Notes: a model not told the origin generated them from the letters alone. Positions 1 through 64,000 are shown, counted from the first letter of the stretch. The stretch: DNA of 64,000 nt from an uncultured Candidatus Saccharibacteria bacterium (GCA_964392285.1 CAYMOW010000002.1:1-64000); one strand, 5' to 3'. Numbers and translations are program-made.

Positions 1-430
1 CGGGCGAATTGCCGACAATCTCGGCCGCCAAAAGATGAGCCGTCCAATTAACGGTTGTGGTCTTGCCTCTGGTACCAGTAATACCAACAATTTGCTGGCT
101 CTGACAATTTTTGAAAAACAAACTTAGCTCATTCTCGATTATTTTGCCCTTAGCCTTGGCTAGCTTGATAAAGGGGCTGTCGATCGGCACGTCTGGGTTG
201 ACCACAATGATCTCGTTTTCCAAGAAATCTTGCTCGCGGTGCTCGCCTAGCACAAACTTTATAGCCGGCAAGTCGCGCAATTTGGCCAGAGAAGGCTCAA
301 GAAATTCCGGAGTCTTCATATCGGTGACTGTGAGCAGAGCTCCCCTTTCGGCCAAAAATCTGGCCGTGGCCACACCGCCACCCAAAATTCCAAGACCCAT
401 CAGCAATACTTTTTTGCCTTTCAAGTCCAT
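1..430 (-). CDS. murD: UDP-N-acetylmuramoylalanine--D-glutamate ligase MurD, N-terminal part (gene runs off the left edge)
   Basis: Minus-strand translation from ATG at 430..428 reads MDLKGKKVLLMGLGILGGGVATARFLAERGA... with the VGITGTRGKTTT P-loop typical of Mur ligases. There is no stop before position 1, so it is missing from the ORF table. Confidence 0.7.
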   Translation of the reverse strand, partial: MDLKGKKVLLMGLGILGGGVATARFLAERGALLTVTDMKTPEFLEPSLAKLRDLPAIKFVLGEHREQDFLENEIIVVNPDVPIDSPFIKLAKAKGKIIENELSLFFKNCQSQQIVGITGTRGKTTTVNWTAHLLAAEIVGNSP

Positions 431-439
431 TGTTACAAA

Positions 440-1957
440 TTATACGCCAGTAATCTTTTCGATCGAAGCACCGATTGAGTTTAGTCGTTCGACCACATCT
501 TCATAACCGCGATTAATCGAATAGACATTGCGGAGGATAGAAACACCGGGCGCGGCGAGCATAGCAATAAGTATGATCATCGCCGGGCGAAGCGCCGGCG
601 GACAAACAAGTTGAGCCGGTTTGAGCGGTGTTGGCCCAGTCACAAAAACTCGGTGCGGGTCGGCAAGGGTGATATTTGCCCCCAACCGATTGAGCTCGGT
701 AAAATAAATCGCCCGATTCTCCCACATCCAATCGTGAATGAGCGTGGTACCCTCGGCTTGCGTAGCGATCGGCACAAAGAAAGGCAGATTGTCTGAGTTG
801 AGCCCAGGGTAAGGCAGCGGATGAATTTTGTCTCGCAGAGATTTGAGCTTAGACGGCAAGAGGCTTAGGTCGACCAATTTGGTTTTACCATTTTTGGCTA
901 AATATTCTTTAGAAGTTTTATATTTGAGACCCATCATCTTGAGCTTTAGCAGTTCGACCGCCAAGAAATCAATCGGACAGCGCAAAATTTTCAGACTAGA
1001 TTTGGTGGTAACCGCCGCCCCAATAAACATCATCGACTCAATCGGATCTTCGCTGTTGTAATACTCGACATTCTGATTTATCTCTTTGAGTCCGTGGACG
1101 CGCAGATTGGTCGTGCCGACACCTTCGATCTCCACTCCCAATTTCTGCAAAAAGAAACAAACTTCTTGGACCTGATAATTGGGCGGCGCAAAATGAATTT
1201 CAGTTACACCCGGCACCAAGGCCGCCATCATGATGGCATTGATCGCGGCTGTATCGCTCGCCTCATACATCACAATTTTAGCTTTGTGGATCTTTGTACT
1301 CGAAACCTCATAGCGCTTTTCGACCGTCTTGATCGAAACTCCAAACTCGGCCAAAGCCGAGCGATGAGCGCCGATAGTTCGTTCGCCCATCTTGCAACCA
1401 CCAGAATGAAGCAAGACAAACTTACCCAAATTGTGCACCAGCGCCGGCAAAAGCATCAAGCTTGAGCGGACATTGGCAACCGACGGGTGAAGCAGACCTT
1501 GCTTGTCAAACTTTTTGGGTGGCTCGATCTCGAGAGTTTGCTTGTCTTGCCACCTGACTTTGACGCCAAGGGCTGTGAGTATCTCGATCATTCGACTAAC
1601 CTCTTCGATCCTCGGAATACCGTGCAGTGTGGTTGTGCCTCGATTGAGAAGCGCGGCAGAGAGGAGCCCCATGGCGCCATTCTTGGAAGGGTTGGTAGTG
1701 ATCGAGCCATGAAGCTTCCGACCGCCCTCGATCCGAAAGTCGATCGAATCAGAGAGCGAAACAATCTTGTGTTCGAGCGCGTCGCCGATGCGCAAGAGTT
1801 CGCTCGCCGTCAGATTTTGCCGACCACTCTCAATTCGCGCAATGGTACTCTGAGCCGTATTGAGCCTCTTTGCGAGCTCTTCTTGAGTAAGGAGCCTCTT
1901 TTCACGCAATCTTTTGATAAATTCACCGATGGCTTTCTGGTTTTGATTGGTTTTCAT
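440..1957 (-). CDS. murA: UDP-N-acetylglucosamine 1-carboxyvinyltransferase MurA with an in-frame N-terminal XRE-type helix-turn-helix domain
   Basis: ORF 440..2230. The real start is most likely ATG at 1957 (MKTNQNQKAIGEFIKRLREKRLLTQEELAKRLNTAQSTIARIESGRQNLTASELLRIGDAL = classic XRE HTH). This is directly followed by the MurA core (KLHGSITTNPSKNGAMGLLSAALL, GGCKMGERTIGAHRSAL, C-terminal NRGYEDVVERL). The 91 codons upstream would overlap the murB start region. Confidence 0.8.
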   Translation of the reverse strand: MKTNQNQKAIGEFIKRLREKRLLTQEELAKRLNTAQSTIARIESGRQNLTASELLRIGDALEHKIVSLSDSIDFRIEGGRKLHGSITTNPSKNGAMGLLSAALLNRGTTTLHGIPRIEEVSRMIEILTALGVKVRWQDKQTLEIEPPKKFDKQGLLHPSVANVRSSLMLLPALVHNLGKFVLLHSGGCKMGERTIGAHRSALAEFGVSIKTVEKRYEVSSTKIHKAKIVMYEASDTAAINAIMMAALVPGVTEIHFAPPNYQVQEVCFFLQKLGVEIEGVGTTNLRVHGLKEINQNVEYYNSEDPIESMMFIGAAVTTKSSLKILRCPIDFLAVELLKLKMMGLKYKTSKEYLAKNGKTKLVDLSLLPSKLKSLRDKIHPLPYPGLNSDNLPFFVPIATQAEGTTLIHDWMWENRAIYFTELNRLGANITLADPHRVFVTGPTPLKPAQLVCPPALRPAMIILIAMLAAPGVSILRNVYSINRGYEDVVERLNSIGASIEKITGV

Positions 1958-1991
1958 ACTAGCAATATAGCATATGTGATATAATAAATAT

Positions 1992-3023
1992 ATGATGTAT
2001 GTGGAAAGCGAAGCTCTAATCCCCAACTCCTTTGCGCTAAAATCAAAGGCTAGGTTTTTGCTCCAAATTAAAACCAAAGCAGACGTTCTCGACGCCGACC
2101 GTTTGGCCAAAGAAAAGAAGTTGCCTCTCCTCACCTTGGGCTCAGGCACCAACGTAATCCTACCCGAATATATTGAGGCCATAGTCGCCCTAACCAAAAC
2201 AAAAGGCCTAAAAACAAAAGACCTCCACATCGAGGTTCAGGCTGGTGAGGAGTGGGACAGGGTGGTTGGGTTTGCAGTCGAGAATAATCTTTCGGGTCTT
2301 GAAGCACTTTCGTCTATCCCTGGCAAAGCTGGCTCAGCTCCAATCCAAAACATTGGCGCTTACGGCACAGAAATTGGAGACGCTCTTGTCTCCGTCGAAG
2401 CCTACGACACCTCAAAAAAAGATTTTGTGGTTATCAGAAAAAAGGATTGCGGTTTTAGCTATCGCGACAGCCTTTTCAAAAGAAACCCCAACCGATTTAT
2501 AATTACCTCGCTTATCCTAGAGCTCTCCAAAGAATCTCCAAGTATCCCCAATTACAAAGATGTCCAAAGTTATTTCGCCAAAAGGGAGAATCCAAAACCC
2601 AAACTCAAAGAAATACGGGAGGCGATTATAGAAATAAGACAAAACAAATTGCCCGATTATCACCAAATTCCCAACTGCGGCTCATTCTTCAAAAATCCAA
2701 TCATCGAAACCAAACTGGCCCAAAAAATAAAACAAGACTTCCCCGACCTGCCAATATATACCCCAAACCTCCCAACGTCCGACGTTGGGAGATCGAAAAC
2801 TTCAAACAAAGTCAAAATTCCGGCTGGCTACCTAATCGAAAAAGCTGGTCTCAAAGGCGCAAACATAGACAACATAGTCGTTTATGAGCGCAACGCTCTT
2901 GTCCTCACTAACCCCTTTGGTGCTTCCTTTGCCAACCTAGTGTCAGCCAAAAACAAAATCCAAAAAATTGTCTTCCAAAAATTCGGTGTCCTGCTCGAGC
3001 CGGAAGTAAATATAAGAATATAA
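1992..3023 (+). CDS. murB: UDP-N-acetylenolpyruvoylglucosamine reductase MurB
   Basis: FAD-binding-domain motifs LGSGTNVI and the MurB C-terminal signature NCGSFFKNP; divergent from murA with a 34-bp shared intergenic region. Confidence 0.85.
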   Translation: MMYVESEALIPNSFALKSKARFLLQIKTKADVLDADRLAKEKKLPLLTLGSGTNVILPEYIEAIVALTKTKGLKTKDLHIEVQAGEEWDRVVGFAVENNLSGLEALSSIPGKAGSAPIQNIGAYGTEIGDALVSVEAYDTSKKDFVVIRKKDCGFSYRDSLFKRNPNRFIITSLILELSKESPSIPNYKDVQSYFAKRENPKPKLKEIREAIIEIRQNKLPDYHQIPNCGSFFKNPIIETKLAQKIKQDFPDLPIYTPNLPTSDVGRSKTSNKVKIPAGYLIEKAGLKGANIDNIVVYERNALVLTNPFGASFANLVSAKNKIQKIVFQKFGVLLEPEVNIRI

Positions 3024-3068
3024 AAAAGTGGGAGCCCTCCGCCGAGCTCCCACCGACGGCCTCTCCCA

Positions 3069-3302
3069 TCAAACGTTGAGACCGAATTCACACCTAAGGA
3101 AATCAGCCCCCTCCTGCTTCCCGGCAAAAAAGATTACCTCCTCCTCGCGAACGATCGCGGCTGCGATCAGGTTAGAGAATAGACCCTCAAACACCAGGGT
3201 GACGTTATCGTCACCTAGTAACACCCCCTGGTATTTCAAGGGTTCTCCGTAGAGACTCCTTCTGGCGATGATATCATCGCCAGAAACAGATATCGAAGTC
3301 AT
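3069..3302 (-). CDS. hypothetical small protein (77 aa)
   Basis: ORF with a strong Shine-Dalgarno (AAGGAGGTG) about 5 nt upstream of the ATG at 3302, lying in the murB-murC spacer. I recognise no domain. Confidence 0.4.
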   Translation of the reverse strand: MTSISVSGDDIIARRSLYGEPLKYQGVLLGDDNVTLVFEGLFSNLIAAAIVREEEVIFFAGKQEGADFLRCEFGLNV

Positions 3303-3342
3303 GTCTCACCTCCTTTTTCTTTTATACCATATATGAGATAAT

Positions 3343-4722
3343 TTGAAAACAATGATTCTGGATAAAAATAATTACCACTTTATAGGCATCGGGGGGATTG
3401 GGATTTCGGCCATTGCCCAAATGCTTTTAAGGCAAGGCAAAAAGGTCAGCGGGTCGGACCAAGCAAGGTCGGAAATTACTGATGATTTGGAAAAGCTTGG
3501 CGCCAAAATATTTATTGGTCACAAAGCCGAAAATATTACCAAGGATGTAGAAGCAGTAATTTATACCATCGCTATCCCCGACTCTAATCCCGAGATGCAA
3601 GAAGCTAGAAATAGAGTTTTCGAGACAAAATCAGCCGTAGAGCGAACATCCACAGCGAAGCGAGGACAAGAGAGCGGAACGGCTGATTTTGTCGAGAAAC
3701 CCATCATTATTGCTTCCTACCCCGAAGCGCTTGGGGAACTTTCGAAACAAAAATACACTATCGCCATTTCTGGCACTCACGGCAAAACCACGACTACAGC
3801 AATGATCGGACATATTTTGCAAAAAGCTGGTCTCGAACCAACAATTGTTGTTGGTTCGAAAATGCTCTCCGAGAACGAAAACAAAGAGAGCAATTTTTAT
3901 GGCGGGGCAGGTAAATATTTGGTAGTCGAGGCTTGCGAGTATCGACGTTCTTTTCTCAATCTTTCGCCCCAAATTCTTGTGATTACAAACATCGAAGCAG
4001 ACCACCTCGATTACTATAAAGATCTGGCCGATATCGAGAGCGCTTTCGACGAACTCAAAGCCAAAGTGCCAAAAGACGGGCAAATCATCACCGAAGCTGA
4101 ATACGAAAAGGTAGAGATAAAGAAGGAGGATCTGCTTATCCCCGGCAAGCACAATATCAAAAACGCCCAAGCCGCCGTGAAGGCCGCCGAAGCAATCGGT
4201 ATATCCGCAGAAGAAGCCAAGGAATATCTCAAGAGTTTTCGGGGTACTTGGCGTCGACTCGAATATAAAGGTACAAAACAATCACCTGATCTGAAAATTG
4301 AAAATATTTTTTACGACGACTATGCTCATCATCCGAGCGAAATCAAGGCTTCCCTTTTGGCCTTGCGCGAGAGATATCCAGAGCACCACCTCATCGCCAT
4401 CTTCGAACCACACCAACAAAGTCGGACCAAACTACTCTTTGATGATTTTGTCTCATCGCTCTCTTTGGCTGACCTAGTCTTCATTGCACCAATCTACAAG
4501 GCGCGCGAGACACCCGACCCCACCATCTCCAACCAAATCTTGGCCGAAGCAGTCAACAAATTTAAGCCGAGTATGGCAGTGGAGGGCGTAGAAGAATTGA
4601 AAGAGAAACTATCACCCCCTAACCCCCTCTTGTATCAAGAGGGGGGACCAGACACAAAAACTTGTATCGTCCTAATGGGCGCAGGTGATATCTACAAATG
4701 GACACCTGCTCTCCTTGCCTAA
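3343..4722 (+). CDS. murC: UDP-N-acetylmuramate--L-alanine ligase MurC
   Basis: HFIGIGGIGISAIAQMLLRQGKKVSGSD N-terminus, IAISGTHGKTTTTAMIGHIL P-loop and a C-terminal Mur ligase domain; contains a roughly 30-aa insertion (KSAVERTSTAKRGQESGTADFVEK). Confidence 0.9.
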   Translation: MKTMILDKNNYHFIGIGGIGISAIAQMLLRQGKKVSGSDQARSEITDDLEKLGAKIFIGHKAENITKDVEAVIYTIAIPDSNPEMQEARNRVFETKSAVERTSTAKRGQESGTADFVEKPIIIASYPEALGELSKQKYTIAISGTHGKTTTTAMIGHILQKAGLEPTIVVGSKMLSENENKESNFYGGAGKYLVVEACEYRRSFLNLSPQILVITNIEADHLDYYKDLADIESAFDELKAKVPKDGQIITEAEYEKVEIKKEDLLIPGKHNIKNAQAAVKAAEAIGISAEEAKEYLKSFRGTWRRLEYKGTKQSPDLKIENIFYDDYAHHPSEIKASLLALRERYPEHHLIAIFEPHQQSRTKLLFDDFVSSLSLADLVFIAPIYKARETPDPTISNQILAEAVNKFKPSMAVEGVEELKEKLSPPNPLLYQEGGPDTKTCIVLMGAGDIYKWTPALLA

Positions 4723-4728
4723 CCAAAA

Positions 4729-4744
4729 TTTCGCGGCCGCGAAA
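4729..4744. terminator. GC palindrome TTTCGCGGCCGCGAAA immediately after murC
   Basis: Perfect inverted repeat directly downstream of the murC stop; flanked by A/T runs. Confidence 0.4.
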
Positions 4745-4777
4745 AAATGGTTGATTCAAAAATTTAAAATATTAATG

Positions 4778-4811
4778 CTCAACTAGTTGACCGATCGGTC
4801 AGCTAGTTGAG
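4778..4811. repeat. 34-nt near-perfect palindrome CTCAACTAGTTGACCGATCGGTCAGCTAGTTGAG
   Basis: Read directly from the sequence; one mismatch from perfect dyad symmetry. Sits in a 450-bp hairpin-rich non-coding stretch (further hairpins at 4829..4855 and 4884..4913). Confidence 0.5.
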
Positions 4812-5174
4812 ATTTACACAAACAAATTGTGCGTGGCGATACTTCTGCCACGCACGTTACGGATTGATCTGTTCTTGTTTTTTCCGCCCGCAGATCACCT
4901 CTGCGAGGCGGGCAAAAAAGTATGGCACGGCCATTAGGCCGAGCCAAAAACCGATAGCGAGTGAGGTTTTGAACCTCACTTGTTCCCCCTTCCCCAACCC
5001 CTCTTGGGGTCGGAAAGAAAACTCAAAAAAAGCGCGGTGATCGCAACAACCGTAGGGATCACCGACGGAAAAACCAGCTGAAGAATCTTTCTCATCTAAA
5101 AACCATTATTGCATAAAAGGCCTAAAAGACAAAATGTGGAAAAAAAGGATAAGTTTTGGTAGACTCTTAGGAGC

Positions 5175-5257
5175 GCGTCGGTGGTAGAGTGGTCAATTAC
5201 AACAGACTGTAAATCTGTCGGCTTCGGCCTACGCAGGTTCGAATCCTGCCCGGCGCA
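5175..5257 (+). tRNA. tRNA-Tyr (anticodon GTA), long variable arm
   Basis: Folded by hand: acceptor GCGTCGG/CCGGCGC, D-arm GTAG-AGTGGTCAA-TTAC, anticodon stem ACAGA/TCTGT with loop CTGTAAA, variable arm CGGCTTCGGCCTAC, T-arm GCAGG-TTCGAAT-CCTGC. CCA is not encoded. Confidence 0.85.
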
Positions 5258-5261
5258 CAAG

Positions 5262-5290
5262 AAAAAATCCGCACCTGCGGATTTTTTTGT
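5262..5290 (+). terminator. rho-independent terminator after tRNA-Tyr
   Basis: AAAAAATCCGCACCTGCGGATTTTTTTGT: hairpin plus T-run. Confidence 0.6.
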
Positions 5291-5443
5291 GCGTCGGGAG
5301 GAAAAGCGTGGGACGCTTTTCCGTCAGGATTCGAACGACGGAGCGGGACCCACTTTAGCAAAAGTGGGAGCGAGTCGGTGCCCAGACCAAAAATTTGTGG
5401 CTGACAAATTTTTGAGTCGAGGGAGAAATTCCTGCCCGGCGCA
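5291..5443 (+). ncRNA. tRNA-Tyr-derived / tRNA-like structured element (unknown identity)
   Basis: Begins with the same GCGTCGG as the tRNA-Tyr 5' acceptor strand and ends with TCCTGCCCGGCGCACA, identical to the tRNA-Tyr 3' T-stem plus acceptor. The interior has no D or anticodon arm but four strong hairpins (GGAAAAGCG-TGGGA-CGCTTTTCC; CCGTC-AGGATTCGAAC-GACGG; CCCACTTT-AGCA-AAAGTGGG; CAAAAATTTGT-GGCTG-ACAAATTTTTG). Confidence 0.3.
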
Positions 5444-5448
5444 CAGAG

Positions 5449-8139
5449 TTATTCAACACTGACTGGTGTAGTTAGGATCGAGGGTTCGATGATTGCGCCG
5501 CGGCGGCCTTTTTTGATATCGAAACAAAGCTCACCATTTTTGAGTGCAATATGCACAAAGCCACCCTTCATAATCGACTTCCCGATGATAAGCGAGGCAA
5601 TTGGATTTAGAATCTTGTTCTGGATCAAGCGCTTCAGCGGTCTGGCACCATATTGCGGGTTGTAACCTTCGCGAGCCAAATAATCGAGTGCTTCTTCGGT
5701 AATATCGATGTCTATTTCCTTAACCGAAAGTCTTTCGCGCACCAAACCGATTTGGATTTTAACGATTTCTCTGATGGCCGATCTTGGCAAAACATCAAAG
5801 ACCACAATATCGTCTAGACGATTGAGGAATTCTGGACTGAAGTGATCTTTGAGCGCTTCGAGGACCTTGTCTTTGACATTGTCATAGGAAGTATTTTCCT
5901 CACCGCTGCGTTCGCCAAAGCCCATCTTCTCCATCTTTTCGATGTATTGAGCACCGATGTTCGAAGTCATAATGATGATGGTATTTTTGAAGTTGACGGT
6001 TCGGCCCTTCGAATCGGTCAGACGACCATTGTCGAGCACTTGCAAAAGCACATTAAAGACTTCCGGATGCGCCTTCTCGATCTCGTCAAAAAGCACTATC
6101 GAGTATGGCCGATGACGCACAGACTCGGTCAAACCACCGGCATCATCGAAGCCAACATAGCCCGGAGGCGCACCAATCAGTTTGGAGACAGAGTGCTTCT
6201 CCATAAATTCAGACATATCGACTCGGATCAAAGCCTTTTCGTCGTTAAACATAAATTCAGCCAGAGCTTTGGTCAGCTCGGTCTTGCCGACTCCGGTCGG
6301 ACCAAGAAAGATAAAGCTGCCGATTGGCTTGTTCGGATCTGAAATGCCAGCACGCGAGCGCTTGATGGTATCGGAAATTTTTTGGACCGCCTCGTCTTGG
6401 CCGACAATACGCTTTTTGAGCTCGGCTTCCATTCGGCCAAGCTTTTCGGCCTCCTCTTCGAGCATGCGCGAAACCGGAATACCAGTCCATTTGGCCACAA
6501 TTTCGGCAATGTCGTTCTCGGTAATTTCTTCGCGCAAAATCTGACGTGAGCTTTGCAACTTTTTGAGCTTCTTGACTTGAGCCTCGAGCTCTTTCTGCAA
6601 CTCCGGAAGTTTGCCATAACGGATCTCGGCGGCACGAGCCAAGTCGGCCACCGCTTCGGCTGATTCGGCATTGAGACGCTCTTGCTCGAGCTCCTTCTTT
6701 AGACGTTTGATTTCGGTGACCGTCTCCTTTTCGTTCTTCCATTTGAGGTCAAGCTCGCTGGTTTCTTCGCGCATATCGGCGATTGCTTTTTCTATCTCTT
6801 GCAAACGCTTTTTGGCCTTGGCATTCTTGCCTTCAGCCTCTTTCTTTAGAGCCTCTCTTTCAATTTCGAGTTTGATGATTTTGGCATTGGTTTCGGCAAG
6901 CGCCGGAGGCATATTTTCAAGTGAAATTTTGAGATGCGAAGCCGCCTCATCGATCAGATCGACAGCCTTGTCGGGCAAAAAGCGGTCAGTAATATAACGC
7001 GAAGAAAGATTGACCGCTGATTTTATAGCATCATCAGTAATGTGCACGCCGTGGTAAAGCTCATATTTTTCTTTGAGTCCGCGCAAAATGGTTGTGGCAT
7101 CATCGATTGAAGGTTCTGACACATAAACCGGCTGGAATCTGCGAGTCAGCGCTGGGTCCTTCTCGATGTGCTTTTGGTATTCTTTGAGCGTTGTTGCACC
7201 GATAGCCCGAAGCTCACCGCGCGCCAAAGCCGGCTTGAGCATATTGGAAGCATCGAGCGAACCCTCGGCACTGCCAGCGCCGACTATGGTGTGGATCTCG
7301 TCGATAAAAAGAATTATTTTGCCTTCGGACTTTTCGATTTCTTTTATAATATTCTTCAATCTTTCCTCAAACTCACCACGATATTTGGTACCCGCCACCA
7401 AAAGCCCCAGATCTAGAGAGACTAGCTCTTTTTCACGCAACGATTCGGGCACATTGCCAGAAGCAATACGCATAGCCAAACCTTCGGCAATCGCTGTTTT
7501 GCCGACACCGGCTTCGCCGATTAGGATCGGATTGTTTTTGGTCCGACGACTAAGGATCTGAATAACCCGAGCAATCTCGTCTTCCCTACCAATGACCGGA
7601 TCGAGCTTGTTTTCTTTGGCCAAGGTTGTGAGCGAACGAGTGAATTTGGAGATAGCTTTGTTCTTTTGGTTGGGTTTGCTTTCGAAAACTCGGCCTTGCT
7701 TGATTTCTTGGATCAGAAATCTGACCTTCTCCTTCTCAATTTTAAATCTGGCCAAGATATCTTTGGCCGGACTCGGTATCTCAAGACAAGCCAAGAACAA
7801 ATGTTCGGTCGAAACAAATTCATCACCCATTGAAGAAGCGATCTTGGCTGAATCTTCTATGATCCGAGCTAGTTCTGGCAAAAGATAAATCTGATAGGAA
7901 GGCGAGATGGTGTTGCTCGAAGAGCCAGGCTCGATTGCTTCGAGCAAGGAATCAGTCAGGAGTATGGTATCAACCTCCATCCGATCAAGAATCGAAATAA
8001 CCATCGACTCTTCTTGAAGCAGGAGCGCGGTCAAAAGATGCAGAGGCCCAACGTGGTTTTGGCCACGCTCAATTACCAATTCGTGCGACTTACGAATGAC
8101 TTCTTTGGCTTTGGTTGTAAAGTTGTTGAACGGAGGCAT
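5449..8139 (-). CDS. clpB: ATP-dependent chaperone ClpB
   Basis: 896 aa with a Clp N-domain, two AAA+ modules ([19 protein letters not shown] Walker A motifs) and a long coiled-coil middle domain. Confidence 0.9.
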
Positions 8140-8199
8140 AAAATTGCAAATAAATTAAAAAACTTCTTCCCATCAAAGTCAAATTATAGCAGAAAAGGC

Positions 8200-9009
8200 T
8201 TATTTGGCAAGTTCCGCTACGGCAGTTTTTATGGCCTTTTGCAAATTCGAAATTGGGTTGTAGCTCGCCATTTGGGCTGACTCGGCGGGCTCGGCTTCGA
8301 GCCCGACGATTTCGCCCTTGAGATTGAGAATTGGGCTACCAGGCTGGACTCGGCCAAAGCGAATATCGGTAGCAATTTTTTGGACCTCGCCTTGGGCTGT
8401 CTTTTCGAGGTCGGCGACTCGGCCGGTCAAAACGGTGTTTCTTTCTCTGCCACCGACCGCGATCACCGTCTGGCCAAGCTTGAGGATTGAGGGATTGCCC
8501 AAAACAGCTGGATAAAACTGATATTTGTCGCTAGCAGTTTTGCCGATCTTGAGAAAAACAAAACCGGAGGTCTGATCTTTGTAATTTTTGGAAATCGAAT
8601 AAACTGCCCCATCGTGAAAAACCGCCGAATAGTTGCCCGAGCCAAAACTGCGTTCGTCGACTGCAATAACACCACCTTGGTCAACCACGATACCGAAGCC
8701 GGTCATAATTTCGCTGCCATCGGCGCCGAGAGTCTTGAGACGCACAATCGAACGAGCATTGCTTTCGATCGATTGCATAATCAGATCTTCTTCGCTGACA
8801 ACAGTGGTGATCTCTTTGACCGTCTCGCCCGTGCCGGGCTCGCTGACCACCTTTTCGATTGTGCGTTCAACAACCCGATTGATATTTTGGGTTACGGCGA
8901 TCGGCGCTTCTTGAAGCAGAGTAAAAGTAATGATGCCGGTCGCAATCGATGTCACAAAACTCACAAGCAATGTGAGCAAAATTAGTTGTTGTTTGTTGAG
9001 ATCTTCCAT
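8200..9009 (-). CDS. membrane-anchored trypsin-like (S1/HtrA-like) serine protease without a PDZ domain
   Basis: N-terminal TM helix, then a chymotrypsin fold with G-S-P-I-L around the putative catalytic Ser (QPGSPILNLKGEIVG) and the FGIVVDQGGVIAV region. Confidence 0.55.
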   Translation of the reverse strand: MEDLNKQQLILLTLLVSFVTSIATGIITFTLLQEAPIAVTQNINRVVERTIEKVVSEPGTGETVKEITTVVSEEDLIMQSIESNARSIVRLKTLGADGSEIMTGFGIVVDQGGVIAVDERSFGSGNYSAVFHDGAVYSISKNYKDQTSGFVFLKIGKTASDKYQFYPAVLGNPSILKLGQTVIAVGGRERNTVLTGRVADLEKTAQGEVQKIATDIRFGRVQPGSPILNLKGEIVGLEAEPAESAQMASYNPISNLQKAIKTAVAELAK

Positions 9010-9023
9010 TGTCGTAAATTATA

Positions 9024-10178
9024 TCAAATTATTTTTTTGAGTGCATCAATAAGTTTGTCGATATCACCTTTCTTGGTTTCGCGACCAAAAGTAAAGCGCA
9101 AAGATGAGCCAGCGCATTCTTTCTTGCCCAAAGATTCGATAACATAAGAAGAGTTTTCGAGAACCAAAGCCTTGCAAGCGCTCGCCGCCGAAACGGCAAA
9201 ACCCAGAGTATCCAGCTTGATTACTGCAAACTCACTATCCAATCCTGCAAAACAAAAGTTGACGTTGTTTGCAATCCTTTCGGTGCGACTGCCATTCAAG
9301 CTAGCGCCAGGAATTTCTTTTTCTATTCTCTCGATACAATAGTCACGCAATTTTGTTAGACGTCTCTTTTCTGCTTCTCTCTTTTCGAATGCTATTTCAA
9401 GCGCTTTGGCAAAGCCGAGCGCCCCAACCACGTTTTCGGTCCCCGGACGCAAACCTCGCTCTTGACCGCCGCCAAAAAGGCTCGGCGCCAGATCAACCTT
9501 ATCTTTAACAACCAAAACCCCAAAGCCTCTGGGGCCATAAATTTTTATCCCATCTATAATTAGAATATCGGCTCCTAAGCGCTCGATCGAAATGTCTTCA
9601 TACAAAGCACCTTGCGAAGCGTCGACCATAAAAATCGCTCGACCATTTGTAACTCTTGAAATTTTTTGGACCGGCTCGATTACACCGATTTCGTTTTGGG
9701 TCTGCATCACGACAACCAAAGCCGTTTCGGCTCGCAATTCCCTTTCGATAGTTTCGGGTTTTATAATACCTTCTGCGTCTGGCATCACAAAACTCACTTC
9801 GACTCCCCAACCCGTAAGCGAGCGCACCTTTTCAATTACGGCCGGATGCTCTAGAGCAGAAACAATGATATGTGGGTTCACTATATACTTTTTGGCATTC
9901 ATCACCACACCATCGATCGCCAGATTGATCGCCTCGGTGCCACCGGAAGTAAAATAGATTTCGCTTTGTTTGCAGTGCAAGATTTTGGCAATTCTTTTGC
10001 GAGCCTCTTCGAGCGCCGATTTGGCTTGCTCGCCTTCTTGGTGGAGCGAGGAAGCATTGGCCCAAAAAGCCTGCTCGGCCCGATGTATTGCTTCTACCAC
10101 CAGAGGATCAACCGGGGTTGAAGCCGCAAAATCGAGGTAGACCCTGTTTTTCTCTTTGTTTTTAAGCCAAGCCAACAT
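9024..10178 (-). CDS. iscS: cysteine desulfurase (class V aminotransferase, IscS/NifS family)
   Basis: YLDFAASTPVDP N-terminus, SGGTEAINLAI motif, and a lysine-PLP region. Confidence 0.85.
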   Translation of the reverse strand: MLAWLKNKEKNRVYLDFAASTPVDPLVVEAIHRAEQAFWANASSLHQEGEQAKSALEEARKRIAKILHCKQSEIYFTSGGTEAINLAIDGVVMNAKKYIVNPHIIVSALEHPAVIEKVRSLTGWGVEVSFVMPDAEGIIKPETIERELRAETALVVVMQTQNEIGVIEPVQKISRVTNGRAIFMVDASQGALYEDISIERLGADILIIDGIKIYGPRGFGVLVVKDKVDLAPSLFGGGQERGLRPGTENVVGALGFAKALEIAFEKREAEKRRLTKLRDYCIERIEKEIPGASLNGSRTERIANNVNFCFAGLDSEFAVIKLDTLGFAVSAASACKALVLENSSYVIESLGKKECAGSSLRFTFGRETKKGDIDKLIDALKKII

Positions 10179-10261
10179 AGCTTATTTCTACATCAAATTT
10201 TGCAATTTCTCAACAAAAAAGGTAGAATTGCAGAGCTTTAAGCTTATGGCCAAATACTCCT

Positions 10262-11749
10262 ATGCCAAATCAAAATTCTCAAAACCGAATAAGGCGGGCG
10301 CCGGTCGTGGCTGTGCTTGGCCATATTGATCATGGCAAATCTACTCTGCTTGATTACATCAGGAAATCCAACACTGTGGAAAAAGAGGTTGGCGGTATTA
10401 CCCAACACTTGAGCGCTTACGAAGCCGAAGTTGGCCCCGATAAACGCAAGATCACCTTCCTCGATACGCCCGGCCACGAGGCTTTTTGTGCCATAAGAGA
10501 ACGCGGTAGCCGTGTCGCCGACATCGCCATTTTGGTCGTCTCGGCTGAAGATGGAGTCAAACCGCAAACAATCGAAGCGATCAAATGTATCTGCGCCGAG
10601 GCGACACCTTTTATCGTCGCCATCAACAAAATCGACAAACCCAACGCCAACATCGAAAAAACCAAACAGGACCTAGCCGGACAAGAAGTCTTTGTTGAAG
10701 GTTGGGGCGGAACCGTGCCAGTCGTGAATATTTCAGCCAAAAAAGGTGACGGCGTAGCCGAACTACTCGAGATGATTTTGCTTCAAGCCGATCTACTCGA
10801 GCTCGAAAGCGACCCTCTTGCACCAGCCGAAGGTTTTGTGATCGAGAGTGCCAAAGATACCAAGAACGGTGTTTCGGCGACCTTGATCATCAAAAATGGT
10901 CAGCTCAAAAAAGGTACCTATGTGGCCAGTCAAGGCGGTTTTGTGGCTGTGCGCCAAATCGAAACTTTTGACGGCCAAAAAATCGATCGAGCCGAAGCTT
11001 CGATGCCGATCAGACTGACCGGCTGGAACGGCCTGCCGATTGTCGGTGAAGATTTTGCAAGCTTCGACTCCAAATCAGAAGCCGAAGAATACGTCAGCCA
11101 ATTAGCGAGAAAAACCGAAACTCAAAAAATCTTTGGCCAAAACGAGGCCGGCTGTTCTTGCCTACCAATCATCATCAAAGCTGATGCCCAAGGCTCGCTC
11201 GAAGCAATCGAAAACGAATTTAACAAAATCAATATCTCTGGCATCAATCTAAAAATAATTGCCGATGGTATCGGCCCAATCACCGAAGGTGATGTCAAAA
11301 CCGCGGTCTCGAGCAAAGCGGTTATGATCGGCTTCAATGTTCCGACCGACAAAAATGCAAACGCTCTCGGTTTGCGCGACGCAGTCGAGATCAGAAACTT
11401 TTCGATTATCTACGAACTAACCGATTGGCTCAAAGAAAAACTCCAAGAACTCGCACCCAAAGAAAAACAAGAAGTCATAACCGCCAAAGTTAAGATTCTC
11501 AAAGTCTTCAGCCAGAGCAAAGACAAACAAGTCATTGGTTGCCGAGCCGAGGATGGCGAGGTCAAGTCTGGACAGGTGGCGCGCATCTTTCGACGTGAAG
11601 CCCAGATCGGCGAAGGCCGTATCCGCGAACTCCAATCTCAAAAACAAAAAGTTGGTTCGATCGAACAAGGCCAAGAATTTGGAATGCTGTTCGAATCCAA
11701 AACCGAAGTTGCTCCGGGCGATTATCTCGAGATTGTCAGCTTATCCTAA
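10262..11749 (+). CDS. infB: translation initiation factor IF-2 (short form, lacks the N-terminal domains)
   Basis: G-domain VVAVLGHIDHGKSTLLD, DTPGHEAF, NKID, followed by the IF-2 beta-barrel domains. Confidence 0.9.
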   Translation: MPNQNSQNRIRRAPVVAVLGHIDHGKSTLLDYIRKSNTVEKEVGGITQHLSAYEAEVGPDKRKITFLDTPGHEAFCAIRERGSRVADIAILVVSAEDGVKPQTIEAIKCICAEATPFIVAINKIDKPNANIEKTKQDLAGQEVFVEGWGGTVPVVNISAKKGDGVAELLEMILLQADLLELESDPLAPAEGFVIESAKDTKNGVSATLIIKNGQLKKGTYVASQGGFVAVRQIETFDGQKIDRAEASMPIRLTGWNGLPIVGEDFASFDSKSEAEEYVSQLARKTETQKIFGQNEAGCSCLPIIIKADAQGSLEAIENEFNKINISGINLKIIADGIGPITEGDVKTAVSSKAVMIGFNVPTDKNANALGLRDAVEIRNFSIIYELTDWLKEKLQELAPKEKQEVITAKVKILKVFSQSKDKQVIGCRAEDGEVKSGQVARIFRREAQIGEGRIRELQSQKQKVGSIEQGQEFGMLFESKTEVAPGDYLEIVSLS

Positions 11750-11804
11750 TCGCCTATTTTGTGTTAAATTAATTCTGGGCCCAAAAAAGTAGATGCATAA
11801 TCTG

Positions 11805-11876
11805 GGCCTAGTCGCCAAGTGGTAAGGCAAGGGTCTGCAAAACCCTTATACGGCGGTTCGATTCCGCCCTAGGCCT
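11805..11876 (+). tRNA. tRNA-Cys (GCA)
   Basis: Acceptor GGCCTAG/CTAGGCC, 3-bp D-stem, anticodon loop CTGCAAA, T-arm GGCGG-TTCGATT-CCGCC. Confidence 0.8.
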
Positions 11877-11942
11877 CAAAACATAGCCAGCTGATACACT
11901 AATTTTATAAAAGAGAATCGCCAAACCGTTTTGAAACTTCTG

Positions 11943-12024
11943 TGCCTGGGGCGGGCATCGAACCCACATCTCTTTCGAGACACGATTTTAAGTCGTGCGC
12001 GTATACCAATTCCGCCACCCAGGC
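11943..12024 (-). tRNA. tRNA-Leu (TAA), long variable arm
   Basis: Reverse complement gives GCCTGGGTGGCGGAATTGGTA...CACGA-CTTAAAA-TCGTG..GGGTTCGATGCCC..CCCAGGC. Confidence 0.8.
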
Positions 12025-12086
12025 TTTGTGTTTATATTATATGCTATTTGAGAAATTACAAATTTTGCTGTATATTTTCTTCTATA

Positions 12087-12159
12087 CCGCCCATAGCTCA
12101 GCTGGTAGAGCAGACGCCTCTTAAGCGTAAGGTCCTAGGTTCGAACCCTAGTGGGCGGA
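12087..12159 (+). tRNA. tRNA-Lys (CTT)
   Basis: Acceptor CCGCCCA/TGGGCGG, D-arm GCTC-AGCTGGTA-GAGC, anticodon loop CTCTTAA, T-arm CTAGG-TTCGAAC-CCTAG. There is one mismatch at the top of the anticodon stem. Confidence 0.7.
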
Positions 12160-12203
12160 CACGAGTAAAAAATATGAACTGCTTCATATTTTTTACTCGT
12201 GTC
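12158..12203. terminator. 20-bp perfect hairpin after tRNA-Lys
   Basis: GACACGAGTAAAAAATATGAA-CTGC-TTCATATTTTTTACTCGTGTC. Confidence 0.6.
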
Positions 12204-12493
12204 CGAGCCGGAGCGATGTTTTTGTTTGAGCTTTGCTCAAGGCAAAAACCGCGAGGCGGGATCGCAGAAAATTTGAGTCAGCAAATTTATCTGTGATGAC
12301 AATGTCCGAGGCGGAGCCATGTTTTGATAGCAATCAAAACAGGCGAGCCGGGTGAGAAGCGAATACTTGGAGCTTCGCAAGACTCATTGAGCTCGAGTCC
12401 TCGAGAGCCAATGAGTGGACAGATCCTGTAAGGATTGCGGAAATTTTCGAGCGACGGCGAGAAAATTATCCGTGACGACAAGATAGAATCGAT

Positions 12494-12575
12494 GCTGGGG
12501 TGGCGTAATTGGTAGCCGCGCTAGTCTTAGGAACTAGTGGAGTAATCCGTGGGAGTTCAAGTCTCCCCCCCAGCA
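12494..12575 (+). tRNA. tRNA-Leu (TAG), long variable arm
   Basis: Acceptor GCTGGGG/CCCCAGC, anticodon stem CTAGT/ACTAG with loop CTTAGGA, variable arm GGAGTAATCCGT, T-arm GGGAG-TTCAAGT-CTCCC. Confidence 0.8.
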
Positions 12576-12706
12576 CAGATTGAGCACGGCGAAAGCTGTG
12601 CTGGGGGTGCAGCTTTATGCAATAAAGCGTAGCACTGACTTGAAAGCCGGAGCGCGACGGCGCGAGGCGGGGTCGACCAAATTTTCAGCAGAAAATTATG
12701 GGTGAC

Positions 12707-12726
12707 CAAGTCTCCCCCCCAGCACA
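12707..12726 (+). repeat. direct repeat of the tRNA-Leu(TAG) 3' end (CAAGTCTCCCCCCCAGCACA)
   Basis: 20-nt exact copy of 12558..12577, about 130 nt downstream of the tRNA. The 12205..12700 region also carries three copies of a GCCGGAGCG...GCGAGGCGGG module and AAAATTAT[CG][CG]GTGA[CT]GAC modules. Confidence 0.6.
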
Positions 12727-12768
12727 AATGCAAAACTCGCCTTTTGGGCGAGTTTTGCATTTTGTGAT

Positions 12769-13094
12769 CCTCATTCTCATAAGCCGAATTCTGTTTCTTT
12801 GCAATAATTTATCTAGGTCCTAGATTGCTCTAGGACTCGAGCGGCACTCCCCTCGATTGCTTTCGGGGCACGGCCTTGCACAGAAGTAAGAGTTTAGTCG
12901 TTGCACCCGTATGTTGCCATACGATTACTCCACAAGGGAGCTCCTTGCCTTTCGGCTTGGACGTCACTGTTCGCATCTCGCGCCTCACGGCGGACGGGCA
13001 TTACCCGCTACTTGGCTCTCCAATCGAAATTGGAGCTGTGTTCGGACTTTCCTCTCCGACTAAAACGTCGGAGCTATTGCTCGGAATGAGAATC
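12769..13094 (-). ncRNA. rnpB: RNase P RNA (rnpB) candidate
   Basis: The minus-strand RNA contains the universal CR-I-like GAGAGGAAAGUCCGAAC near its 5' end and a CR-V-like AACAGAAUUCGGCUUAU near its 3' end. The P4 partners are GUCCGAA and UUCGGCU. The terminal P1 pairing is UCUCAUUC...GAGAAUGAG. The whole is about 326 nt and GC-rich. Confidence 0.6.
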
Positions 13095-13205
13095 TAGACA
13101 TATTCTATCACATATTTTCAACTTCGCAAATTTTGCTTGCATTTTTTCCCTTTTAGTGATATAATTGAAGACGGTAGTTATTTTGACAATTTAGGGAGGT
13201 AAGAA

Positions 13206-14252
13206 ATGGCTAGCGCACCACCAATTGAACTTCAAGAAGGGGCAGTGCCCAGACCAAGATATCAACTCTTCACTGATTGCCCCCAAGATTGGTTCTTGGT
13301 GGTCGTACGTGGGGGGGACATTCACAAGATCGTCCATTCTGTAAAAGGGTGGCGAGTAAACGAAGAGTTTGAGTTCGTAACAGAAGATGCTACGAACAAA
13401 AACTTGATCACCCCTCTTCGAGCCCTGACAGGCTACGAATTTGTGGGTGTCCCGGGTTTCCAGGGGCTAAAAGTAATAAAGTTCGCCTGGAATAAATACT
13501 GGCGAACAGATGAAAACAGTCCAATCTACGGGGTGGTCGCTCACGACCCACAACTCGTTTATGTGTTCCCGTTCGAATCTCAATACCCTCTTACGTACGA
13601 AGGAATTGATACGGTGGCACAAAACCGAATAAAACCGGAAGAGTTGTCGCTCGTAGCGGTAACTTTTGTGGTCACGGTCCGAGTCAGGATGCTACGACCA
13701 CGGATCGCACTCGCTACAAACATCGATTGGTTCGGGGGGGTGCTTATTCCAAAACTCCAAGGAGTCCTGAAGGATTTCGCTGGAGAGAAAAGTTACGACG
13801 AACTGATTCGGGGGGCAAGGAAGACGGTTACGCAAGAACTCGAAGAGTTTGTGATGGGGACCAACCAGACCCCTAGTAAATTTCGGGAGAAAATTCTTCA
13901 AACGGCAGGAGTCGACATCATCGACTTTAGCCTAGTAGACATCAAACCCAACAAGGCCTTCGAAGACGCCCAAAATGAATTGGCTTCCGAACAACGAAAG
14001 GCCTCCGGGGTCATCGTCACAGCCGAAGCGGCCAAACAAGCCAAGATCCTGGAGGGAGAAGGACTGGAAGCATACGAAGCCGCGATAGGTAGGGGTAAGG
14101 CAACCGCGATAAAAGCCATCCGTGAAGCTGCGGGTTCCGACTCAGAGACCTACTTCAAGTGGGACGGGATGAAAAGTTCGAAACTGGGTACCTACGCGGA
14201 AGGTACCAGCAAGGCTAGCATCCTGGTCGGCCCTGACGGCAGACCTATCTAG
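13206..14252 (+). CDS. SPFH/band-7 (stomatin-prohibitin-flotillin-HflK/C-like) domain protein, no TM segment
   Basis: Strong RBS AGGGAGG. The C-terminal half matches the band-7 pattern (GVDIIDFSLVDIKPNKAFEDAQNELASEQRKASGVIVTAEAAKQAKILEGEGLEAYEAAIGRGKAT); the N-terminal roughly 150 aa are unique. Confidence 0.55.
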   Translation: MASAPPIELQEGAVPRPRYQLFTDCPQDWFLVVVRGGDIHKIVHSVKGWRVNEEFEFVTEDATNKNLITPLRALTGYEFVGVPGFQGLKVIKFAWNKYWRTDENSPIYGVVAHDPQLVYVFPFESQYPLTYEGIDTVAQNRIKPEELSLVAVTFVVTVRVRMLRPRIALATNIDWFGGVLIPKLQGVLKDFAGEKSYDELIRGARKTVTQELEEFVMGTNQTPSKFREKILQTAGVDIIDFSLVDIKPNKAFEDAQNELASEQRKASGVIVTAEAAKQAKILEGEGLEAYEAAIGRGKATAIKAIREAAGSDSETYFKWDGMKSSKLGTYAEGTSKASILVGPDGRPI

Positions 14253-14378
14253 CCAAACTTCTGACTACAACCCCTTTTGGAGAACTTACCAGTTCCAACC
14301 AAAAGGGGTTGCTTTTTTTATAGAATATGATATAATTGCCCACAGAATTGTAATCCGAAAATTGAAGGGAGGAAGAAA

Positions 14379-15509
14379 ATGCTTTGGATGATATTGGTAT
14401 GGACAGTGGCCATAATCCTAGCGATTGGGGCCAAGATTTTACTGCCACCCGTTATCGGGTGGCGCAACAAACTCATCACGACTAGGCAGGCGTGGCAAAT
14501 CCCAATAGTGGTGGCCGGTTGTGTATCCGTAATACGGGTGATCGCTCACCTGATCGGGTCACAATGGCAAACAATCTGGTGGATAGTAGGTTTAGTAGTC
14601 GTTGGATATCCGATTTATCGCATCATACGACGCGAAAAGGTTTCGAACCTCGCCCAAAGGTATAAGACAGACCTTACAATAGTGGGCGTCTCGACCTTTA
14701 CAGTGGTCGCCGCCAACTGCCTGCTATACTTTGTTACCAGTGCCGATCCAAGAATTTGGGCTTGGTACTATGGCAATGCGTATTTCTTCTGGGCATGGAA
14801 CTTTGGCTGGATCGTAGTGGCTTTCCTCCATTCCAAAAGAGACGACAAGAACATCGTGATTCCGATCGCGGTTACGGGCCGTAATTGGATTATGGTGATT
14901 TTGATTGCAGGACTCCTGATAAATTATGTGTTTTATCCTTCTTTACCGAGATGGGTCAACACATTGACTACCAGCGGTCTGGGTAATCTCGGCACCAACT
15001 TCGGTCAGCCTGACCTGCTCCGGTTAACGCCGGAGGAGCACAAGGCGACACACACAGCGTTGATGAAAACTCCGTTCGCGGAGCGGAAGGTGCTCTGGGC
15101 CCTCTACGAGTGCAACCCAGAAAACAAGGCCTTTCGTCCCAAGGATGGGGACCTTCCTGCCCTCAAGACCTACCAGTCAAAAGGCGCACAAGCCTTCGGC
15201 GATGCCTGTGTCGAGAAATTGACGCGGGCACGGCAAACGTTTGTCCTCGCCGTGGTGGAGGCCACGAGCGAGAAGTGGAGCGATCCAGTAATTTTACCGG
15301 AAGCGCTCTTGTACGAGATTGTGTACTCCTCCGAAGAGAGGAGACACAGGACCACAGTCCTGGGGCCCGATGATGGCCAGCAAATGGAGCTGGCCGAAGG
15401 ATACACGGTCCCGCCCTTCAAAACAGTCGGGGCCAAGTTCAAGTCCAAGGCCGGGACGGTGCGTGTCACCGTCGAATACCGGCCAACGAAAGGAGCGAGC
15501 TCGCAATGA
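14379..15509 (+). CDS. polytopic membrane protein (about 6 TM) with a C-terminal soluble domain, hypothetical
   Basis: Strong RBS GAAGGGAGG. Trp-rich hydrophobic N-terminal 200 aa followed by a charged, roughly 170-aa tail. Same strand as the SPFH gene, 126 nt downstream of it. Confidence 0.6.
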   Translation: MLWMILVWTVAIILAIGAKILLPPVIGWRNKLITTRQAWQIPIVVAGCVSVIRVIAHLIGSQWQTIWWIVGLVVVGYPIYRIIRREKVSNLAQRYKTDLTIVGVSTFTVVAANCLLYFVTSADPRIWAWYYGNAYFFWAWNFGWIVVAFLHSKRDDKNIVIPIAVTGRNWIMVILIAGLLINYVFYPSLPRWVNTLTTSGLGNLGTNFGQPDLLRLTPEEHKATHTALMKTPFAERKVLWALYECNPENKAFRPKDGDLPALKTYQSKGAQAFGDACVEKLTRARQTFVLAVVEATSEKWSDPVILPEALLYEIVYSSEERRHRTTVLGPDDGQQMELAEGYTVPPFKTVGAKFKSKAGTVRVTVEYRPTKGASSQ

Positions 15510-15553
15510 CGCGAGCCCGCTCCCCTTTTTTTTATCAACTTTTTAGACAACAA

Positions 15554-15823
15554 TTACGACTCGCCGAAGAATGATGGCACAGGAATACCGAAGGTGTTTA
15601 GCACCAAACGCAAGATGCCGTAGACGCTAAACATTACAAACATCCCAATGATACCGTAGAACACATTCATCTTCTTCTTTTCCAAATCCGAACCATCGGC
15701 TCCAGCTATGAGCCCGATAATGCCGTAAAAGAAGAATATAGTCGCCACCACAAAACCCAGAACGATAATCGGATTGATGATGTAGGTGGCTATTTTGCCG
15801 AGCAGGTTCGTAACAGCTGGCAT
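15554..15823 (-). CDS. small two-TM membrane protein, paralog 1 of a seven-member family (VirB2/TrbC-pilin-like?)
   Basis: Helix-charged loop-helix architecture: FFFYGIIGLIAGADGSDLEKKKMNVFYGIIGMFVMFSVYGIL. Confidence 0.65.
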   Translation of the reverse strand: MPAVTNLLGKIATYIINPIIVLGFVVATIFFFYGIIGLIAGADGSDLEKKKMNVFYGIIGMFVMFSVYGILRLVLNTFGIPVPSFFGES

Positions 15824-15826
15824 GTC

Positions 15827-16177
15827 TTATCTTGGAACAAGTTGACGAACATTAAAACCAGGACCCGTACCTGTGTCAATTCCCAAAGCATCACCGAGGA
15901 ATGCTACCAAACCCCAGACAGCAGCCATGACAAAGATGGCCACAACGCCCCAGATCATGGTCTTCTTGGCCTGATCTGCTTTGTGTTCGCCACCAAAGAT
16001 ATACATAGCCAAGCCCCAGAAGAAGAAGAGCATTGCCAAGGCAAAGATGATTGGGATCAGGATATTTATGATATCACCAATCGATTCTGCCAAGCTTTTG
16101 ACATTATTAAGCTCCTGACCAAAAGCCAAAACTGGCGAAGCCAGAGCAACTATTCCGAATGAAATTAATTTTTTCAT
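15827..16177 (-). CDS. small secreted two-TM protein, paralog 2 (signal peptide + pilin-like core)
   Basis: MKKLISFGIVALASPVLAFGQ signal peptide, then core FFWGLAMYIFGGEHKADQAKKTMIWGVVAIFVMAAVWGLVAF. Confidence 0.7.
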   Translation of the reverse strand: MKKLISFGIVALASPVLAFGQELNNVKSLAESIGDIINILIPIIFALAMLFFFWGLAMYIFGGEHKADQAKKTMIWGVVAIFVMAAVWGLVAFLGDALGIDTGTGPGFNVRQLVPR

Positions 16178-16286
16178 TATTTTGTTTTTAATAATTTATT
16201 TAATAACCAAACGACCTAATAATTGAATACATTATAACACTTTCATCCATCTTTTCCAAACTAATTATGTTAATTATGTTTAGATT

Positions 16287-16634
16287 CTAGTAATTTATTC
16301 TTGGCATATTAATGGTATTGCGTTCATCAATACCCAATTCTTGCCTAAAGAACCTCACAAGACCCCAAACAGAAGATATCACAAAGAGCGCAACGACACC
16401 CCAAACCATCACATTTTTCCCCTCTGCTTTGCCATCACCCTCAGATTTGATGTACTTGGCCACACCCCAGAAGAAATAAAGCAAAGCCAAAGTGAAAGCT
16501 ATCGGAATCAAATAAGCACCTACTATGTTATCAACACTGCTTATTATTCTTTCTGTCCCTTGTAAAGCCTGCGCACCTACCACCGTCGGTAAAACTAACA
16601 AAGCCGGCACAATAGAATATTTGAAAAATTTCAT
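16287..16634 (-). CDS. small secreted two-TM protein, paralog 3
   Basis: Signal peptide MKFFKYSIVPALLVLPTVVGAQA, core YFFWGVAKYIKSEGDGKAEGKNVMVWGVVALFVISSVWGLVRF. Confidence 0.7.
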   Translation of the reverse strand: MKFFKYSIVPALLVLPTVVGAQALQGTERIISSVDNIVGAYLIPIAFTLALLYFFWGVAKYIKSEGDGKAEGKNVMVWGVVALFVISSVWGLVRFFRQELGIDERNTINMPRINY

Positions 16635-16649
16635 ATAATTATAAATTTA

Positions 16650-16952
16650 TTAATTATTTTTAACTTCTACTTTGATTGGAATGTTGGAAAGGCCGAGTTC
16701 GCTTCGGATAAAGGCCACAATACCCCAGACCGAAAAGGCCACAAAGAGTCCGATGATACCCGAAACCATAATCCGCCTACCCTCTTCGGCCGCCTTGTCG
16801 CTACTTGCGCCCTCCTTGATATATTTTGCCACACCCCAAAAGAAATACAACAAGCAAAGTGAAAAAGCCAGTGGTATGAGTATGCTGTTCACTATGCCGA
16901 ATGCTGAATCTATGAGGTCGCCAAGTTTCATCCCGTTAGTGAAAAATGGCAT
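16650..16952 (-). CDS. small two-TM protein, paralog 4
   Basis: Core YFFWGVAKYIKEGASSDKAAEEGRRIMVSGIIGLFVAFSVWGIVAFI; about 85% identity to paralog 3 in the core. Confidence 0.7.
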   Translation of the reverse strand: MPFFTNGMKLGDLIDSAFGIVNSILIPLAFSLCLLYFFWGVAKYIKEGASSDKAAEEGRRIMVSGIIGLFVAFSVWGIVAFIRSELGLSNIPIKVEVKNN

Positions 16953-17087
16953 TGCTTTTTTGAAAAGCCACCATTTTATTTTTTAGTTTGTAATTCATAT
17001 AAATATCGACTTAATATATTATAACTCGATTGAAAAAGCTTTTCTATGCCATTTTCTACTACGGGATTCATATTACAATTTTCAATC

Positions 17088-17369
17088 TTAAATCTTAAAA
17101 TTGATTTGCGGTATGCCGACCGGACTGTTCCAACCAAACTCTGAGCGCAAAAAGACCATAATGCCCCAGATAGTCGTCAGCACAAAGAGACCGATTATAC
17201 CCCAGATGAGCAGGTTTTTGCTCTCTTTGAGCTCCTTCTCATTGCCCGCAGCTCGAATAAACCGCCCCACTCCAAGCACAAAGACCAAAAAGGCCACCAC
17301 GCCCAAAAACGGAATAATCTTCATTCCGAGGTCGGTGAACATCTTTACTACTTCGCCAAGGTTTTTCAT
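17088..17369 (-). CDS. small two-TM protein, paralog 5
   Basis: Core VFVLGVGRFIRAAGNEKELKESKNLLIWGIIGLFVLTTIWGIMVF. Confidence 0.65.
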   Translation of the reverse strand: MKNLGEVVKMFTDLGMKIIPFLGVVAFLVFVLGVGRFIRAAGNEKELKESKNLLIWGIIGLFVLTTIWGIMVFLRSEFGWNSPVGIPQINFKI

Positions 17370-17381
17370 AATTTGTCTTTT

Positions 17382-17795
17382 TTATGAGCGCAATTGGTCT
17401 ATCGTGCCACCTATCGCTTCAGATATAACCCAAGCACCGAGGAGTATAGCTGCCCCGATCACTCCATAAAGCAAGGTGTCGTGGGCTGTTTTGATTTTAC
17501 CCGTATCGCCTCTTGCTGTGACATAAAGAAAGCCCGCATACATTATAACCAAAACAGCAATTACTCCGCCTATAGGTATCAGTATTTCGTTTATAACCGT
17601 CTTTATAAAGTCCATCAGATTATCGCCACCCTTGAATGGATTGTCTATTTTTATATTGAATTTGACTGGACTTGGAGCCGGAGTAACCTGTGGACTTGGG
17701 GCTGGAGTAATTTGTGCCCACAAAACCACTGGAACAAAGGCAGAAAATATAACCACAACAACAAAAAGATTTTTGAATAAATTTTTGATCTTCAT
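17382..17795 (-). CDS. small secreted two-TM protein, paralog 6 (Pro/Thr-rich linker)
   Basis: Signal/TM MKIKNLFKNLFVVVVIFSAFVPVVLWA, the repeat PAPSPQVTPAPSP, and core YAGFLYVTARGDTGKIKTAHDTLLYGVIGAAILLGAWVISEAIGG. Confidence 0.65.
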   Translation of the reverse strand: MKIKNLFKNLFVVVVIFSAFVPVVLWAQITPAPSPQVTPAPSPVKFNIKIDNPFKGGDNLMDFIKTVINEILIPIGGVIAVLVIMYAGFLYVTARGDTGKIKTAHDTLLYGVIGAAILLGAWVISEAIGGTIDQLRS

Positions 17796-18199
17796 TTGTT
17801 TATTATATTAGTATAATCGCCTTTGAAAAGTGCACCAACGATGGCTTCGGTTACGAGCCAGGCCGAAAGTATGATGGCGAGTCCGATGCCAACTTTTTTC
17901 ATCATTGCAATCGATTCGCTTCTTTTGCCTGAATTGTCCGGATTGAGCATCATATTCAAGCCAGCCCAAGCAAAGACTCCAGCCGAAACCGGCACGGCAT
18001 ACTTGATCAGCTCTCTGATAATATTGTTTATAAGGGTTACAAAATCATCAAAACCACATTCCTGGTTCAGCCCGCCCGAATTGTTGCGCTGGCCACATTC
18101 GGGGATAATGCCACCTCTATTGGTCTGTGCCAGAGCCTGGCTTGGCACAAGCACCAAGAGCATAAGACAGACGAATAGTATTTTGGTTGAAGTTTTCAT
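17792..18199 (-). CDS. small secreted two-TM protein, paralog 7
   Basis: Signal peptide MKTSTKILFVCLMLLVLVPSQALA, core WAGLNMMLNPDNSGKRSESIAMMKKVGIGLAIILSAWLVTEAIVG; its stop overlaps the start of paralog 6 by 4 nt. Confidence 0.65.
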   Translation of the reverse strand: MKTSTKILFVCLMLLVLVPSQALAQTNRGGIIPECGQRNNSGGLNQECGFDDFVTLINNIIRELIKYAVPVSAGVFAWAGLNMMLNPDNSGKRSESIAMMKKVGIGLAIILSAWLVTEAIVGALFKGDYTNIINK

Positions 18200-18208
18200 C
18201 TTGAATAT

Positions 18209-19516
18209 TTAATCGGCGACAACGTCGTAGATATTGTATTTGCCAAGCAGGGCCTCGAGCTCCCGGCTGGCACGAGTAATCGCTTCCGAAACTCTGGCTC
18301 GCCCGCTTGTTACTGACTCAATCATAGCACGGAAGACTGCTTCGCTTTCTTTGGGTTCCGGATCAAGCCAAGCTCTGGCTCGGATAGCGCTATCATAAAA
18401 GACACTCCTGTAAGCATCGGTCTGTCTTTGGGCTAGAAGATCGCGGCGCACCGGTGGCAGACCAAAAACCTGGCTCCAGGGTTCGGCCCCTTCGGTCGCT
18501 AAAGTATAGGCCACGTTGTAAGCCGAATTAATATTGGCTGAAGCCTTGGTGATAGCTAACCCCAAAAAGTCGCCGTAGACGAAGAAATCGCCAGCCTCGC
18601 GCGAGGTCGGCACCTTAGCTACATCAAAATTGAGATTGGGGTTGCGATACTGTAGTCCGGTAAGTTCGCTCGCAAGACCAAAGTAAAGAGCCAGATCACC
18701 ACCCAAAAAATAATTGTAAGAAAGAGGTAGAGAGCGGTTCCAAGAATAAGTTGGTTTGGCCGGATTGCTAAATTCGGTATAAAAGTTGATCGAGGCTTCG
18801 GCTGGAATGATCGGCTTGTCGAATCGATAGTCAAAAACACTGGCCACCTTGTTGCCCTGCCAAGCGGTAATCGGCGTCCCAGCCTGCATGGCTAAGGTCG
18901 AGATGATGGCCTTGGCGTGAGAAATGTTTGCATACTCGCCAAAGCTAACCACACTTCGTTGGATATTGAGCGCGCCATCTTTTTGAGAAATTAGACCTGC
19001 GAGAGTATAAAACTCGTCCCAATATTTTGGTGGTTCGGTAATGCGGGTTTGGTTGAAAATGTTGCGATTCCAATACATCACTAGCGGGTCAACCACAACC
19101 GGCAAAGCCAGAACGCCCTTGGGAGTAGTAAATATTTCTGCACCTTCAATAAAACTGTCTTTGAATTGGCGTGAAGTCAAAACCGAATAAGGCACCTCGA
19201 AGATCTTGTTGCGGTGCTTCATAATTTTGTTCGAGGGCAAAAGAAAGAGGTCGGGTCCATTACCCGAGGCCAAAGCTTCGACAAACTCAGCATCAAACTC
19301 GTCGGCGTTGATTTCTTTGTAAGAAACCTCGATCGTTTCGCTGTCTTTGAGCGAAGTGGCATCAAGCACATTGGCAAAAAGGTCGGAGCGCAGACTGCCC
19401 CAAACCACAACCGTAACTTTGTCTTGCGAAGCACCTTTATAAGCGGAAAAGATAATCAGTCCGATTACAATAAAGGCTCCAAAGACACCGGTCAAAATAA
19501 GCTGAAATTTACTCAT
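18209..19516 (-). CDS. membrane-anchored extracellular solute-binding-protein-like (SBP family 1-like) protein
   Basis: N-terminal TM helix, then TVVVWGSL...EALASGNGPDLFLL, reminiscent of the sugar-type ABC substrate-binding-protein signature (AxxSGxxPDV). Confidence 0.45.
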   Translation of the reverse strand: MSKFQLILTGVFGAFIVIGLIIFSAYKGASQDKVTVVVWGSLRSDLFANVLDATSLKDSETIEVSYKEINADEFDAEFVEALASGNGPDLFLLPSNKIMKHRNKIFEVPYSVLTSRQFKDSFIEGAEIFTTPKGVLALPVVVDPLVMYWNRNIFNQTRITEPPKYWDEFYTLAGLISQKDGALNIQRSVVSFGEYANISHAKAIISTLAMQAGTPITAWQGNKVASVFDYRFDKPIIPAEASINFYTEFSNPAKPTYSWNRSLPLSYNYFLGGDLALYFGLASELTGLQYRNPNLNFDVAKVPTSREAGDFFVYGDFLGLAITKASANINSAYNVAYTLATEGAEPWSQVFGLPPVRRDLLAQRQTDAYRSVFYDSAIRARAWLDPEPKESEAVFRAMIESVTSGRARVSEAITRASRELEALLGKYNIYDVVAD

Positions 19517-19590
19517 TATGCCTTAATTGTAGCAAATATTTTTAATGCAAAAACAAAATCTGTTAATACATTAGGACTAATCTTCCCTAA

Positions 19591-19613
19591 CCCCTCTTTA
19601 CTCTAAAGAGGGG
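19591..19613. repeat. hairpin CCCCTCTTTA-CTC-TAAAGAGGGG (copy 1 of 2)
   Basis: Seen directly; the second copy at 19660..19684 has the same stem with loop ATG. Both lie between gyrA and the SBP-like gene. Confidence 0.6.
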
Positions 19614-19659
19614 AACTGCGCAATACATTGTTAAATCAATGAGTAATAAATTGCAGTCA

Positions 19660-19684
19660 CTCCCTCTTTAATGTAAAGAGGGAG
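19660..19684. repeat. hairpin CTCCCTCTTTA-ATG-TAAAGAGGGAG (copy 2 of 2)
   Basis: Seen directly; likely a gyrA transcription terminator (minus strand) or a repeated regulatory hairpin. Confidence 0.6.
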
Positions 19685-19695
19685 ATGGAGGGAGA

Positions 19696-22161
19696 TTAAA
19701 AGCAAATCAGTGAGGCCAGGGAGTCGCCTTCGCGCAGCTTCATGATGCGCACCCCTTGAGTCGAGCGACCAAGCGAAGGGATTTCGGAAAGTTCGAGACG
19801 GATGACTTGAGCCTTTTTGGACATAGCCACAAGCTCGGTTTCTTCTGGTGTTACTACGCTCGAAGCCATTATTTCGCCGGTTTTGGCTGTAACGCTCGAA
19901 GTCTTGATACCGGAGCCGCCACGCTTTTGGATCTTATATTCAGAAATTGGCGTTTTTTTGCCATAACCATTGGCACCGACAACCAAAATTTCCGAGACCT
20001 TCTCTTTGTCTTTGGCAATACGATCGGCACCGACAATACTGTCGTTCTTGCCAAGCTTCATAGCTCGCACACCCCCCGCCGTGCGCCCCATCTCGCGAAT
20101 GTCGCTCTCTTTGAACCTGATCGACTGACCCTTGGCCGTGACCAAAATACAAGTATCGCCCTTTTCGACAGCCGAAACCGAAACCAACCGATCGCCATCC
20201 TGGAGCTTGATGGCAATAATGCCGTTTGATCGCACATCGTGGAAACTGGCAGCACTGACTCGCTTGCCAATTCCAGCCGAAGTGATCATCAGTAGTGAGA
20301 GATCTTTGTTGTCTTTGATATTTTTTGGCATCGGCAAAATAGAGGTCACCTTCTCCCCCTCCGAGAGCGCTAGGAAATTCATAATCGATTTGCCTCTGGT
20401 GGCACGTTTGCCTTCGGGGATGTCATACATTTTGATCTGATAGGCCTTGCCCCGATCGGTAAAGAAAAGCAGATCGGAATGTGTGCTCGCAGTCAAAAAG
20501 TTGGTTACAAAATCTTCTTCTTTGGTATCAAGATCCACCACCCCGACCCCACCGCGCTTCTGTCGGCGAAATTCGTCCGGATTGGTGCGTTTGATATAAC
20601 CGCCAGCCGTCAGGGTCAGAGTATTCTCTTCATCAGCAATCAAATCTTCGACTGAAAGGACCTTGACTCCGCCCTTGATCAGTTTGGTGCGACGCTCGTC
20701 GCCATACTTTTCGGAAATTTCGGAAAGCTCTTTCTTGATGATCGAAAGAATCTTTTTGGGATTGGCCAAAATCGATTCGAGTTCGACGATCAGGGCTTGC
20801 ACGGCCTTGAGTTCGTCTTCGATCTTCTGGCGTTCTAGGCCGGCGAGCTTTTGCAAACGCATTTCCAAAATGGCGTTGGCCTGCAACTCGGAAAATTTGA
20901 ATTCTTTCATCAGGTTGGCCCGAGCTGTATCGACATCTTTGGACTTCTTGATGAGTTTGATGATTTCGTCGATATGGTCGAGCGCCTTCTTTAGACCGAG
21001 CAAAATATGCTCGCGCGCCTTGGCTTCTTTGAGGTCAAATTCGGTTCGGCGTCTAACCACCAATTGTCGGTGCTTGATGAATTCTTCGATGATCCCTTTG
21101 AGCGAAAGAGTTTGTGGCACTCCATCGACAAGAGCCACCAAGTTAACATGAAAAGTGTCTTCGAGTTGGGTGTGCTTGTAGAGAGCGTTTAGAACTTTCT
21201 GCGGATGACTGTTGCCTTTGAGCTCGACTACGACCCGGATATCTTTGGTCGACTCGTCGCGCATATCTCTGATGCCTTCGATTTTTTTGTCGCGGTGAAG
21301 CTCGGCGATCTTTTGGATCATCTCGGCTTTGTTGACCCTAAATGGTATCGAGGTGATGATGATTTGCGAGCCGTTTTTGGTTTCTACAATTTCGGCCACG
21401 CCTCGAGTCACGATCCCGCCTCGGCCGGTTGTATAAGCATGCTGAATATCTTTGCTATTGAAAATCACACCTCCAAGCGGAAAATCCGGACCCTGAATAA
21501 ATTGCAAAAGCTCTTCGGTTGTGGCGTCTTTGTTATCGATAAGATAGGCGCAAGCATCGCAAACCTCGCGCAAGTTGTGAGGTGGAATGTTGGTCGCCAT
21601 ACCGACCGCAATGCCCAAGGTGCCGTTCAAAAGGAGTTGGGGCACGGCGCTCGGCAAAACCAACGGCTCCTTTTTGGTTGCGTCATAATTCGGTTTCCAA
21701 TCGACGGTCTCTTTGCCGATATCGCGTAGAAGTTCGCCGGCGATCCGGCTCATTTTGGCTTCGGTATAACGCATCGCGGCCGGACTGTCGCCGTCGATCG
21801 AGCCGAAGTTGCCTTGACCAATAACCAACGGGTAGCGAAAAGTGAAGTCTTGGGCCATCTTGACCATCGCATCATAACAAGCGGTGTCGCCGTGCGGGTG
21901 GTAATTACCAAGCACCTCACCGACTACAGCCGCACTTTTGCGTGTCTTGGCGCTAGCACCAAGACCCATATTGTGCATTGCATAAAGAATCCGGCGGTGG
22001 ACCGGCTTGAGCCCATCGCGCACATCGGGCAAGGCGCGATCAGTGATAACCGACATTGCATAGTCGATAAAAGATTTTTTCATCTCGCTCACAATCGAGC
22101 GCGAAACCACGCCTGTCGGCGCGTCTTGTTCTGGGCTATTTTCTCTAGTATTTTTGGCCAT
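19696..22161 (-). CDS. gyrA: DNA gyrase subunit A
   Basis: [30 protein letters not shown]-terminus with the active-site Tyr region, and C-terminal beta-pinwheel repeats. Confidence 0.95.
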
Positions 22162-22218
22162 AAAACTTTATACCCATTATAGCAAATAAGGGCTGATTTT
22201 CAAGCAAAAAACGGGCGA

Positions 22219-22566
22219 TTACCTACGTTCGTAGACTTCGATACCGGTAATAAAAGGCACAAAAACTCCGGCCAAAGAATCTCTGACCGAACCATAAACC
22301 TCGCCGAGGCCCGACCAAGCCGAGCCCAAAGAAAGCTTGAGCTGATCGAGGGGCGTCGGGAGGTCGTCGGAAACAGGATTTTCTGCGCGCGCCGACGGAG
22401 CCACACTTGCCTTTTGGGCCAAGTTATCACCAGAGAATTCGATAAGCCCCCGCTGTCCGGCCCAGCCGAAAGCCACAACCAAAGTTAGGACCAAAGAAAG
22501 ACCGAGAGCCACACCCTGCTTGTGAGTCTCCGAACTCTGACGGATTTTCTCCAAGAAAGATTGCAT
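22219..22566 (-). CDS. hypothetical small membrane-associated protein
   Basis: ORF with one TM segment (GVALGLSLVLTLVVAFGWAG); I recognise no domain. Confidence 0.4.
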   Translation of the reverse strand: MQSFLEKIRQSSETHKQGVALGLSLVLTLVVAFGWAGQRGLIEFSGDNLAQKASVAPSARAENPVSDDLPTPLDQLKLSLGSAWSGLGEVYGSVRDSLAGVFVPFITGIEVYERR

Positions 22567-22579
22567 TTTATTTTTGTGA

Positions 22580-23194
22580 TTATTGCTGACCCAAGACGAC
22601 GATTTCTCCTTGTTTGCCTTCGAGATCCTTTTTCTTGACCGTCAACTTCTCGACTGATTTGAGATTTTCAACCCCACCTTCTTTCAGAAAAGATCGGATC
22701 GACTTTTCGTCGAAGTTCATAGGTATAATTATAGAAGGTTCAAGCGAAACAGCAAACTTGTAAGCCTCGCTCGGACCAAGCGTATCGACCGGCACAAAAA
22801 GTATGTCGATACCGTCGAGCGACTCTTTGGCATCGGCCGAAAGCTTGGAGTCGCTTAGAGCACCCAAGAAGCAGAGGTTCATACTTTCCAAACTGACTCT
22901 ATATATAGTATTGATCAGTCTTTCGCCACCATAATCAGAAACCCCAGCACTACCTTTGATAAAAACTCCGCTAACTTCATATTCACCTGGGCCATCTACT
23001 ACAAAAGCCTGCTTCTCGCCCCGACTAGCCTGATCGCTACCATTCATATCTGGATGGTTCAAAGAAATAAGGGCGATATCGGCCCCAAAATTGCCAGCCT
23101 TGAGTTTGGAATTCTTGGAAATTGGGTCAAAAGCGAGCACGGTATCGCCAAACTGCACCCGGAAGCTTTGCATCCCTTGGTATGTGATAATCAT
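22580..23194 (-). CDS. MBL-fold metal-dependent hydrolase-like protein (COG2220/UPF0173-like)
   Basis: Starts MIITYQGMQSFRVQFGDTVLAFDPI (compare MKITYLGHSxF...DP), then ALISLNHPDMNG. The start was chosen at the internal ATG (23194). Confidence 0.45.
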   Translation of the reverse strand: MIITYQGMQSFRVQFGDTVLAFDPISKNSKLKAGNFGADIALISLNHPDMNGSDQASRGEKQAFVVDGPGEYEVSGVFIKGSAGVSDYGGERLINTIYRVSLESMNLCFLGALSDSKLSADAKESLDGIDILFVPVDTLGPSEAYKFAVSLEPSIIIPMNFDEKSIRSFLKEGGVENLKSVEKLTVKKKDLEGKQGEIVVLGQQ

Positions 23195-23242
23195 GGCTGA
23201 AATATAGCACAAATCGACCCAAAATGGAAATCCGGCACGAAA

Positions 23243-25105
23243 TTATTTAGTTAAATATTCTATGTTGTATTTTATAAGATCATAAGCTTCTATTGTTATT
23301 GCTTTCTTTTTCAGGAGCAACTGCAATTCAGTCATAAAAAGCTTCACCAAAATTTTATTAACCTTTTTGTCAAAAACCTCTACTCTCTTTAATTTTACTG
23401 AACCATCAGGAAGTTTTTCTTTGACTACCTCTATTTTCTTATTGAATTTGATAGCACCATTAACTTGTTTTATCAGACTATCACGCACCTTTTTATCTTT
23501 AATCCAACCAAGATCGAAAGATTTGTTTATATCTCTTATCAGAGTTTCAAGGGTTATTTCTTCAACATCACTCTCCGGCAACGTGATTTTTGGTTCGCCA
23601 ATTTCTGCCGTCGGTTCACTTGCAATATAATCAACCACTACTTCATATTCAACCTTTTCTCCTTCAACAATATCTTTTTTCACAGTTTCGATCTTGTCTG
23701 TATCAGAATCAGATAACGCTACCGCCATATGATATTTACCATCAGAAGTTCCGACTAGTTCCACCTTGTAATCTCCCGCCAACCCATTAGGAATAATTAT
23801 CATTTTCAACCCCTCAGGATTACTTTCTCCTGTATAAATAGCTCCAGGTATACTATTGGTGTTTTTGGTTATAACTCTGCCTTGCGGATCTGTAATTTTG
23901 ACTTCAACCGGTGAAGCAAACCAAAAAGAAGTCAGATTATCTGGTTCTGGCGGTGGCACATAAGCAACGGATGGTTGTGGTAAAGAAAGAGTGGAGAAGA
24001 TATCGGAAATGGCTTTGGTCGGCAAATCACCGTGTTTCGAATCTACCTCAATGTGTTTTAGGAATTCACTGGGATTTAATTGGGCGTAAGCAGTCGGTAA
24101 AATTTTTGCAAACAATCTTTGCCAAAAATTCTGCATCAGAACTGGTGGAAATATGTCAATCCCACCAAAAGACGCACTGAGAGCCAGTACTCTATTATCA
24201 CCTTCGGTCGTATCTCTGATTGGGGTAATTGGCTCTGGTACTCCATCTACCCAAAGTTTAGTTTCCGAAGCACTCCTTGGGACAATCGGGATACTTTCTA
24301 TTGTGTCTTGACCTTTACCTGCAACTGTCAGAATGCCTCCGACATTTTGTAACTGCATTGTTGAACTATTAAGATTTAGGTTCTCTAGAAAATAATTCCT
24401 GCCTTGTTGAAGATTCTCATATGAGATCAATTCCCCATTCTCATCTTTAAGAAAATTATATAGCGGTAAAAGTTCCCCTATTGATGGAATAAAGCTGTGG
24501 ATGGTGTCGTAACTATCAGCAGTCTGAGCGGTCGCGGTGGTCATATACCAAAGATACAACCCCACCCCAGCCCGTGTTAGTTTATCCCAATTCTCTGGCA
24601 CAACACCACCTTCCCATAATACATAAACTTCAGAGCTACCCCAATTTGGAGTACCTAATAAAATAAGCTTGTTCACATCGTTCCTGTAATTATGACTTTG
24701 GATGTAACGCCTAGTCACCAAACCACCCATAGAGTGAGCGATTATATTCACTTTGCCAGTCGGAGAATTAGCAAGAGCCTTATCTATTGTTGGTATAAGA
24801 TAATCGGTAGCAGAATTTATATTGCTCTGCCTCCAATCATAAAAAGCAATGAAAAGTGTTTTGTCTTTTTCATAACCCGCTTTCTCTAGGGCATCGATCA
24901 TATTATCCCAGGTTTTATCAGATGGAAAGAAATCCCAACTCCCGCTACCATTCCTCTGTAGCATCACTTCCCAATTCCAAGACCCCATAATCCCGGGCAC
25001 TATGACTATTGGTTCTTTTGCTTCTTGAGCAAAAACTTGTTGACAAGGGTTAAATACAAAACTTGTCAAAAACAATAAAATTACAACCTTATGAAATATA
25101 TTCAT
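23243..25105 (-). CDS. secreted alpha/beta-hydrolase lipase/esterase with a C-terminal extension
   Basis: Signal peptide, IVIVPGIMGSW, and the GxSxG nucleophile elbow IIAHSMGGLV. The C-terminal 250 aa are Lys/Glu-rich. The region is AT-rich. Confidence 0.65.
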   Translation of the reverse strand: MNIFHKVVILLFLTSFVFNPCQQVFAQEAKEPIVIVPGIMGSWNWEVMLQRNGSGSWDFFPSDKTWDNMIDALEKAGYEKDKTLFIAFYDWRQSNINSATDYLIPTIDKALANSPTGKVNIIAHSMGGLVTRRYIQSHNYRNDVNKLILLGTPNWGSSEVYVLWEGGVVPENWDKLTRAGVGLYLWYMTTATAQTADSYDTIHSFIPSIGELLPLYNFLKDENGELISYENLQQGRNYFLENLNLNSSTMQLQNVGGILTVAGKGQDTIESIPIVPRSASETKLWVDGVPEPITPIRDTTEGDNRVLALSASFGGIDIFPPVLMQNFWQRLFAKILPTAYAQLNPSEFLKHIEVDSKHGDLPTKAISDIFSTLSLPQPSVAYVPPPEPDNLTSFWFASPVEVKITDPQGRVITKNTNSIPGAIYTGESNPEGLKMIIIPNGLAGDYKVELVGTSDGKYHMAVALSDSDTDKIETVKKDIVEGEKVEYEVVVDYIASEPTAEIGEPKITLPESDVEEITLETLIRDINKSFDLGWIKDKKVRDSLIKQVNGAIKFNKKIEVVKEKLPDGSVKLKRVEVFDKKVNKILVKLFMTELQLLLKKKAITIEAYDLIKYNIEYLTK

Positions 25106-25120
25106 TGTAAATTTTAATAA

Positions 25121-25603
25121 TTATAATATTTTTCCAGACGCATATCCCAAACCAAGTACCATAACGAAAAAGAAAATTGCCACAAAAACAGCCAGCAAAA
25201 TAAGTGCAACAACCAAAGAAATTACGAAATTCTTTAAGGTAAATTTACCGTGCTTTAGAACTATGTAGCAATAAAAAACCAACACTGACCAACCTAAAAC
25301 TGATATCGGTATCAAATCAAACACCTTGTTTTCTATAACACTTTGCAGATTATAACCATTTGAAAAATAATTATGAGTCAGTTCTGTTGCAGACCAAAAT
25401 CCAAACCAAGCACAAACCACAAAAGTCACAAGAGATGTTAGATAGGCTAGGATTACCTGCCACCAAGAGATTGATAATTTTCTTTTCCATTTTCTAAATC
25501 CTAAGTATGCAAAAGGTAAAAAAATAAAAAATGCTGATAGCAAGAAAAATACCCACTCGATAACGAGTATCAATGTAGGCCCCGCCCTAAAATAGGTTTC
25601 CAT
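25121..25603 (-). CDS. hypothetical membrane protein (about 4 TM)
   Basis: Hydrophobic ORF, AT-rich, no recognisable domain. Confidence 0.45.
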   Translation of the reverse strand: METYFRAGPTLILVIEWVFFLLSAFFIFLPFAYLGFRKWKRKLSISWWQVILAYLTSLVTFVVCAWFGFWSATELTHNYFSNGYNLQSVIENKVFDLIPISVLGWSVLVFYCYIVLKHGKFTLKNFVISLVVALILLAVFVAIFFFVMVLGLGYASGKIL

Positions 25604-25666
25604 TTGAGGTTATACACTTATGGTAGCACAACGACTTGATTCGTTTTACAAGCTTATCCACATAAT

Positions 25667-26761
25667 TTATTCAGCACAGATAACATAATGCAGATATTCT
25701 GTCGTCTTGCTTGCTGTATAATTCCTGTTTTCTGATTTATCAGCCCTAAAACGACTATGCTCTTTTGTAAAACATCCATATTTACCCCGGAGACTCATTA
25801 TTTCTCTTATATCATCGGGGGTCATCAAACCTTCATTGTTATAACTCAAAAATATATATTTGACTTTGGCCTTCAATATCAAATCTTTAAACGATTTTCT
25901 GACCTGGTTTTTTGAACAATACAAAGATTTCTGATCAGTATAATCTCGTAGACCAGTCTTCCCATATATTTTAGGATTATCATACCTAGCAATTGTCTCT
26001 AAAATATGATAATTCGTTGCATATTGACGATGATTATATGGTGGGTCAAGATATAAAACATCTCCGTTAATTTTTTCGACGATTTTATTTATATCCATAT
26101 TGAAAATTTCGTGATCTTGTTCATTAACAATCAATTCTGCTGGTTTCAAGATCAGACTACTTTGAGCTGTCTTTTTTAGATTCTTCAGGAAAGCTCCGTA
26201 GACGGATGCTGTGTTCGCATATTTATCAATCGATTCGACTAAACTAGCGATCAAAAAATAATATTCATCATCAGAGATTAAATCTTTCTCTTTCCAATTT
26301 TCAATTTTTTGACGAATAGCGTCGCACCGCATTCCATTTTCATTTGAAAAATATTGTCTTGATTCTTCTTTGTCTTTGGTTTCTCCGAGACAATAATTTT
26401 TATAGATAAAGCCTTTTACACCCTCCAAATTTGATAGATATTCACAAACAAAATCTTTACGTTTTTCTGTGTCAATATTTTTTAGACCAGCAATTTCTTT
26501 TGTTAGTTTTATAAATTTTAATTCCTTATGATTCCCAACATAGTGCCTATTCAATACATAACTGTAATATTGAATATCGTTAGAAATTATTTTGTAACCT
26601 CTTTTCTTGAAATAACTACCGACAACTCCAGTTCCAGCAAATAAGTCACAAAAAACCTTGCAGTTTTTATCAACTACTTTATTAATTGATTCTTCCAAGA
26701 ATTCTAACAAAGATAGTTTACTGCCGATATAATTCATAAATTCATGATAACATACCCGCAA
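25667..26761 (-). CDS. Dam-family (alpha-class, D12) N6-adenine DNA methyltransferase
   Basis: N-terminal NYIGSKLSLLEFL and FCDLFAGTGVVG (motif I); C-terminal LYLDPPYN (motif IV DPPY). Confidence 0.8.
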   Translation of the reverse strand: MRVCYHEFMNYIGSKLSLLEFLEESINKVVDKNCKVFCDLFAGTGVVGSYFKKRGYKIISNDIQYYSYVLNRHYVGNHKELKFIKLTKEIAGLKNIDTEKRKDFVCEYLSNLEGVKGFIYKNYCLGETKDKEESRQYFSNENGMRCDAIRQKIENWKEKDLISDDEYYFLIASLVESIDKYANTASVYGAFLKNLKKTAQSSLILKPAELIVNEQDHEIFNMDINKIVEKINGDVLYLDPPYNHRQYATNYHILETIARYDNPKIYGKTGLRDYTDQKSLYCSKNQVRKSFKDLILKAKVKYIFLSYNNEGLMTPDDIREIMSLRGKYGCFTKEHSRFRADKSENRNYTASKTTEYLHYVICAE

Positions 26762-26799
26762 TAAAATCTATACGAAAACATAGGCTTTTGTGGTAGTAT

Positions 26800-27549
26800 T
26801 TGCCTATGTTAAAAAACGACTTAAATAATGAACGAATTGGCGTCTCTGCTGAAATTTCAATTGCAGATATTTTTGAAATTCCTATCAGTGACAACTATCG
26901 AAATCGCGGAGCACAAGATATTACAAACACCATCAAACCTATCATTGCCGATATCTTCAACTTAAATAATATTCCTCCACCAATCAAACATGTTGCGGAA
27001 AATCAAAATACTATAGATTTTATACTTGAAGGCAATAAAACTTTATCCGTAAAAACAAATAAACAAAAATTGGGCAAAGCTGCACCACAAAAAATTGGCC
27101 AGGCATCATCAAACACTTGGTTTGCGATTTTAGCAGAACGATTAGGTATAGCATATATACCGACAGCTTATCCTGAAAAAGTCAAACTTTTTAAAATAAT
27201 TGCACTAACAAGGATCGAGGAACTACTTTTTATTTACTGGGAATACATGTTCGATTGCGATTTTTTGATCCATATTTTCAATATCGTTGATTCTAATAAC
27301 AACCTTACTCGTGATCCGAAATACATAGTAACTAAGAAAACCAGTAGCCCTATTTGGGATCCTGCAAAAATTACATTTACAAGGCCAACTGTATCCGAGT
27401 GGAATGAGAGCAATACTGTAAAATACGAATACGATGGTGTGGCAATAGGTGAATTTCAAGTCCACAACAATAGGGACAATTTTAAATTTCGTTTCAATAT
27501 GGCCGGTATTTTCAAGTTAATGACAGAAGGTCGTCTCAGTTTTTCTTAA
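26800..27549 (+). CDS. putative type II restriction endonuclease (hypothetical, sits between two methyltransferases)
   Basis: 249-aa ORF with no recognisable family. It is divergent from the Dam-like MTase and convergent with the second MTase; AT-rich. Confidence 0.4.
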   Translation: MPMLKNDLNNERIGVSAEISIADIFEIPISDNYRNRGAQDITNTIKPIIADIFNLNNIPPPIKHVAENQNTIDFILEGNKTLSVKTNKQKLGKAAPQKIGQASSNTWFAILAERLGIAYIPTAYPEKVKLFKIIALTRIEELLFIYWEYMFDCDFLIHIFNIVDSNNNLTRDPKYIVTKKTSSPIWDPAKITFTRPTVSEWNESNTVKYEYDGVAIGEFQVHNNRDNFKFRFNMAGIFKLMTEGRLSFS

Positions 27550-28321
27550 AAACCATTATGTATTCGTGTTTGAATATATAATAATCACTTGATAACGCGC
27601 GGTATCTCCAAATTCCTTCTTTATTCTGTTTGCCACGATTACCAACCATATTCTTTATTATAATACTTTTCAGAATTAGACCTAGTTTTTGAGCCTCATT
27701 CATACAATAAAAACCCAATGGTACCCACTTCCCCATTTTATATGCATCACCAATAACAATCGCCAAATATCTACCATTTTCCAAAACATCTATTGTATTC
27801 TTTAAAACTTCAGCAAATTTTCCTAAAAACTCTTTCAAGGATTTTGCGTTTGATAAATCATCTTTTAAGTCACTAAACTTTATAATATCCGCATATGGTG
27901 GGTGCAATATGGCCATTTGCACATTTTTCTTTTTGTGTTTTTCTAAAATATCTTTTACTTTTTCAAAAGTTTGGATTTTTGTGCTGTCACCTATAATTAG
28001 CTCAGAAAAATTACCTTTCGCATCAATATTCTCACTGACATAATCAACGAGTTTTTTCTGTATATCGATCCCAATAAAATTCCTGTTTAGACTCTCTGCC
28101 TCATAAGCAGTGGTTCCACTTCCTAAAAATGGGTCCAGGATTGTTTCGTTCTTTTTTGTGTACCTAGATATTAACTGGTGAGGAATTTGTGGAACAAAAT
28201 TCCCATGGTAAAAACCGCTATGTTTTCCTGACTTGTCTCTTTCTGAAATAATCCAGAGACTATCCGTCCAAATTTCTGATTCTTTCCACTTACTTAAATC
28301 AAGATCATTAAAAATTGGCAT
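27536..28321 (-). CDS. DNA methyltransferase, N4/N6 amino-MTase (PF01555-like)
   Basis: HGNFVPQIPHQLISRY (motif X-like), ILDPFLGSGTT (motif I), ILHPPYADI (motif IV-like). The table ORF extends to 28441, but those 40 extra codons read through tRNA-Glu; ATG at 28321 (MPIFNDL) is used instead. Confidence 0.7.
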   Translation of the reverse strand: MPIFNDLDLSKWKESEIWTDSLWIISERDKSGKHSGFYHGNFVPQIPHQLISRYTKKNETILDPFLGSGTTAYEAESLNRNFIGIDIQKKLVDYVSENIDAKGNFSELIIGDSTKIQTFEKVKDILEKHKKKNVQMAILHPPYADIIKFSDLKDDLSNAKSLKEFLGKFAEVLKNTIDVLENGRYLAIVIGDAYKMGKWVPLGFYCMNEAQKLGLILKSIIIKNMVGNRGKQNKEGIWRYRALSSDYYIFKHEYIMVFKKN

Positions 28322-28332
28322 CTTAATATTTG

Positions 28333-28406
28333 TGACGCTACCGGGATTTGAACCCGGGTACCAAGCTTGAAAAGCTTGTGTCCTAACCAGACTAGACGAT
28401 AGCGCC
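28333..28406 (-). tRNA. tRNA-Glu (TTC)
   Basis: Reverse complement GGCGCTATCGTCTAGTCTGGTTAGGACACAAGC-TTTTCAA-GCTTGGTACCCGGGTTCAAATCCCGGTAGCGTCA. Confidence 0.8.
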
Positions 28407-28500
28407 TTTCGACTCGCTTTGCTCGCTTCAAGGCAAGCCAAGGAGAGAGTAATAGTAACATATTTTGATAAAAAGGCAAAAAATGATAGGCTGTAATTAG

Positions 28501-28587
28501 GGAAGAGTGGCTGAGTGGTTTAAGGCACCGGTTTCGAAAACCGGCGTGGGGGCAACCCCACCGTGAGTTCAAATCTCACCTCTTCCG
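28501..28587 (+). tRNA. tRNA-Ser (CGA), long variable arm
   Basis: Acceptor GGAAGAG/CTCTTCC, anticodon stem CCGGT/ACCGG with loop TTCGAAA, variable arm CGTGGGGGCAACCCCACC, T-arm GTGAG-TTCAAAT-CTCAC. Confidence 0.8.
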
Positions 28588-28589
28588 CT

Positions 28590-29771
28590 ATGATAATTCT
28601 GGGTATAGAGACAAGTTGTGATGAGACGGCAATCAGTGTCGTCAGAGCAGAGGGCGATGTCGACAAGCCGGTTTTTGAGGTGCTTGGAAGCAGTGTTCAG
28701 AGTCAGATTGATATTCACAAAGAATACGGTGGCGTCTTCCCCACCCTCGCCAAACGTGAGCACATCATAAATTTGCCTGCTGTTTTAATTGAGGCACTTA
28801 GGAAGGCAAATTTAATTTCCAATTTTCATTTTTCAATTTTCAATGAATCACAAAACCCCGAGGAGGTCTGGCAAGATTTTTTTGATAAATTGCCAAAAGT
28901 AGATGTCGACATGATTGCTGTAACCGTTGGCCCAGGACTCGAACCCGCCCTGTGGACAGGTATAAACTTCGCCCAAGAGCTGGGGAAAAGATGTGGAAAA
29001 CCTGTGGTTCCAACCAATCACATGTTGGGCCATATTGCTTCGGTGCTATTGAACAAACAAATAACCTTTCCAGCTATCGCCCTACTTGTAAGTGGCGGCC
29101 ACACTGAACTGGTCTTACTCAAAAGTTGGGCTGACAAAAAGAAAATCGGCGAAACTCAAGACGACGCGGTCGGCGAAGCTTTCGATAAGGTAGCTAGGAT
29201 GCTTGGCCTGCCCTATCCGGGTGGACCAGAAATTTCCAAACTAGCCGAAGAAGCCCGGATTCAAAATATTAACCTGGAGAAAAAGTTACCAAGACCAATG
29301 ATTAATTCTGGTGATTTTAATTTTTCTTTTTCGGGTTTAAAAACTGCTGTTTTGTATTATTTGAGAGACCTGACCTCACCCCTGACAATGGGTCCTCTTC
29401 CGTCTGGAATTCCCTCCCCTGATCAAGGGGAGGGATCAAAGGGTGGGGTGTCTTTTCAGACAAAATTAGCCGTAGCGCGAGAATTTGAAGACTCGGTCAT
29501 CGAAACTCTACTAAGCAAAACTCGCAAAGCTATCGATGCTCATTCGCCAAAAAGTTTGATCATTGGCGGTGGTGTCATCGCCAACAAAGCTCTGCGAGAA
29601 AACTTTCTCAAACTCAAAGAAGTCTACCCCAACCTCGAAATTTTCATACCCGAAAGAGAACTCACGACCGACAACGCCACCATGATCGCAATGGCCGGAT
29701 TTATAGAATACTTGCAAAATAAAACCGAAATACCCGCCAAGCTCGAAGCTCGCGGGTATTTGGAAATCTAA
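28590..29771 (+). CDS. tsaD: tRNA N6-adenosine threonylcarbamoyltransferase TsaD (Kae1/OSGEP family)
   Basis: MIILGIETSCDETAISVV start 2 nt after tRNA-Ser (the table ORF begins inside the tRNA); HMLGHI, SGGV, and a C-terminal ASKD fold. Contains an extra segment, roughly 40 aa, EALRKANLISNFHFSIFNESQ.... Confidence 0.85.
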   Translation: MIILGIETSCDETAISVVRAEGDVDKPVFEVLGSSVQSQIDIHKEYGGVFPTLAKREHIINLPAVLIEALRKANLISNFHFSIFNESQNPEEVWQDFFDKLPKVDVDMIAVTVGPGLEPALWTGINFAQELGKRCGKPVVPTNHMLGHIASVLLNKQITFPAIALLVSGGHTELVLLKSWADKKKIGETQDDAVGEAFDKVARMLGLPYPGGPEISKLAEEARIQNINLEKKLPRPMINSGDFNFSFSGLKTAVLYYLRDLTSPLTMGPLPSGIPSPDQGEGSKGGVSFQTKLAVAREFEDSVIETLLSKTRKAIDAHSPKSLIIGGGVIANKALRENFLKLKEVYPNLEIFIPERELTTDNATMIAMAGFIEYLQNKTEIPAKLEARGYLEI

Positions 29772-29785
29772 AAAGATTTTAAGTT

Positions 29786-32700
29786 TTAATTTTGATCAGC
29801 TTCCTCGATCACAAGCTCGCCTTCCGGAAGATCGGTTGGTTTCTTGCTCACGCCAGGCATAGCAACAACCGGTGAAGCTTGGTCTTTGTTGGCCAGACCA
29901 GCAGCCAAGAGAGCTGCGGCCACAGCACTAGCTTGCTTGCGCTTGCAGATCGCCGAGAAAATCAAGAACATTATAGCGAGCAAGATAAGGAAGAGTAGAC
30001 CGAAGACGATAGCCGTATCGCGAGGCGAACTGAAGAGAGTGATGGCGACATTTCGCAAAATAGATGTATCCGATTCGTCGCGATCCTCTTTGGCCAAATC
30101 AACGACCACACCAGCAACAGAACCTAGAGTGCTTGTTGCCTCGGCCGAACCAGAGACTAGAGTCGTAGTAGAAAATGTTCCACTTCTACCCACAGAACCA
30201 CCAAAACTTGATGTGTCTATTTCAACTCCACGAGATCTGAGATTTTCAAGAAGCGCTCGGAAAGCATTGATCTCATTTTGTTCTTCAGAAGTCACAGGGA
30301 AAAGAGAGCGACAGAATATTTCGTTGATCTTCTTTTTGGTCAAGATATAAACGAAGCCAGTCGGTGCATCATGACCCCAAGGTTCAAGAATATCGGCGAA
30401 GTATTTATTTTGGAATCTCGAAACAGCATCAAAGGTTGCTTGATCAAAATTCGAGTTCAAGGACAAATTTTCTTGTTCAAAGACATTTAGGAATGTTTTT
30501 AGTTTGAGCATTTCCGTTGGGTCATTGTTCCAACCCATCTTGAGGTGATCGCGCAAGTAGAAGCAGGTAGTTGCTCCAAGGATTTCACCTTGAGGACGTC
30601 GGCGACTACCGCCAAGCGATGAGCCACCACCTCCACCACCGCCGCCACCACCGCCACCAGTGTTCACTGTAATGGTTGTAGTTGCGCTAGCGCTGCCCCC
30701 AGCACCAGTACAAGAAATACTGTACTCGGTTGTAGAACCCGGAGTTACAGAAGCTGTGCCTGAGGTTGAGGTTGCGCTCGTCCAAGCTGCGCTACAAGAA
30801 GTTGCGTTGGTAGAACTCCAAGATAGAGTCGAGGAATTGCCTTTATCGATCGTTGAAGGATTGCCAGTCAAAGTCACAGTCGGCTTTGGATCAGGATTGG
30901 AGATCGGGTTTACAATTATTGTGGTTGTCGAAGTTGCATTACCACCTGATCCGGTACAGGTGATTGAATAAGTTGTAGTTGTAGCTGGAGAAAGTATTGC
31001 ACTACCAGAAGTTGAGGTGGCACTAGTCCAAGCCGCACTACAAGAATTTGTATTATTTGAAGTCCAAGAAAGAGTTGTTGTAGCCCCAATGGTGATAGTC
31101 GAAGGATTGCCAGTCAAATTTACTGAAGGTAGTAGTGGTCCACCGCCTTGTGGCTTGACGATAACTGTCCTTGTGGTTGAAGCACTAAGTCCACCCGAGT
31201 CGGTCACGGTGTAAGTAAGAGTATAAGTACCAGTTGTCGAAGCGTTGACACTGCCGGTTTTTACAATAACAGAAGTCAAATTGCCATCTTCAAGATCGTT
31301 TGCAGTTGCGCCCGGGTCAGTAAAGACATTGCCCACAATTATTTCAATTGGGTTTGCACCAACCAAAGTGATAGTTGGTGGGGTGTTGACCGGAGCGGTA
31401 GTACAAGGCAATTCAATCGAATCGATGGTAAAGTCAATACCATTTCTCGATGTTGCATCGATAAGCAAACTTATTGCGCCGACATTGCTCATATTGGCAC
31501 CACTACCAAGGAATGGCGTAAAGCTACTGAATGGCACACTGCCATTAAGGACAGTGTTACTAGCACCATAAAGCTCAAGGACAGCTTGAGAAGCATTATT
31601 GGCATCAGTATAGACTCTAAAGGTCAAAGTAACCTTTTTGTTGTCAACAAAATCTGCACTGTAAGTAAAGTTTATTCTATTTCTTTGACCGTTCAAGGAC
31701 AAATCTTTACCATTCAGACCTGTATAATTTATAACATTGGCATTAGTATCCTTGCCATCCCAAACCAGAAGAACAGTGCTTTTGGTATTAGCTCCGTTGG
31801 AAAGAGCAAAGGCACCAGAAGTCGTATCTGTAAAATCAGAGAAACTAGCTGAACCTATTCTGGTAATAGTATGAAATACATCGAGTTCGCCACCAAGACC
31901 CGAAGTGTCTACATAGTGCATCAATCTTGACGAACTAGGTGTCTCATAGGTTATGGCTTGATAGGCATTTGAGAAATGATCGACAACTAAAGGACATTGA
32001 CCACCGATCGGAGGCGGCACAACCGGATTACAACTATTGACCGTAACCTTTACAACCAAATCATTAAAATCATTGTCAGATTCAGATGAAGGTAAGTCTT
32101 CAAAACCAATCAAGAATACATTGTTGTCGATTTCATAAACCACAGCGTGATCCGTAGCGTCTTGGTTGTTAGCTATCTTGGTCGAATAGTATCTGCCACT
32201 ACCAGTGTTGATTACAAAAGCAATCTCTGAGTTGGCAGGCAGATCAAAATTTGCCGTTTGACCAACCGAAAGAGTTGGAGCAGATGAGTGGTCGGTATTG
32301 ACACCATTCTTAAAGACCGGAACAAAGGAACCAGATGAGGTGCTAAAACCGAAAGCCGAGTCTAGTACGGCATCGCGATGAATATATTCCACTGTAACCG
32401 AAGTCGTGGCTTGAGTATTCCAAATCTGAAACTGCTTCTGATCATTGATAACATTCAAACCATAACCTTTGGTGGTAATAACGTCTTGCAAAGACAATGG
32501 TCCAGTGCCTGGAACGACTGGTTCGACAGAACCATCACCCAAAGTACTCGGCAGAGCACAGGTGTGAGTAATAGTTTTTGGCACGACATTTACAACTCTA
32601 TTCACAGTAACCGAAGAACCCTTGGAATCAGCAACAGTGTAAGAGATAGTATAGGAGCCGGTGCTTGAAGCATTGACCGTGCCCGACTTTTGGATCTGAG

Positions 32701-33544
32701 AAGTCAAATCCCCGTCTTCGGCATCAGTCGAAGTAGCACCCGGATCAACAAAAGGTGTATTGACGACGATAGTCATCGGATTATTGCCAAGCAAAGTCAA
32801 AACCGGAGGCGTGTTGGCTGGAGGTACAACCGGGCCACCACCATTATCCTGAACGCAATTTACACTAACTGAATCGATAAACATACCGTAGCCAGAAGGA
32901 TTGTTATCGACTCCTTGATCGATAAAAGATAAGTAAGTCTCAGAAGTTGTAGCCACAAATTCATACTGCTTGACGGTCCAAGCAGTGTTCATATTGTTTG
33001 CATTATCAACAATGTTAGCAATGAGAGATCCATTGAAATAAACAGAAACATTGTTGTCAGCAGAAGTCTGCTGAGGACGAGGCGAGTAAGCAAAAGTAAG
33101 TTTGTATTTTGTGCCAGCATTTGTAGAAAGCTTATTCATTACAGGCACATCAAGACCGCCATCGATTTCAGCATATTGATTGCCTTGATACGGTGCCCAA
33201 GGTAAAACATCATCAGCTTTGAGACCGGCCTGAACTTCCAAACCATATTTGGTCGCAGTAGACTCCCAGCCAAGGTTTTGAGTATTCCAAGGGAAGATCT
33301 GCCATTTGTCCTGATGAGTTACAACCACATCTTCAAAGCCGCCATTTTTGACCAACTCGATATTTGGGTCACAAGCAGGAACAGCCAAACTCAAATTTTG
33401 TACGGAAAGATTCTCAGTGTTTTCAGTAGAGTCAGTTTGCTCGGTATTTGTATTGTTCGACTCTTCGGCAAAGGCCACCAAAGGTGAAAATACAAACGAG
33501 ATTGCAAGGAAAGATACGGCTGTGTTTTTGATAATGTTTTTCAT
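29786..33544 (-). CDS. very large (1252 aa) cell-surface protein
   Basis: Signal peptide MKNIIKNTAVSFLAISFVFSPLVAFA. Two roughly 90-aa repeats NTPP(V/T)(L/I)TL(L/V)G(N/A)NP..VDPGATS(T/A)D.EDG(D/N)LTS. Two roughly 95-aa repeats VxLTGNPSTI..G.S.TLSWSS.N...CSAAWTSATSTSG. GGGGGGGGGGGGSS tract. PG_binding_1-like segment LKLKTFLNVFEQENL...FDQATFDAVSRFQNKY. C-terminal TM FGLLFLILLAIMFLIFSAI. Confidence 0.75.
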   Translation of the reverse strand: MKNIIKNTAVSFLAISFVFSPLVAFAEESNNTNTEQTDSTENTENLSVQNLSLAVPACDPNIELVKNGGFEDVVVTHQDKWQIFPWNTQNLGWESTATKYGLEVQAGLKADDVLPWAPYQGNQYAEIDGGLDVPVMNKLSTNAGTKYKLTFAYSPRPQQTSADNNVSVYFNGSLIANIVDNANNMNTAWTVKQYEFVATTSETYLSFIDQGVDNNPSGYGMFIDSVSVNCVQDNGGGPVVPPANTPPVLTLLGNNPMTIVVNTPFVDPGATSTDAEDGDLTSQIQKSGTVNASSTGSYTISYTVADSKGSSVTVNRVVNVVPKTITHTCALPSTLGDGSVEPVVPGTGPLSLQDVITTKGYGLNVINDQKQFQIWNTQATTSVTVEYIHRDAVLDSAFGFSTSSGSFVPVFKNGVNTDHSSAPTLSVGQTANFDLPANSEIAFVINTGSGRYYSTKIANNQDATDHAVVYEIDNNVFLIGFEDLPSSESDNDFNDLVVKVTVNSCNPVVPPPIGGQCPLVVDHFSNAYQAITYETPSSSRLMHYVDTSGLGGELDVFHTITRIGSASFSDFTDTTSGAFALSNGANTKSTVLLVWDGKDTNANVINYTGLNGKDLSLNGQRNRINFTYSADFVDNKKVTLTFRVYTDANNASQAVLELYGASNTVLNGSVPFSSFTPFLGSGANMSNVGAISLLIDATSRNGIDFTIDSIELPCTTAPVNTPPTITLVGANPIEIIVGNVFTDPGATANDLEDGNLTSVIVKTGSVNASTTGTYTLTYTVTDSGGLSASTTRTVIVKPQGGGPLLPSVNLTGNPSTITIGATTTLSWTSNNTNSCSAAWTSATSTSGSAILSPATTTTYSITCTGSGGNATSTTTIIVNPISNPDPKPTVTLTGNPSTIDKGNSSTLSWSSTNATSCSAAWTSATSTSGTASVTPGSTTEYSISCTGAGGSASATTTITVNTGGGGGGGGGGGGSSLGGSRRRPQGEILGATTCFYLRDHLKMGWNNDPTEMLKLKTFLNVFEQENLSLNSNFDQATFDAVSRFQNKYFADILEPWGHDAPTGFVYILTKKKINEIFCRSLFPVTSEEQNEINAFRALLENLRSRGVEIDTSSFGGSVGRSGTFSTTTLVSGSAEATSTLGSVAGVVVDLAKEDRDESDTSILRNVAITLFSSPRDTAIVFGLLFLILLAIMFLIFSAICKRKQASAVAAALLAAGLANKDQASPVVAMPGVSKKPTDLPEGELVIEEADQN

Positions 33545-33908
33545 GGCGACTTGTTAAAATTTTTAAGAAGTTTTAATGATTAAATCGAATTTTGTTGTGC
33601 GTGCGCATACTATAATATTTATATACTTTTGTAAAGAGCGGGCCAAAATTGACCATGTGATAAATATCCTTATTTATAGCCTTTTTTTGAAAAAATCTGA
33701 ATTTTTGATTTTTTTGTCCTTTATAAAAACCTGAAAGTCCTTTATAGGACAGAAAAAAGTTATAAAAAGATTGATTAATTTTATAAAAGACAAAAAGCGA
33801 CAAAGTAGCCCTTGCAGAGTCTTTTATACCAATTAAAGCCCAAACCAAGCTAAAGCGATGTCTTGGCCAAATTTTGAAAAAGAGACCATTTAATATAGTA
33901 TTGTCTAT

Positions 33909-36044
33909 ATGAACGAAGAGCTCAAAAAACCCTACAATCCAAAAGAAGTTGAGGAAAAAATATACAAACAATGGGAAGAGAGTGGTTATTTCAATCCCGA
34001 TGTCTGTATTGAAAAAGGTTTGACAAATCTTGAAGCACCAACTTTTTCTATGGTTCTACCGCCACCAAATGTAACTGGTTCCTTGCACATCGGTCACGCC
34101 TTTGAGGACAGCTTGCAAGATGTCGCCGTAAGATACAAAAGGATGAAGGGTTTAAGAACTTTATGGATCCCCGGTACAGACCATGCCGCCATAGCCACCC
34201 AATCAAAAGTCGAGAAAATTTTGGAGAAAGAAGGATTGAAAAGAAAAGAATTGGGCAGAGAAAAATTTCTAGCCAAAACCAAAGAATTTGCTGAGACAAG
34301 CAAAAACACCATCGTGAGCCAAATCAGAAGAATGGGCGCCTCTCTTGATTGGTCGCGTGAGGCGTTCACTCTAGACAAAAAAAGAGAGTTTGCCGTCAGG
34401 ACAGCTTTCAAAAAACTTTTTGACCTTGGTCTTATTTATCGAGGCTACAAAGTTATCAACTGGGACCCGAAGGGTCAGACTGTTATTTCCGATGATGAAG
34501 TAGTACACGAAGAACGGTCCAGCCAGCTCTACACATTCAAATACTGGTCCGACTTCCCTATCTACATTTCCACTACCAGACCAGAAACCAAAATCGGTGA
34601 CGTAGCCGTAGCTGTAAACCCAAAAGATTCACGTTACCAAAAATATATCGGGCAGATATTCGAGGGAGACTTTGTCGGGTACCAACTGAAAATCAAAATA
34701 ATTGGTGATCACACAATCGACCCTGAATTCGGTACTGGAGCAGTTGGTATCACCCCAACTCACAGTCAGATAGACGCCGAAATAGCCGATCGGCACCAAT
34801 TGGAAGGTATACCGGTTATAGACCAATACGCCAAAATATCGATCGGACCACTCGCTGGGCTGAAAACCATCGAGGCTCGCCAAAAAATTATTGACCAACT
34901 AAAAGATTCTGGATTATTAGAAAAAGAGGAAGAGATCAAGATCAATATATCTTTGGCTGAAAGGACAGGTGGTGTCATAGAACCCCTACCCAAATTGCAA
35001 TGGTTTATTGCGGTCAACAAACCATTAGAGTCCGGTAAGACATTGAAAAATTTGATGCAAGAAGCAGTGTCCGAGGGTGAAATAAGAATAATCCCAGAAA
35101 ATTTTGAAAAGATTTATTACAACTGGATAGATAATTTGCGCGATTGGTGTATCTCGCGTCAGATTTGGTATGGCCACCAAATTCCAGTCTGGTATCGCGG
35201 AGAAGAGGTTTGGGTAGACACCGAAGACCCAGAAGGTGAAGGTTGGGTTCAAGACGAAGACACTTTGGATACTTGGTTTTCCTCAGCCCTTTGGACATTT
35301 TCGACCTTAGGTTGGCCAGGAGAAACTCCAGATCTCAAAGACTACCACCCAACGAGCTTGATGGCACCTGGCTATGAGATTCTCTTTTTCTGGGTCGCTC
35401 GAATGATTTTGATGTCTAAAACATTACTTGGAAACATTCCTTTCAGAACCGTTTACATCCACGGCATCGTCAGAGATAAAAACGGCAACAAGTTTAGCAA
35501 ATCTGCCGGCAACGGTGTTGATCCAATAGAAGTAATCGAAGAATACGGGGCCGATGCTTTGCGAATGGCGCTTTTGGTTGGTGTCGGACCTGGCAACGAC
35601 AGCAAATACGATCAGAACAAAGTAAAAGCCTACAAGCATTTTGCTAACAAGATTTGGAACGCTTCGCGCTTTGTTTTGGAGCAAACCGCAGGACAGCCAA
35701 TCGCCAACATTGACCAACTGACCGAGGCAGACAGAAAAATTCTTGAAGATTTTGCGTCTTTCCTCAAAGATCTAACATCAGATATGGAAAATTATCGCTT
35801 CTACTTGGCAAGCGAAAAAATCTACCACTATTTTTGGCACACCTTTGCCGACAAAATCATCGAAGACACCAAGGAACGCATCAGATCAGACCAAGAAGCC
35901 GAATCAGCGCGCTTTGTACTCATTCACCTACTTGAAAATCAGCTCAAAGTCTTGCATCCCTTTATGCCGTTTATAACAGAAAAGATTTGGAGCTTACTGC
36001 CAAACCGCAAAAACTTGCTCATAGTGGAAAAGTGGCCCGATTAA
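33909..36044 (+). CDS. valS: valyl-tRNA synthetase (short form, no C-terminal coiled-coil)
   Basis: PPPNVTGSLHIGHA (HIGH), KFSKS (KMSKS), an editing domain, and an anticodon-binding domain. Confidence 0.85.
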   Translation: MNEELKKPYNPKEVEEKIYKQWEESGYFNPDVCIEKGLTNLEAPTFSMVLPPPNVTGSLHIGHAFEDSLQDVAVRYKRMKGLRTLWIPGTDHAAIATQSKVEKILEKEGLKRKELGREKFLAKTKEFAETSKNTIVSQIRRMGASLDWSREAFTLDKKREFAVRTAFKKLFDLGLIYRGYKVINWDPKGQTVISDDEVVHEERSSQLYTFKYWSDFPIYISTTRPETKIGDVAVAVNPKDSRYQKYIGQIFEGDFVGYQLKIKIIGDHTIDPEFGTGAVGITPTHSQIDAEIADRHQLEGIPVIDQYAKISIGPLAGLKTIEARQKIIDQLKDSGLLEKEEEIKINISLAERTGGVIEPLPKLQWFIAVNKPLESGKTLKNLMQEAVSEGEIRIIPENFEKIYYNWIDNLRDWCISRQIWYGHQIPVWYRGEEVWVDTEDPEGEGWVQDEDTLDTWFSSALWTFSTLGWPGETPDLKDYHPTSLMAPGYEILFFWVARMILMSKTLLGNIPFRTVYIHGIVRDKNGNKFSKSAGNGVDPIEVIEEYGADALRMALLVGVGPGNDSKYDQNKVKAYKHFANKIWNASRFVLEQTAGQPIANIDQLTEADRKILEDFASFLKDLTSDMENYRFYLASEKIYHYFWHTFADKIIEDTKERIRSDQEAESARFVLIHLLENQLKVLHPFMPFITEKIWSLLPNRKNLLIVEKWPD

Positions 36045-36069
36045 ATTTAACCTCTGCTATAATAGAACA

Positions 36070-36757
36070 AATGAACACCGGGATTACTTTGTTTCTTTCA
36101 CTTTTAGGTGGTGTCTTGCCGGCTTTGCTCTGGCTTTGGTTTTGGCGCAAAGAAGATCGCCTACACCCCGAACCACGACGCCAAGTGGCTCTGGTCTTCC
36201 TCTGTGGAATGCTTGCGGTTATCTTGGTTTTGCCACTCGAGCGATTCATCTACTCACTCGTCGGTAACAATGTAAATAATCTGACAATCGCACTCTGGGC
36301 CAGCGCCGAGGAGATTTTCAAATTTTTGGCCGTCTATCTTGCGGTCTTTCGCAGTCGCGAAATGGACGAACCTATAGATGCGAGCCTCTATATGATCACC
36401 GGCGCCTTGGGTTTTTCGGCTCTCGAAAATACATTTTTCCTCTGGCACCTGATCGATGACGGACTCTTTACCCAAAGCATTATTACCGGCAACATGCGCT
36501 TCCTTGGTGCTACCCTGCTTCACACGGCAAGTTCGGCTTGTATCGGTATCCTCTATGGTTTGGCTTTTTATAAGAGCTGCCTAACCAGAAAGATTGTTTT
36601 GTTTTCCGGACTTTTGGTAGCGATCGTATTGCATACCATTTTCAACTTGCTTATAATAAATGCTGGCAAGAATATCTTTTTCATCTTCGCCGGAATTTGG
36701 GTTGTTATAACTTTCCTGATTGTCGCAATGGAAAAAGTCAAAAAAGTTCACGCTTAA
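36070..36757 (+). CDS. prsW: PrsW-family intramembrane protease
   Basis: LLWLWFWRKEDRLHPEP, EEIFK (EExxK), and HTASSACIGILYG. Start moved to ATG at 36070 to avoid a 58-nt overlap with valS. Confidence 0.65.
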
Positions 36758-36767
36758 TTAAAATCAT

Positions 36768-37214
36768 ATGAAAAAAAGATCATTTTTTGAAAGACTCACC
36801 GGCTCAATCTCTCTGCCAGACGAAGTCGATGTCGAAATCGAAACCACGCCAAGAAACGAAGGCTGGATAAACGACCAACCCGAAGAGGGCGAGCTCTCCG
36901 TCGATGTCTTCCAAAACCAAAACGAAATCGTGATCAAGACAATGGTCGCTGGCGTAAAGCCTGAAGACCTCGATGTCTCAATCTCGCGCGATATGGTCGC
37001 AATCAAAGGCAAGCGCGAGAACGAGCGTACTATCGCCGATGACGACTATTTTCATCGCGAGCTTTATTGGGGCACCTTTTCACGCACAGTCGTCCTACCT
37101 CAAGAAATCGACGTCGATGCCGCCGAGGCGATCGAAAAGCACGGCCTCCTTATCATCAAACTGCCCAAACTCGACAAAAACCGCCAAACCCGCCTCAAAG
37201 TCAGGGGTAATTAA
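36768..37214 (+). CDS. Hsp20/alpha-crystallin small heat-shock protein
   Basis: LSVDVFQNQNEIVIKTMVAGVKPEDLDVSI...FSRTVVLPQEIDVDAAEAIEKHGLLIIKLPK, the ACD fold pattern. Confidence 0.85.
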   Translation: MKKRSFFERLTGSISLPDEVDVEIETTPRNEGWINDQPEEGELSVDVFQNQNEIVIKTMVAGVKPEDLDVSISRDMVAIKGKRENERTIADDDYFHRELYWGTFSRTVVLPQEIDVDAAEAIEKHGLLIIKLPKLDKNRQTRLKVRGN

Positions 37215-37298
37215 ATTACACCACAATTTTCAAATGGAAGAGGGTCACCCTCTTCCATTTTGATTTTATGGTCTAGTTTTATTTAAAAATATGCTTGG

Positions 37299-37371
37299 TG
37301 CCGAGGGGCGGGCTCGAACCGCCGACCTATCGCTCTTCAGGCGAGCGCTCTACCAACTGAGCTACCTCGGC
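37299..37371 (-). tRNA. tRNA-Phe (GAA)
   Basis: Reverse complement GCCGAGGTAGCTCAGTTGGTAGAGCGCTCGC-CTGAAGA-GCGATAGGTCGGCGGTTCGAGCCCGCCCCTCGGCA. Confidence 0.8.
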
Positions 37372-37436
37372 AATAACAGCTATAATACTAAAACTCAGAC
37401 CTTTTGCAAAATCTCAACCAAAGCTCTTTTTGATCT

Positions 37437-37682
37437 CTACCTAAACAAATCGCCGAAGTTGCGCAAGTCGCCCTTGATATTGCCATAGACGTTGATGGCT
37501 TCGTTGATATAGGGATCGATATAATAGTAGATACCAATAGCCGCGCCGATTATAAGCACCCAGTAAGCAATGCGGAAGACTCGCCCCCAAATCATCTGCC
37601 GACGAATACTATGAAGCATTTTGTTGTTCTCTTGGGCCAACTCGAGCGTCTTTTTGAGTAAAGCTTTTTCTTCTTCGTTCAT
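37437..37682 (-). CDS. hypothetical small membrane protein
   Basis: ORF 37437..37757 trimmed to the internal ATG (MNEEEKALLKK...) to avoid overlap with the glutaredoxin gene; one C-terminal TM (WVLIIGAAIGIYYYI). Confidence 0.4.
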   Translation of the reverse strand: MNEEEKALLKKTLELAQENNKMLHSIRRQMIWGRVFRIAYWVLIIGAAIGIYYYIDPYINEAINVYGNIKGDLRNFGDLFR

Positions 37683-37692
37683 ATTTTTATTA

Positions 37693-37929
37693 CTATTTAA
37701 GACCCAGACTATCTTCAATCCGAGCCTGATCAAAGCCGACAATAACTTCGTCGCCAATCACAATAACCGGCACACCCATCTGGCCAGATTTTTGCATCAT
37801 CTCTTGTCTTTTGGATAAATCGCTCAAAACATCAAAGTCTTCAAAAGGCACATTGTTTTCTTTAAAAAAGTCTTTGGCTAAATGACAGAAATGGCAGGTT
37901 GGGGTCGAATAGATGGTTACTTTTTGCAT
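37693..37929 (-). CDS. glutaredoxin-like protein (NrdH/Grx family)
   Basis: MQKVTIYSTPTCHFCHLAKDFF...GVPVIVIGDEVIVG: CxxC and the cis-Pro region of the thioredoxin fold; start at the internal ATG (37929). Confidence 0.75.
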   Translation of the reverse strand: MQKVTIYSTPTCHFCHLAKDFFKENNVPFEDFDVLSDLSKRQEMMQKSGQMGVPVIVIGDEVIVGFDQARIEDSLGLK

Positions 37930-38146
37930 AGTCTTTTGGTTATTTGATAATATAATCCAAATTCTCCTCACAAGCTTTGCTGTAGAACGGACAGGGCTCA
38001 AGAACAACATCCTCGGGAGGAAACAGGTAGTCAGTATAAACCATAATCACACAAGCGCAAAGGGCCGAAAAAGAAGCAAAGATCAAGACTCTAACATAGT
38101 TCATAACCAATCTATTGTAGCAAAAAAACTAGCACAAAAAAACCAC

Positions 38147-38293
38147 CGGGGGCCAATCTCTTACAGCAGGAGGTAGTAAAGAGAGATCGGCCCCGGCGGT
38201 ACACGAGTGGGGTCGCCCGTGGACTGGCGACCCCGAGGGGAGGGTGGGGTCGGAGGAGCTTGACCTCGCAGAACGGACAAGCACCCCACCCCC
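38147..38293. other. GC-rich highly structured element between grx and groEL (candidate ncRNA or complex terminator)
   Basis: GGGGGCCAATCTCTTAC...GTAAAGAGAGATCGGCCCC long hairpin, GGGGTCGCC-CGTGGACT-GGCGACCCC perfect hairpin, and GGGTGGGGT...ACCCCACCC; stands out in an AT-rich neighbourhood. Confidence 0.4.
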
Positions 38294-38393
38294 CTATCTA
38301 ATGTCTAGGGTAACAAACCCACAGAATTTGTAAAGCCCCAATTCAAAAAACCCCCTCTCTTGCATCCAAGAGAAGAGGCTTGGGGATGAGTTA

Positions 38394-40040
<1,647 letters not shown>

Positions 40041-40144
40041 TTACAATTTTCAGTTTTCAATTTTCATTAAATTTCCAATTTCTCAATGTTTGAAAATTAG
40101 AAGATTTAATCATTTATTGAAAATTTTAAATTATAAATTGAAAA

Positions 40145-40498
40145 TTAATTGATAATTGCCAATATATTCTCCTCCTTCAAAATGTAATATTCTTCGCCTG
40201 CGTATTTTATTTCATCATAACCGTAGCGAGAAAAGACGACCCGATCACCAACCTTGACCGAAGGTTTGATCAAAACCCCATCATCCCACCTGCCCTCGCC
40301 CACCGCTACAACCTTGCCTTGCTCAGGCTTTTCCTTATTAACAGTGTCGGGAATAATAATACCCGAAGCTCTTTTATCGCCGATCTCTTCTGAAGCCAAA
40401 GGCCTCAAAACCACTCGATCGCCCAAAGGCCATAAGCCAAAAGTCGATCCGGACTTGGCTACAGACTTGTTTGTTTTTTTCTTTAATGGCTTTTTCAT
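40145..40498 (-). CDS. groES: co-chaperonin GroES (with a roughly 20-aa basic N-terminal extension in this ORF)
   Basis: LWPLGDRVVLRPLASEE...GKVVAVGEGR...GDRVVFSRYG. Confidence 0.85.
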   Translation of the reverse strand: MKKPLKKKTNKSVAKSGSTFGLWPLGDRVVLRPLASEEIGDKRASGIIIPDTVNKEKPEQGKVVAVGEGRWDDGVLIKPSVKVGDRVVFSRYGYDEIKYAGEEYYILKEENILAIIN

Positions 40499-40612
40499 AT
40501 GCCTTATGAGAAGTTAGCTTAATAATGCTTTTTGCGCGAGTTATTATAGTATATTTGAGGAAGCTTGCAAGACTCTGAACTTATGCTAGAATGATCCAGT
40601 AACCAATCCTTT

Positions 40613-40825
40613 ATGTTAGCTTATATCCAAATCATACTCGCCATTTTGCTTGGCGCGCTCGTCTTGATCCAGCAGTCCGAGGGTAGTTTGGGCTCGGCTT
40701 TTGGCGGTAGCAGTTTGGGCGAAAACACCCACACTCGCCGCGGGCCGGAACTTTGGATTTTCAGATCAACTATTGTTATTGCGATCGCCTTCGTTGCATC
40801 CACACTGCTCAATTTGGTATACTAG
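40613..40825 (+). CDS. secG: preprotein translocase subunit SecG
   Basis: MLAYIQIILAILLGALVLIQQSEGSLGSAFGGS...RRGPE, a second TM and the SecG pattern. Confidence 0.75.
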   Translation: MLAYIQIILAILLGALVLIQQSEGSLGSAFGGSSLGENTHTRRGPELWIFRSTIVIAIAFVASTLLNLVY

Positions 40826-40868
40826 AACTTCGTTTCTCCCATCTTTAATCCAATCTTGAAAAACATTA

Positions 40869-42617
40869 ATGAACCTTTTGGCAAAAATTTCATCTTTTTT
40901 TGATGCTTTATTCGTCCGTCCCCGAAGTCTAAAACTCTCAGAGAAAGGACAGGGCGTGATCGACTCAATGCGACCAACCGAAAAACTTTTGTTTGGAATC
41001 TTTGGTCTTGTTGTTGTTTTCAGTAGTCTGATCTTGCTTTTCAAAGTTCACCGATTCTTTCTGATCGAAGTACCGACTTATGGCGGAAGCTTCACTGAGG
41101 GTGTCGTCGGCAATCTGCGTTTTGTCAATCCGGTCCTAGCTATTTCCGATACCGACAAAGAGTTGTCGAGCCTTATTTACTCCGGCATCCTCAAGAAAGA
41201 TTCGTCTGGCGACTTAGTCAACGACCTGGCCGAAAGCTGGGCAATTTCAGAAGACGGACTCACCTATGAGGTCAAAATCCGCGAAGATGCTTTTTTCCAC
41301 GACGACCGACCAGTCACAAGCGCCGACATCGCCTTCACGATCGAAAAGGTGCTTGACCCAACAATCAAAAGTCCGCGCCGCGCCAACTGGGAAGGTGTGG
41401 AGGTAGAAATAATTTCCGAAAAATCTTTGCGCTTTGTGCTCAAAAAACCTTTCGGACCTTTTGCTGAAGCCCTGACTCTGGGCATATTACCCAAACATAT
41501 TTGGTCCAGTGCCTCTTCAGAAGAGTTTCCTTTTAGCGAATGGAATGTCAGCCCGATCGGCTCCGGCCCCTACCAGATCAACAACGTCAAGCGCAATTCA
41601 GCCGGTATTCCGAACTCCATCAGTCTTTCGGCTTGGTCAAAATACACACTCGGTAAACCATTCATAAAAAATCTAAACTTCAAATTCTTTTCAAACGACG
41701 AGGAACTAAAGAAAGCTTACGAAACCAAAGAAATCGACAGCTTGGCTCGGATTGGCAAAGAATCAGCTCGCCTGCTCGACCAAAAAGCAGATTTTATTTC
41801 GACTGCTTCGCCTAGAGTCTTCGGAGCTTTCTTCAACCAAAACTCGGCCCCCGCCTTTTTGAACAAAGAAGTCAGGCAGGCTCTGGATCTTTCGGCACCC
41901 AAAGACGAGATTGTCGAAAAGATCCTCTTTGGCTACGGCTCGGTTGCTCTCGGACCATTACCAGAACAAAACCGCCAGACCGCAGAAGAGAGCGACAAAA
42001 CTGCCGAAGCCAGAGAACTACTCAGATCACACGGCTGGCAAATCGATGAAGCCGATGGCATTCTCAAGAAAAAAACCAAATCAGAAACAGTGGCCCTAAG
42101 TTTCGTCTTGAGCACCGCCGACACACCCGAACTCAGACAAACGGCGGAAATACTCAGATCTGCCTGGCAAGCAATCGGAGCCAGTGTCGAAATCAAAGTT
42201 TTTGAAGCGAGCGACCTAAACCAAAATGTCATCCGCCCTCGAAAATACGATGTCTTACTTTTTGGTCAGGCAATTTCAAATCCGAGCGAACTTTATTCTT
42301 TCTGGCACTCCTCGCAACGCAACGATCCGGGCCTCAACGTACCACTTTATGCCAACATCACTGCCGACAAAATACTCGAGGAATTGCGCATCGGAAGCAA
42401 AATCGATCAAGAAGAAAGAATCAAAACTCTAACTCGCGAAATTACGAACGATGTGCCGGCGGTTTTCCTTTTTGTCCCCGACACCATTTATTTACCAGCC
42501 AAAAACATCAAAAACATTTCTCTACCCAAAGTTTCAAGCCCGAGCGAACGCTTCAATTCTATCAACAATTGGTTTATCGAGACCGATAAAGTTTGGAGCT
42601 TTTTTGCTCGGATATAA
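40869..42617 (+). CDS. ABC transporter substrate-binding protein, family 5 (oligopeptide/OppA-like), membrane anchored
   Basis: N-terminal TM, LVNDLAESWAISEDGLTYEVKIREDAFFHDDRPVTSADIAFTIEKVLDP. Confidence 0.75.
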   Translation: MNLLAKISSFFDALFVRPRSLKLSEKGQGVIDSMRPTEKLLFGIFGLVVVFSSLILLFKVHRFFLIEVPTYGGSFTEGVVGNLRFVNPVLAISDTDKELSSLIYSGILKKDSSGDLVNDLAESWAISEDGLTYEVKIREDAFFHDDRPVTSADIAFTIEKVLDPTIKSPRRANWEGVEVEIISEKSLRFVLKKPFGPFAEALTLGILPKHIWSSASSEEFPFSEWNVSPIGSGPYQINNVKRNSAGIPNSISLSAWSKYTLGKPFIKNLNFKFFSNDEELKKAYETKEIDSLARIGKESARLLDQKADFISTASPRVFGAFFNQNSAPAFLNKEVRQALDLSAPKDEIVEKILFGYGSVALGPLPEQNRQTAEESDKTAEARELLRSHGWQIDEADGILKKKTKSETVALSFVLSTADTPELRQTAEILRSAWQAIGASVEIKVFEASDLNQNVIRPRKYDVLLFGQAISNPSELYSFWHSSQRNDPGLNVPLYANITADKILEELRIGSKIDQEERIKTLTREITNDVPAVFLFVPDTIYLPAKNIKNISLPKVSSPSERFNSINNWFIETDKVWSFFARI

Positions 42618-42647
42618 CAAAAAATCAAAATTATCTTAAAAAGTCTA

Positions 42648-44545
42648 AAATGAAAAATCGAGAAAGAATCAGAAGCTATCATGCACCTAGCGCGCCCACC
42701 ACAAGACCAAGGCGTGCCCGTCGCACATTTACCACCACCGGAGCCGGTCAGACCCCAAGCAAACCCCGAAGCAGTTCGTCGCGTTTTAGCCGACCGCCCA
42801 AACGCCGGCCTTCGCCGCCACCGGTCAATCCAGAAAAAGAATTAGTGCGCAAGCCGGAAACTCTTGGCTTACCAACGGTGGGCAAAAATATCCGCATCAT
42901 CCCGCTCGGTGGCGTGGAGGAAGTCGGACGCAATATGACCGCAATCGAAATCGGCGACGATATTGTGGTTGTCGATGCCGGTTTTCAATTTAAAGATGAG
43001 GATTCGCCTGGTATCGATTACATCTTGCCCAACACCAAATACCTTGAGGAAAGAAAAGAGAAGATCCGCGGACTCTTTATCACCCACGGTCACCTCGACC
43101 ACATTGGCGGTATTCCCTTCATCATTGATCGCATTGGTTATCCGACGGTCTACACCAGGCAATTCGGTGCCATTATGGTCCAAAAACGCCAAGAAGAATT
43201 CCCTCACCTCAAACCCCTCGATATCAAAGTTATTGGAGGTAACGAAACCATTACCTGTGGCAAAATCCGAGTCAGCACCTTCCCCATTTCGCACACTATT
43301 CCGGATTCGATGGGTCTTGTGATCGAGACACCTTACGGCAATATCGTCTTTATCGAAGACGTGCGCGTCGACAACGTCAAGGGTGTGCCGACCGAAGAAG
43401 AAGAGCGCCAATACGAACGTTTCAAAAATATGAATGTCTTGCTTTTGACCATGGACTCGACTTCGATCGAAAAACCCGGCTTCTCTCTCTCCGAAAACGT
43501 CGTAGCTGAAAACATCGAGCGCTTCATCAAGGAGACCAAAGCTCGACTCATTATCGGCACCTTTGCGAGCCAAGTCGAGCGCATTATCTCAATCATCAAA
43601 ACGGCCGAAAAATACGGCAAGAAAATTGCCGTTGAAGGCAGAAGTATGAAAACCAACCTCGAGATTATAAAGCAACTAAAACTGGCCGAAATAACCAACA
43701 TCATCCCAATCGAGGAAATAGAAAATTATCCGCCTGACCGCATTGTGATGCTCGTCACTGGCGCCCAAGGCGAAGAATTTGCAGCTCTGATGCGTATCGC
43801 AAACAAAACTCACAAATATGTCCGACTCAAAAAAACCGATACTATCCTGCTCTCTTCTTCGATTATTCCGACCAACTACAAAGCCATCGTCAAACTCAAA
43901 GACAATCTTTATCGTTCAGAGGCCAAGGTCGTAACCTATCTCGACTCAGACATCCATGCCTCCGGTCACGGCAACCGCGATGAATTGCGCTGGATCCACA
44001 ATCAGATCAAGTATCGTTTCTTTATGCCGGTCCACGGCAACCATTATATGCTCTATCAGCATGCCGAATTGGCTCAATCAGTCGGCACCCCAAGAGAAAA
44101 CATCGTCATTCCCGACAACGGTTCAATCGTCGAAATTTATGATGAGGGCCAGAAGATCAAAGTCCTGAAAGAAAAGGCCCCGAGCGATTTGGTTATGGTC
44201 GACGGCTTCGCCGTTGGTGGCGTCCAAGAAGTGGTTTTGCGCGACCGACAAATGCTGGCCGAAGATGGGATGTTTGTTATCGTCGCAGTCATCAATCTCA
44301 AGACCGGACGCCTACGCAAATCACCAGACATCATCTCACGCGGATTTGTTTATCTACGCGAATCCCAAGACCTACTAAACCAAACTCGCCTCCTGATCAA
44401 AAAGACCATCGAGGATTCGACCCACAATACCAACCCGATCAATTTTGATTTCGTCAAAAACCAAGTCACCGACTCGGTCTCGCGCTTCCTCTTCCAACAA
44501 ACCGCCAAGAAGCCAATTGTTATACCAGTCGTCCTCGGATTGTAA
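42648..44545 (+). CDS. rnj: ribonuclease J (MBL + beta-CASP) with an Arg/Ser/Pro-rich N-terminal extension
   Basis: IRIIPLGGVEEVGRNMTAIEI, THGHLDHIGGIPF. The first roughly 85 aa are MKNRERIRSYHAPSAPTTRPRRARRTFTTTGAGQTPSKPRSSSSRFSRPPKRRPSPPPV; ATG at 42648 was chosen over the table start, which overlaps oppA. Confidence 0.85.
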
Positions 44546-44565
44546 TTGTAGTAGAATAGAGTCTT

Positions 44566-45720
44566 ATGGCATCAAGAAAGAGAGTCTGGTTTGTTTATCT
44601 CGGTGGGCTTTTTTTGGCTTTGCATTATGCACTCATCATCTACGTCAACTCCTCTTTTTTGAAGCAATTTATGCAAGAGAGCGCCATTAGCGCTCTCTAT
44701 GTGCTCGGTTCTGCCGTTAGCGTCGGTCTTTTTCTAAACGCCGGCCGGATTTTGCGCCACTTTGGCAATCTGACGACCTTTTTTATATTCCTGATCCTCG
44801 AACTAATCTCAATGGTCGGCATCTTCTCAGCCGATTCGGCTTCGAGCGCGGCTTTCTTTTTCATAATCCATCAGGCCGTCATCTCGCTTATCTTCTACAA
44901 CCTCGATATCTTCCTCGAACGCGAACAAGAAGTCGAGGAGAACACCGGCAATCGCCGAGGCGCTTTTCTAACCTTCCAAAACATTGCCTGGATCAGCGCC
45001 CCGATCATCTCGGGATTTATTGCCAACGCTTTTGGCCTCAAAAACGTTTATCTTTTGGCATCGATTTTGATAATTCCACCAGCGATCATTTTGGGCAAGA
45101 TTTTCTATGGCCGGATCCATCCGCCGATCAGAACAACCAGTCTAATAGAAATCTATCACTTCCTGCGGACCAAAAGCGATCTCAAGAGAATTTTGCTTTC
45201 GAATATTTTGTTGCAATTTTTCTACGCCACTATGGTCATCTTTATCCCAATATTTCTGATCGAGAGTCTGGGCTTCAACTGGCAACAGACCGGCATCATC
45301 TTTACGATTATGCTTCTACCCTTCCTGATCCTTGAATGGCCACTCGGTTACATCGCCGACAAAAAACTCGGTGAAAAAGAAATATTGGGTTTTGGTTTTA
45401 TAACTATGGGCTTTGCGACCCTAATTGTCTCGATCACAAGCTCAACGGCTTTTTCCGTCTGGGCCCTGCTTCTCTTTGCTACTCGCATCGGAGCAAGCGC
45501 AGTCGAAATCGGCAACGAAGCTTACTTCTTCCGCCAAGTCAAAGAACGCGACGCCGGCATCATCGGCCTCTTCCGGATGACTCGCCCGCTCGCCTACGTC
45601 CTCTCGCCTATCTTTGCTTATATTGTTTTGAGCTTTGCCGGAGTTCGAACCCTCTTCTTTCTCCTCGCGCTTCTAACCCTCCTCGGCTTGATTTTTATCC
45701 CCAAAAAAGATACCAGGTAA
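44566..45720 (+). CDS. MFS transporter
   Basis: 12 predicted TM segments with a central loop, the MFS architecture. Confidence 0.7.
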   Translation: MASRKRVWFVYLGGLFLALHYALIIYVNSSFLKQFMQESAISALYVLGSAVSVGLFLNAGRILRHFGNLTTFFIFLILELISMVGIFSADSASSAAFFFIIHQAVISLIFYNLDIFLEREQEVEENTGNRRGAFLTFQNIAWISAPIISGFIANAFGLKNVYLLASILIIPPAIILGKIFYGRIHPPIRTTSLIEIYHFLRTKSDLKRILLSNILLQFFYATMVIFIPIFLIESLGFNWQQTGIIFTIMLLPFLILEWPLGYIADKKLGEKEILGFGFITMGFATLIVSITSSTAFSVWALLLFATRIGASAVEIGNEAYFFRQVKERDAGIIGLFRMTRPLAYVLSPIFAYIVLSFAGVRTLFFLLALLTLLGLIFIPKKDTR

Positions 45721-45723
45721 AAA

Positions 45724-46227
45724 TTAAGGTTCCAAAATACCTTCCGTCTCACCATCAATTGAGATGACAACCCGATCGATATCTGGCAGAGCCATAAGTG
45801 TATTCTCGATCTGTGAGCGGATGGCCGCAGCATTGCAAGAACCAGCCAAACCTTGATTTAGAGCAGAATTAAAATCAACATAAGATGTACCGTCTAGTAT
45901 TTCAAATTTCTGAATCAAGGTAGCTGGATTGACAGCAGAAAAATAGTCAACCTGCTCTTCCGGCCTCAAACCCTCAATCAAAGCCGACAGGGCCCCAGGG
46001 CCCAAAGTTTCGGCATTCAAGACTTTGCGATTTAGAGGCGCTTCGGCCAAACAACTTTCCAGTTCTGCGACTGATTTTTTTACAAAAAAGACTTGAACCT
46101 CCTTTTCCCATTCAAAAGCATTGGCAACCGGAGTCGGCTCGGTTCGACGGCCAAAATTCGCAACCAACAAAAGAAAGAGCAAGCCACAGGCTACAACGTA
46201 AACGAAATATTTCAAAATTTTTGTCAT
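45724..46227 (-). CDS. secreted GerMN-like domain protein (putative)
   Basis: N-terminal TM/signal, and a C-terminal ...ALPDIDRVVISIDGET pattern resembling GerM/Gmad2 domains. Confidence 0.35.
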   Translation of the reverse strand: MTKILKYFVYVVACGLLFLLLVANFGRRTEPTPVANAFEWEKEVQVFFVKKSVAELESCLAEAPLNRKVLNAETLGPGALSALIEGLRPEEQVDYFSAVNPATLIQKFEILDGTSYVDFNSALNQGLAGSCNAAAIRSQIENTLMALPDIDRVVISIDGETEGILEP

Positions 46228-46249
46228 AGCACGAAATTAAGTTTGAGCC

Positions 46250-46549
46250 TCAAACAACAACCTTTTTCTTTCTGGTTTTAGGTTTAACCACACTGGAAAG
46301 GAGTAAGGTAAAAATCGTCCGGACAAAACTCGAGGCTTCGCTCGAAAGTTCCGAACCCAAGAGAGTTGCGCCCTTGGCAAAACTTTTGGCAATAAACTCG
46401 GCCTCGCGCCGAGCAATGTTTGAAAGCTTTTTGACATCGCGCAAAATCGAAAGCACATAAAACAAGACCGCCAGAAGCAAACCAAAAACGGCAATCGTCG
46501 CCACACTTGCCACCGCAAAATAAATTTGCATATAAGAAAGATCGCTCAT
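46250..46549 (-). CDS. hypothetical membrane protein
   Basis: ORF with two hydrophobic segments and a lysine-rich C-terminus. Confidence 0.4.
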   Translation of the reverse strand: MSDLSYMQIYFAVASVATIAVFGLLLAVLFYVLSILRDVKKLSNIARREAEFIAKSFAKGATLLGSELSSEASSFVRTIFTLLLSSVVKPKTRKKKVVV

Positions 46550-46610
46550 ATGTATATTCTACACGATTCAAATCACAAAAAGTGAGTCGACCTGTGAATT
46601 ACTCGAGACT

Positions 46611-47018
46611 TCATTGGATAAAGTCTACTTCAAACCCATACATCCCCATCGTACAACTACCCTGCATCAAACCTTCGGCGGGCGAACCGACCTCAATGTC
46701 TGTATTGCCAGAAAAATCCAGACTCCTACTTATACCAACACTTGGGATCCTGACTGAAACAGAACAATCAAACGAGCCTTTAGAGTCAAAACGAAAAACG
46801 GTCGGCAGACCGGCTTTGGCAACGCTTCGCCTCGGAGAGTATCCGCCCTTGGCTCTTATATTTACAACCTGCACCCCATCAACAAATTCGACATTCGCCG
46901 TCGGTGCTTTGGTGTAGTTCGCCTCTCTGGGTCTGCTTTCTTGACTCTTACCCTGACCAAATAAGAACAAGAGGCCGACTAAGGCCAATAAAGTTATTCC
47001 GATCAGAGCAGTTTTCAT
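46611..47018 (-). CDS. secreted cupredoxin-like/metal-binding domain protein (putative copper-binding partner of the cop operon)
   Basis: Signal peptide, and a beta-rich domain ending GSCTMGMYGFEV (a Cys/Met pair). It lies immediately downstream of the HMA-permease and copA on the same strand. Confidence 0.4.
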   Translation of the reverse strand: MKTALIGITLLALVGLLFLFGQGKSQESRPREANYTKAPTANVEFVDGVQVVNIRAKGGYSPRRSVAKAGLPTVFRFDSKGSFDCSVSVRIPSVGISRSLDFSGNTDIEVGSPAEGLMQGSCTMGMYGFEVDFIQ

Positions 47019-47031
47019 AAAATTTATTCTA

Positions 47032-48054
47032 TCAGAAATTAAAAATCGGTGACAAAAGACCGACTGCCACCAAACTATTCAGAAGATTAAACAGAGCAAA
47101 GAGGATAACTAGAAGACCGGCTGATTTGAAGAAAACTCCAGCCCAAGAACTTTTGTGTATGGCAAAAGACGAAAAGCTGAGGAGCGCAAGTATTGGCAAG
47201 GTACCGAGAGCAAAGACAAACATCGTGAGCGCGCCGTCCAAGAAGGAGCCCGAAGAAAGAGTGTAGATCTGCATTGATTGGGTAAAACCGCAAGGCAAAA
47301 AGAAGGTCGCGACGCCAACTAAAATCGGCGAAAGAGAATGGCTAAGCTTTGAAGCATTGTGAACGTGCTTGCCAATAAACTTTGGCATACGCGGCTCTAG
47401 CCTCTTGGCCCAAGGAAAGATATCAAGCAAATTTATCCCGAGCACAACCATGACCAAACCAATGATCAAGCTCAGAACAAAAGAGAGGCTCGGACTCAAA
47501 GTAAAGGCGGTACCCATGGCACCAATCACTCCACCCAACAAAAAGAAAGAGACTAGTCGACCAAGATGGAACATAGTTTGGGGACGCAACTTATCGCCTT
47601 CTTTGGCAAAAGTTGCCGACATCGAAAGCACCAGACCGCCCACAACCGCCATACAAGAAGAAAGCGAGGCAATCACCCCAACAAGAAAGACGGTGCCAAA
47701 AGACAACTTACTCGCATCAACCCAATTTACTATGCCAAGCTTTTGGAGCAGAACAAAAAGCACACTCAGAAAAAGAGCAATGGGTATAGCCCATCTAAAG
47801 TCCGACCACTTGCCTGACTTTGACTCTTTTTCCAAAGAAAGTTTGTAGCCGTGCGGTATAAGTGGTCGCGAGAGGAACTCGGCAATTTCCGCCGCGCTCA
47901 GATCGCCAAAATCACCAACAACCTGCATCGTTTGGGTTTTTAGGTGAGACTTTGCGCTTTCAACCCCGGCAATATTGCCGACTTCGCTTTCGGTCAACAG
48001 GACACAAGAAGCGCAGTGCATACCATGAATATGAAAAGTGTAATTCTGGCTCAT
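47032..48054 (-). CDS. HMA (heavy-metal-associated) domain fused to a polytopic membrane permease-like domain
   Basis: [20 protein letters not shown] (MxCxxC), followed by about 8 TM segments. The start overlaps the copA stop by 4 nt. Confidence 0.65.
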
Positions 48055-50396
48055 ATTTTTTTGGATTTTATTCGTAATGAATTCGCTACAACCGAGACAC
48101 TCGACATCGCCATGGCAAAGCCGGCAAAGATTGGGTTGAGTAGCCAGCCGAAAAAGGGATAAAAAGCTCCAGCCGCAAGCGGGATACCCACAACGTTATA
48201 AATAAAAGCCCAGAACAAATTTTGCCTGATACCGCGCATGGTCATCTTTGAGAGCCGGGTAGCTTTGACAAGTTTGGAGATGTCGCCATGAAGCAGAGTG
48301 ATCCCGGCCGATTCGATTGCCACATCAGTACCAGTCGCCATAGCAATACCGACATCGGCTTTGGCCAAAGCCGGAGCATCGTTCACCCCATCGCCAGCCA
48401 TCGCAACCACAAGACCTTCTCTTTGCAGAGCCTCAATCTTGCGTAGTTTGTCCTCGGGCAAGACATGAGCGACGACCTCATCGATACCGACCTCGTTTGC
48501 AATATAACGCGCGGTCTTCTCTTCATCACCAGTGAGCATTACAACTTTGATCCCGAGTTTGTGGAGGTCGGAAACAGCTTGCTTTGCTTCTGGCTTTACC
48601 TCGTCGGCAACCATCACCAAGGCTAACACTTTTTCTTTTGTAGCCAAGATAACCGGTGTTTTGCCCTGAGCGGTTAGCTCGTGCAGTTTGGTCTGTTCAA
48701 AATCGAGAGCGAGTTCGTCTACAAGTTTTGTATTGCCGGCAAAGTATTCGACTCCATCGATCAGCCCTTTGATACCCTTCCCTTGCAGATTTTGAAAATT
48801 GACCACTTCCGCAAGATCCAAATTTTTGGCTTCGGTCCTTAGAGGATCTGCGGTCCTTACAGGATCTACGACCCTTTCAGGATCTGCGACATAATTCAAG
48901 ATGGCGCGAGCGATTGGGTGCTCGGACTTTTTCTCCAGCGAAGCCAAGATTGAGATCACTTGCGAGTCGGTAAAGGTTGAAAAGTTTATGACATCGACGA
49001 GAGTTGGAAAACCTTTAGTCACAGTGCCGGTCTTATCGACAACTACTGTATTTACTTTGTGCAATTTCTCCAAAGTCGCCGCATCTTTGATGAGGATGCC
49101 TTCCTTGGCACCCTTGCCCACCCCGACGATTATAGCGGTCGGCGTAGCCAAACCCAGAGCGCAAGGACAAGCAATGACCAGGATACCCACAAATGAGACC
49201 AGACCAAAAGAGAGAGCTTCGGCAAAACCCAAATATTGCGAACCGACAAAGAGCCAGAGCCCCAAGGTAACAAAGGCGAGCACAAGCACAACCGGCACAA
49301 AAACACTGGAGATTTTGTCCGCAAGCGCTTGGATCGGCGCTTTGCTGCCTTGGGCCTCTCTTACCATTTTTACAATCTGAGCGAGCAGGGTTTCTGAGCC
49401 AACTTTGGTCGCTTTGAAAACAAAAGAGCCTGTCGTATTGATAGTCCCCGAAACAACGCTGTCACCGACCGATTTTTTCACCGGCATTGGCTCACCGGTC
49501 ACAAGCGATTCATCTACAAAAGAAACACCATTGGTTATCAGACCATCGACAGGAATCTTTGAACCGGGTTTGACCACAATCAAATCGCCATGCTTTACAT
49601 CATTCACAGAAATTTCGATCTCTTGACCGTCGCGTATCACCAAAGCAGTTTTGGCCTGAAGATTGAGAAGCTTTTCGATAGCATCGCCGGTCTTTACCTT
49701 TGAACGAGCTTCGAGATACTTGCCGAGAGTAATAAAAGTGATGACAACAATTGTGACATCATAATATTGGTGATCGACATTTACAAAATTCTCAAGCAAG
49801 GTCTCGAAGGCTGAGATCACAAAGCTATACAGATAGGCTGCGCTTGTACCGATACCAATCAGGGTATCCATGTTGGCCTTACCAAAACGCAGAAAACGAT
49901 AGACACCAGAAAGATACGGTCGGCCAATAACAAACAAAATATAAGTCGCAAACACCGGCAATAAGTGATGCACAAAATCATCGACTACCGGACTCATTTC
50001 GGCTGCCAACTCATATTGCATCAAAACATCCCAGATCATTATGGCGATACTAAAGATCGCAATCGGCACCGCCGAGAACAACCCTTTCTTCATACTTTGT
50101 AATTCGGCAAGCTTCTCCACCTTTGACTCACTGAGTCCGAGATGCTTCGCGTGCTCGTCTGCGCTCATACCCATTGCCTCGGCTGTGTCTTCAACAAGAG
50201 AGTAGCCCAACGGTTCGATTTGTTTTGACAGATCTTTGGCGTGCAACTTCTGCTCATCAAAACTTATTTTGGCCGTTTCCGTACCAAAATTTACTTCAAC
50301 ACTATTTACGCCACTTTCTTTTTTGAGCGTCTTTTCGATAATATTGGCGCAAGACGCACAATGCATTCCTTTTATCTTAAAAATTTCTTTTCTCAT
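48051..50396 (-). CDS. copA: copper-translocating P1B-type ATPase CopA
   Basis: N-terminal [19 protein letters not shown] motif ([12 protein letters not shown]), DKTGTVT, and [10 protein letters not shown]. Confidence 0.95.
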
Positions 50397-50443
50397 ATCT
50401 TATATTTTTTATTTTTCGTAGTTTTCGTATAATTTTAGTCTAT

Positions 50444-50707
50444 TTATTTTCTCTTGAGTCGATAAACCTCCAGCACTTCTTTGACCGCCTTGCTTTCGCT
50501 ACCCTTCTTCATCTGATGTACGACGCAAGTATTGAGATGGTTCTCAAGTAAAGCGTCCTCAACGCTCGAAAGCGCCCGTTTGACCGCCGAAGTCTGGGTA
50601 ATAACATCGATACAATAGACATCTCGGTCGATCATTTCTTGCAAACCTCTGACCTGACCTTCAATAATTTTGAGCCTCCTAATTATACGTGATTTGGGTG
50701 TAATCAT
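50444..50707 (-). CDS. csoR: CsoR-family copper-sensing repressor
   Basis: LKRLKIIEGQVRGLQEMIDRDVYCIDVITQTSAVKRALSSVEDALLENHL: the RcnR/CsoR fold with Cys and His ligands. Confidence 0.85.
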   Translation of the reverse strand: MITPKSRIIRRLKIIEGQVRGLQEMIDRDVYCIDVITQTSAVKRALSSVEDALLENHLNTCVVHQMKKGSESKAVKEVLEVYRLKRK

Positions 50708-50845
50708 ATTTTTGAAAATTGAAAATTATAAATTGATAATTCTATACTATACCCCCCTAGGGTATTAGTCAAGTCAAACCAAAACCACTTCTGGGGATAA
50801 TCCAAAAGTGGTTTTGGCCGGTTTCGGCTTTGGTCGAACCAGAGA

Positions 50846-51481
50846 TTAATTGGCTTTAGACAGAGCTTCTCTCAAAATCAGACGAAACTCATCAACCGAG
50901 CTGGGATTTTTTATTTGTTCACCATTCAGAAAGAAGCTCGGCGTGCCCTGTAAACCAGATTTGAGCGAGTGAACTCTCTGCGCCGAAACAAAATTCTTGA
51001 CTTCCTTGCTACGCCAATCGAGATTGAATTTTTCTACATCGAGATTCAAAAGTTTGGCATAGTTTTCAAAAAGCGGTGCAATATCGGAAACATTTGACCA
51101 CTCGTTCTGTTTTTCAAACAAAAGATCGTGCATCTCCCAGAACTTACCTTGGCGACCGGCAGCTTCCGCTACCCGAGCAGCAAACTCGGCGTTGGGATGG
51201 ATAGCATTGAGCGGAAAATGTCTGTAGACAAAAGCCACCTCATTGCCAAATTCGGCCGAGAGTTGTCGTAGGACTGGATAATAAGCCCGACAAGCCGGAC
51301 ATTGAAAGTCGCTGTATTCCATAAGCACTACCTTAGCCTCCTTGTTGCCTTTTATATTATCGAGTGGATGCAAAACTCCCTTTTCAAAAGGTGGCTCAAT
51401 CTTGGGTCCACCACCAAAACTCGCAAGCAAAACGATACCAACCACAACCAACACACCAACTATCCAATAAGTTTTTTTCAT
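50846..51481 (-). CDS. DsbA-family thiol:disulfide oxidoreductase, membrane anchored
   Basis: N-terminal TM, and KVVLMEYSDFQCPACRAYYP (the CPxC active site). Confidence 0.8.
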   Translation of the reverse strand: MKKTYWIVGVLVVVGIVLLASFGGGPKIEPPFEKGVLHPLDNIKGNKEAKVVLMEYSDFQCPACRAYYPVLRQLSAEFGNEVAFVYRHFPLNAIHPNAEFAARVAEAAGRQGKFWEMHDLLFEKQNEWSNVSDIAPLFENYAKLLNLDVEKFNLDWRSKEVKNFVSAQRVHSLKSGLQGTPSFFLNGEQIKNPSSVDEFRLILREALSKAN

Positions 51482-51552
51482 TTTATTTTCGGTTGATTTT
51501 CTATAATTCTCCTATTTTACCACTTCCCCAAAACTTTGCTAGCCAAAAAATA

Positions 51553-51999
51553 TCAAAAATAAATAAGATACCAGACTAGGAGTGCCAAGGCGCCCCACCA
51601 ACCAAGGTCAGAAAAAATAAGACTGACTATTATTTTGTTCTGCCAAGAAGCGGGCAAAAGCTCCTCCGCTCGACCCTCCCTCTCTTTTTTCAAAAGATAT
51701 GGGCTGACGCGAAAAGATAAAAACAAGCCATTGAGTATGAGCACGATAGCAATCAGAGCCAAGTACATTGGCAGACCAACAAAAGGTTCGCTCCTAAAAA
51801 ATATACCGCCCCCGATAATCGCAAGAAAAATACCCGCCCAAATCATCGGCTTAGTGACTTTGTGGGTGCGCGTGGTAGCCTCGGTCCAGTAATTTGATTT
51901 TCGCCCTAAAAATCCATGAATATCAATCACCGTCACAGCTCCAAGTCCAACCACAAACCCAGCGACAAGCAAGAACAATCCGATGAAATCAAGAATCAT
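51553..51999 (-). CDS. hypothetical membrane protein (4 TM, no cysteines; not DsbB/VKOR)
   Basis: Hydrophobic ORF; Cys-free, so unlikely to be the DsbA redox partner. Confidence 0.45.
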   Translation of the reverse strand: MILDFIGLFLLVAGFVVGLGAVTVIDIHGFLGRKSNYWTEATTRTHKVTKPMIWAGIFLAIIGGGIFFRSEPFVGLPMYLALIAIVLILNGLFLSFRVSPYLLKKEREGRAEELLPASWQNKIIVSLIFSDLGWWGALALLVWYLIYF

Positions 52000-52050
52000 A
52001 AACTTATAATAACACCAAACTAGTTAGTAAAAAATTCTCAAACTCACAAA

Positions 52051-52467
52051 CTAAGAGTTGAGGTAAGTAATGGTCAATTGCAAAACAGTGGCAAAAGAGA
52101 CCCACAAGAGATATGGAATGTTCGCATAAACTACCCACCTCAGATCACTAGAACCTTGAGGCACAAGTCGCCATATTAGGACCATCCCCCAGACCAAAGT
52201 AGCCAGAACCAGCAAAATATCGATCGAGGCCAAAAGATTGTTTTGCAGACCAAATTGAATCGGTGTAAAAGCAAAATTAAAAAACAGATTCAAAACAAAA
52301 GGCAACGCCACAAATCGCGGAATCTTGCGCTTCAAGGCAGAGTAAAAGACTTTACCAAAAGAAATGGCAATGATGGCATAAAGTACCGTCCACACCGGAC
52401 CAAAGACCCAACTCGGCGGCGCCCAAGATGGTTTGATCAAATCTATATACTTAGTTGTTTCGTTCAT
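52051..52467 (-). CDS. tspO: TspO/MBR-family tryptophan-rich sensory protein
   Basis: PSWAPPSWVFGPVWTVLYAIIAISFG: the canonical TspO N-terminus and a 5-TM layout. Confidence 0.85.
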   Translation of the reverse strand: MNETTKYIDLIKPSWAPPSWVFGPVWTVLYAIIAISFGKVFYSALKRKIPRFVALPFVLNLFFNFAFTPIQFGLQNNLLASIDILLVLATLVWGMVLIWRLVPQGSSDLRWVVYANIPYLLWVSFATVLQLTITYLNS

Positions 52468-52515
52468 GTTATTTTATAACTTACATAAATTTGATAGTAT
52501 TGTGATGATTTGAGT

Positions 52516-53346
52516 TTACGCCGTGTTGAGAGATACCGCAACTTTTGCTTTCAAATATTCGCCGACTATAACATCGATTCCTACTGGATTTTTATACCAA
52601 GAATCTCGTTTATATTGATCTCCCGTACCGCAATTTACACGAATCAACCTAGCATCATCGGGAAGATATTTTTTGAAATGAGCCCAACCCCTTCTTTGGG
52701 TATAAGGAGAATTCACCAAAACGATTGAATTGTAAGAAATTCCTTTTTCATCAAGAATATTTAACGAACTCCTTACATTATCAGGGACAGTAATTGATTT
52801 GTCTTCAATAATAATTGCTTTTTCTGGCACACCTTTATCCATGGCCATTTGAGCATAAACTTCTGCCTCGGTCGGAGCAGAGCCCTCTCCATAATACGGA
52901 CCTCGACCACTGACGACAATAGTTTGTGATATCTCTTGTTTATAAAGCTCAATAGCTTTTTCAATTCTAAATGGAGTTTTGGCACCAAAAACAAATATCA
53001 AATCCGATTTTTCTGGCACATCTTCCTCGGCAAGATAATCGTAAACACTGTTAAGTACTTCTACGTCTTCGGGTAACAATTCTTTGTTAAGAATCTTGCC
53101 TTTTAACTGCCCTACAATACCTTTTCCTTTTTCTAACAAATTTTCATTACCTACGTCTTCTTTTGAATATGTCGTGGCCAAAATTTGAGCATCCAAACCA
53201 AAATGTTCAGCCAGTTTAATCAATGGAGAAAAATCAAAATAATGAAGTTCTTCCTTTCCTTTAGGAAAACCTCTTTTTGCTTCCGCATCGAGGATAGTCT
53301 TGAGTTCTTCTGAGTTTGGCAGTTGACTAAAATTATCTCTTTTCAT
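52516..53346 (-). CDS. DUF218/YdcF-ElyC-like domain protein
   Basis: LIFVFGAK...IVVSGRG...EAEVYAQMAMDKGVPEKAIIIEDKSITVPDNVRSS...LVNSPYTQRR. Confidence 0.6.
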   Translation of the reverse strand: MKRDNFSQLPNSEELKTILDAEAKRGFPKGKEELHYFDFSPLIKLAEHFGLDAQILATTYSKEDVGNENLLEKGKGIVGQLKGKILNKELLPEDVEVLNSVYDYLAEEDVPEKSDLIFVFGAKTPFRIEKAIELYKQEISQTIVVSGRGPYYGEGSAPTEAEVYAQMAMDKGVPEKAIIIEDKSITVPDNVRSSLNILDEKGISYNSIVLVNSPYTQRRGWAHFKKYLPDDARLIRVNCGTGDQYKRDSWYKNPVGIDVIVGEYLKAKVAVSLNTA

Positions 53347-53410
53347 CTCTTACATTATAGACTAATATTATACGATTAAATTTTGCTAGTTGTTTGAGAG
53401 AGTATACAGA

Positions 53411-54229
53411 CTATTTTAGACCAAGTACCTTTTCAACAAAAGGCTTAAATTTATTGAACTCTGCAGCAACATCTGGGCCTATCTCCACTATCGACTCTTC
53501 ATATTTTATTTCTTTTTTTAAACTTCTTTCTACATAATCGTCGTGGATTTCCCCCAACCATGCAGATAGTTTAAAAATAGAATAAAACAGCCAATGTAAG
53601 TTTCCGCCACAATTCTCAGCAGCAGGGACTTGCATAAGATTCGATAATAATCGAAATCTTTTTCTTAATTTATGAAATTGTTCTATTGGAAGATTGTTTG
53701 CCTGTACTAGTGTTGCAATGTGATCTAAAATACTTTTCGCATATTTTTTGAATTCTTCTGTATCTATAAAATTTACTGAAAAATCTAGGTCGCTCAAACT
53801 ATCTAAAATACCTTCCCTAATTTCTGGTTGAGATGATATCCAGTAACTGTCATTGTACTCACCCAAAAGAAACAAAAAGTGATTTAATTTTTCTCCACAT
53901 TTATGGCTGGTGTCGGTAAATCTATATAGAGCTTTCAGGATCAGCCCATAACGCCTAACCTGTTTTAAATAAGAAAAGCTTTCTTCATTTGCTTCAAGTT
54001 TAATTTCTCGTACAAACCTCTCCTTATCAAAAATAAATTCAAATGCTTTTCTTGCTTCTTCAAAAATATGTTCACGATATTGTTTATCTTCAAAAATATT
54101 TGAAAAATCAACTTCATCAGGATTCAATTCTGGTCTTGTTCTAATATCAAAAAAACGAGAGACCAGGATTGGTTCAGTCTGTATGTTCTCTAAATTATTT
54201 TTCATATTTGATATATTATCAGGATTCAA
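53411..54229 (-). CDS. hypothetical protein (272 aa), AT-rich
   Basis: ORF only; I recognise no family. Confidence 0.4.
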   Translation of the reverse strand: MNPDNISNMKNNLENIQTEPILVSRFFDIRTRPELNPDEVDFSNIFEDKQYREHIFEEARKAFEFIFDKERFVREIKLEANEESFSYLKQVRRYGLILKALYRFTDTSHKCGEKLNHFLFLLGEYNDSYWISSQPEIREGILDSLSDLDFSVNFIDTEEFKKYAKSILDHIATLVQANNLPIEQFHKLRKRFRLLSNLMQVPAAENCGGNLHWLFYSIFKLSAWLGEIHDDYVERSLKKEIKYEESIVEIGPDVAAEFNKFKPFVEKVLGLK

Positions 54230-54417
54230 AATTGTTAGATAGGTATCAATTTTACGTTGTAAATACTACTAAAGTCTAGGGTTATCCGTCCAAAGGAGCA
54301 CCTAAACAGAACCGAGATCAATATAACAGAAAACTCACTGAGCGACGAGTTCCTGTAATACAGACCAACTTGTGTATTGAAATCATGGACTGGCCCAATC
54401 TCCAAATTTATGACTAC

Positions 54418-54452
54418 CAAAACCGCTCCGCCCTTCAGAGCGGTTTTGATTT
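54418..54452 (+). terminator. intrinsic terminator closing a roughly 180-nt leader upstream of the 54518 gene (possible attenuator/riboswitch)
   Basis: AAAACCGCTC-CGCCCTTCA-GAGCGGTTTT followed by GATTTGTTCT. The upstream 54270..54417 contains CTAGGGTTATCCG...GAACCGAGA. Confidence 0.45.
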
Positions 54453-54517
54453 GTTCTAAAAGATAGCTCGTTCTTCAATCGATGGACAAATTAAAAAGGC
54501 GCGAATAGAATAGAAAC

Positions 54518-54991
54518 ATGTATAAAAAAATTCCTAATTTTATTTTATATGGAGCCACGGCGGTCTTGGGTCTCATTGTCCTCGCCTTATGTATTTTTGC
54601 CTTGCCTTCGATGTGGCGAAATGGCCCACTTGAATTTCCCGAGGCTAGCTTGGCAGTGCGACTCATCGTAATCGGTTTGTATGCGACCACTATTCCCTTT
54701 TTTATCGGTCTTTGGCATGTCTTCAAATTCCTCCGCTATGTGAGCAAAGATATGGGCTTTTCTGACCTAGCGATAAAAGCCTTACACAATATAAAATACT
54801 GTGCCCTCATAATAGGAGTTATGTGTATGATTGGCGTGCCACTTTTGCTCCCAATCGCCGAGGCCGATGATGCTCCCGGGCTTCTTGTAGTCGGATTTGC
54901 AATCGCTTGCGCACCTTTCGTCATTGCTTCATTTATCGAAATTCTACAAAGGCTTTTGAGAATTGGGATGAAAAAATCTGGGATAAAATAA
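54518..54991 (+). CDS. small membrane protein (4 TM), DUF2975-like
   Basis: MYKKIPNFILYGATAVLGLIVLALCIFALP..., a hydrophobic 157-aa ORF preceded by the leader/terminator. Confidence 0.55.
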   Translation: MYKKIPNFILYGATAVLGLIVLALCIFALPSMWRNGPLEFPEASLAVRLIVIGLYATTIPFFIGLWHVFKFLRYVSKDMGFSDLAIKALHNIKYCALIIGVMCMIGVPLLLPIAEADDAPGLLVVGFAIACAPFVIASFIEILQRLLRIGMKKSGIK

Positions 54992-55056
54992 AAAAGCGCC
55001 CGCAAAGGTATGTAAACCCCTACTGGCGCAAACCCCACGGATTCAAATCGCACGGT

Positions 55057-55794
55057 TCACCCCTTATAGAGAATGAACCATTGGTGCTCAAACGGGAACC
55101 TGATCACTCCCCGCGTGCACTCTTTGCCAAAGTATTCCGCCAGATAGGCGGGCACCGCTGGCGCAGAGATAAATCTCTCGTAGCGGTCCTTTTCTGCGTT
55201 ACTGTAAACAAAAGCTAGGGCTTCCATGACTTCGTTGATGCTTTCTGAGGTTACAAGAGTCGGAACCATATGCTCTTGAATTACACAGAAATTGGTCCGC
55301 AAGAACCACCTCAATCCATCAAGCCCCTCCCGATTGACAGGAAACCGCTCGAGCGAACTCCAATCAAGCAAATCGCTCCAATGCCCTTGTTCATCATTGA
55401 ATGTAACGACGACGAGATGACCACCCTTCGCGACCATCCGATGAGCCTCCCGGACGAAGTGCTCTCGCGTCGCCGTGATGTTGGGCAAAGAGTGCGAAAT
55501 CAACACCAGGTCGAACTGCTCGCTTGGGGAAGTACCGACAACCTCAGGAAAAAAGCCTTCCACAACATTGATACCTTGCCCCGTGAGGCGCGATACAAAA
55601 TTCTTGCTCGCCTCGATTGCCCTATAGTGAGGCACCAAATTAGAAAGTGGTAGAGCAAGACTTCCATCCCCCGCCCCGATGTCCAGCAAAGACGCCGGCT
55701 TGAACGTGCTAATAATTTGCGTGAGGTACCGGATGAAAACCGCCTTCTCGTCGGTACACGCAAGAAAACGACCAAAACTCTCTTCATAGCTCAT
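55057..55794 (-). CDS. class I SAM-dependent methyltransferase
   Basis: LLDIGAGDGSLA (motif I) and the acidic loop DLVLISHSL. Start moved to ATG 55794 (MSYEESF), which has a CTAGGAG RBS. Confidence 0.7.
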   Translation of the reverse strand: MSYEESFGRFLACTDEKAVFIRYLTQIISTFKPASLLDIGAGDGSLALPLSNLVPHYRAIEASKNFVSRLTGQGINVVEGFFPEVVGTSPSEQFDLVLISHSLPNITATREHFVREAHRMVAKGGHLVVVTFNDEQGHWSDLLDWSSLERFPVNREGLDGLRWFLRTNFCVIQEHMVPTLVTSESINEVMEALAFVYSNAEKDRYERFISAPAVPAYLAEYFGKECTRGVIRFPFEHQWFILYKG

Positions 55795-55836
55795 AAGTAC
55801 TCCTAGCAAGCACCCTAGCATTTCTGAAATTTATTT

Positions 55837-55989
55837 TCAATTCGATGAAATAAAAAAATATATACCTATAATAACACCAAAAGAAATCGCGATGATGGCA
55901 TAAAGTACTGTCCACACCGGACCAAAGATCCAACTCGGCGGCGCCCAATCCGGTCTAATCAAATTCAAATACCTTGTTGCTTCGTTCAT
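55837..55989 (-). pseudogene. tspO: truncated duplicate of the tspO 5' end (51 codons)
   Basis: Encodes MNEATRYLNLIRPDWAPPSWIFGPVWTVLYAIIAISFG... then diverges and stops. The DNA is about 88% identical to 52351..52470. Confidence 0.7.
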
Positions 55990-56018
55990 ATTGTTTTGTA
56001 TTAATTTGAAATTTTAAA

Positions 56019-56330
56019 TCACTTTTTAGGTTTACCTAGGCCCGTGGTAGTGACGAATTGTTCCATATAATTCAAGTAATCCTGACTTCCAACTTGTATT
56101 TTCAAATCATCAAAAGCCTCTTTCAGAATTTGCGAAGCGTCTTCCATATTCAAGGCTGGCTCGTAAGAATCATCTTCTGCCCCATCACCTTCTTCATCTT
56201 TTGACTTACCAAACAAATTCTGCCGCATTCTCTTTTCGAGATATGCTCGCGCATCCCTTTCCGCTCGTTCGTTTATCTCCCTCAACCGGTCCGCACCACC
56301 TTCCAAACTTGGTTTAATAGGTTCTTCCAT
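56019..56330 (-). CDS. hypothetical acidic protein (103 aa)
   Basis: ORF; charged and helical; no family recognised. Confidence 0.4.
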   Translation of the reverse strand: MEEPIKPSLEGGADRLREINERAERDARAYLEKRMRQNLFGKSKDEEGDGAEDDSYEPALNMEDASQILKEAFDDLKIQVGSQDYLNYMEQFVTTTGLGKPKK

Positions 56331-56407
56331 ATTTCTTATATTAGGATTAAATTTTGCTGGCCATCTGGTACGAAGTCGGAACAGTTCTATGTATTTAATT
56401 CAAGTTT

Positions 56408-57493
56408 TTACCTGCCTATTTGTTCTCGCAACATTTTAATAAGTTCGGTTACAAGTTGTGAGTCATATTTGCCACTAACTTCTTTTGTTCTAGGTTCAGA
56501 AAATAGTATATCTAAACCTTTATCAAGAATTTTCTCCCCTCTCTCTTTGTGGGTAGTAATAAGGTTGTTCATAGTATTCATTGATGAATACTTAAACATA
56601 TAATTATTATAAAGTCGTTTGTGAAATAAAAACTGATTGGCAGCAAAAAGGGTTAGGTACGCGGGCACAATTAAACTAGTTATACGCAATATAGCCATAC
56701 CAACTTTTATTTCCTGAGTTTTTGTTGCTGCTTTAATAATGAATTCGTATGTTACCCATCCGGTCATAAAAGCAAAAATAAACGAGGCTAGAAGCCATAG
56801 CCAACTACCACCCAAATCATATTCAGAAGGAAATTTCTTCATTTTTTCTTTTATAGATTCAGGAGCATTATTTTTGCCTATCCAAGCACGAATTGTTTTA
56901 TGTTCACGAGCCATATCATGGAATGCTTCAGCTTGTTCCTCTATTGTTTTTCCGTTAATGTCGCGCCGAATATGTAACCATTTCTCTGCTCCACCGATTG
57001 CTTCTTGTATGTCAGTAGATTTAGTAGCAAGTGAATTAGCAACACTTTCTGCCTCTGTAAAACGATTTATTTTTTGAACAAGAATGCTTTCAGCAATTTT
57101 TGCAGCATTTAAATCTACATATATACCAGTGTTCTTAATCGAGGAGTTAAGTGAGTGCAATTGCGATACCGCATTATGATGTTGGGTGGTAATTTGATCA
57201 TAACCAAGAGTGGGTAAACCATGATTGTTATAAGAATTTATAAATCCAGATAACTGATTGTCGATGTTTCTAATATCAAGCGGTGAAGCTGAATCAAGAA
57301 CAGAAATGTTAGTTTTGATATCTTGCAAAAGATTAACCACAATTTGTACCAAGTGTTGGACATCTTCGGGAGTTAAATTATTCCAATTTTGTATACTAGG
57401 ATTTTTGGAGTACAACTTACTAAGATCAAATTTTAAAATCTGATCAATTTTTTCCAATATCTGTGCTTTTACTTCTGAGGTTGCCATCTGCAA
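56408..57493 (-). CDS. hypothetical protein with a soluble N-terminal domain and a C-terminal 2-TM module (SLATT-like effector architecture?)
   Basis: About 230-aa soluble region, then WLWLLASFIFAFMTGWVTYEFII and MAILRITSLIVPAYLTLFAANQFLF, plus a roughly 80-aa tail; AT-rich. Confidence 0.5.
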   Translation of the reverse strand: MQMATSEVKAQILEKIDQILKFDLSKLYSKNPSIQNWNNLTPEDVQHLVQIVVNLLQDIKTNISVLDSASPLDIRNIDNQLSGFINSYNNHGLPTLGYDQITTQHHNAVSQLHSLNSSIKNTGIYVDLNAAKIAESILVQKINRFTEAESVANSLATKSTDIQEAIGGAEKWLHIRRDINGKTIEEQAEAFHDMAREHKTIRAWIGKNNAPESIKEKMKKFPSEYDLGGSWLWLLASFIFAFMTGWVTYEFIIKAATKTQEIKVGMAILRITSLIVPAYLTLFAANQFLFHKRLYNNYMFKYSSMNTMNNLITTHKERGEKILDKGLDILFSEPRTKEVSGKYDSQLVTELIKMLREQIGR

Positions 57494-57956
57494 TTATAGT
57501 TTCTATTATTCTTAATTTGTTTTTAAAATTATCTCCAACCTCTACAACTTCTAGTAGTAAATTCGTATCTTGAAACAACTGTTTTTTAAAGTGGTCGGAA
57601 CTAATTCGTTTGGGGTCAAGGTGCGATTTGCCATTAAGTTCTATAGCAAAGATGGGTTTAAAATACTCGTTGCACACAAGAAAGTCAACATGCCGAGACC
57701 AGATTTTATTCCGCCATTTATAATCTGAATTTGTTGGTTCGATAAAATCTATAATTCTTGTTTTTGGGAAAATATGATATTCAGGCGGCAAAGACTTTTT
57801 GAGTTCAAAAAATAGAGCTTCCTCACTCTTATTGAAAAAATTTTGTCTTAGTTTGTAAGGTAATTTTTCTTCACCACTTTCAAACTTTAAGCCTTTAAAA
57901 ATAGCCAGCAAAATTACAAGAACAATTATTGCTATAGCAAAATAAATCATAACCAA
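57444..57956 (-). CDS. membrane-anchored DUF2726-like (restriction-endonuclease-fold/NERD-like) protein
   Basis: N-terminal TM, and HVDFLVCN...PIFAIELNGKSH (a D...E-x-K-like motif). Confidence 0.5.
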   Translation of the reverse strand: MVMIYFAIAIIVLVILLAIFKGLKFESGEEKLPYKLRQNFFNKSEEALFFELKKSLPPEYHIFPKTRIIDFIEPTNSDYKWRNKIWSRHVDFLVCNEYFKPIFAIELNGKSHLDPKRISSDHFKKQLFQDTNLLLEVVEVGDNFKNKLRIIETIIADGNLRSKSTDIGKN

Positions 57957-57968
57957 ATTATATCACTT

Positions 57969-58211
57969 CTATTCTTGTGTATTTTCTCCCGGCACAGGTA
58001 TCTTGTTTCTCCTAAAGTATTCCTCGTCAAAATTTTCGTCTGGATACCTAACACCTTCTTTTCTGGTGTTTCTCTCAATCCTTTCCAAAATCCTTATCGC
58101 TTTATTTACTTTCCAATACCAAGTCAAAATTTCTCTTATTAAAAAGAAGAATATTATTCCTCCGATAAGATATACGAGAGAGTCGCTAGATAAAAGATTA
58201 TTTAAATTCAT
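57969..58211 (-). CDS. hypothetical small membrane protein (80 aa)
   Basis: ORF with a single TM. Confidence 0.35.
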   Translation of the reverse strand: MNLNNLLSSDSLVYLIGGIIFFFLIREILTWYWKVNKAIRILERIERNTRKEGVRYPDENFDEEYFRRNKIPVPGENTQE

Positions 58212-58261
58212 ATTTCTTCAGTTGTGGTTTAAATATATCATAAAAACAGAAAACCCCCACA

Positions 58262-58531
58262 TCAAACAGATCTAATAAGGCTTAATTTCTTTTCCCTCTT
58301 CCATCCTTTGATTTCTGTTTCTCTTCTTCTTGCTTCAATAAGAGTTTTAAATCCTTCAGAGTATCTCAGGATAACCGGTCTACGAATTTTGGTGTAATGA
58401 GCGCCAGATTTGGAGTTGTTGTGTTGATCCAATCTTCGTTCTAAATCATTTGTGCAACCGACGTAAAAGGATCCATCTGCACATTCTAAGATGTAGGTGA
58501 AGTATTGCATGAGATTTGAAGATACTTCCAC
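58262..58531 (-). CDS. GIY-YIG nuclease-domain protein (UPF0213-like)
   Basis: YFTYILECADGSFYVGCTNDLERRLDQHN...TLIEARRRETEIKGWKREKK. Confidence 0.75.
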   Translation of the reverse strand: MEVSSNLMQYFTYILECADGSFYVGCTNDLERRLDQHNNSKSGAHYTKIRRPVILRYSEGFKTLIEARRRETEIKGWKREKKLSLIRSV

Positions 58532-58612
58532 TTCGCTTTGCTCAGTGTCAGTACCTTCGTCTCAGTTTATTTCCTCGTGCCGAAGGCCCTGAGGAGCTAT
58601 TGCGACGAAGGG

Positions 58613-58683
58613 CTGCGGGACTTGGGCTCGAACCAAGATTAACGGATTCAGAGTCCGCTGTCCTACCATTAGACGATCCCGCA
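58613..58683 (-). tRNA. tRNA-Gln (CTG)
   Basis: Reverse complement TGCGGGATCGTCTAATGGTAGGACAGCGGA-CTCTGAA-TCCGTTAATCTTGGTTCGAGCCCAAGTCCCGCA. Confidence 0.75.
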
Positions 58684-58765
58684 ATGTTCTGTATAAAAAT
58701 ACCCTGAAATCAGATAAAATTCAACGTCTGGACGATTTTTTCAACACACAGGTTGAGCCTGTGTG

Positions 58766-60421
58766 TTATTTGGCCTTCTTTTTGCGAGCGATGGCGGAAG
58801 CGATGAATTCGGAGAAGAGTGGGTGGGGAGAAAGAGGACGGGCCAAGAATTCGGGATGGAATTGGGTGCCAAGGAAAAATGGGTGGCTAGACTTGGGCAA
58901 TTCGGCGATCTCCATCAGCTTACCATCGGGCGAAATACCAGAGAAAACCAGCCCGGCCTTTTCTATAGCCTCGATAAATTCTGGATTGACTTCGTAGCGA
59001 TGACGATGCCTCTCTCTTATGACTTCCTGCTTGTAAGCGCTACGCGCAATGGTGCCCTGGCGGAGAAGCGCCGGGTAGGAACCGAGGCGCATAGTGCCCC
59101 CCATCTCGCCCTTAGCGATAAGTTTCTTCTGTTCGGGCATAATATCGATAATCAGATGTTTGGATTTGGGATTGATTTCGGCCGTATGCGCGTCTTTCCA
59201 ACCCAAAACATTGCGCGCGTATTCGACAACCATTAGTTGCATACCATAGCAGAGTCCAAAATATGGAATCTTGTTCTCTCGACAGTATTGTATGGCTTTG
59301 ATTTTGCCTTCAACCCCGCTCTCACCAAAGCCCCCGGGCACAAGCACACCATCATACTTTTTGAGTTCAGAAAGTTTGCTCTGGTTTCTTTCGTACTCTT
59401 TAGCATTTAACCATTCGATGACCGGCTTCTTGTTCTTATGAATAGCCGATATTTTGAGCGCCTCGATCACTGAAATGTAGGCATCGGAGAGCACAAAATC
59501 ACCAGTGTCGAAATACTTGCCCACAATCGCAATCCGCACTTCGTCTCTGACCGAACCGGCCTTGCGCACAAACTCGCGCCATTCGACCAAATCTTTCTTT
59601 CTGGGTCGCAAACCAAAATGCTTCAAAATACGATCGGAGAGCCCGTCATCTTCGAAGTTGATCGGCACTTGATAAATCGAGTCGATATCTGGTGCAGAGA
59701 TGACATTTTCTGAAGGAATACCCGAGGCCATCGCCACCTTTTCTTTGCGCTTCCTGTCGAGCGGATATTCACTCCGAGCAATAATCATATCGGCATTAAC
59801 ACCATAAGAAGAAAGTTGGCGCACGGCATTTTGGGTCGGCTTGGTCTTCATTTCGCCGATTTTGTTCGGCACCGGAAAATAGCTGACCAGCACAAAAAGC
59901 ACATCTTTGGGATGTTGCAATTTGATCATTCGGGCCGCTTCGATAAAGATGGCATTTTGGTATTCACCAATGGTGCCCCCAATTTCCATAATTGTGATTT
60001 CCGAACCACTCCTTTCAATCGAGCGCTTGATCCGACGCAAAATTTCTTCGGTAATGTGGAAAACCGGTTCGACACACTTGCCCTTGTAGCCGAGCGCACG
60101 CTCCTTGTCGATCACATACTTAAAGACCATACCGTTGGTCATATAGTTGTCAGCCGGAACACTTTGGTTGAGAAAGCGTTCGTAATTGCCCATATCCTGA
60201 TCCGTTTCGAGCCCAGAATCAAGCACAAAAACCTCGCCATGCTCGGTCGGGTTCATGGTACCAGCGTCGACATTGAGATACGGATCAGCCTTGATTGAGG
60301 AAACTTTGAAGCCTTTGGACTGGAGAATGGTGCCGATAGAAGCCGAGGTAATACCCTTGCCCACCCCCGACATAACACCTCCAATAACGAAGATGTATTT
60401 GTGTTTGCTTCTTTTCACCAC
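58766..60421 (-). CDS. pyrG: CTP synthase
   Basis: KYIFVIGGVMSGVGKGITSASIG N-terminus, and the GATase domain GLCYGMQ. Confidence 0.95.
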   Translation of the reverse strand: MVKRSKHKYIFVIGGVMSGVGKGITSASIGTILQSKGFKVSSIKADPYLNVDAGTMNPTEHGEVFVLDSGLETDQDMGNYERFLNQSVPADNYMTNGMVFKYVIDKERALGYKGKCVEPVFHITEEILRRIKRSIERSGSEITIMEIGGTIGEYQNAIFIEAARMIKLQHPKDVLFVLVSYFPVPNKIGEMKTKPTQNAVRQLSSYGVNADMIIARSEYPLDRKRKEKVAMASGIPSENVISAPDIDSIYQVPINFEDDGLSDRILKHFGLRPRKKDLVEWREFVRKAGSVRDEVRIAIVGKYFDTGDFVLSDAYISVIEALKISAIHKNKKPVIEWLNAKEYERNQSKLSELKKYDGVLVPGGFGESGVEGKIKAIQYCRENKIPYFGLCYGMQLMVVEYARNVLGWKDAHTAEINPKSKHLIIDIMPEQKKLIAKGEMGGTMRLGSYPALLRQGTIARSAYKQEVIRERHRHRYEVNPEFIEAIEKAGLVFSGISPDGKLMEIAELPKSSHPFFLGTQFHPEFLARPLSPHPLFSEFIASAIARKKKAK

Positions 60422-60425
60422 CCGA

Positions 60426-61364
60426 TTATAACTTCAAATAACGTCTGACCGCAAGTAGACTAGAAAGGGCGCCAATACCTACTCCGGCGCCAATAACAAC
60501 CAAAGCAATTTGCACAAAATTTTGGAGATAGTAGCTAAAGACGTTGAGCCCGATAAAGAAATTTTGAGTCACACCACCGAGCCAATAAAGTAAGGGGAAG
60601 AAGAGCAAGACGGTCAGCAATCCAGAAACCGAGCCGACCAAAAAACCAGTTACCACAAACGGTCCTTTGATGTAGTTTTTGGAAGCGCCGACAAGTTGCA
60701 TTACACTAATTTCTTCGCGAGAGATATAAATGGCCAACCGAATGGTGTTGAAAGTTATAATGATCGAGACCAAAACCAAGGCAACCGAAACAGCCGTGCC
60801 CAGCCGACCAGCCGAGTCGATAATGCGCGAAAGTTTTTCGATCGCTGTCTTGTTCTCAAAATAATTGACCTTATCGACAATTTTTTGACCACCACTACCC
60901 AGAATATTTTCTTCATTCAAAAAGTTAGCCAGCGATTCGTATTGCGAAGGCTCCTTGGCTTTGATATTGAGCACTGCTCCTAGCGGGTTATCGCCGAGTT
61001 CTTCGAGCGCTTGCAGAGTAATCGCATCGCTCGAATGTCTGTCTTTGAATCTTTGTAGGGCCTCCTCTCGACTAACATATTCGACCCGAGCCACCTCGGG
61101 CATTGATTCGATCCGAGTCTTGAGCGAAAGGATGTCCGCTTCGCCGGCCGCAGTGACAAAATAGACATTGACATCGACCTTGTTGCGCAATTCTTGCAAA
61201 GTTATATTGAGTATGGCGCCTAGAAAAATCACCCCTCCAACCACCGAAAGAGTCACCATCATCACCAAGATCGAAGCCAGCGAAACGTAGCCACTGCGCC
61301 AGAAATTGAAGAAGCCGGCCTTGATCACCCTTTTGAGTTTTATCTTGAATGTGCTTTGTTCCAT
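60426..61364 (-). CDS. ftsX: cell-division permease FtsX
   Basis: N-terminal cytoplasmic segment, TM, periplasmic domain, and three C-terminal TM segments. Confidence 0.8.
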   Translation of the reverse strand: MEQSTFKIKLKRVIKAGFFNFWRSGYVSLASILVMMVTLSVVGGVIFLGAILNITLQELRNKVDVNVYFVTAAGEADILSLKTRIESMPEVARVEYVSREEALQRFKDRHSSDAITLQALEELGDNPLGAVLNIKAKEPSQYESLANFLNEENILGSGGQKIVDKVNYFENKTAIEKLSRIIDSAGRLGTAVSVALVLVSIIITFNTIRLAIYISREEISVMQLVGASKNYIKGPFVVTGFLVGSVSGLLTVLLFFPLLYWLGGVTQNFFIGLNVFSYYLQNFVQIALVVIGAGVGIGALSSLLAVRRYLKL

Positions 61365-61474
61365 AGTGGTTTAATTTTCAATTTTTAATTTAGAATTTTC
61401 AACAAATGATTTAATTTAAAATTTATAAACATTGAAAATTTAATGAAAATTGATAATTGATAATTCTAAATTTC

Positions 61475-62188
61475 TTAAAGTATGTATTTTCCAGTTGGAT
61501 CGTCTCTTATAATCTTGCCGTTTTGCATCGTAATCACCCTTTTACCGATCGAGTCGATCACCCCCTTGTTGTGAGTGGTTAAAATCACGGTCGTGCCCAG
61601 ATCGTTGATACGTTTCAAAATTTCGACAATATCGTAGGTGTTGACCGGGTCGAGGTTGCCAGTCGGCTCGTCGGCAATAATGATATCCGGCTGATTGACA
61701 ATCGCCCGCGCGATCGCCACCCTCTGCTTTTCACCGCCCGAAAGTTCGTTTGGAAAATTCCAAATTTTTGGTCCAAGATCCACAAGCTCCAAAACATGCG
61801 GCACATCAGACTCAATCTCCTCATCGCTCCGACCAGCCGCTTCCATAGCAAAAGCGATATTTTCGAAAACATTTTTTTGCGGTAGAAGACGAAAATCTTG
61901 GAAGACAGCGCCAATCTTGCGGCGCACAAAGTTGATGTCGTCATCGTGCAAAGCGTGAATATCGGTGCCCTGCAACAAAACCTTGCCCGCAGTCGGCCGG
62001 TCTTCGGCTAAGAGCATTTTGAGCAAAGTAGTCTTGCCGGCGCCGGATGGCCCAACAATAGAGACAAATTCATTAGGTTCGACTACAAAGGAGACGCCTT
62101 CTAGGGCTACATAATCGCCATTGTATTTTTTGGATACATTATCAAAAGTAATCACAGCCTTTATTATATCACAATCCAAACAATGCAA
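61475..62188 (-). CDS. ftsE: cell-division ABC ATPase FtsE
   Basis: ITFDNVSKKY..GPSGAGKTTLLKML, LSGGEKQRVAIARA, and IIADEPTGNLD. Confidence 0.85.
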   Translation of the reverse strand: MHCLDCDIIKAVITFDNVSKKYNGDYVALEGVSFVVEPNEFVSIVGPSGAGKTTLLKMLLAEDRPTAGKVLLQGTDIHALHDDDINFVRRKIGAVFQDFRLLPQKNVFENIAFAMEAAGRSDEEIESDVPHVLELVDLGPKIWNFPNELSGGEKQRVAIARAIVNQPDIIIADEPTGNLDPVNTYDIVEILKRINDLGTTVILTTHNKGVIDSIGKRVITMQNGKIIRDDPTGKYIL

Positions 62189-62192
62189 AACT

Positions 62193-63077
62193 CTAACGGG
62201 ATTCGGCGTCTAAAAATTCTTGAATTTCACCTTGCTCTAAAACACCTTCGACATCGCTCGTCTCGACATTGGTCCGATGATCCTTGACCATCTTGTAGGG
62301 GTGGAGCACATAAGAGCGGATTTGGTTGCCCCAAGCAACTTCGGTTGTCTTGCTTATATACATTCCCTCAACTTTGCTCACTCGCTCCTCTTCGAGCGCT
62401 TTAAAAATTTTGGCCTTGAGGATAGAGAGAGCCTTTTCTTTGTTGTCAGCCTGACTACGCTCGTTGTCGGAGGAAGCACTAAGTCCGGTCGGCAGATGCA
62501 CAATCCGCACAGCCGTCTCACGCTTGTTGACGTTTTGTCCGCCGGGGCCGGAAGAACGCGAAAGTTCAATTTTCAAATCTTCATCGCGTAGTTCTATGTC
62601 TGCCTCAATCTGTTTATCAAATTTTGGTATGACCTCGACCATACTGAAGCTTGTATGCCTTTTTTGATTAGCATTGAAGGGCGAAACCCGCACTAGTCGG
62701 TGCACCCCAGACTCCTTCTTCAATACTCCATAAATATTTTTGCCACCCACCTCGACCGTTACATTCCGGAACCCTCCATGATCGTTTTGGTTTTCGTGCA
62801 AAATTTTGTAACTAAAATTGTTTTTATCAAAATATTTGAAATACATCCGCAAAAGCATCGCGCTAAAGTCTTCGGCGTCATCACCTCCTGCACCCGAAAA
62901 GATAGTCATGATAGCGTCACCCCTATCGTACTTACCCACTCCCAAAAGCTCGTCTTTGAGCCTCTGCATTTCTTTGATGATCGCCTGCGCGCGCTCCTTG
63001 TCTTCCCAAAAGCGTGGGCTTATCATCTGCGCCTCGAGCTCTTTTATCTTCTGTTCAATTTCTGCTTTTTCTGCCAT
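62193..63077 (-). CDS. prfB: peptide chain release factor 2 (short N-terminus, no frameshift site seen)
   Basis: SPF motif (VRVSPFNANQ), GGQ (SSGPGGQNVNK); 294 aa. The upstream context shows no CUU-UGA-C shift site. Confidence 0.85.
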   Translation of the reverse strand: MAEKAEIEQKIKELEAQMISPRFWEDKERAQAIIKEMQRLKDELLGVGKYDRGDAIMTIFSGAGGDDAEDFSAMLLRMYFKYFDKNNFSYKILHENQNDHGGFRNVTVEVGGKNIYGVLKKESGVHRLVRVSPFNANQKRHTSFSMVEVIPKFDKQIEADIELRDEDLKIELSRSSGPGGQNVNKRETAVRIVHLPTGLSASSDNERSQADNKEKALSILKAKIFKALEEERVSKVEGMYISKTTEVAWGNQIRSYVLHPYKMVKDHRTNVETSDVEGVLEQGEIQEFLDAESR

Positions 63078-63109
63078 TAAATCACTTTAACCCTTTTTAC
63101 CAATTTGAG

Positions 63110-63417
63110 CAAAAAAATTAAGTATGAATAAAGGGCCCCCTGGTGGAAGCCCTTTTGTGAGAGGTAAAAAACCTCTCGATGAGTGCTGGGGCGCATCGGG
63201 CGCGCCCAGGAGGTACCCTTCGCGACGCCCCCGTAAAAGAAATTGGTGTGGAGGTCGGATGAGCACCTACAGGATATCATAAACAGAAAAAAGTGCAAGC
63301 GAATCTGTGGACTGGCCGCAAAGGATACCTCTTGGTGTGTGCCGTCCCAGGCGTCCCAAAAGAGTACCTAACACCCATTGTCAAATTGCCAATGGTAGGC
63401 AACCAACCACAGATCCA
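63110..63417 (-). ncRNA. candidate roughly 300-nt structured ncRNA (identity unresolved: ssrA/ssrS/ffs-like?)
   Basis: On the minus strand there is a consensus sigma70-like promoter, TTGACA (63452..63447), a 17-nt spacer, and TATACT (63429..63424). This is followed by roughly 300 nt of GC-rich sequence (about 60% GC) with no ORF. It ends in the hairpin GGGCUUCC-ACCA-GGGGGCCC (63152..63133) plus UUUAUUCAUACUUAAUUUUUUU. Confidence 0.45.
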
Positions 63418-63493
63418 CAAGCGAGTATACACGATTATTAAACTCTGTCAAGTCCCTGTATCCGTCCACCCACCAATTTATATAAAAGAAAAG

Positions 63494-63521
63494 CCCCCGA
63501 GGCGCGCGCCAAACGCCTCGG
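63494..63521 (-). terminator. rho-independent terminator for the 63568..63990 gene
   Basis: CCCGAGGCG-CGCGCCAAA-CGCCTCGGG hairpin, followed on the minus strand by CTTTTCTTTTAT. Confidence 0.55.
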
Positions 63522-63567
63522 GAAACCTTATTGCCACCTTTTCTCCAGAAGGTGGTCCAGCCGGCGC

Positions 63568-63990
63568 TCATCGCGCCGGCGAGTGTGCAGTCGCCGAACC
63601 GCGACGACCGCGAAAAGCAGACATACCACCGTCGGCCACCCGACGAAAAACCCGAGAATTTCGAACATAAAACCCCTCCGATTTCTGAAGCCCCCATCGT
63701 AGCAGACGGAAGCAGGTTGCAGTGGCCAGGAGAGCGACGCTCCAGACCATCAAGACCGCGATTAGCTCGCCTGGATCAGCGGGCGCTTGATAGACTTGCC
63801 CCGCATCAATCCATTCCGCCATTTCTTGTCCATACTCTATGTATTTCCACCCGGCACTAATTAAAAAAAACAACCCCGGAAAGAAACACATCCAAGACAA
63901 GACCGAGCAAATGGCTCTGGAAAAACGCAGAAACCACATTGTGAGCCTCCCTGCGAACGGGATTTCCTCAAATATTATACCTAAAATCAA
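63568..63990 (-). CDS. hypothetical membrane protein with a basic C-terminal tail
   Basis: A hydrophobic N-terminal two-thirds and an Arg-rich tail; a terminator lies downstream. Confidence 0.35.
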   Translation of the reverse strand: MILGIIFEEIPFAGRLTMWFLRFSRAICSVLSWMCFFPGLFFLISAGWKYIEYGQEMAEWIDAGQVYQAPADPGELIAVLMVWSVALLATATCFRLLRWGLQKSEGFYVRNSRVFRRVADGGMSAFRGRRGSATAHSPAR

Positions 63991-64000
63991 ATAAAAAGCA

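Follow-up and report, generated by a model that had tools for sequence, protein, structure and literature searches.

The AT-rich run of genes beside tRNA-Gln in this uncultured Candidatus Saccharibacteria bacterium is probably a patchwork of mobile accessory genes and not one system, with a 359-aa membrane protein as a candidate stand-alone defence or exclusion factor; we hold this reading with moderate confidence. It departs from a sequence-only reading of the window (the whole 64,000-nt stretch analysed, GCA_964392285.1 CAYMOW010000002.1:1-64000), in which five co-directional genes were taken for a possible new abortive-infection or anti-phage module. The islet, at ~55.99-58.26 kb, would instead consist of accessory genes with their own distributions, in a genome of the Patescibacteria (candidate phyla radiation), lying in a flexible neighbourhood of pyrG, tRNA-Gln, GIY-YIG, DUF2726, tspO and copper-operon genes. 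The residents of this neighbourhood are a UPF0213-type GIY-YIG gene and a membrane-anchored DUF2726 gene with the small peptide encoded upstream of it. The 359-aa and 103-aa genes are locus-specific cargo at the DUF2726 3' end, where relatives carry different genes.

Layout and composition of the islet

All five open reading frames are present, on the minus strand, at the positions first described for them (Table 1), and the neighbouring tRNA-Gln is recovered by both ARAGORN and Rfam; the tRNA gene is the upstream landmark of the islet. A tspO remnant, also noted from the sequence and found to be real, forms its lower edge: 55876-56000 shares 86% identity with the 5' end of the complete tspO gene (52354-52478). 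The remnant is a second, diverged copy that has kept the first ~113 coding nt; through a deletion at a microhomology these are joined to a copy of the beginning of the 148-aa gene that lies downstream. The overlap between the DUF2726 and 359-aa genes had been put at 50 nt; an overlap does exist, of 44 nt, and the larger figure is reached with a TTG start.

The AT-rich composition is equally real. GC3 is 0.26 for both the DUF2726 and the 359-aa gene, 0.33 for GIY-YIG and 0.35 for the 80-aa ORF, as against 0.49-0.56 for the comparison genes pyrG, ftsX, ftsE, prfB and copA, and the DUF2726 and 359-aa genes are compositionally foreign (0.26 versus ~0.5). The same junctions between DUF2726, the 359-aa gene, the 103-aa gene and the tspO remnant are present in an independent Logan assembly, whose contig ends within DUF2726. 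Since the 359-aa protein has relatives, purifying selection and synonymous bias are seen in the islet and the junctions recur in the Logan assembly, the genes are more than chance ORFs. Promoter and terminator scans gave results no better than shuffled sequence. The idea of a classical tRNA-integrated island was dropped, because neither an integrase nor an att-like repeat is found: Pfam detects no integrase or recombinase domain in the genes of 52.0-58.5 kb, and the 20-nt 3' end of tRNA-Gln occurs once in the window with up to 3 mismatches allowed.

Table 1. Features of the islet and its two edges, in order along the window
Feature	Position	Strand	Remarks
tspO remnant	55837-56000		minus strand; repeats D1 (86%) and D3 (84%); 50-aa TspO fragment
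103-aa ORF	56019-56330	-	acidic; called as a gene in the Logan assembly too
361/359-aa ORF	56408-57493	-	likely ATG at 57487, giving 359 aa, as in database entry P0001
DUF2726 ORF	57444-57956	-	likely ATG at 57950, giving 168 aa; PF10881
80-aa ORF	57969-58211	-	hydrophobic N-terminal half, charged C-terminal half
GIY-YIG, 89 aa	58262-58531	-	Pfam PF01541, E 9e-19
tRNA-Gln (anticodon CTG)	58610-58684	-	ARAGORN; Rfam tRNA, 61.9 bits

Three of the five genes can be dealt with briefly. The GIY-YIG domain fills residues 9-82 of its 89-aa protein and is the sole domain there, and the protein matches the UPF0213 PDB entries 1ywl (E 4e-15) and 1zg2 (E 2.5e-14) over its whole length; judged by these matches it belongs to the UPF0213 (YhbQ-like) family, of which it is an ordinary member with nothing notable that differs. 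An orthologue with 76% identity lies upstream of DUF2726 in L025 and a GIY-YIG gene occupies the same place in L046; the gene is a resident of the neighbourhood in this lineage, not part of a module. Residues 41-80 of the 80-aa ORF show 97.5% amino-acid identity in a related Saccharibacteria MAG (L008/L014), where they again lie just upstream of DUF2726, and this C-terminal half differs by 11 synonymous versus 1 non-synonymous change. The 103-aa protein (pI 4.6; 24 D+E versus 16 K+R) has no matches in four HMM libraries, and a homologue is absent from the 7 related loci compared that carry 359-aa relatives. By these searches it appears to be an orphan without a family match, standing beside no examined relative of the 359-aa protein.

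The DUF2726 gene and its neighbourhood

The assignment of the third protein to DUF2726 is firm (Pfam PF10881, E 2e-19, 70 bits against a cut-off of 24.7, profile positions 2-103 of 126). The 'D...ELNGK' motif by which it had been likened to PD-(D/E)xK nucleases holds in part: its Lys is not conserved, and E43, D68, H87, D89, E104 and H110 are invariant across 18 homologues (alignment A5). The E-x-(N/D)-G-x-x-H signature resembles that of Vsr/DUF559. The protein may be described, from its sequence, as a membrane-anchored protein of probable PD-(D/E)xK fold with a Vsr/DUF559-like signature, possibly a nuclease; no solved relative is detectable in the PDB by sequence. DUF2726 has been characterised in print as a DNase of restriction-endonuclease fold that occurs in fusion with the N-terminal domains of AbiJ (PMC3710099), and a survey of PD-(D/E)xK nucleases notes multiple transfers of DUF2726 proteins and mobile elements around them (Steczkiewicz et al. 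2012, PMC3424549). The window protein shares with the Vsr/DUF559/DUF2726 group described there the Pfam profile and the acidic and His residues, and its sub-family differs from that group in carrying an N-terminal TM anchor and no other domain. Another point of comparison is SNIPE, a single-gene system whose membrane-bound nuclease cleaves the DNA of a phage while it is being injected (Saxton et al. 2026, PMC13190303). By analogy, the window protein likewise combines an N-terminal TM anchor with a predicted nuclease-fold domain; however, SNIPE pairs DUF4041 with a GIY-YIG nuclease, whereas the window protein would be of PD-(D/E)xK type, lacks DUF4041 and has only 168 aa.

The gene is under purifying selection, with dN 0.086 and dS 0.49 (dN/dS ~0.18) relative to L008. 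Nucleotide similarity to L008, at 86-90%, is confined to the C-terminal half of the 80-aa ORF and DUF2726 codons 1 to ~148, and the last ~15-20 DUF2726 codons are unique to the locus and overlap the next gene. Because the similarity stops at about codon 148 and the C-terminal extension is unique, we regard the 3' end of DUF2726 as a recombination joint. A very recent transfer between the window and L008 was considered and rejected, as dS of ~0.5-0.8 corresponds to ordinary orthologous divergence.

Among species-representative genomes DUF2726 has 122 matches, the closest in Patescibacteria. Its relatives are conjugative-plasmid cargo in 53 of 81 records and are also carried by Vibrio inoviruses. 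The chromosomal surroundings recur in shuffled form: the order pyrG, tRNA-Gln and, further on, DUF2726 is found in L024 and L028; L025 has tRNA-Gln, copA, DsbD_2, cupredoxin, the 76%-identical GIY-YIG and DUF2726; in L043 DUF2726 is followed at some distance by CsoR and CopA; and tspO lies near DUF2726 in L027, L031 and L035. Thus GIY-YIG, DUF2726, tspO and the copper operon recur, shuffled, near pyrG and tRNA-Gln in other Patescibacteria. The idea that a DNA-uptake gene stands beside DUF2726 was dropped, the syntenic large membrane protein being CopA and not ComEC. Downstream of DUF2726 the genes are heterogeneous across ~85 loci, and include methyltransferases, S51 and M23 peptidases, NERD, a type IIG restriction-modification enzyme, SMODS, NUDIX, Fic, SocA_Panacea and PIF1. 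The membrane-anchored DUF2726 gene is a recurrent resident of a flexible region next to tRNA-Gln in Patescibacteria, and the cargo that follows it varies; as a landmark it may be of practical use when genomes of the group are searched for accessory and defence genes.

The 359-aa protein and its distant relatives

The 361-aa protein of the sequence-only reading, 359 aa long from its likely ATG, had been described as a soluble N-terminal domain followed by two TM helices and a short tail. AlphaFold2 predicts the domain and the hairpin: the model is all-helical (pLDDT 91.5, superseding an earlier one from 10 sequences with pLDDT 66), with an N-terminal helical domain (residues 1-195) and helices at 229-255 and 262-312, and the predicted TM hairpin spans ~229-255 and 262-285. 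The hydrophobic peak lies at 262-284 (TM2), which alone passes the threshold of 1.6; TM1 is moderately hydrophobic (~1.47 on the Kyte-Doolittle scale, calculated by hand), and the loop between the two is Lys-rich, which counts against a clear membrane topology. The tail, on the other hand, is not short. It comprises ~75 residues, and no other part of the protein is as well conserved; region 285-359 has the motif NQF..HK.LY..Y.FKYS...TMN...LFSEP.

It was this architecture that had suggested a SLATT-type effector. Proteins of the SLATT group are mobile and often occur alone or as accessory components, and they are predicted to form pores as effectors of conflict systems (PMC9226505). The 359-aa protein resembles them in having two predicted TM helices with flanking helices, and its model places the two TM helices at the core of the domain, but its conserved motif falls after TM2 and it has no significant HMM match: Pfam returns no SLATT hit at E <= 0.1. 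Across the family, SLATT_1 matches 2 of 89 full-length members, weakly (best 2.6e-4), and 1 of 39 C-terminal fragments (4.7e-3). Viral proteins annotated as SLATT match the model only at E 1.5-2.5. When homologues were sought by word index with the C-terminal alignment A4, one fragment was found and no route to SLATT-annotated proteins, and a 2-TM protein beside SMODS in L011, tried as a bridge, was rejected for lack of similarity to the family. Partners of SMODS, SLOG, reverse-transcriptase or CBASS type are found neither in the window nor in the family loci examined. SLATT membership is therefore not supported by these sequence comparisons.

The protein belongs rather to an unnamed, widespread family whose members are usually solitary and lie on plasmids and prophages. 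The family numbers 140 cluster representatives among 1.8 billion and is patchily distributed; searches of Pfam, PADLOC, NCBIfam and PDB gave the 359-aa protein no assignment, nor was a relative of solved structure found. Scans of genome, metagenome and viral contigs with alignment A1 yielded no confirmed family locus, and tblastn with the window protein against phage and plasmid collections gave no match; only the distant member P0166 bridged to those collections. The plasmid and phage branch (A7) aligns to A2 in hhalign with 97.9% probability (E 4e-13, 144 columns, 16% identity) and to A1 with 96.4% (E 1e-9), and in hmmsearch A2 matches three plasmid and phage proteins at 31-45 bits. Among the plasmid and prophage proteins linked to the family in this way is E. 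coli WP_001583354 (463 aa), encoded by the sole cargo gene between the gpA and DinI-like genes and the portal gene. It is present in 13 of 5426 complete genomes, and the P2-hotspot arrangements tabulated by Rousset et al. 2022 (PMC9122126) include it as 'hypothetical'. The 359-aa family and the P2-hotspot protein share a pre-TM helix, the TM hairpin and the juxtamembrane motif Q-x(6-8)-(E/D/N)-x-Y-x-F-K. The window gene's apparent link to the hotspot protein is remote and based on profile comparison, with homology limited to ~150 residues around the TM hairpin.

The 359-aa protein can be compared with the cargo of the P2 gpA–gpQ hotspot (old, tin and others; PMC9122126): the remote homologue is the only variable gene exactly there and, as with many of that hotspot, is a single gene or small cassette encoding a TM protein, although the window gene sits in a Patescibacteria chromosome and not in a P2 prophage. 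Elsewhere, on Vibrio pFORC4, an integrase gene and one for an 'Abi family protein' come after a family gene, another on a Vibrio plasmid stands beside a filamentous prophage with DarT nearby, and Providencia phage PSTCR8lys carries a member. Further neighbours are an OLD-like gene (L006, L028), HEPN_AbiV (L007) and PLDc_2 (L096). The defence setting proposed from the sequence thus holds for the wider family, which is found in anti-phage and mobile-element contexts such as the P2 hotspot and the 'Abi' locus. Housekeeping genes also flank family loci, namely ribonucleotide reductase and PNPOx in L004 and an acetyltransferase and ornithine decarboxylase in L002. An argument for defence from neighbours is guilt by association, which is weak for single genes.

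One system, two genes or several

That the five genes together make a single new abortive-infection or anti-phage system, its effector being of SLATT type, appears highly improbable. The genes are co-directional, tightly spaced, AT-rich and tRNA-adjacent, and the predicted 2-TM hairpin, together with the weak SLATT_1 matches in two family members, would suit such a system. However, the combination is found nowhere else among the loci examined, the GIY-YIG protein is of a UPF0213 type seen in many neighbourhoods, the 103-aa gene is an orphan, and the SLATT match and the SMODS, SLOG or reverse-transcriptase partner are both missing. PADLOC is negative for protein and family alike: the five proteins have no match in PADLOC-DB v2.0 apart from a negligible one of GIY-YIG (E 0.019, 12 bits), and 89 family members give scattered weak matches of coiled-coil type (LeoBC 5, DruC 2, LmuB 2). 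Ten family loci besides the window were examined, a small sample of the ~140 clusters. Seven of these were compared by blastp, and L094, L096 and the E. coli locus L100 by gene tables and searches. None of the ten shows a match to the window's DUF2726, GIY-YIG, 103-aa or 80-aa gene, and in the seven compared by blastp the 359-aa relatives, 43-59% identical, have differing neighbours. Since there is no PADLOC match, the neighbours of family loci differ and the genes downstream of DUF2726 are heterogeneous, the five-gene module that was first suggested is not supported. Co-localisation in other genomes is largely lacking, the exceptions being one further DUF2726 gene followed by a gene of the 359-aa family, in L028, and the GIY-YIG–DUF2726 arrangement of L025 and L046.

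The L028 pair gives some substance to a smaller unit, in which DUF2726 would be a membrane-tethered nuclease and the 359-aa protein its sensor, effector or immunity partner, the two being co-transcribed and translationally coupled. The same-strand 44-nt overlap fits this, and the Nomurabacteria MAG L028 has an independent pair of very divergent sequence: 60 nt after a DUF2726 gene (44% identity) comes one for a 433-aa family member (hmmsearch 1.4e-8; hhalign 94%), and Rep, an HTH gene and an OLD-like ATPase are found in the same element. In L096 the gene that comes after a family member encodes a nuclease of the PLD family whose N-terminus has a signal or anchor. For so rare a family, chance seems an unlikely source of two adjacencies in ~85 DUF2726 loci, by estimate and not by a computed probability. 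Yet ten other family loci are without DUF2726 and ~83 other DUF2726 loci without the family, the 3' end of the window's DUF2726 looks like a secondary joint (L008 homology stops before the extension), and in E. coli the family member has no other cargo gene beside it in the hotspot. We therefore consider a two-gene unit unlikely, while granting that, with the overlap and the second adjacency, the two genes may not be fully independent. Quite improbable, too, is that neither gene serves in conflict and that both encode lineage-specific membrane or housekeeping proteins of Patescibacteria in a recombination-prone region; DUF2726 could then be a membrane nuclease that serves in taking up DNA or scavenging nucleotides, and the 359-aa protein could act as a scaffold in the membrane. 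DUF2726 is indeed widespread in Patescibacteria, under purifying selection and syntenic with pyrG and tRNA-Gln, many of its neighbours are non-defence genes, and several family loci are flanked by housekeeping genes. Against this stand the foreign composition of both genes, the occurrence of their relatives as plasmid, prophage and inovirus cargo, the place of the 359-aa family in the P2 defence hotspot and a patchy spread unlike that of a core function.

A more appealing reading remains that of a mosaic islet in which the 359-aa protein acts alone, as we infer, in phage exclusion or abortive infection. The helical hairpin would anchor it in the membrane, with the 228-residue helical N-domain (for sensing or oligomerisation) and the conserved juxtamembrane C-domain in the cytoplasm, and upon a trigger it might perturb the membrane or block DNA entry. 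DUF2726, a protein of DNase fold tethered to the membrane, would act separately and might cleave DNA as it enters there. It is tempting to go further, if only tentatively, and to propose a new single-gene anti-phage or exclusion family of distinctive structure. It would extend from Patescibacteria to Enterobacteria, with members in CPR islets, on plasmids (one locus being inovirus-adjacent) and in the P2 old/tin hotspot; in it a cytoplasmic helical sensor would control an effector made of the conserved TM hairpin and juxtamembrane region, and it in some Patescibacteria would have been recruited beside a membrane-tethered DUF2726 nuclease to guard the site of DNA entry.

If the supposed five-gene system is an ordinary mosaic islet, the catalogue of multi-gene defence systems needs no addition. 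What is newly defined is an unnamed family of ~140 clusters with a confident predicted structure and without a Pfam, PADLOC or NCBIfam model, which ties a Patescibacteria gene, by remote homology, to the sole cargo gene of a validated anti-phage hotspot and so makes it testable in E. coli. Such a proxy is useful because, to our knowledge, very little is known experimentally of defence in Patescibacteria.

Composition of the cluster and distribution of its genes

The sequence-only reading had proposed that five minus-strand ORFs beside tRNA-Gln form one abortive-infection module. All five are present and co-directional with the tRNA adjacent, and the acidic 103-aa protein and both Pfam assignments are borne out. 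The reported length of 361 aa and overlap of 50 nt hold for the ORFs, but the ATG starts at 57487 and 57950, which database entries and homologues indicate, give a protein of 359 aa and an overlap of 44 nt between its gene and the DUF2726 gene. The AT-richness is likewise confirmed, the cluster being clearly atypical in composition: GC3 is 0.26 in both the DUF2726 and 359-aa genes and 0.33-0.35 in the GIY-YIG and 80-aa ORFs, versus 0.49-0.56 in pyrG, ftsX, ftsE, prfB and copA. Between the 3' part of the DUF2726 gene and the copper ATPase gene, all junctions recur in an independent Logan assembly. The Logan contig of this locus (L095, SRR15237813) ends, at locus position 1, inside the DUF2726 gene, a break that fits strain-level variation or a repeat there in the sampled population.

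Features of the cluster and its surroundings in the window
Feature	Position	Strand	Remarks
Copper-resistance cluster	46611-50725		CsoR-type repressor, CopA P-type ATPase with HMA domain, HMA-DsbD_2, cupredoxin-like protein
tspO, full copy	52051-52467		region 51976-52478
DUF218 gene	52516-53346		AT-rich
272-aa orphan	53411-54229		AT-rich, GC3 0.23
DUF2975	54518-54991	plus
Class I methyltransferase	55057-55821		GC-rich, GC3 0.58
tspO 5' remnant, diverged	55837-55989		region 55838-56000; 55876-56000 86% identical to 5' end of full tspO
103-aa ORF	56019-56330	minus	acidic product, pI 4.6
361-aa ORF	56408-57493	minus	359 aa from ATG at 57487 (P0001)
170-aa ORF, DUF2726	57444-57956	minus	168 aa from ATG at 57950 (P0011); Pfam 2e-19, 70 bits
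80-aa ORF	57969-58211	minus	hydrophobic N-terminus
89-aa ORF, GIY-YIG	58262-58531	minus	Pfam 9e-19
tRNA-Gln(CTG)	58610-58684

As had been noted, the cluster matches no named system: PADLOC gave no meaningful match for any of the five proteins, and NCBIfam and PHROGs returned nothing beyond generic GIY-YIG and DUF2726-like matches. While the underlying observation holds, reading the five genes as one abortive-infection module fails, since co-occurrence is largely negative from both sides. Of the nine close relatives of the 359-aa protein (36-59% identity), seven were compared in their genomic context, and blastp found homologues of the DUF2726, GIY-YIG, 103-aa and 80-aa proteins in none of these seven contigs. 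The neighbours there differ greatly from those in the window: ribonucleotide reductase and PNPOx; Exo_endo_phos, acetyltransferase and ornithine decarboxylase; unknown genes; an OLD-like gene; and HEPN_AbiV. Two more distant family members are likewise without DUF2726. From the DUF2726 side, close and distant homologues were compared, with 80 loci from species-representative genomes, the closest being Patescibacteria. The genes 3' of DUF2726 are heterogeneous, comprising a 62-aa zinc-ribbon-like and a 246-aa protein, SMODS with a 2-TM protein, multi-TM proteins, methyltransferases, S51 and M23 peptidases, NERD, a type IIG restriction-modification enzyme, NUDIX, Fic, SocA_Panacea and PIF1.

The best-supported picture is that of a mosaic islet in a flexible region beside tRNA-Gln, holding two separately distributed mobile-element cargo genes (the membrane-anchored DUF2726 protein and an unnamed TM-hairpin protein). 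The other three genes are a GIY-YIG gene of the ordinary UPF0213 kind, one for a conserved small peptide, and an orphan. It is conceivable that the two cargo genes nonetheless act as a pair. A second adjacency exists in a Nomurabacteria MAG (L028), where a 433-aa member of the hairpin family (hmmsearch 1.4e-8; hhalign 94%; phmmer matches to many members) begins 60 nt behind a DUF2726 gene (44% identity) and has a viral-type Rep, an HTH gene and an OLD-like ATPase on its flanks. By our own estimate, rather than a computed probability, two adjacencies in ~85 DUF2726 loci exceed chance for so rare a family. However, ten family loci lack DUF2726, and an E. coli hotspot holds a family member as its single cargo gene. 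Pairing is thus at most optional.

The TM-hairpin protein and its family

An exhaustive profile search with the 359-aa family yielded 140 cluster representatives, full-length ones mostly of 310-460 aa and none of them named. The AlphaFold2 model built from an 89-sequence alignment (pLDDT 91.5, pTM 0.60) begins with a helical N-domain (1-195), from which a loop leads to a helical hairpin (229-255 / 262-~285) and two more helices, with the second hairpin helix extending to residue 312; among solved structures, only generic helical hairpins resemble it. What had been described as a short tail after the two TM helices is in fact ~75 residues long and the best-conserved stretch of the protein. Invariant residues concentrate in and after the second TM helix (R268, P275, Y277, N284, Q285, H289, Y296, F298, Y300, S301, T305-N307 and F329-P332).

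The proposal of a SLATT-type effector is unsupported as regards membership, by the profile tests and by the neighbouring genes. The window protein has no SLATT match, SLATT_1 matches 2 of 89 family members and 1 of 39 C-terminal fragments, those viral proteins that carry a SLATT annotation reach no better than E 1.5-2.5 against the model, and SMODS, SLOG or reverse-transcriptase partners are never adjacent in the window or the family loci compared. The protein may still work in a SLATT-like way. Across all 89 members PADLOC gave scattered weak coiled-coil matches and nothing else.

The family extends to plasmids and phages. By tblastn, a distant member of 458 aa (P0166), whose gene is followed by that of a PLDc_2 nuclease, reaches 30 plasmids (Vibrio, Acinetobacter, Xanthomonas, Klebsiella and others) and Providencia phage PSTCR8lys. 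Profile-profile comparison of the family alignment (A2) with four plasmid/phage proteins gave 97.9% probability (E 4e-13) across 144 columns, which take in the pre-TM helix, the two TM helices and the juxtamembrane motif; limited to the ten close relatives, it gave 96.4% (E 1e-9). WP_001583354, a member of 463 aa, is encoded in a P2-like prophage on a Klebsiella plasmid, where its gene and one other hypothetical gene separate the gpA (replication endonuclease) / DinI-like genes from the gpQ portal gene, and on the E. coli CP61_Sichuan chromosome it is the sole variable gene at the gpA–gpQ site; it occurs in 13 of 5426 complete E. coli genomes. This cos-proximal locus is an anti-phage hotspot in which P2 carries old and tin, and WP_001583354 is entered as 'hypothetical' in the table of hotspot arrangements (Rousset et al., 2022; PMC9122126). 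Our literature search found no paper mentioning it. Further contexts lead in this direction too. On Vibrio pFORC4 the family gene is directly followed by an integrase and an 'Abi family protein'; another Vibrio plasmid has a filamentous prophage 5' of it and DarT close by, an Agrobacterium plasmid has a divergent HTH gene 5', and CPR members lie near an OLD-like gene (L006) or HEPN_AbiV (L007). The surroundings of some family loci appear purely housekeeping. Since the family resides in the P2 hotspot and in similar contexts, the hairpin protein is a plausible candidate for phage exclusion or abortive infection as a single gene. Both this role and any mechanism are inferences, which the E. coli homologue makes directly testable.

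In L006 (2-130) and L007 (1-53), the same upstream gene, whose product ends …KLNKEFY(N/I)(I/D), precedes the family member, overlapping its start by 4 nt in L006. On the 3' side, L006 encodes a protein of 568 aa that weakly matches an OLD-like TOPRIM, and in L007 HEPN_AbiV is the third gene downstream.

The DUF2726 protein as mobile-element cargo

In the suggested PD-(D/E)xK-like 'D...ELNGK' motif the lysine lacks conservation, and the residues that are invariant in the protein are E43, D68, H87, D89, E104 and H110. This pattern fits the Vsr/DUF559/DUF2726 grouping of Steczkiewicz et al. (PMC3424549). Earlier comparative work also recorded DUF2726, taken as a DNase of restriction-endonuclease fold, in fusion with AbiJ N-terminal domains (PMC3710099). 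Because the N-terminal anchor is followed by Lys and Arg residues, the arrangement suggests a predicted nuclease domain tethered to the membrane and facing the cytoplasm. As a mechanistic analogue SNIPE comes closest: this nuclease is bound to the membrane and cuts phage DNA at injection (PMC13190303), although the domains differ. DUF2726 relatives, too, are mobile-element cargo: of the 81 plasmid records with a match 53 belong to conjugative plasmids, a copy is found behind the morphogenesis genes of Vibrio inoviruses, and in Patescibacteria DUF2726 lies within small Rep-plus-HTH elements. Mobile elements around DUF2726 had been noted in earlier comparative work (PMC3424549).

The latter elements (L012/L013, 1506-7120; L028, 3422-10019; Patescibacteria MAGs) encode an inovirus-type REP_ORF2-G2P/RepSA in one case and a CRESS-like Viral_Rep plus helicase in the other. 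In both, TM proteins follow DUF2726, which is accompanied by a divergent HTH gene and an OLD-family ATPase/TOPRIM gene; the elements may be integrated ssDNA-phage-like or plasmid-like elements of the candidate phyla radiation. A ~50-aa protein family (e.g. MQYKFSEELRTRLIAYFKANHALDVLSETADEWLDSLANLYLSFSDMNKN), with no homologue in the window, lies directly 3' of or near DUF2726 in about a dozen loci (L019, L021, L029, L030, L032, L036, L049, L053, L058, L061/62, L012/13), often overlapping its stop codon, and may be a DUF2726 partner or regulator in those genomes. In a Patescibacteria-type MAG (L011, 105-2914), DUF2726 is followed by SMODS (4e-16), a 164-aa 2-TM protein without Pfam match, a 101-aa protein and NTP_transf_6, which looks like a minimal CBASS-like cassette behind this DUF2726 landmark.

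The flexible region and its joints

Comparison of all the retrieved loci with the window reveals a shuffled but recurrent neighbourhood. The order pyrG–tRNA-Gln–…–DUF2726 occurs in L024 and L028, pyrG adjoins DUF2726 in L082, a same-strand tRNA-Gln lies 0-6 kb upstream of DUF2726 in seven loci, and at most a few kb separate tspO and DUF2726 in L027, L031 and L035. L025 reads tRNA-Gln–CopA(70%)–DsbD_2–cupredoxin–GIY-YIG(76%)–DUF2726 and L043 DUF2726–253 aa–CsoR(67%)–155 aa–CopA(65%). The GIY-YIG gene, DUF2726, tspO and the copper operon are therefore residents of a flexible region. The 89-aa GIY-YIG protein is an ordinary UPF0213 protein (PDB matches 1ywl, 1zg2). The copper-resistance cluster of the window is syntenic with DUF2726 and tRNA-Gln in the Patescibacteria loci L025 and L043.

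Similarity between the window and the closest DUF2726 locus, in a 'Saccharibacteria' MAG (L008/L014), is limited to DUF2726 codons 1 to ~148 and, in the 80-aa ORF, to the C-terminal half (86-90% nucleotide identity), beyond which the two are unrelated. Conservation of the 80-aa ORF is confined to its charged C-terminal 40 residues (97.5% amino-acid identity; L008 5860-5985), with 11 synonymous and 1 non-synonymous substitutions, and dN/dS of DUF2726 is ~0.18, substitution patterns that show purifying selection on both. L008 lacks the hydrophobic N-terminal half: a stop codon stands ahead of the conserved residues, and translation of a ~40-aa peptide could begin at a TTG. Since the likeness stops at about codon 148 and the window DUF2726 has a unique C-terminal extension, which is the part overlapping the 359-aa gene, we read the 3' end of DUF2726 as a recombination joint, with the 359-aa and 103-aa genes as cargo behind a conserved peptide-plus-DUF2726 unit. 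The islet is no classical integrative island, for it has neither an integrase nor a repeated tRNA 3' end.

The tspO junction remnant, also described before, proved genuine. It is joined via TTTGGT microhomology to a copied start of the 148-aa gene downstream of tspO, a joint that is a microhomology deletion. Because a full copy accompanies this joined, diverged fragment, the ~3.4 kb between the copies looks like an insertion or duplication event, possibly by homology-facilitated illegitimate recombination with related-strain DNA. The interval (52516-55821) is a second block of mixed composition; its methyltransferase matches PADLOC 'mad2' (3e-14), probably generically. A 22-nt motif, TATNNTANGATTAAATTTTGCT (plus strand), occurs at 53366-53387 and 56337-56358 in copies 86% identical, directly 5' of the start codons of the DUF218 and 103-aa genes, and may be a shared promoter or 5'-UTR element.

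What the first reader, a model, noticed from the sequence alone, without database searches (positions are those of the whole stretch)
63100..63460. Promoter-to-terminator unit encoding a roughly 300-nt GC-rich RNA upstream of prfB
Minus strand: TTGACA-17 nt-TATACT (63452..63424), then about 300 nt at roughly 60% GC with no credible ORF (the table ORFs here have no RBS and odd composition). This ends in the GGGCUUCC-ACCA-GGGGGCCC hairpin plus a U-tract about 25 nt before the prfB RBS. The interior contains ...GGUGCUCAUCCGACCUCCACACCA..., a tRNA-3'-end-like string. Candidates are tmRNA (possibly permuted), 6S RNA, a long SRP RNA, or a novel sRNA. I could not match the textbook motifs by eye. The RNase P RNA candidate lies elsewhere (12.8-13.1 kb), so this is a different RNA.
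Basis: seen in the sequence. Interest (0 to 1): 0.65.

Follow-up and report, generated by a model that had tools for sequence, protein, structure and literature searches.

The report
Two tandem small RNA genes
The stretch upstream of the release-factor gene prfB in this Patescibacteria contig is a real non-coding RNA locus, but it is not tmRNA, 6S or SRP RNA: it most likely holds two small, tightly folded RNAs of unknown function, found only in one narrow clade, whose sequences vary far more than their flanks.

Summary
The promoter, the ORF-free structured stretch, the terminal hairpin and the "CCACACCA" string are all present on the minus strand. GC is 53%, not about 60%; the promoter spacer is 16 nt, not 17; the final U-tract is weak. 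Rfam (gathering and E<=10) and ARAGORN find no tmRNA, 6S, SRP or other known family, here or in relatives.

Seven relatives (prfB 89-94% identical, or ORF A 76-86%) keep the same layout:
- terminator of a small membrane-peptide operon;
- near-consensus promoter P1;
- RNA1, whose 5' end pairs with its 3' end (12 pairs, 8 with changes on both sides) and whose apex carries a GGGAC(G)GGACGC motif;
- a conserved weak promoter-like element, P2;
- RNA2, a run of hairpins ending in a terminator;
- prfB's own -10 box 6 nt before its ATG, so prfB is probably leaderless.

So this is an independent RNA locus, not a prfB leader, and most likely two units. In the window RNA1's terminator lacks an adjacent U-run, so a fused transcript of about 300 nt is possible.

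Against L095 the flanks are 90-100% identical but the RNA bodies only 30-65%. Three cassette types are distributed incongruently with both flanks, which indicates recombination. Function is unknown; no pairing with neighbouring mRNAs exceeds chance. There are no expression data.

The parts
63484..63524 (-). T0: intrinsic terminator of the upstream small membrane-protein operon (ORF A 63938-63568, ORF B 63668-63528). It forms the upstream boundary of the RNA locus.
   Evidence: 12-bp stem with 8 GC pairs plus CUUUUCUUUU. 100% identical in L095.
63424..63451 (-). P1 promoter: TTGACA, 16-nt spacer, TATACT.
   Evidence: 11 of 12 matches. Only perfect -35 hexamer among the near-consensus sites in the window. 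TTGAC(A/G) and TATAnT are kept in all 8 variants; L085 scores 12 of 12.
63285..63418 (-). RNA1, about 120-135 nt. The closing stem pairs 63418-63399 with 63318-63298. Hairpin A is 63395-63375 and hairpin B is 63368-63323, carrying GGGACGC (63357-63351) and GGGACGG (63348-63342). The U-run is at 63292-63287, 6 nt after the 12-bp core of the closing stem (which ends at 63299).
   Evidence: MFE -50.9 kcal/mol, z = -3.8. A 5'/3' closing stem is present in all 8 variants, 98% paired, with 8 of 12 pairs changed on both sides. The apical GGAC...GGACGC motif is present in all variants.
63271..63298 (-). P2 candidate promoter: TTGCAC (63298-63293), 16-nt spacer, TATCCT (63276-63271).
   Evidence: TTG[CT]nn-16/17-TAnnnT sits at the equivalent position in all 8 variants. 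It arises in 3% of shuffles of the 81-nt region. It falls below the threshold of the consensus scan.
63111..63268 (-). RNA2, about 140 nt. H1 is 63268-63211; its 5' arm and loop hold the 'tRNA-like' string 63267-63244. H2 is a GC hairpin at 63209-63186. The linker is CACUCAUC. H3 is 63177-63159. H4, the terminator hairpin, is 63155-63130, followed by a U-rich tail to 63111.
   Evidence: MFE -67.3 kcal/mol, z = -5.25. L095 keeps H1-H4; H3 and H4 are identical, while H1 and H2 differ in sequence but still fold.
63075..63112 (-). prfB's own promoter-like element and start codon: TTGCTC (63112-63107), 17-nt spacer, TAAAGT (63089-63084), 6 nt, then ATG at 63077.
   Evidence: GGTTAAAGTG and the 6-nt distance are invariant in all variants, and TTG lies 17 nt upstream in all. 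No SD. Of 51 loci with relatives' prfB genes, 25 have TAnnnT 5-8 nt before the ATG, and many others have the ATG abutting a tRNA 3' end.

Best explanation
The region is a clade-restricted non-coding RNA locus. It lies between a small membrane-peptide operon and a probably leaderless prfB.

It most likely encodes two tandem small RNAs:
- RNA1 (about 63418-63285) is transcribed from the near-consensus promoter P1. It folds so that its first nucleotides pair with its last ones. In the window and L095 this gives a three-way junction; in the other relatives it gives a rod. A conserved GGGAC(G)GGACGC motif sits in the apical part.
- RNA2 (about 63265-63125) is probably transcribed from the weaker promoter P2. 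It is a chain of four hairpins ending in the GGGCUUCC/GGGGGCCC terminator.

Shown here: the layout, the structure, the absence of coding signal, and the mosaic evolution. The RNA bodies form a hypervariable cassette that has been swapped between lineages by recombination.

Inferred: both are stable, trans-acting regulatory or protein-binding small RNAs. RNA1's paired ends would protect it from exonucleases, and its conserved apical loop would be the contact surface. They do not control prfB translation, because prfB starts at its own -10 box.
For: - Promoter P1 scores 11 of 12 and is the best in the window. It is conserved in all 8 variants.
- Structure z-scores run from -2.9 to -5.5 for RNA1 in the window and six relatives; the L095 fold (z = -1.5) was truncated and omitted its 5' arm. 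RNA2 gives -5.3 in the window and -5.0 in L095.
- The closing stem of RNA1 starts about 6 nt after the -10 box in every variant, despite unrelated sequences. It is 98% paired; 8 of 12 pairs changed on both sides; no shuffle reached the covariation score.
- Six of 8 variants end RNA1 with an 11-12 bp stem directly followed by a U-rich run (UUUUUU or UUUUCUUUU).
- The P2 motif is present in all 8.
- The region is non-coding. The window/L095 alignment has indels of 9, 2, 5, 16, 5, 1, 8, 4, 1, 5 and 3 nt, and no frame is conserved.
- prfB is probably leaderless from its own promoter.
- Hypervariability: the flanks are 90-100% identical while 63490-63195 is 30-65%.
- Cassette types are incongruent with both flanks.
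Against: - There are no expression data at all.
- P2 is weak (3 of 6 and 4 of 6 hexamer matches) and fell below the scan threshold.
- In the window and L095, RNA1's stem is followed by UUGCAC before the U-run, so termination there may be poor.
- Sequence-only leave-one-out profiles do not recover the window's RNA1. Its homology therefore rests on position, architecture and short motifs.
- The stem arms used for covariation were hand-extracted from each sequence's own fold, which biases the count towards pairing.
- No target was found.
- Only 8 variants exist, some on very short contigs, so chimeric assembly cannot be fully excluded as a source of the mosaic pattern.
Confidence: 0.55

Rival explanations
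1. A single RNA of about 300 nt. P1 drives one transcript through both domains to the H4 terminator. P2 is not a promoter, and the RNA1 stem is an internal domain rather than a terminator.
For: In the window and L095 the RNA1 stem is not directly followed by a U-run. P2 is a weak match. The whole 301 nt folds with z = -5.0.
Against: Six of 8 relatives have a canonical stem plus U-run after RNA1. The TTGC -35-like element and TAnnnT at 16-17 nt are kept in all 8 amid heavy divergence. Judged by eye from the sequences, the apex of RNA1 and the body of RNA2 change independently between related variants.
Confidence: 0.28
2. A known housekeeping RNA too diverged for the models: tmRNA (possibly permuted), 6S RNA or SRP RNA.
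For: A strong promoter and paired 5'/3' ends are typical of stable RNAs. The string ...CCUCCACACCA is followed 11 nt later by GGGGGCG, which superficially recalls a permuted tmRNA.
Against: - No Rfam hit even at E<=10, in the window or in five relatives. ARAGORN finds none.
- GGGGGCG cannot pair with CCUCCAC. There is no G3:U70, no T-loop consensus and no tag frame ending in AA-stop.
- The CCA string is not conserved in L095 or any other relative.
- The locus is absent from relatives with prfB at 82% identity or less. Housekeeping RNAs are not clade-restricted and hypervariable.
- RNA1 at 85-106 nt lacks a 6S central bubble.
Confidence: 0.03
3. A long regulatory 5' leader or attenuator of prfB. 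Transcription from P1 or P2 reads through conditional terminators into prfB.
For: The locus lies immediately upstream of prfB in all 8 variants. Hairpins followed by U-rich runs could act as attenuators. A further hairpin overlapping the prfB -35 shows compensatory changes.
Against: - prfB has an invariant TAAAGT box exactly 6 nt before its ATG, a TTG 17 nt upstream, and no SD. Its relatives are likewise leaderless or tRNA-abutted.
- A leadered transcript without an SD would translate poorly.
- No riboswitch, T-box or leader family matches.
- Neither RNA pairs with the prfB 5' end above chance in most loci.
- Relatives with prfB at 82% identity or less lack the leader entirely.
Confidence: 0.07
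4. A type I toxin-antitoxin-like module. The 46-aa hydrophobic, Arg-tailed peptide ORF B would be a membrane toxin, and RNA1 or RNA2 its antitoxin.
For: A small one-helix peptide with a basic tail always lies just upstream of the RNAs, including in L088, which lacks ORF A. The locus sits at a tRNA-Thr integration hot spot. Hypervariability fits conflict systems.
Against: - The RNAs are in tandem on the same strand, not antisense.
- The longest complementary runs to the ORF A/B mRNA are no better than shuffles.
- Duplex energies with the ORF B start region give z between -1.2 and +2.5.
- RNA cassette type does not co-vary with the peptide region.
- There is no Pfam or PADLOC match.
Confidence: 0.06
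5. A non-functional remnant of an integrated element: promoter-like and hairpin sequences drifting without selection.
For: The locus is clade-restricted, lies next to tRNA-Thr where other cargo has inserted, diverges very fast, and has no identifiable target or family.
Against: P1 stays near-consensus and the closing stem is maintained by compensatory changes across unrelated sequences. The apical motif, the P2 -35 and the terminators are conserved islands inside the divergent stretch. Every variant folds far better than shuffles.
Confidence: 0.1

Closest known systems
Rho-independent-terminated trans-acting bacterial sRNAs. The best, non-significant Rfam hit was alphaproteobacterial alpha-r15 (RF02345).
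   Same: Own promoter, 100-150 nt, several hairpins, a terminal GC hairpin with a U-rich tail, an intergenic location, narrow phylogenetic range and fast sequence turnover.
   Different: The score is 22.8 bits against a gathering score of 40, E = 0.029, so it is not a member. No target or seed was identified. CCUCC motifs are not significantly enriched (P = 0.07). RNA1's fully paired 5' end is unusual for seed-at-5'-end sRNAs.
4.5S/SRP RNA and 6S RNA (stable rod-like RNAs whose 5' and 3' ends pair)
   Same: RNA1 is a strongly promoted rod or three-way junction. Its termini form the basal helix and it has a conserved apical element.
   Different: There is no domain IV motif or GNRA tetraloop context and no central bubble. 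RNA1 is 85-135 nt. No Rfam hit at E<=10. It is clade-restricted and hypervariable, whereas SRP and 6S RNAs are near-universal and conserved.
tmRNA (one-piece or permuted two-piece)
   Same: Only superficial: a ...CCACACCA string, a downstream GGGGG run and high GC.
   Different: No acceptor stem, T-arm, G3:U70 or tag ORF. ARAGORN and Rfam are negative. The string is not conserved in relatives.
Type I toxin-antitoxin loci (for example tisB/istR-1, zorO/orzO)
   Same: A small hydrophobic peptide gene lies next to one or more separately promoted small RNAs, in a variable genomic islet.
   Different: The orientation is tandem. No complementarity above chance was found, and the peptide and RNA types do not co-vary.

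Membership tests
tmRNA | Detected by ARAGORN or by the Rfam tmRNA models (standard, alpha, beta, cyano permuted). | tested here: not met
   ARAGORN reports 9 tRNAs and no tmRNA. Rfam finds nothing at gathering thresholds or at E<=10.
tmRNA | A tRNA-like domain: a 7-bp acceptor stem with G3:U70, a T-arm and a 3' ACCA. | tested here: not met
   CCUCCAC before ACCA cannot pair with GGGGGCG. The transcript 5' end GUGGAUC gives at most 5 pairs, with no G:U at position 3. The candidate T-loop UGCUCAU matches the consensus at 4 of 7 positions (read). No similarity to any tRNA.
tmRNA | A tag-peptide reading frame ending in ...AA-stop. | tested here: not met
   In all three frames the peptides before stop codons end in LAI, DIL, NGC, FCL and IHT.
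6S RNA | A rod of about 150-200 nt with a large central bubble mimicking an open promoter; Rfam RF00013 and related models. | tested here: not met
   No Rfam hit at E<=10. RNA1 in relatives is 85-106 nt with internal loops of at most about 7 nt. The window's RNA1 is a three-way junction.
Bacterial SRP (4.5S) RNA | The conserved domain IV (helix 8) loops with a GNRA tetraloop; Rfam RF00169/RF01854. | tested here: not met
   No Rfam hit at E<=10 in the window or in 5 relatives. The apex carries GGGACGGACGC instead.
Riboswitch / T-box / leader attenuator of prfB | A match to a known cis-regulatory family, and a downstream gene that depends on the leader transcript. | tested here: not met
   No family match. 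prfB has its own invariant -10 box 6 nt before the ATG, and no SD.
Type I toxin-antitoxin | The antitoxin RNA base-pairs with the toxin mRNA, by antisense overlap or by at least about 15-20 nt of complementarity in trans. | tested here: not met
   The RNAs are on the same strand and in tandem. Complementary runs and duplex energies are no better than shuffles.
Type I toxin-antitoxin | The small peptide is toxic when expressed. | not testable with these tools
   This needs an expression experiment.
Independent sRNA gene (generic) | Own promoter, own terminator, no coding signal, and structure conserved by compensatory change. | tested here: met
   P1, terminators, non-triplet indels, covariation in the closing stem.
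Independent sRNA gene (generic) | The transcript is detected with defined 5' and 3' ends. | not testable with these tools
   No transcriptome data are available.

The most novel reading that the evidence does not exclude
The locus is a hypervariable small-RNA cassette shuffled by recombination and kept under diversifying or balancing selection. There are three allele types that are incongruent with their near-identical flanks. It is carried with a small membrane peptide at a tRNA-Thr integration hot spot. On this reading it would be an RNA-based conflict, immunity or addiction module, or a host-interaction RNA, in episymbiotic Patescibacteria, working by a mechanism unlike the antisense pairing of known type I systems.
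Probability: 0.1. Interest if true: 0.7.

Novelty: new member of a known kind. Interest (0 to 1): 0.35.

Why it matters
I found no described regulatory RNAs from Patescibacteria (Candidate Phyla Radiation) in two literature searches. Their reduced genomes leave little room for non-essential sequence. That makes a strongly promoted, structurally maintained and fast-evolving RNA pair a concrete candidate for the first lineage-specific riboregulators in this group.

The sharp contrast between identical flanks and scrambled RNA bodies, together with cassette swapping, suggests selection for diversity. This could be tested with population metagenomics.

The work also removes a false lead, since this is not the organism's tmRNA, 6S or SRP RNA. 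It further indicates that prfB in this lineage is expressed as a leaderless mRNA.

Tried and rejected
- Rfam at gathering thresholds over the whole window, and at E<=10 over 62900-63700 and five relatives. Only spurious terminator-like hits appeared: ar15 at E = 0.029, and ctRNA_p42d.
- ARAGORN for tmRNA: none.
- nhmmer of the window region against 80 prfB loci from GTDB genomes: no hit. Profiles of RNA1 and RNA2 against all 98 held sequences (0.8 Mb) found no copies outside the 8 variants.
- Leave-one-out sequence profiles did not recover the window's RNA1.
- Two metagenome pattern scans, one for the prfB start block and one for the RNA2 terminator of relatives: 0 hits each.
- BLAST against phages and plasmids, plus one viral-contig pattern scan: nothing.
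- Window-wide repeat search: no other copy.
- Similarity of the 'tRNA-like' string to tRNAs of the window and of relatives: none.
- Complementarity of the RNAs to the ORF A/B mRNA, the ORF B start region, the prfB 5' end, and the window-wide complement of the apical motif: all at chance level. The first long-sequence duplexfold attempt was uninformative.
- Small-ORF readings of RNA2 (AUG after GGA in the L082 type): the frames are not conserved between L082, L088 and L091, or between L085 and L089 (read).
- Pfam and PADLOC on ORF A and ORF B: nothing significant.
- A covariance model was not built. MAFFT/RNAalifold alignments captured only the closing stem.
- Two literature searches found no described Patescibacteria sRNAs.

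Full report
**What is in the sequence**

On the minus strand the window reads, 5' to 3':
- a small-protein operon: ORF A 63938-63568, overlapped by the 46-aa ORF B 63668-63528;
- a strong intrinsic terminator, T0 (63524-63494 plus CUUUUCUUUU);
- a promoter, TTGACA-16 nt-TATACT (63451-63424; 11 of 12 matches);
- about 300 nt without a credible ORF;
- the hairpin GGGCUUCC-ACCA-GGGGGCCC (63152-63133);
- the prfB ATG at 63077.

The promoter is the only site with a perfect -35 hexamer among the 12 near-consensus sites in the whole window.

The 301-nt stretch folds to -124 kcal/mol, z = -5.0. The opposite strand gives z = -3.0.

GC is 53% (52.5% in the 5' part, 58% in the 3' part). The window averages 44%, ordinary intergenic stretches 14-40%, and the RNase P RNA 51%.

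**Known families**

Rfam finds only RNase P RNA (12764-13092) and nine tRNAs at gathering thresholds.
- At E<=10 over 62900-63700 it finds nothing but terminator-like chance hits. The best is ar15, 22.8 bits against a gathering score of 40.
- ARAGORN finds no tmRNA.
- The tRNA-like string (63267-63244) has no partner for an acceptor stem and no G3:U70.
- No reading frame ends in ...AA-stop.
- The string resembles none of the tRNAs of the window or its relatives.

tmRNA, 6S and SRP RNA are therefore rejected. The same scan of five related loci is also negative.

**Organism and relatives**

prfB places the contig in Patescibacteria (Paceibacteria/Parcubacteria).
- Eighty loci from GTDB genomes (prfB 81% identical or less) show no similarity to the region.
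- In these loci prfB follows tRNA-Thr genes directly, or other cargo lies there.
- Closer relatives were reached through the protein database. prfB at 89-94% identity gave L082-L091. ORF A at 76-96% identity gave L095-L097.
- Eight distinct variants of the locus are now in hand, counting the window: window, L095, L096, L085, L089, L082, L088 and L091.
- Two pattern scans of JGI metagenomes, plus phage, plasmid and viral searches, found nothing more.

**Common layout**

All eight variants share the following:
- T0.
- CTTGACA-16/17-TATAnT. L085 scores 12 of 12.
- RNA1.
- A conserved TTG[CT]nn-16/17-TAnnnT element, P2. In the window this is TTGCAC 63298-63293 and TATCCT 63276-63271. It arises in 3% of shuffles.
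- RNA2, ending in a terminator.
- An invariant GGTTAAAGTG block, with TAAAGT ending exactly 6 nt before the prfB ATG and a TTG 17 nt upstream.

prfB has no SD. Of 51 loci with relatives' prfB genes, 25 carry TAnnnT 5-8 nt before the ATG, and many others have the ATG abutting the 3' end of tRNA-Thr. prfB is therefore probably leaderless, and the upstream RNAs are not needed as its 5' UTR.

**RNA1**

- In every variant the nucleotides about 6 nt downstream of the -10 box pair with a segment 80-115 nt further on. The sequences involved are unrelated: GUGGAUCUGUGG/CCACAGAUUCGC in the window, GAGCCUCCUAG/CUAGGAGGCUU in L085, GAGCUCCUCGCG/UGCGAGGGGCUU in L082.
- On the extracted arms, 98% of cells are paired, 8 of 12 pairs changed on both sides, and no shuffle or slid register comes close. 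The caveat is that the arms were taken from each sequence's own fold.
- The RNAs fold much better than shuffles, z = -2.9 to -5.5. The L095 fold gave only z = -1.5, but it was started too far downstream and lacks the 5' arm.
- The shapes are rods of 85-106 nt in six relatives, and three-way junctions in the window and L095.
- All carry a GGGAC(G)GGACGC-like motif in the apical region (window 63357-63342) and an AAGCUGUACCC-like 3' segment.
- In six variants the closing stem is directly followed by a U-rich run (UUUUUU or UUUUCUUUU), a terminator configuration.
- In the window and L095, about 45 nt are missing at this point. The stem there runs into the P2 -35 before the U-run, so termination may be leaky there.

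**RNA2**

- In the window it is four hairpins: H1 63268-63211, H2 63209-63186, H3 63177-63159 and the terminator H4 63155-63130 (z = -5.25).
- L095 has identical H3 and H4. Its H1 and H2 differ in sequence but fold equivalently.
- The L085/L089/L096 type shares a GC hairpin and a CAAUCAU(A)CGAG linker, but uses a different terminator, GGGCC-AAUGCUUGCGCAA-GGCCC.
- The L082/L088/L091 type is a short RNA of about 70 nt.
- The 'CCACACCA' of the window lies in the 5' arm and loop of H1. The same position in L095 reads UCCCUCCACCCCCACCACAC.

**Not coding**

The window/L095 alignment has indels of 9, 2, 5, 16, 5, 1, 8, 4, 1, 5 and 3 nt inside the RNA region. No frame is conserved across variants.

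**Hypervariability and mosaicism**

- Against L095 the flanks are 90-100% identical. T0, H3-H4 and the prfB promoter are 100% identical. Positions 63490-63195 drop to 30-65%.
- Pairwise identities define three cassette types: {window, L095}, {L096, L085, L089} and {L082, L088, L091}.
- These disagree with the upstream flank groups ({window, L095, L096} and {L085, L091, L089}).
- They also disagree with the prfB groups ({window, L082, L096, L095} and {L085, L089, L091}).
- For example, L089 and L091 have identical prfB starts but cassettes only 58% identical.
- The simplest reading is exchange of the RNA cassette by recombination. Short contigs that end at this locus fit strain heterogeneity, but they also leave room for assembly artefacts.
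- The neighbourhood is an insertion hot spot at tRNA-Thr. L089 has a 19-nt direct repeat of the tRNA 3' end, and L092 and L093 carry other cargo.

**Function**

None could be assigned.
- Complementarity of either RNA to the ORF A/B mRNA, the ORF B start region or the prfB 5' end is at chance level.
- The complement of the apical motif is not enriched in the window.
- CCUCC motifs are not significantly enriched.
- ORF A and ORF B match no Pfam or PADLOC family.

My best inference is a pair of stable, trans-acting small RNAs, acting as regulators or protein binders. A fused ~300-nt transcript is the main alternative for the window itself. Less likely are a prfB attenuator, a type I toxin-antitoxin-like module, or decaying remnant DNA.

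**Verdict**

This is a real, previously undescribed, clade-restricted small-RNA locus: a new member of a known kind. It is interesting mainly for its hypervariable, recombining character in a reduced genome.

Noticed in passing
window 63075-63112; loci L001-L094 upstream of prfB: prfB appears to be leaderless across this group. Either a TAnnnT box lies 5-8 nt before the ATG (25 of 51 loci), or the ATG abuts the 3' end of tRNA-Thr(CGU) by 0-10 nt (for example L002, L010, L021, L078, L092). In the second case tRNA processing would generate the mRNA 5' end, much like mitochondrial 'tRNA punctuation'. SD-like motifs appear in only 3 of 51 loci, and those lie inside the tRNA.
   Followed up: partly
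window 62193-63077: RF2 here is short (294 aa) and is encoded as one uninterrupted ORF. There is no upstream frame or internal UGA for the usual +1 frameshift autoregulation. Close relatives are the same.
   Followed up: no
L093 2160-2380: A second unannotated structured RNA candidate in a relative. A TTGACT-17-TATTAT promoter is followed by about 180 nt with a closing stem of about 22 bp, a branched interior and a terminator (z = -4.3). It lies between the VTT-domain gene and tRNA-Thr(GGU). There is no Rfam match.
   Followed up: partly
window 63528-63938: Two overlapping small genes are conserved in relatives. ORF A is about 123 aa and is a membrane protein; its tail is probably not real beyond ...LLRWGL.K.EG. 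ORF B is 46 aa, with one hydrophobic helix and an Arg-rich tail; its ATG lies 6-8 nt after an internal GGAGGG. L088 has only an ORF B-like peptide. There is no Pfam or PADLOC match.
   Followed up: partly
window 63091-63116; equivalent positions in L082, L085, L088, L089, L091: A small hairpin overlaps the prfB -35 and spacer. It is kept through different sequences: UUGCCCA/UGGGCAA, UUUUACCC/GGGUAAAA, and UUUUUGC/GUAAAAA in the window. Its role is unknown.
   Followed up: no
L089 1072-1090 and 1208-1226; L092 2387-2930: tRNA-Thr is an integration hot spot. L089 has a perfect 19-nt direct repeat of the tRNA-Thr(CGU) 3' end 136 nt downstream. In L092, a cysteine-rich ORF and a partial tRNA fragment are inserted between the two tRNA-Thr genes.
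   Followed up: no
window 28814-28848, 40026-40148, 50709-50741, 61371-61484: Very AT-rich (14-16% GC) intergenic repeats of the AATTTTCAATTTT type recur in direct and inverted orientation between genes, for example between ftsE and ftsX.
   Followed up: no
window 12699-12729 versus 12550-12580: A 31-nt copy (87% identical) of the 3' end of tRNA-Leu(TAG) lies 149 nt downstream of that tRNA, just before the RNase P RNA gene. The 12577-12763 spacer is unusually GC-rich at 53%.
   Followed up: no
L085 5579-5606, 5751-5778, 5935-5962: The three terminators of the locus (T0, RNA1 and RNA2) share a similar 3' tail, GGnnCUUUUCUUUUGSC. This suggests a lineage-typical terminator form.
   Followed up: no
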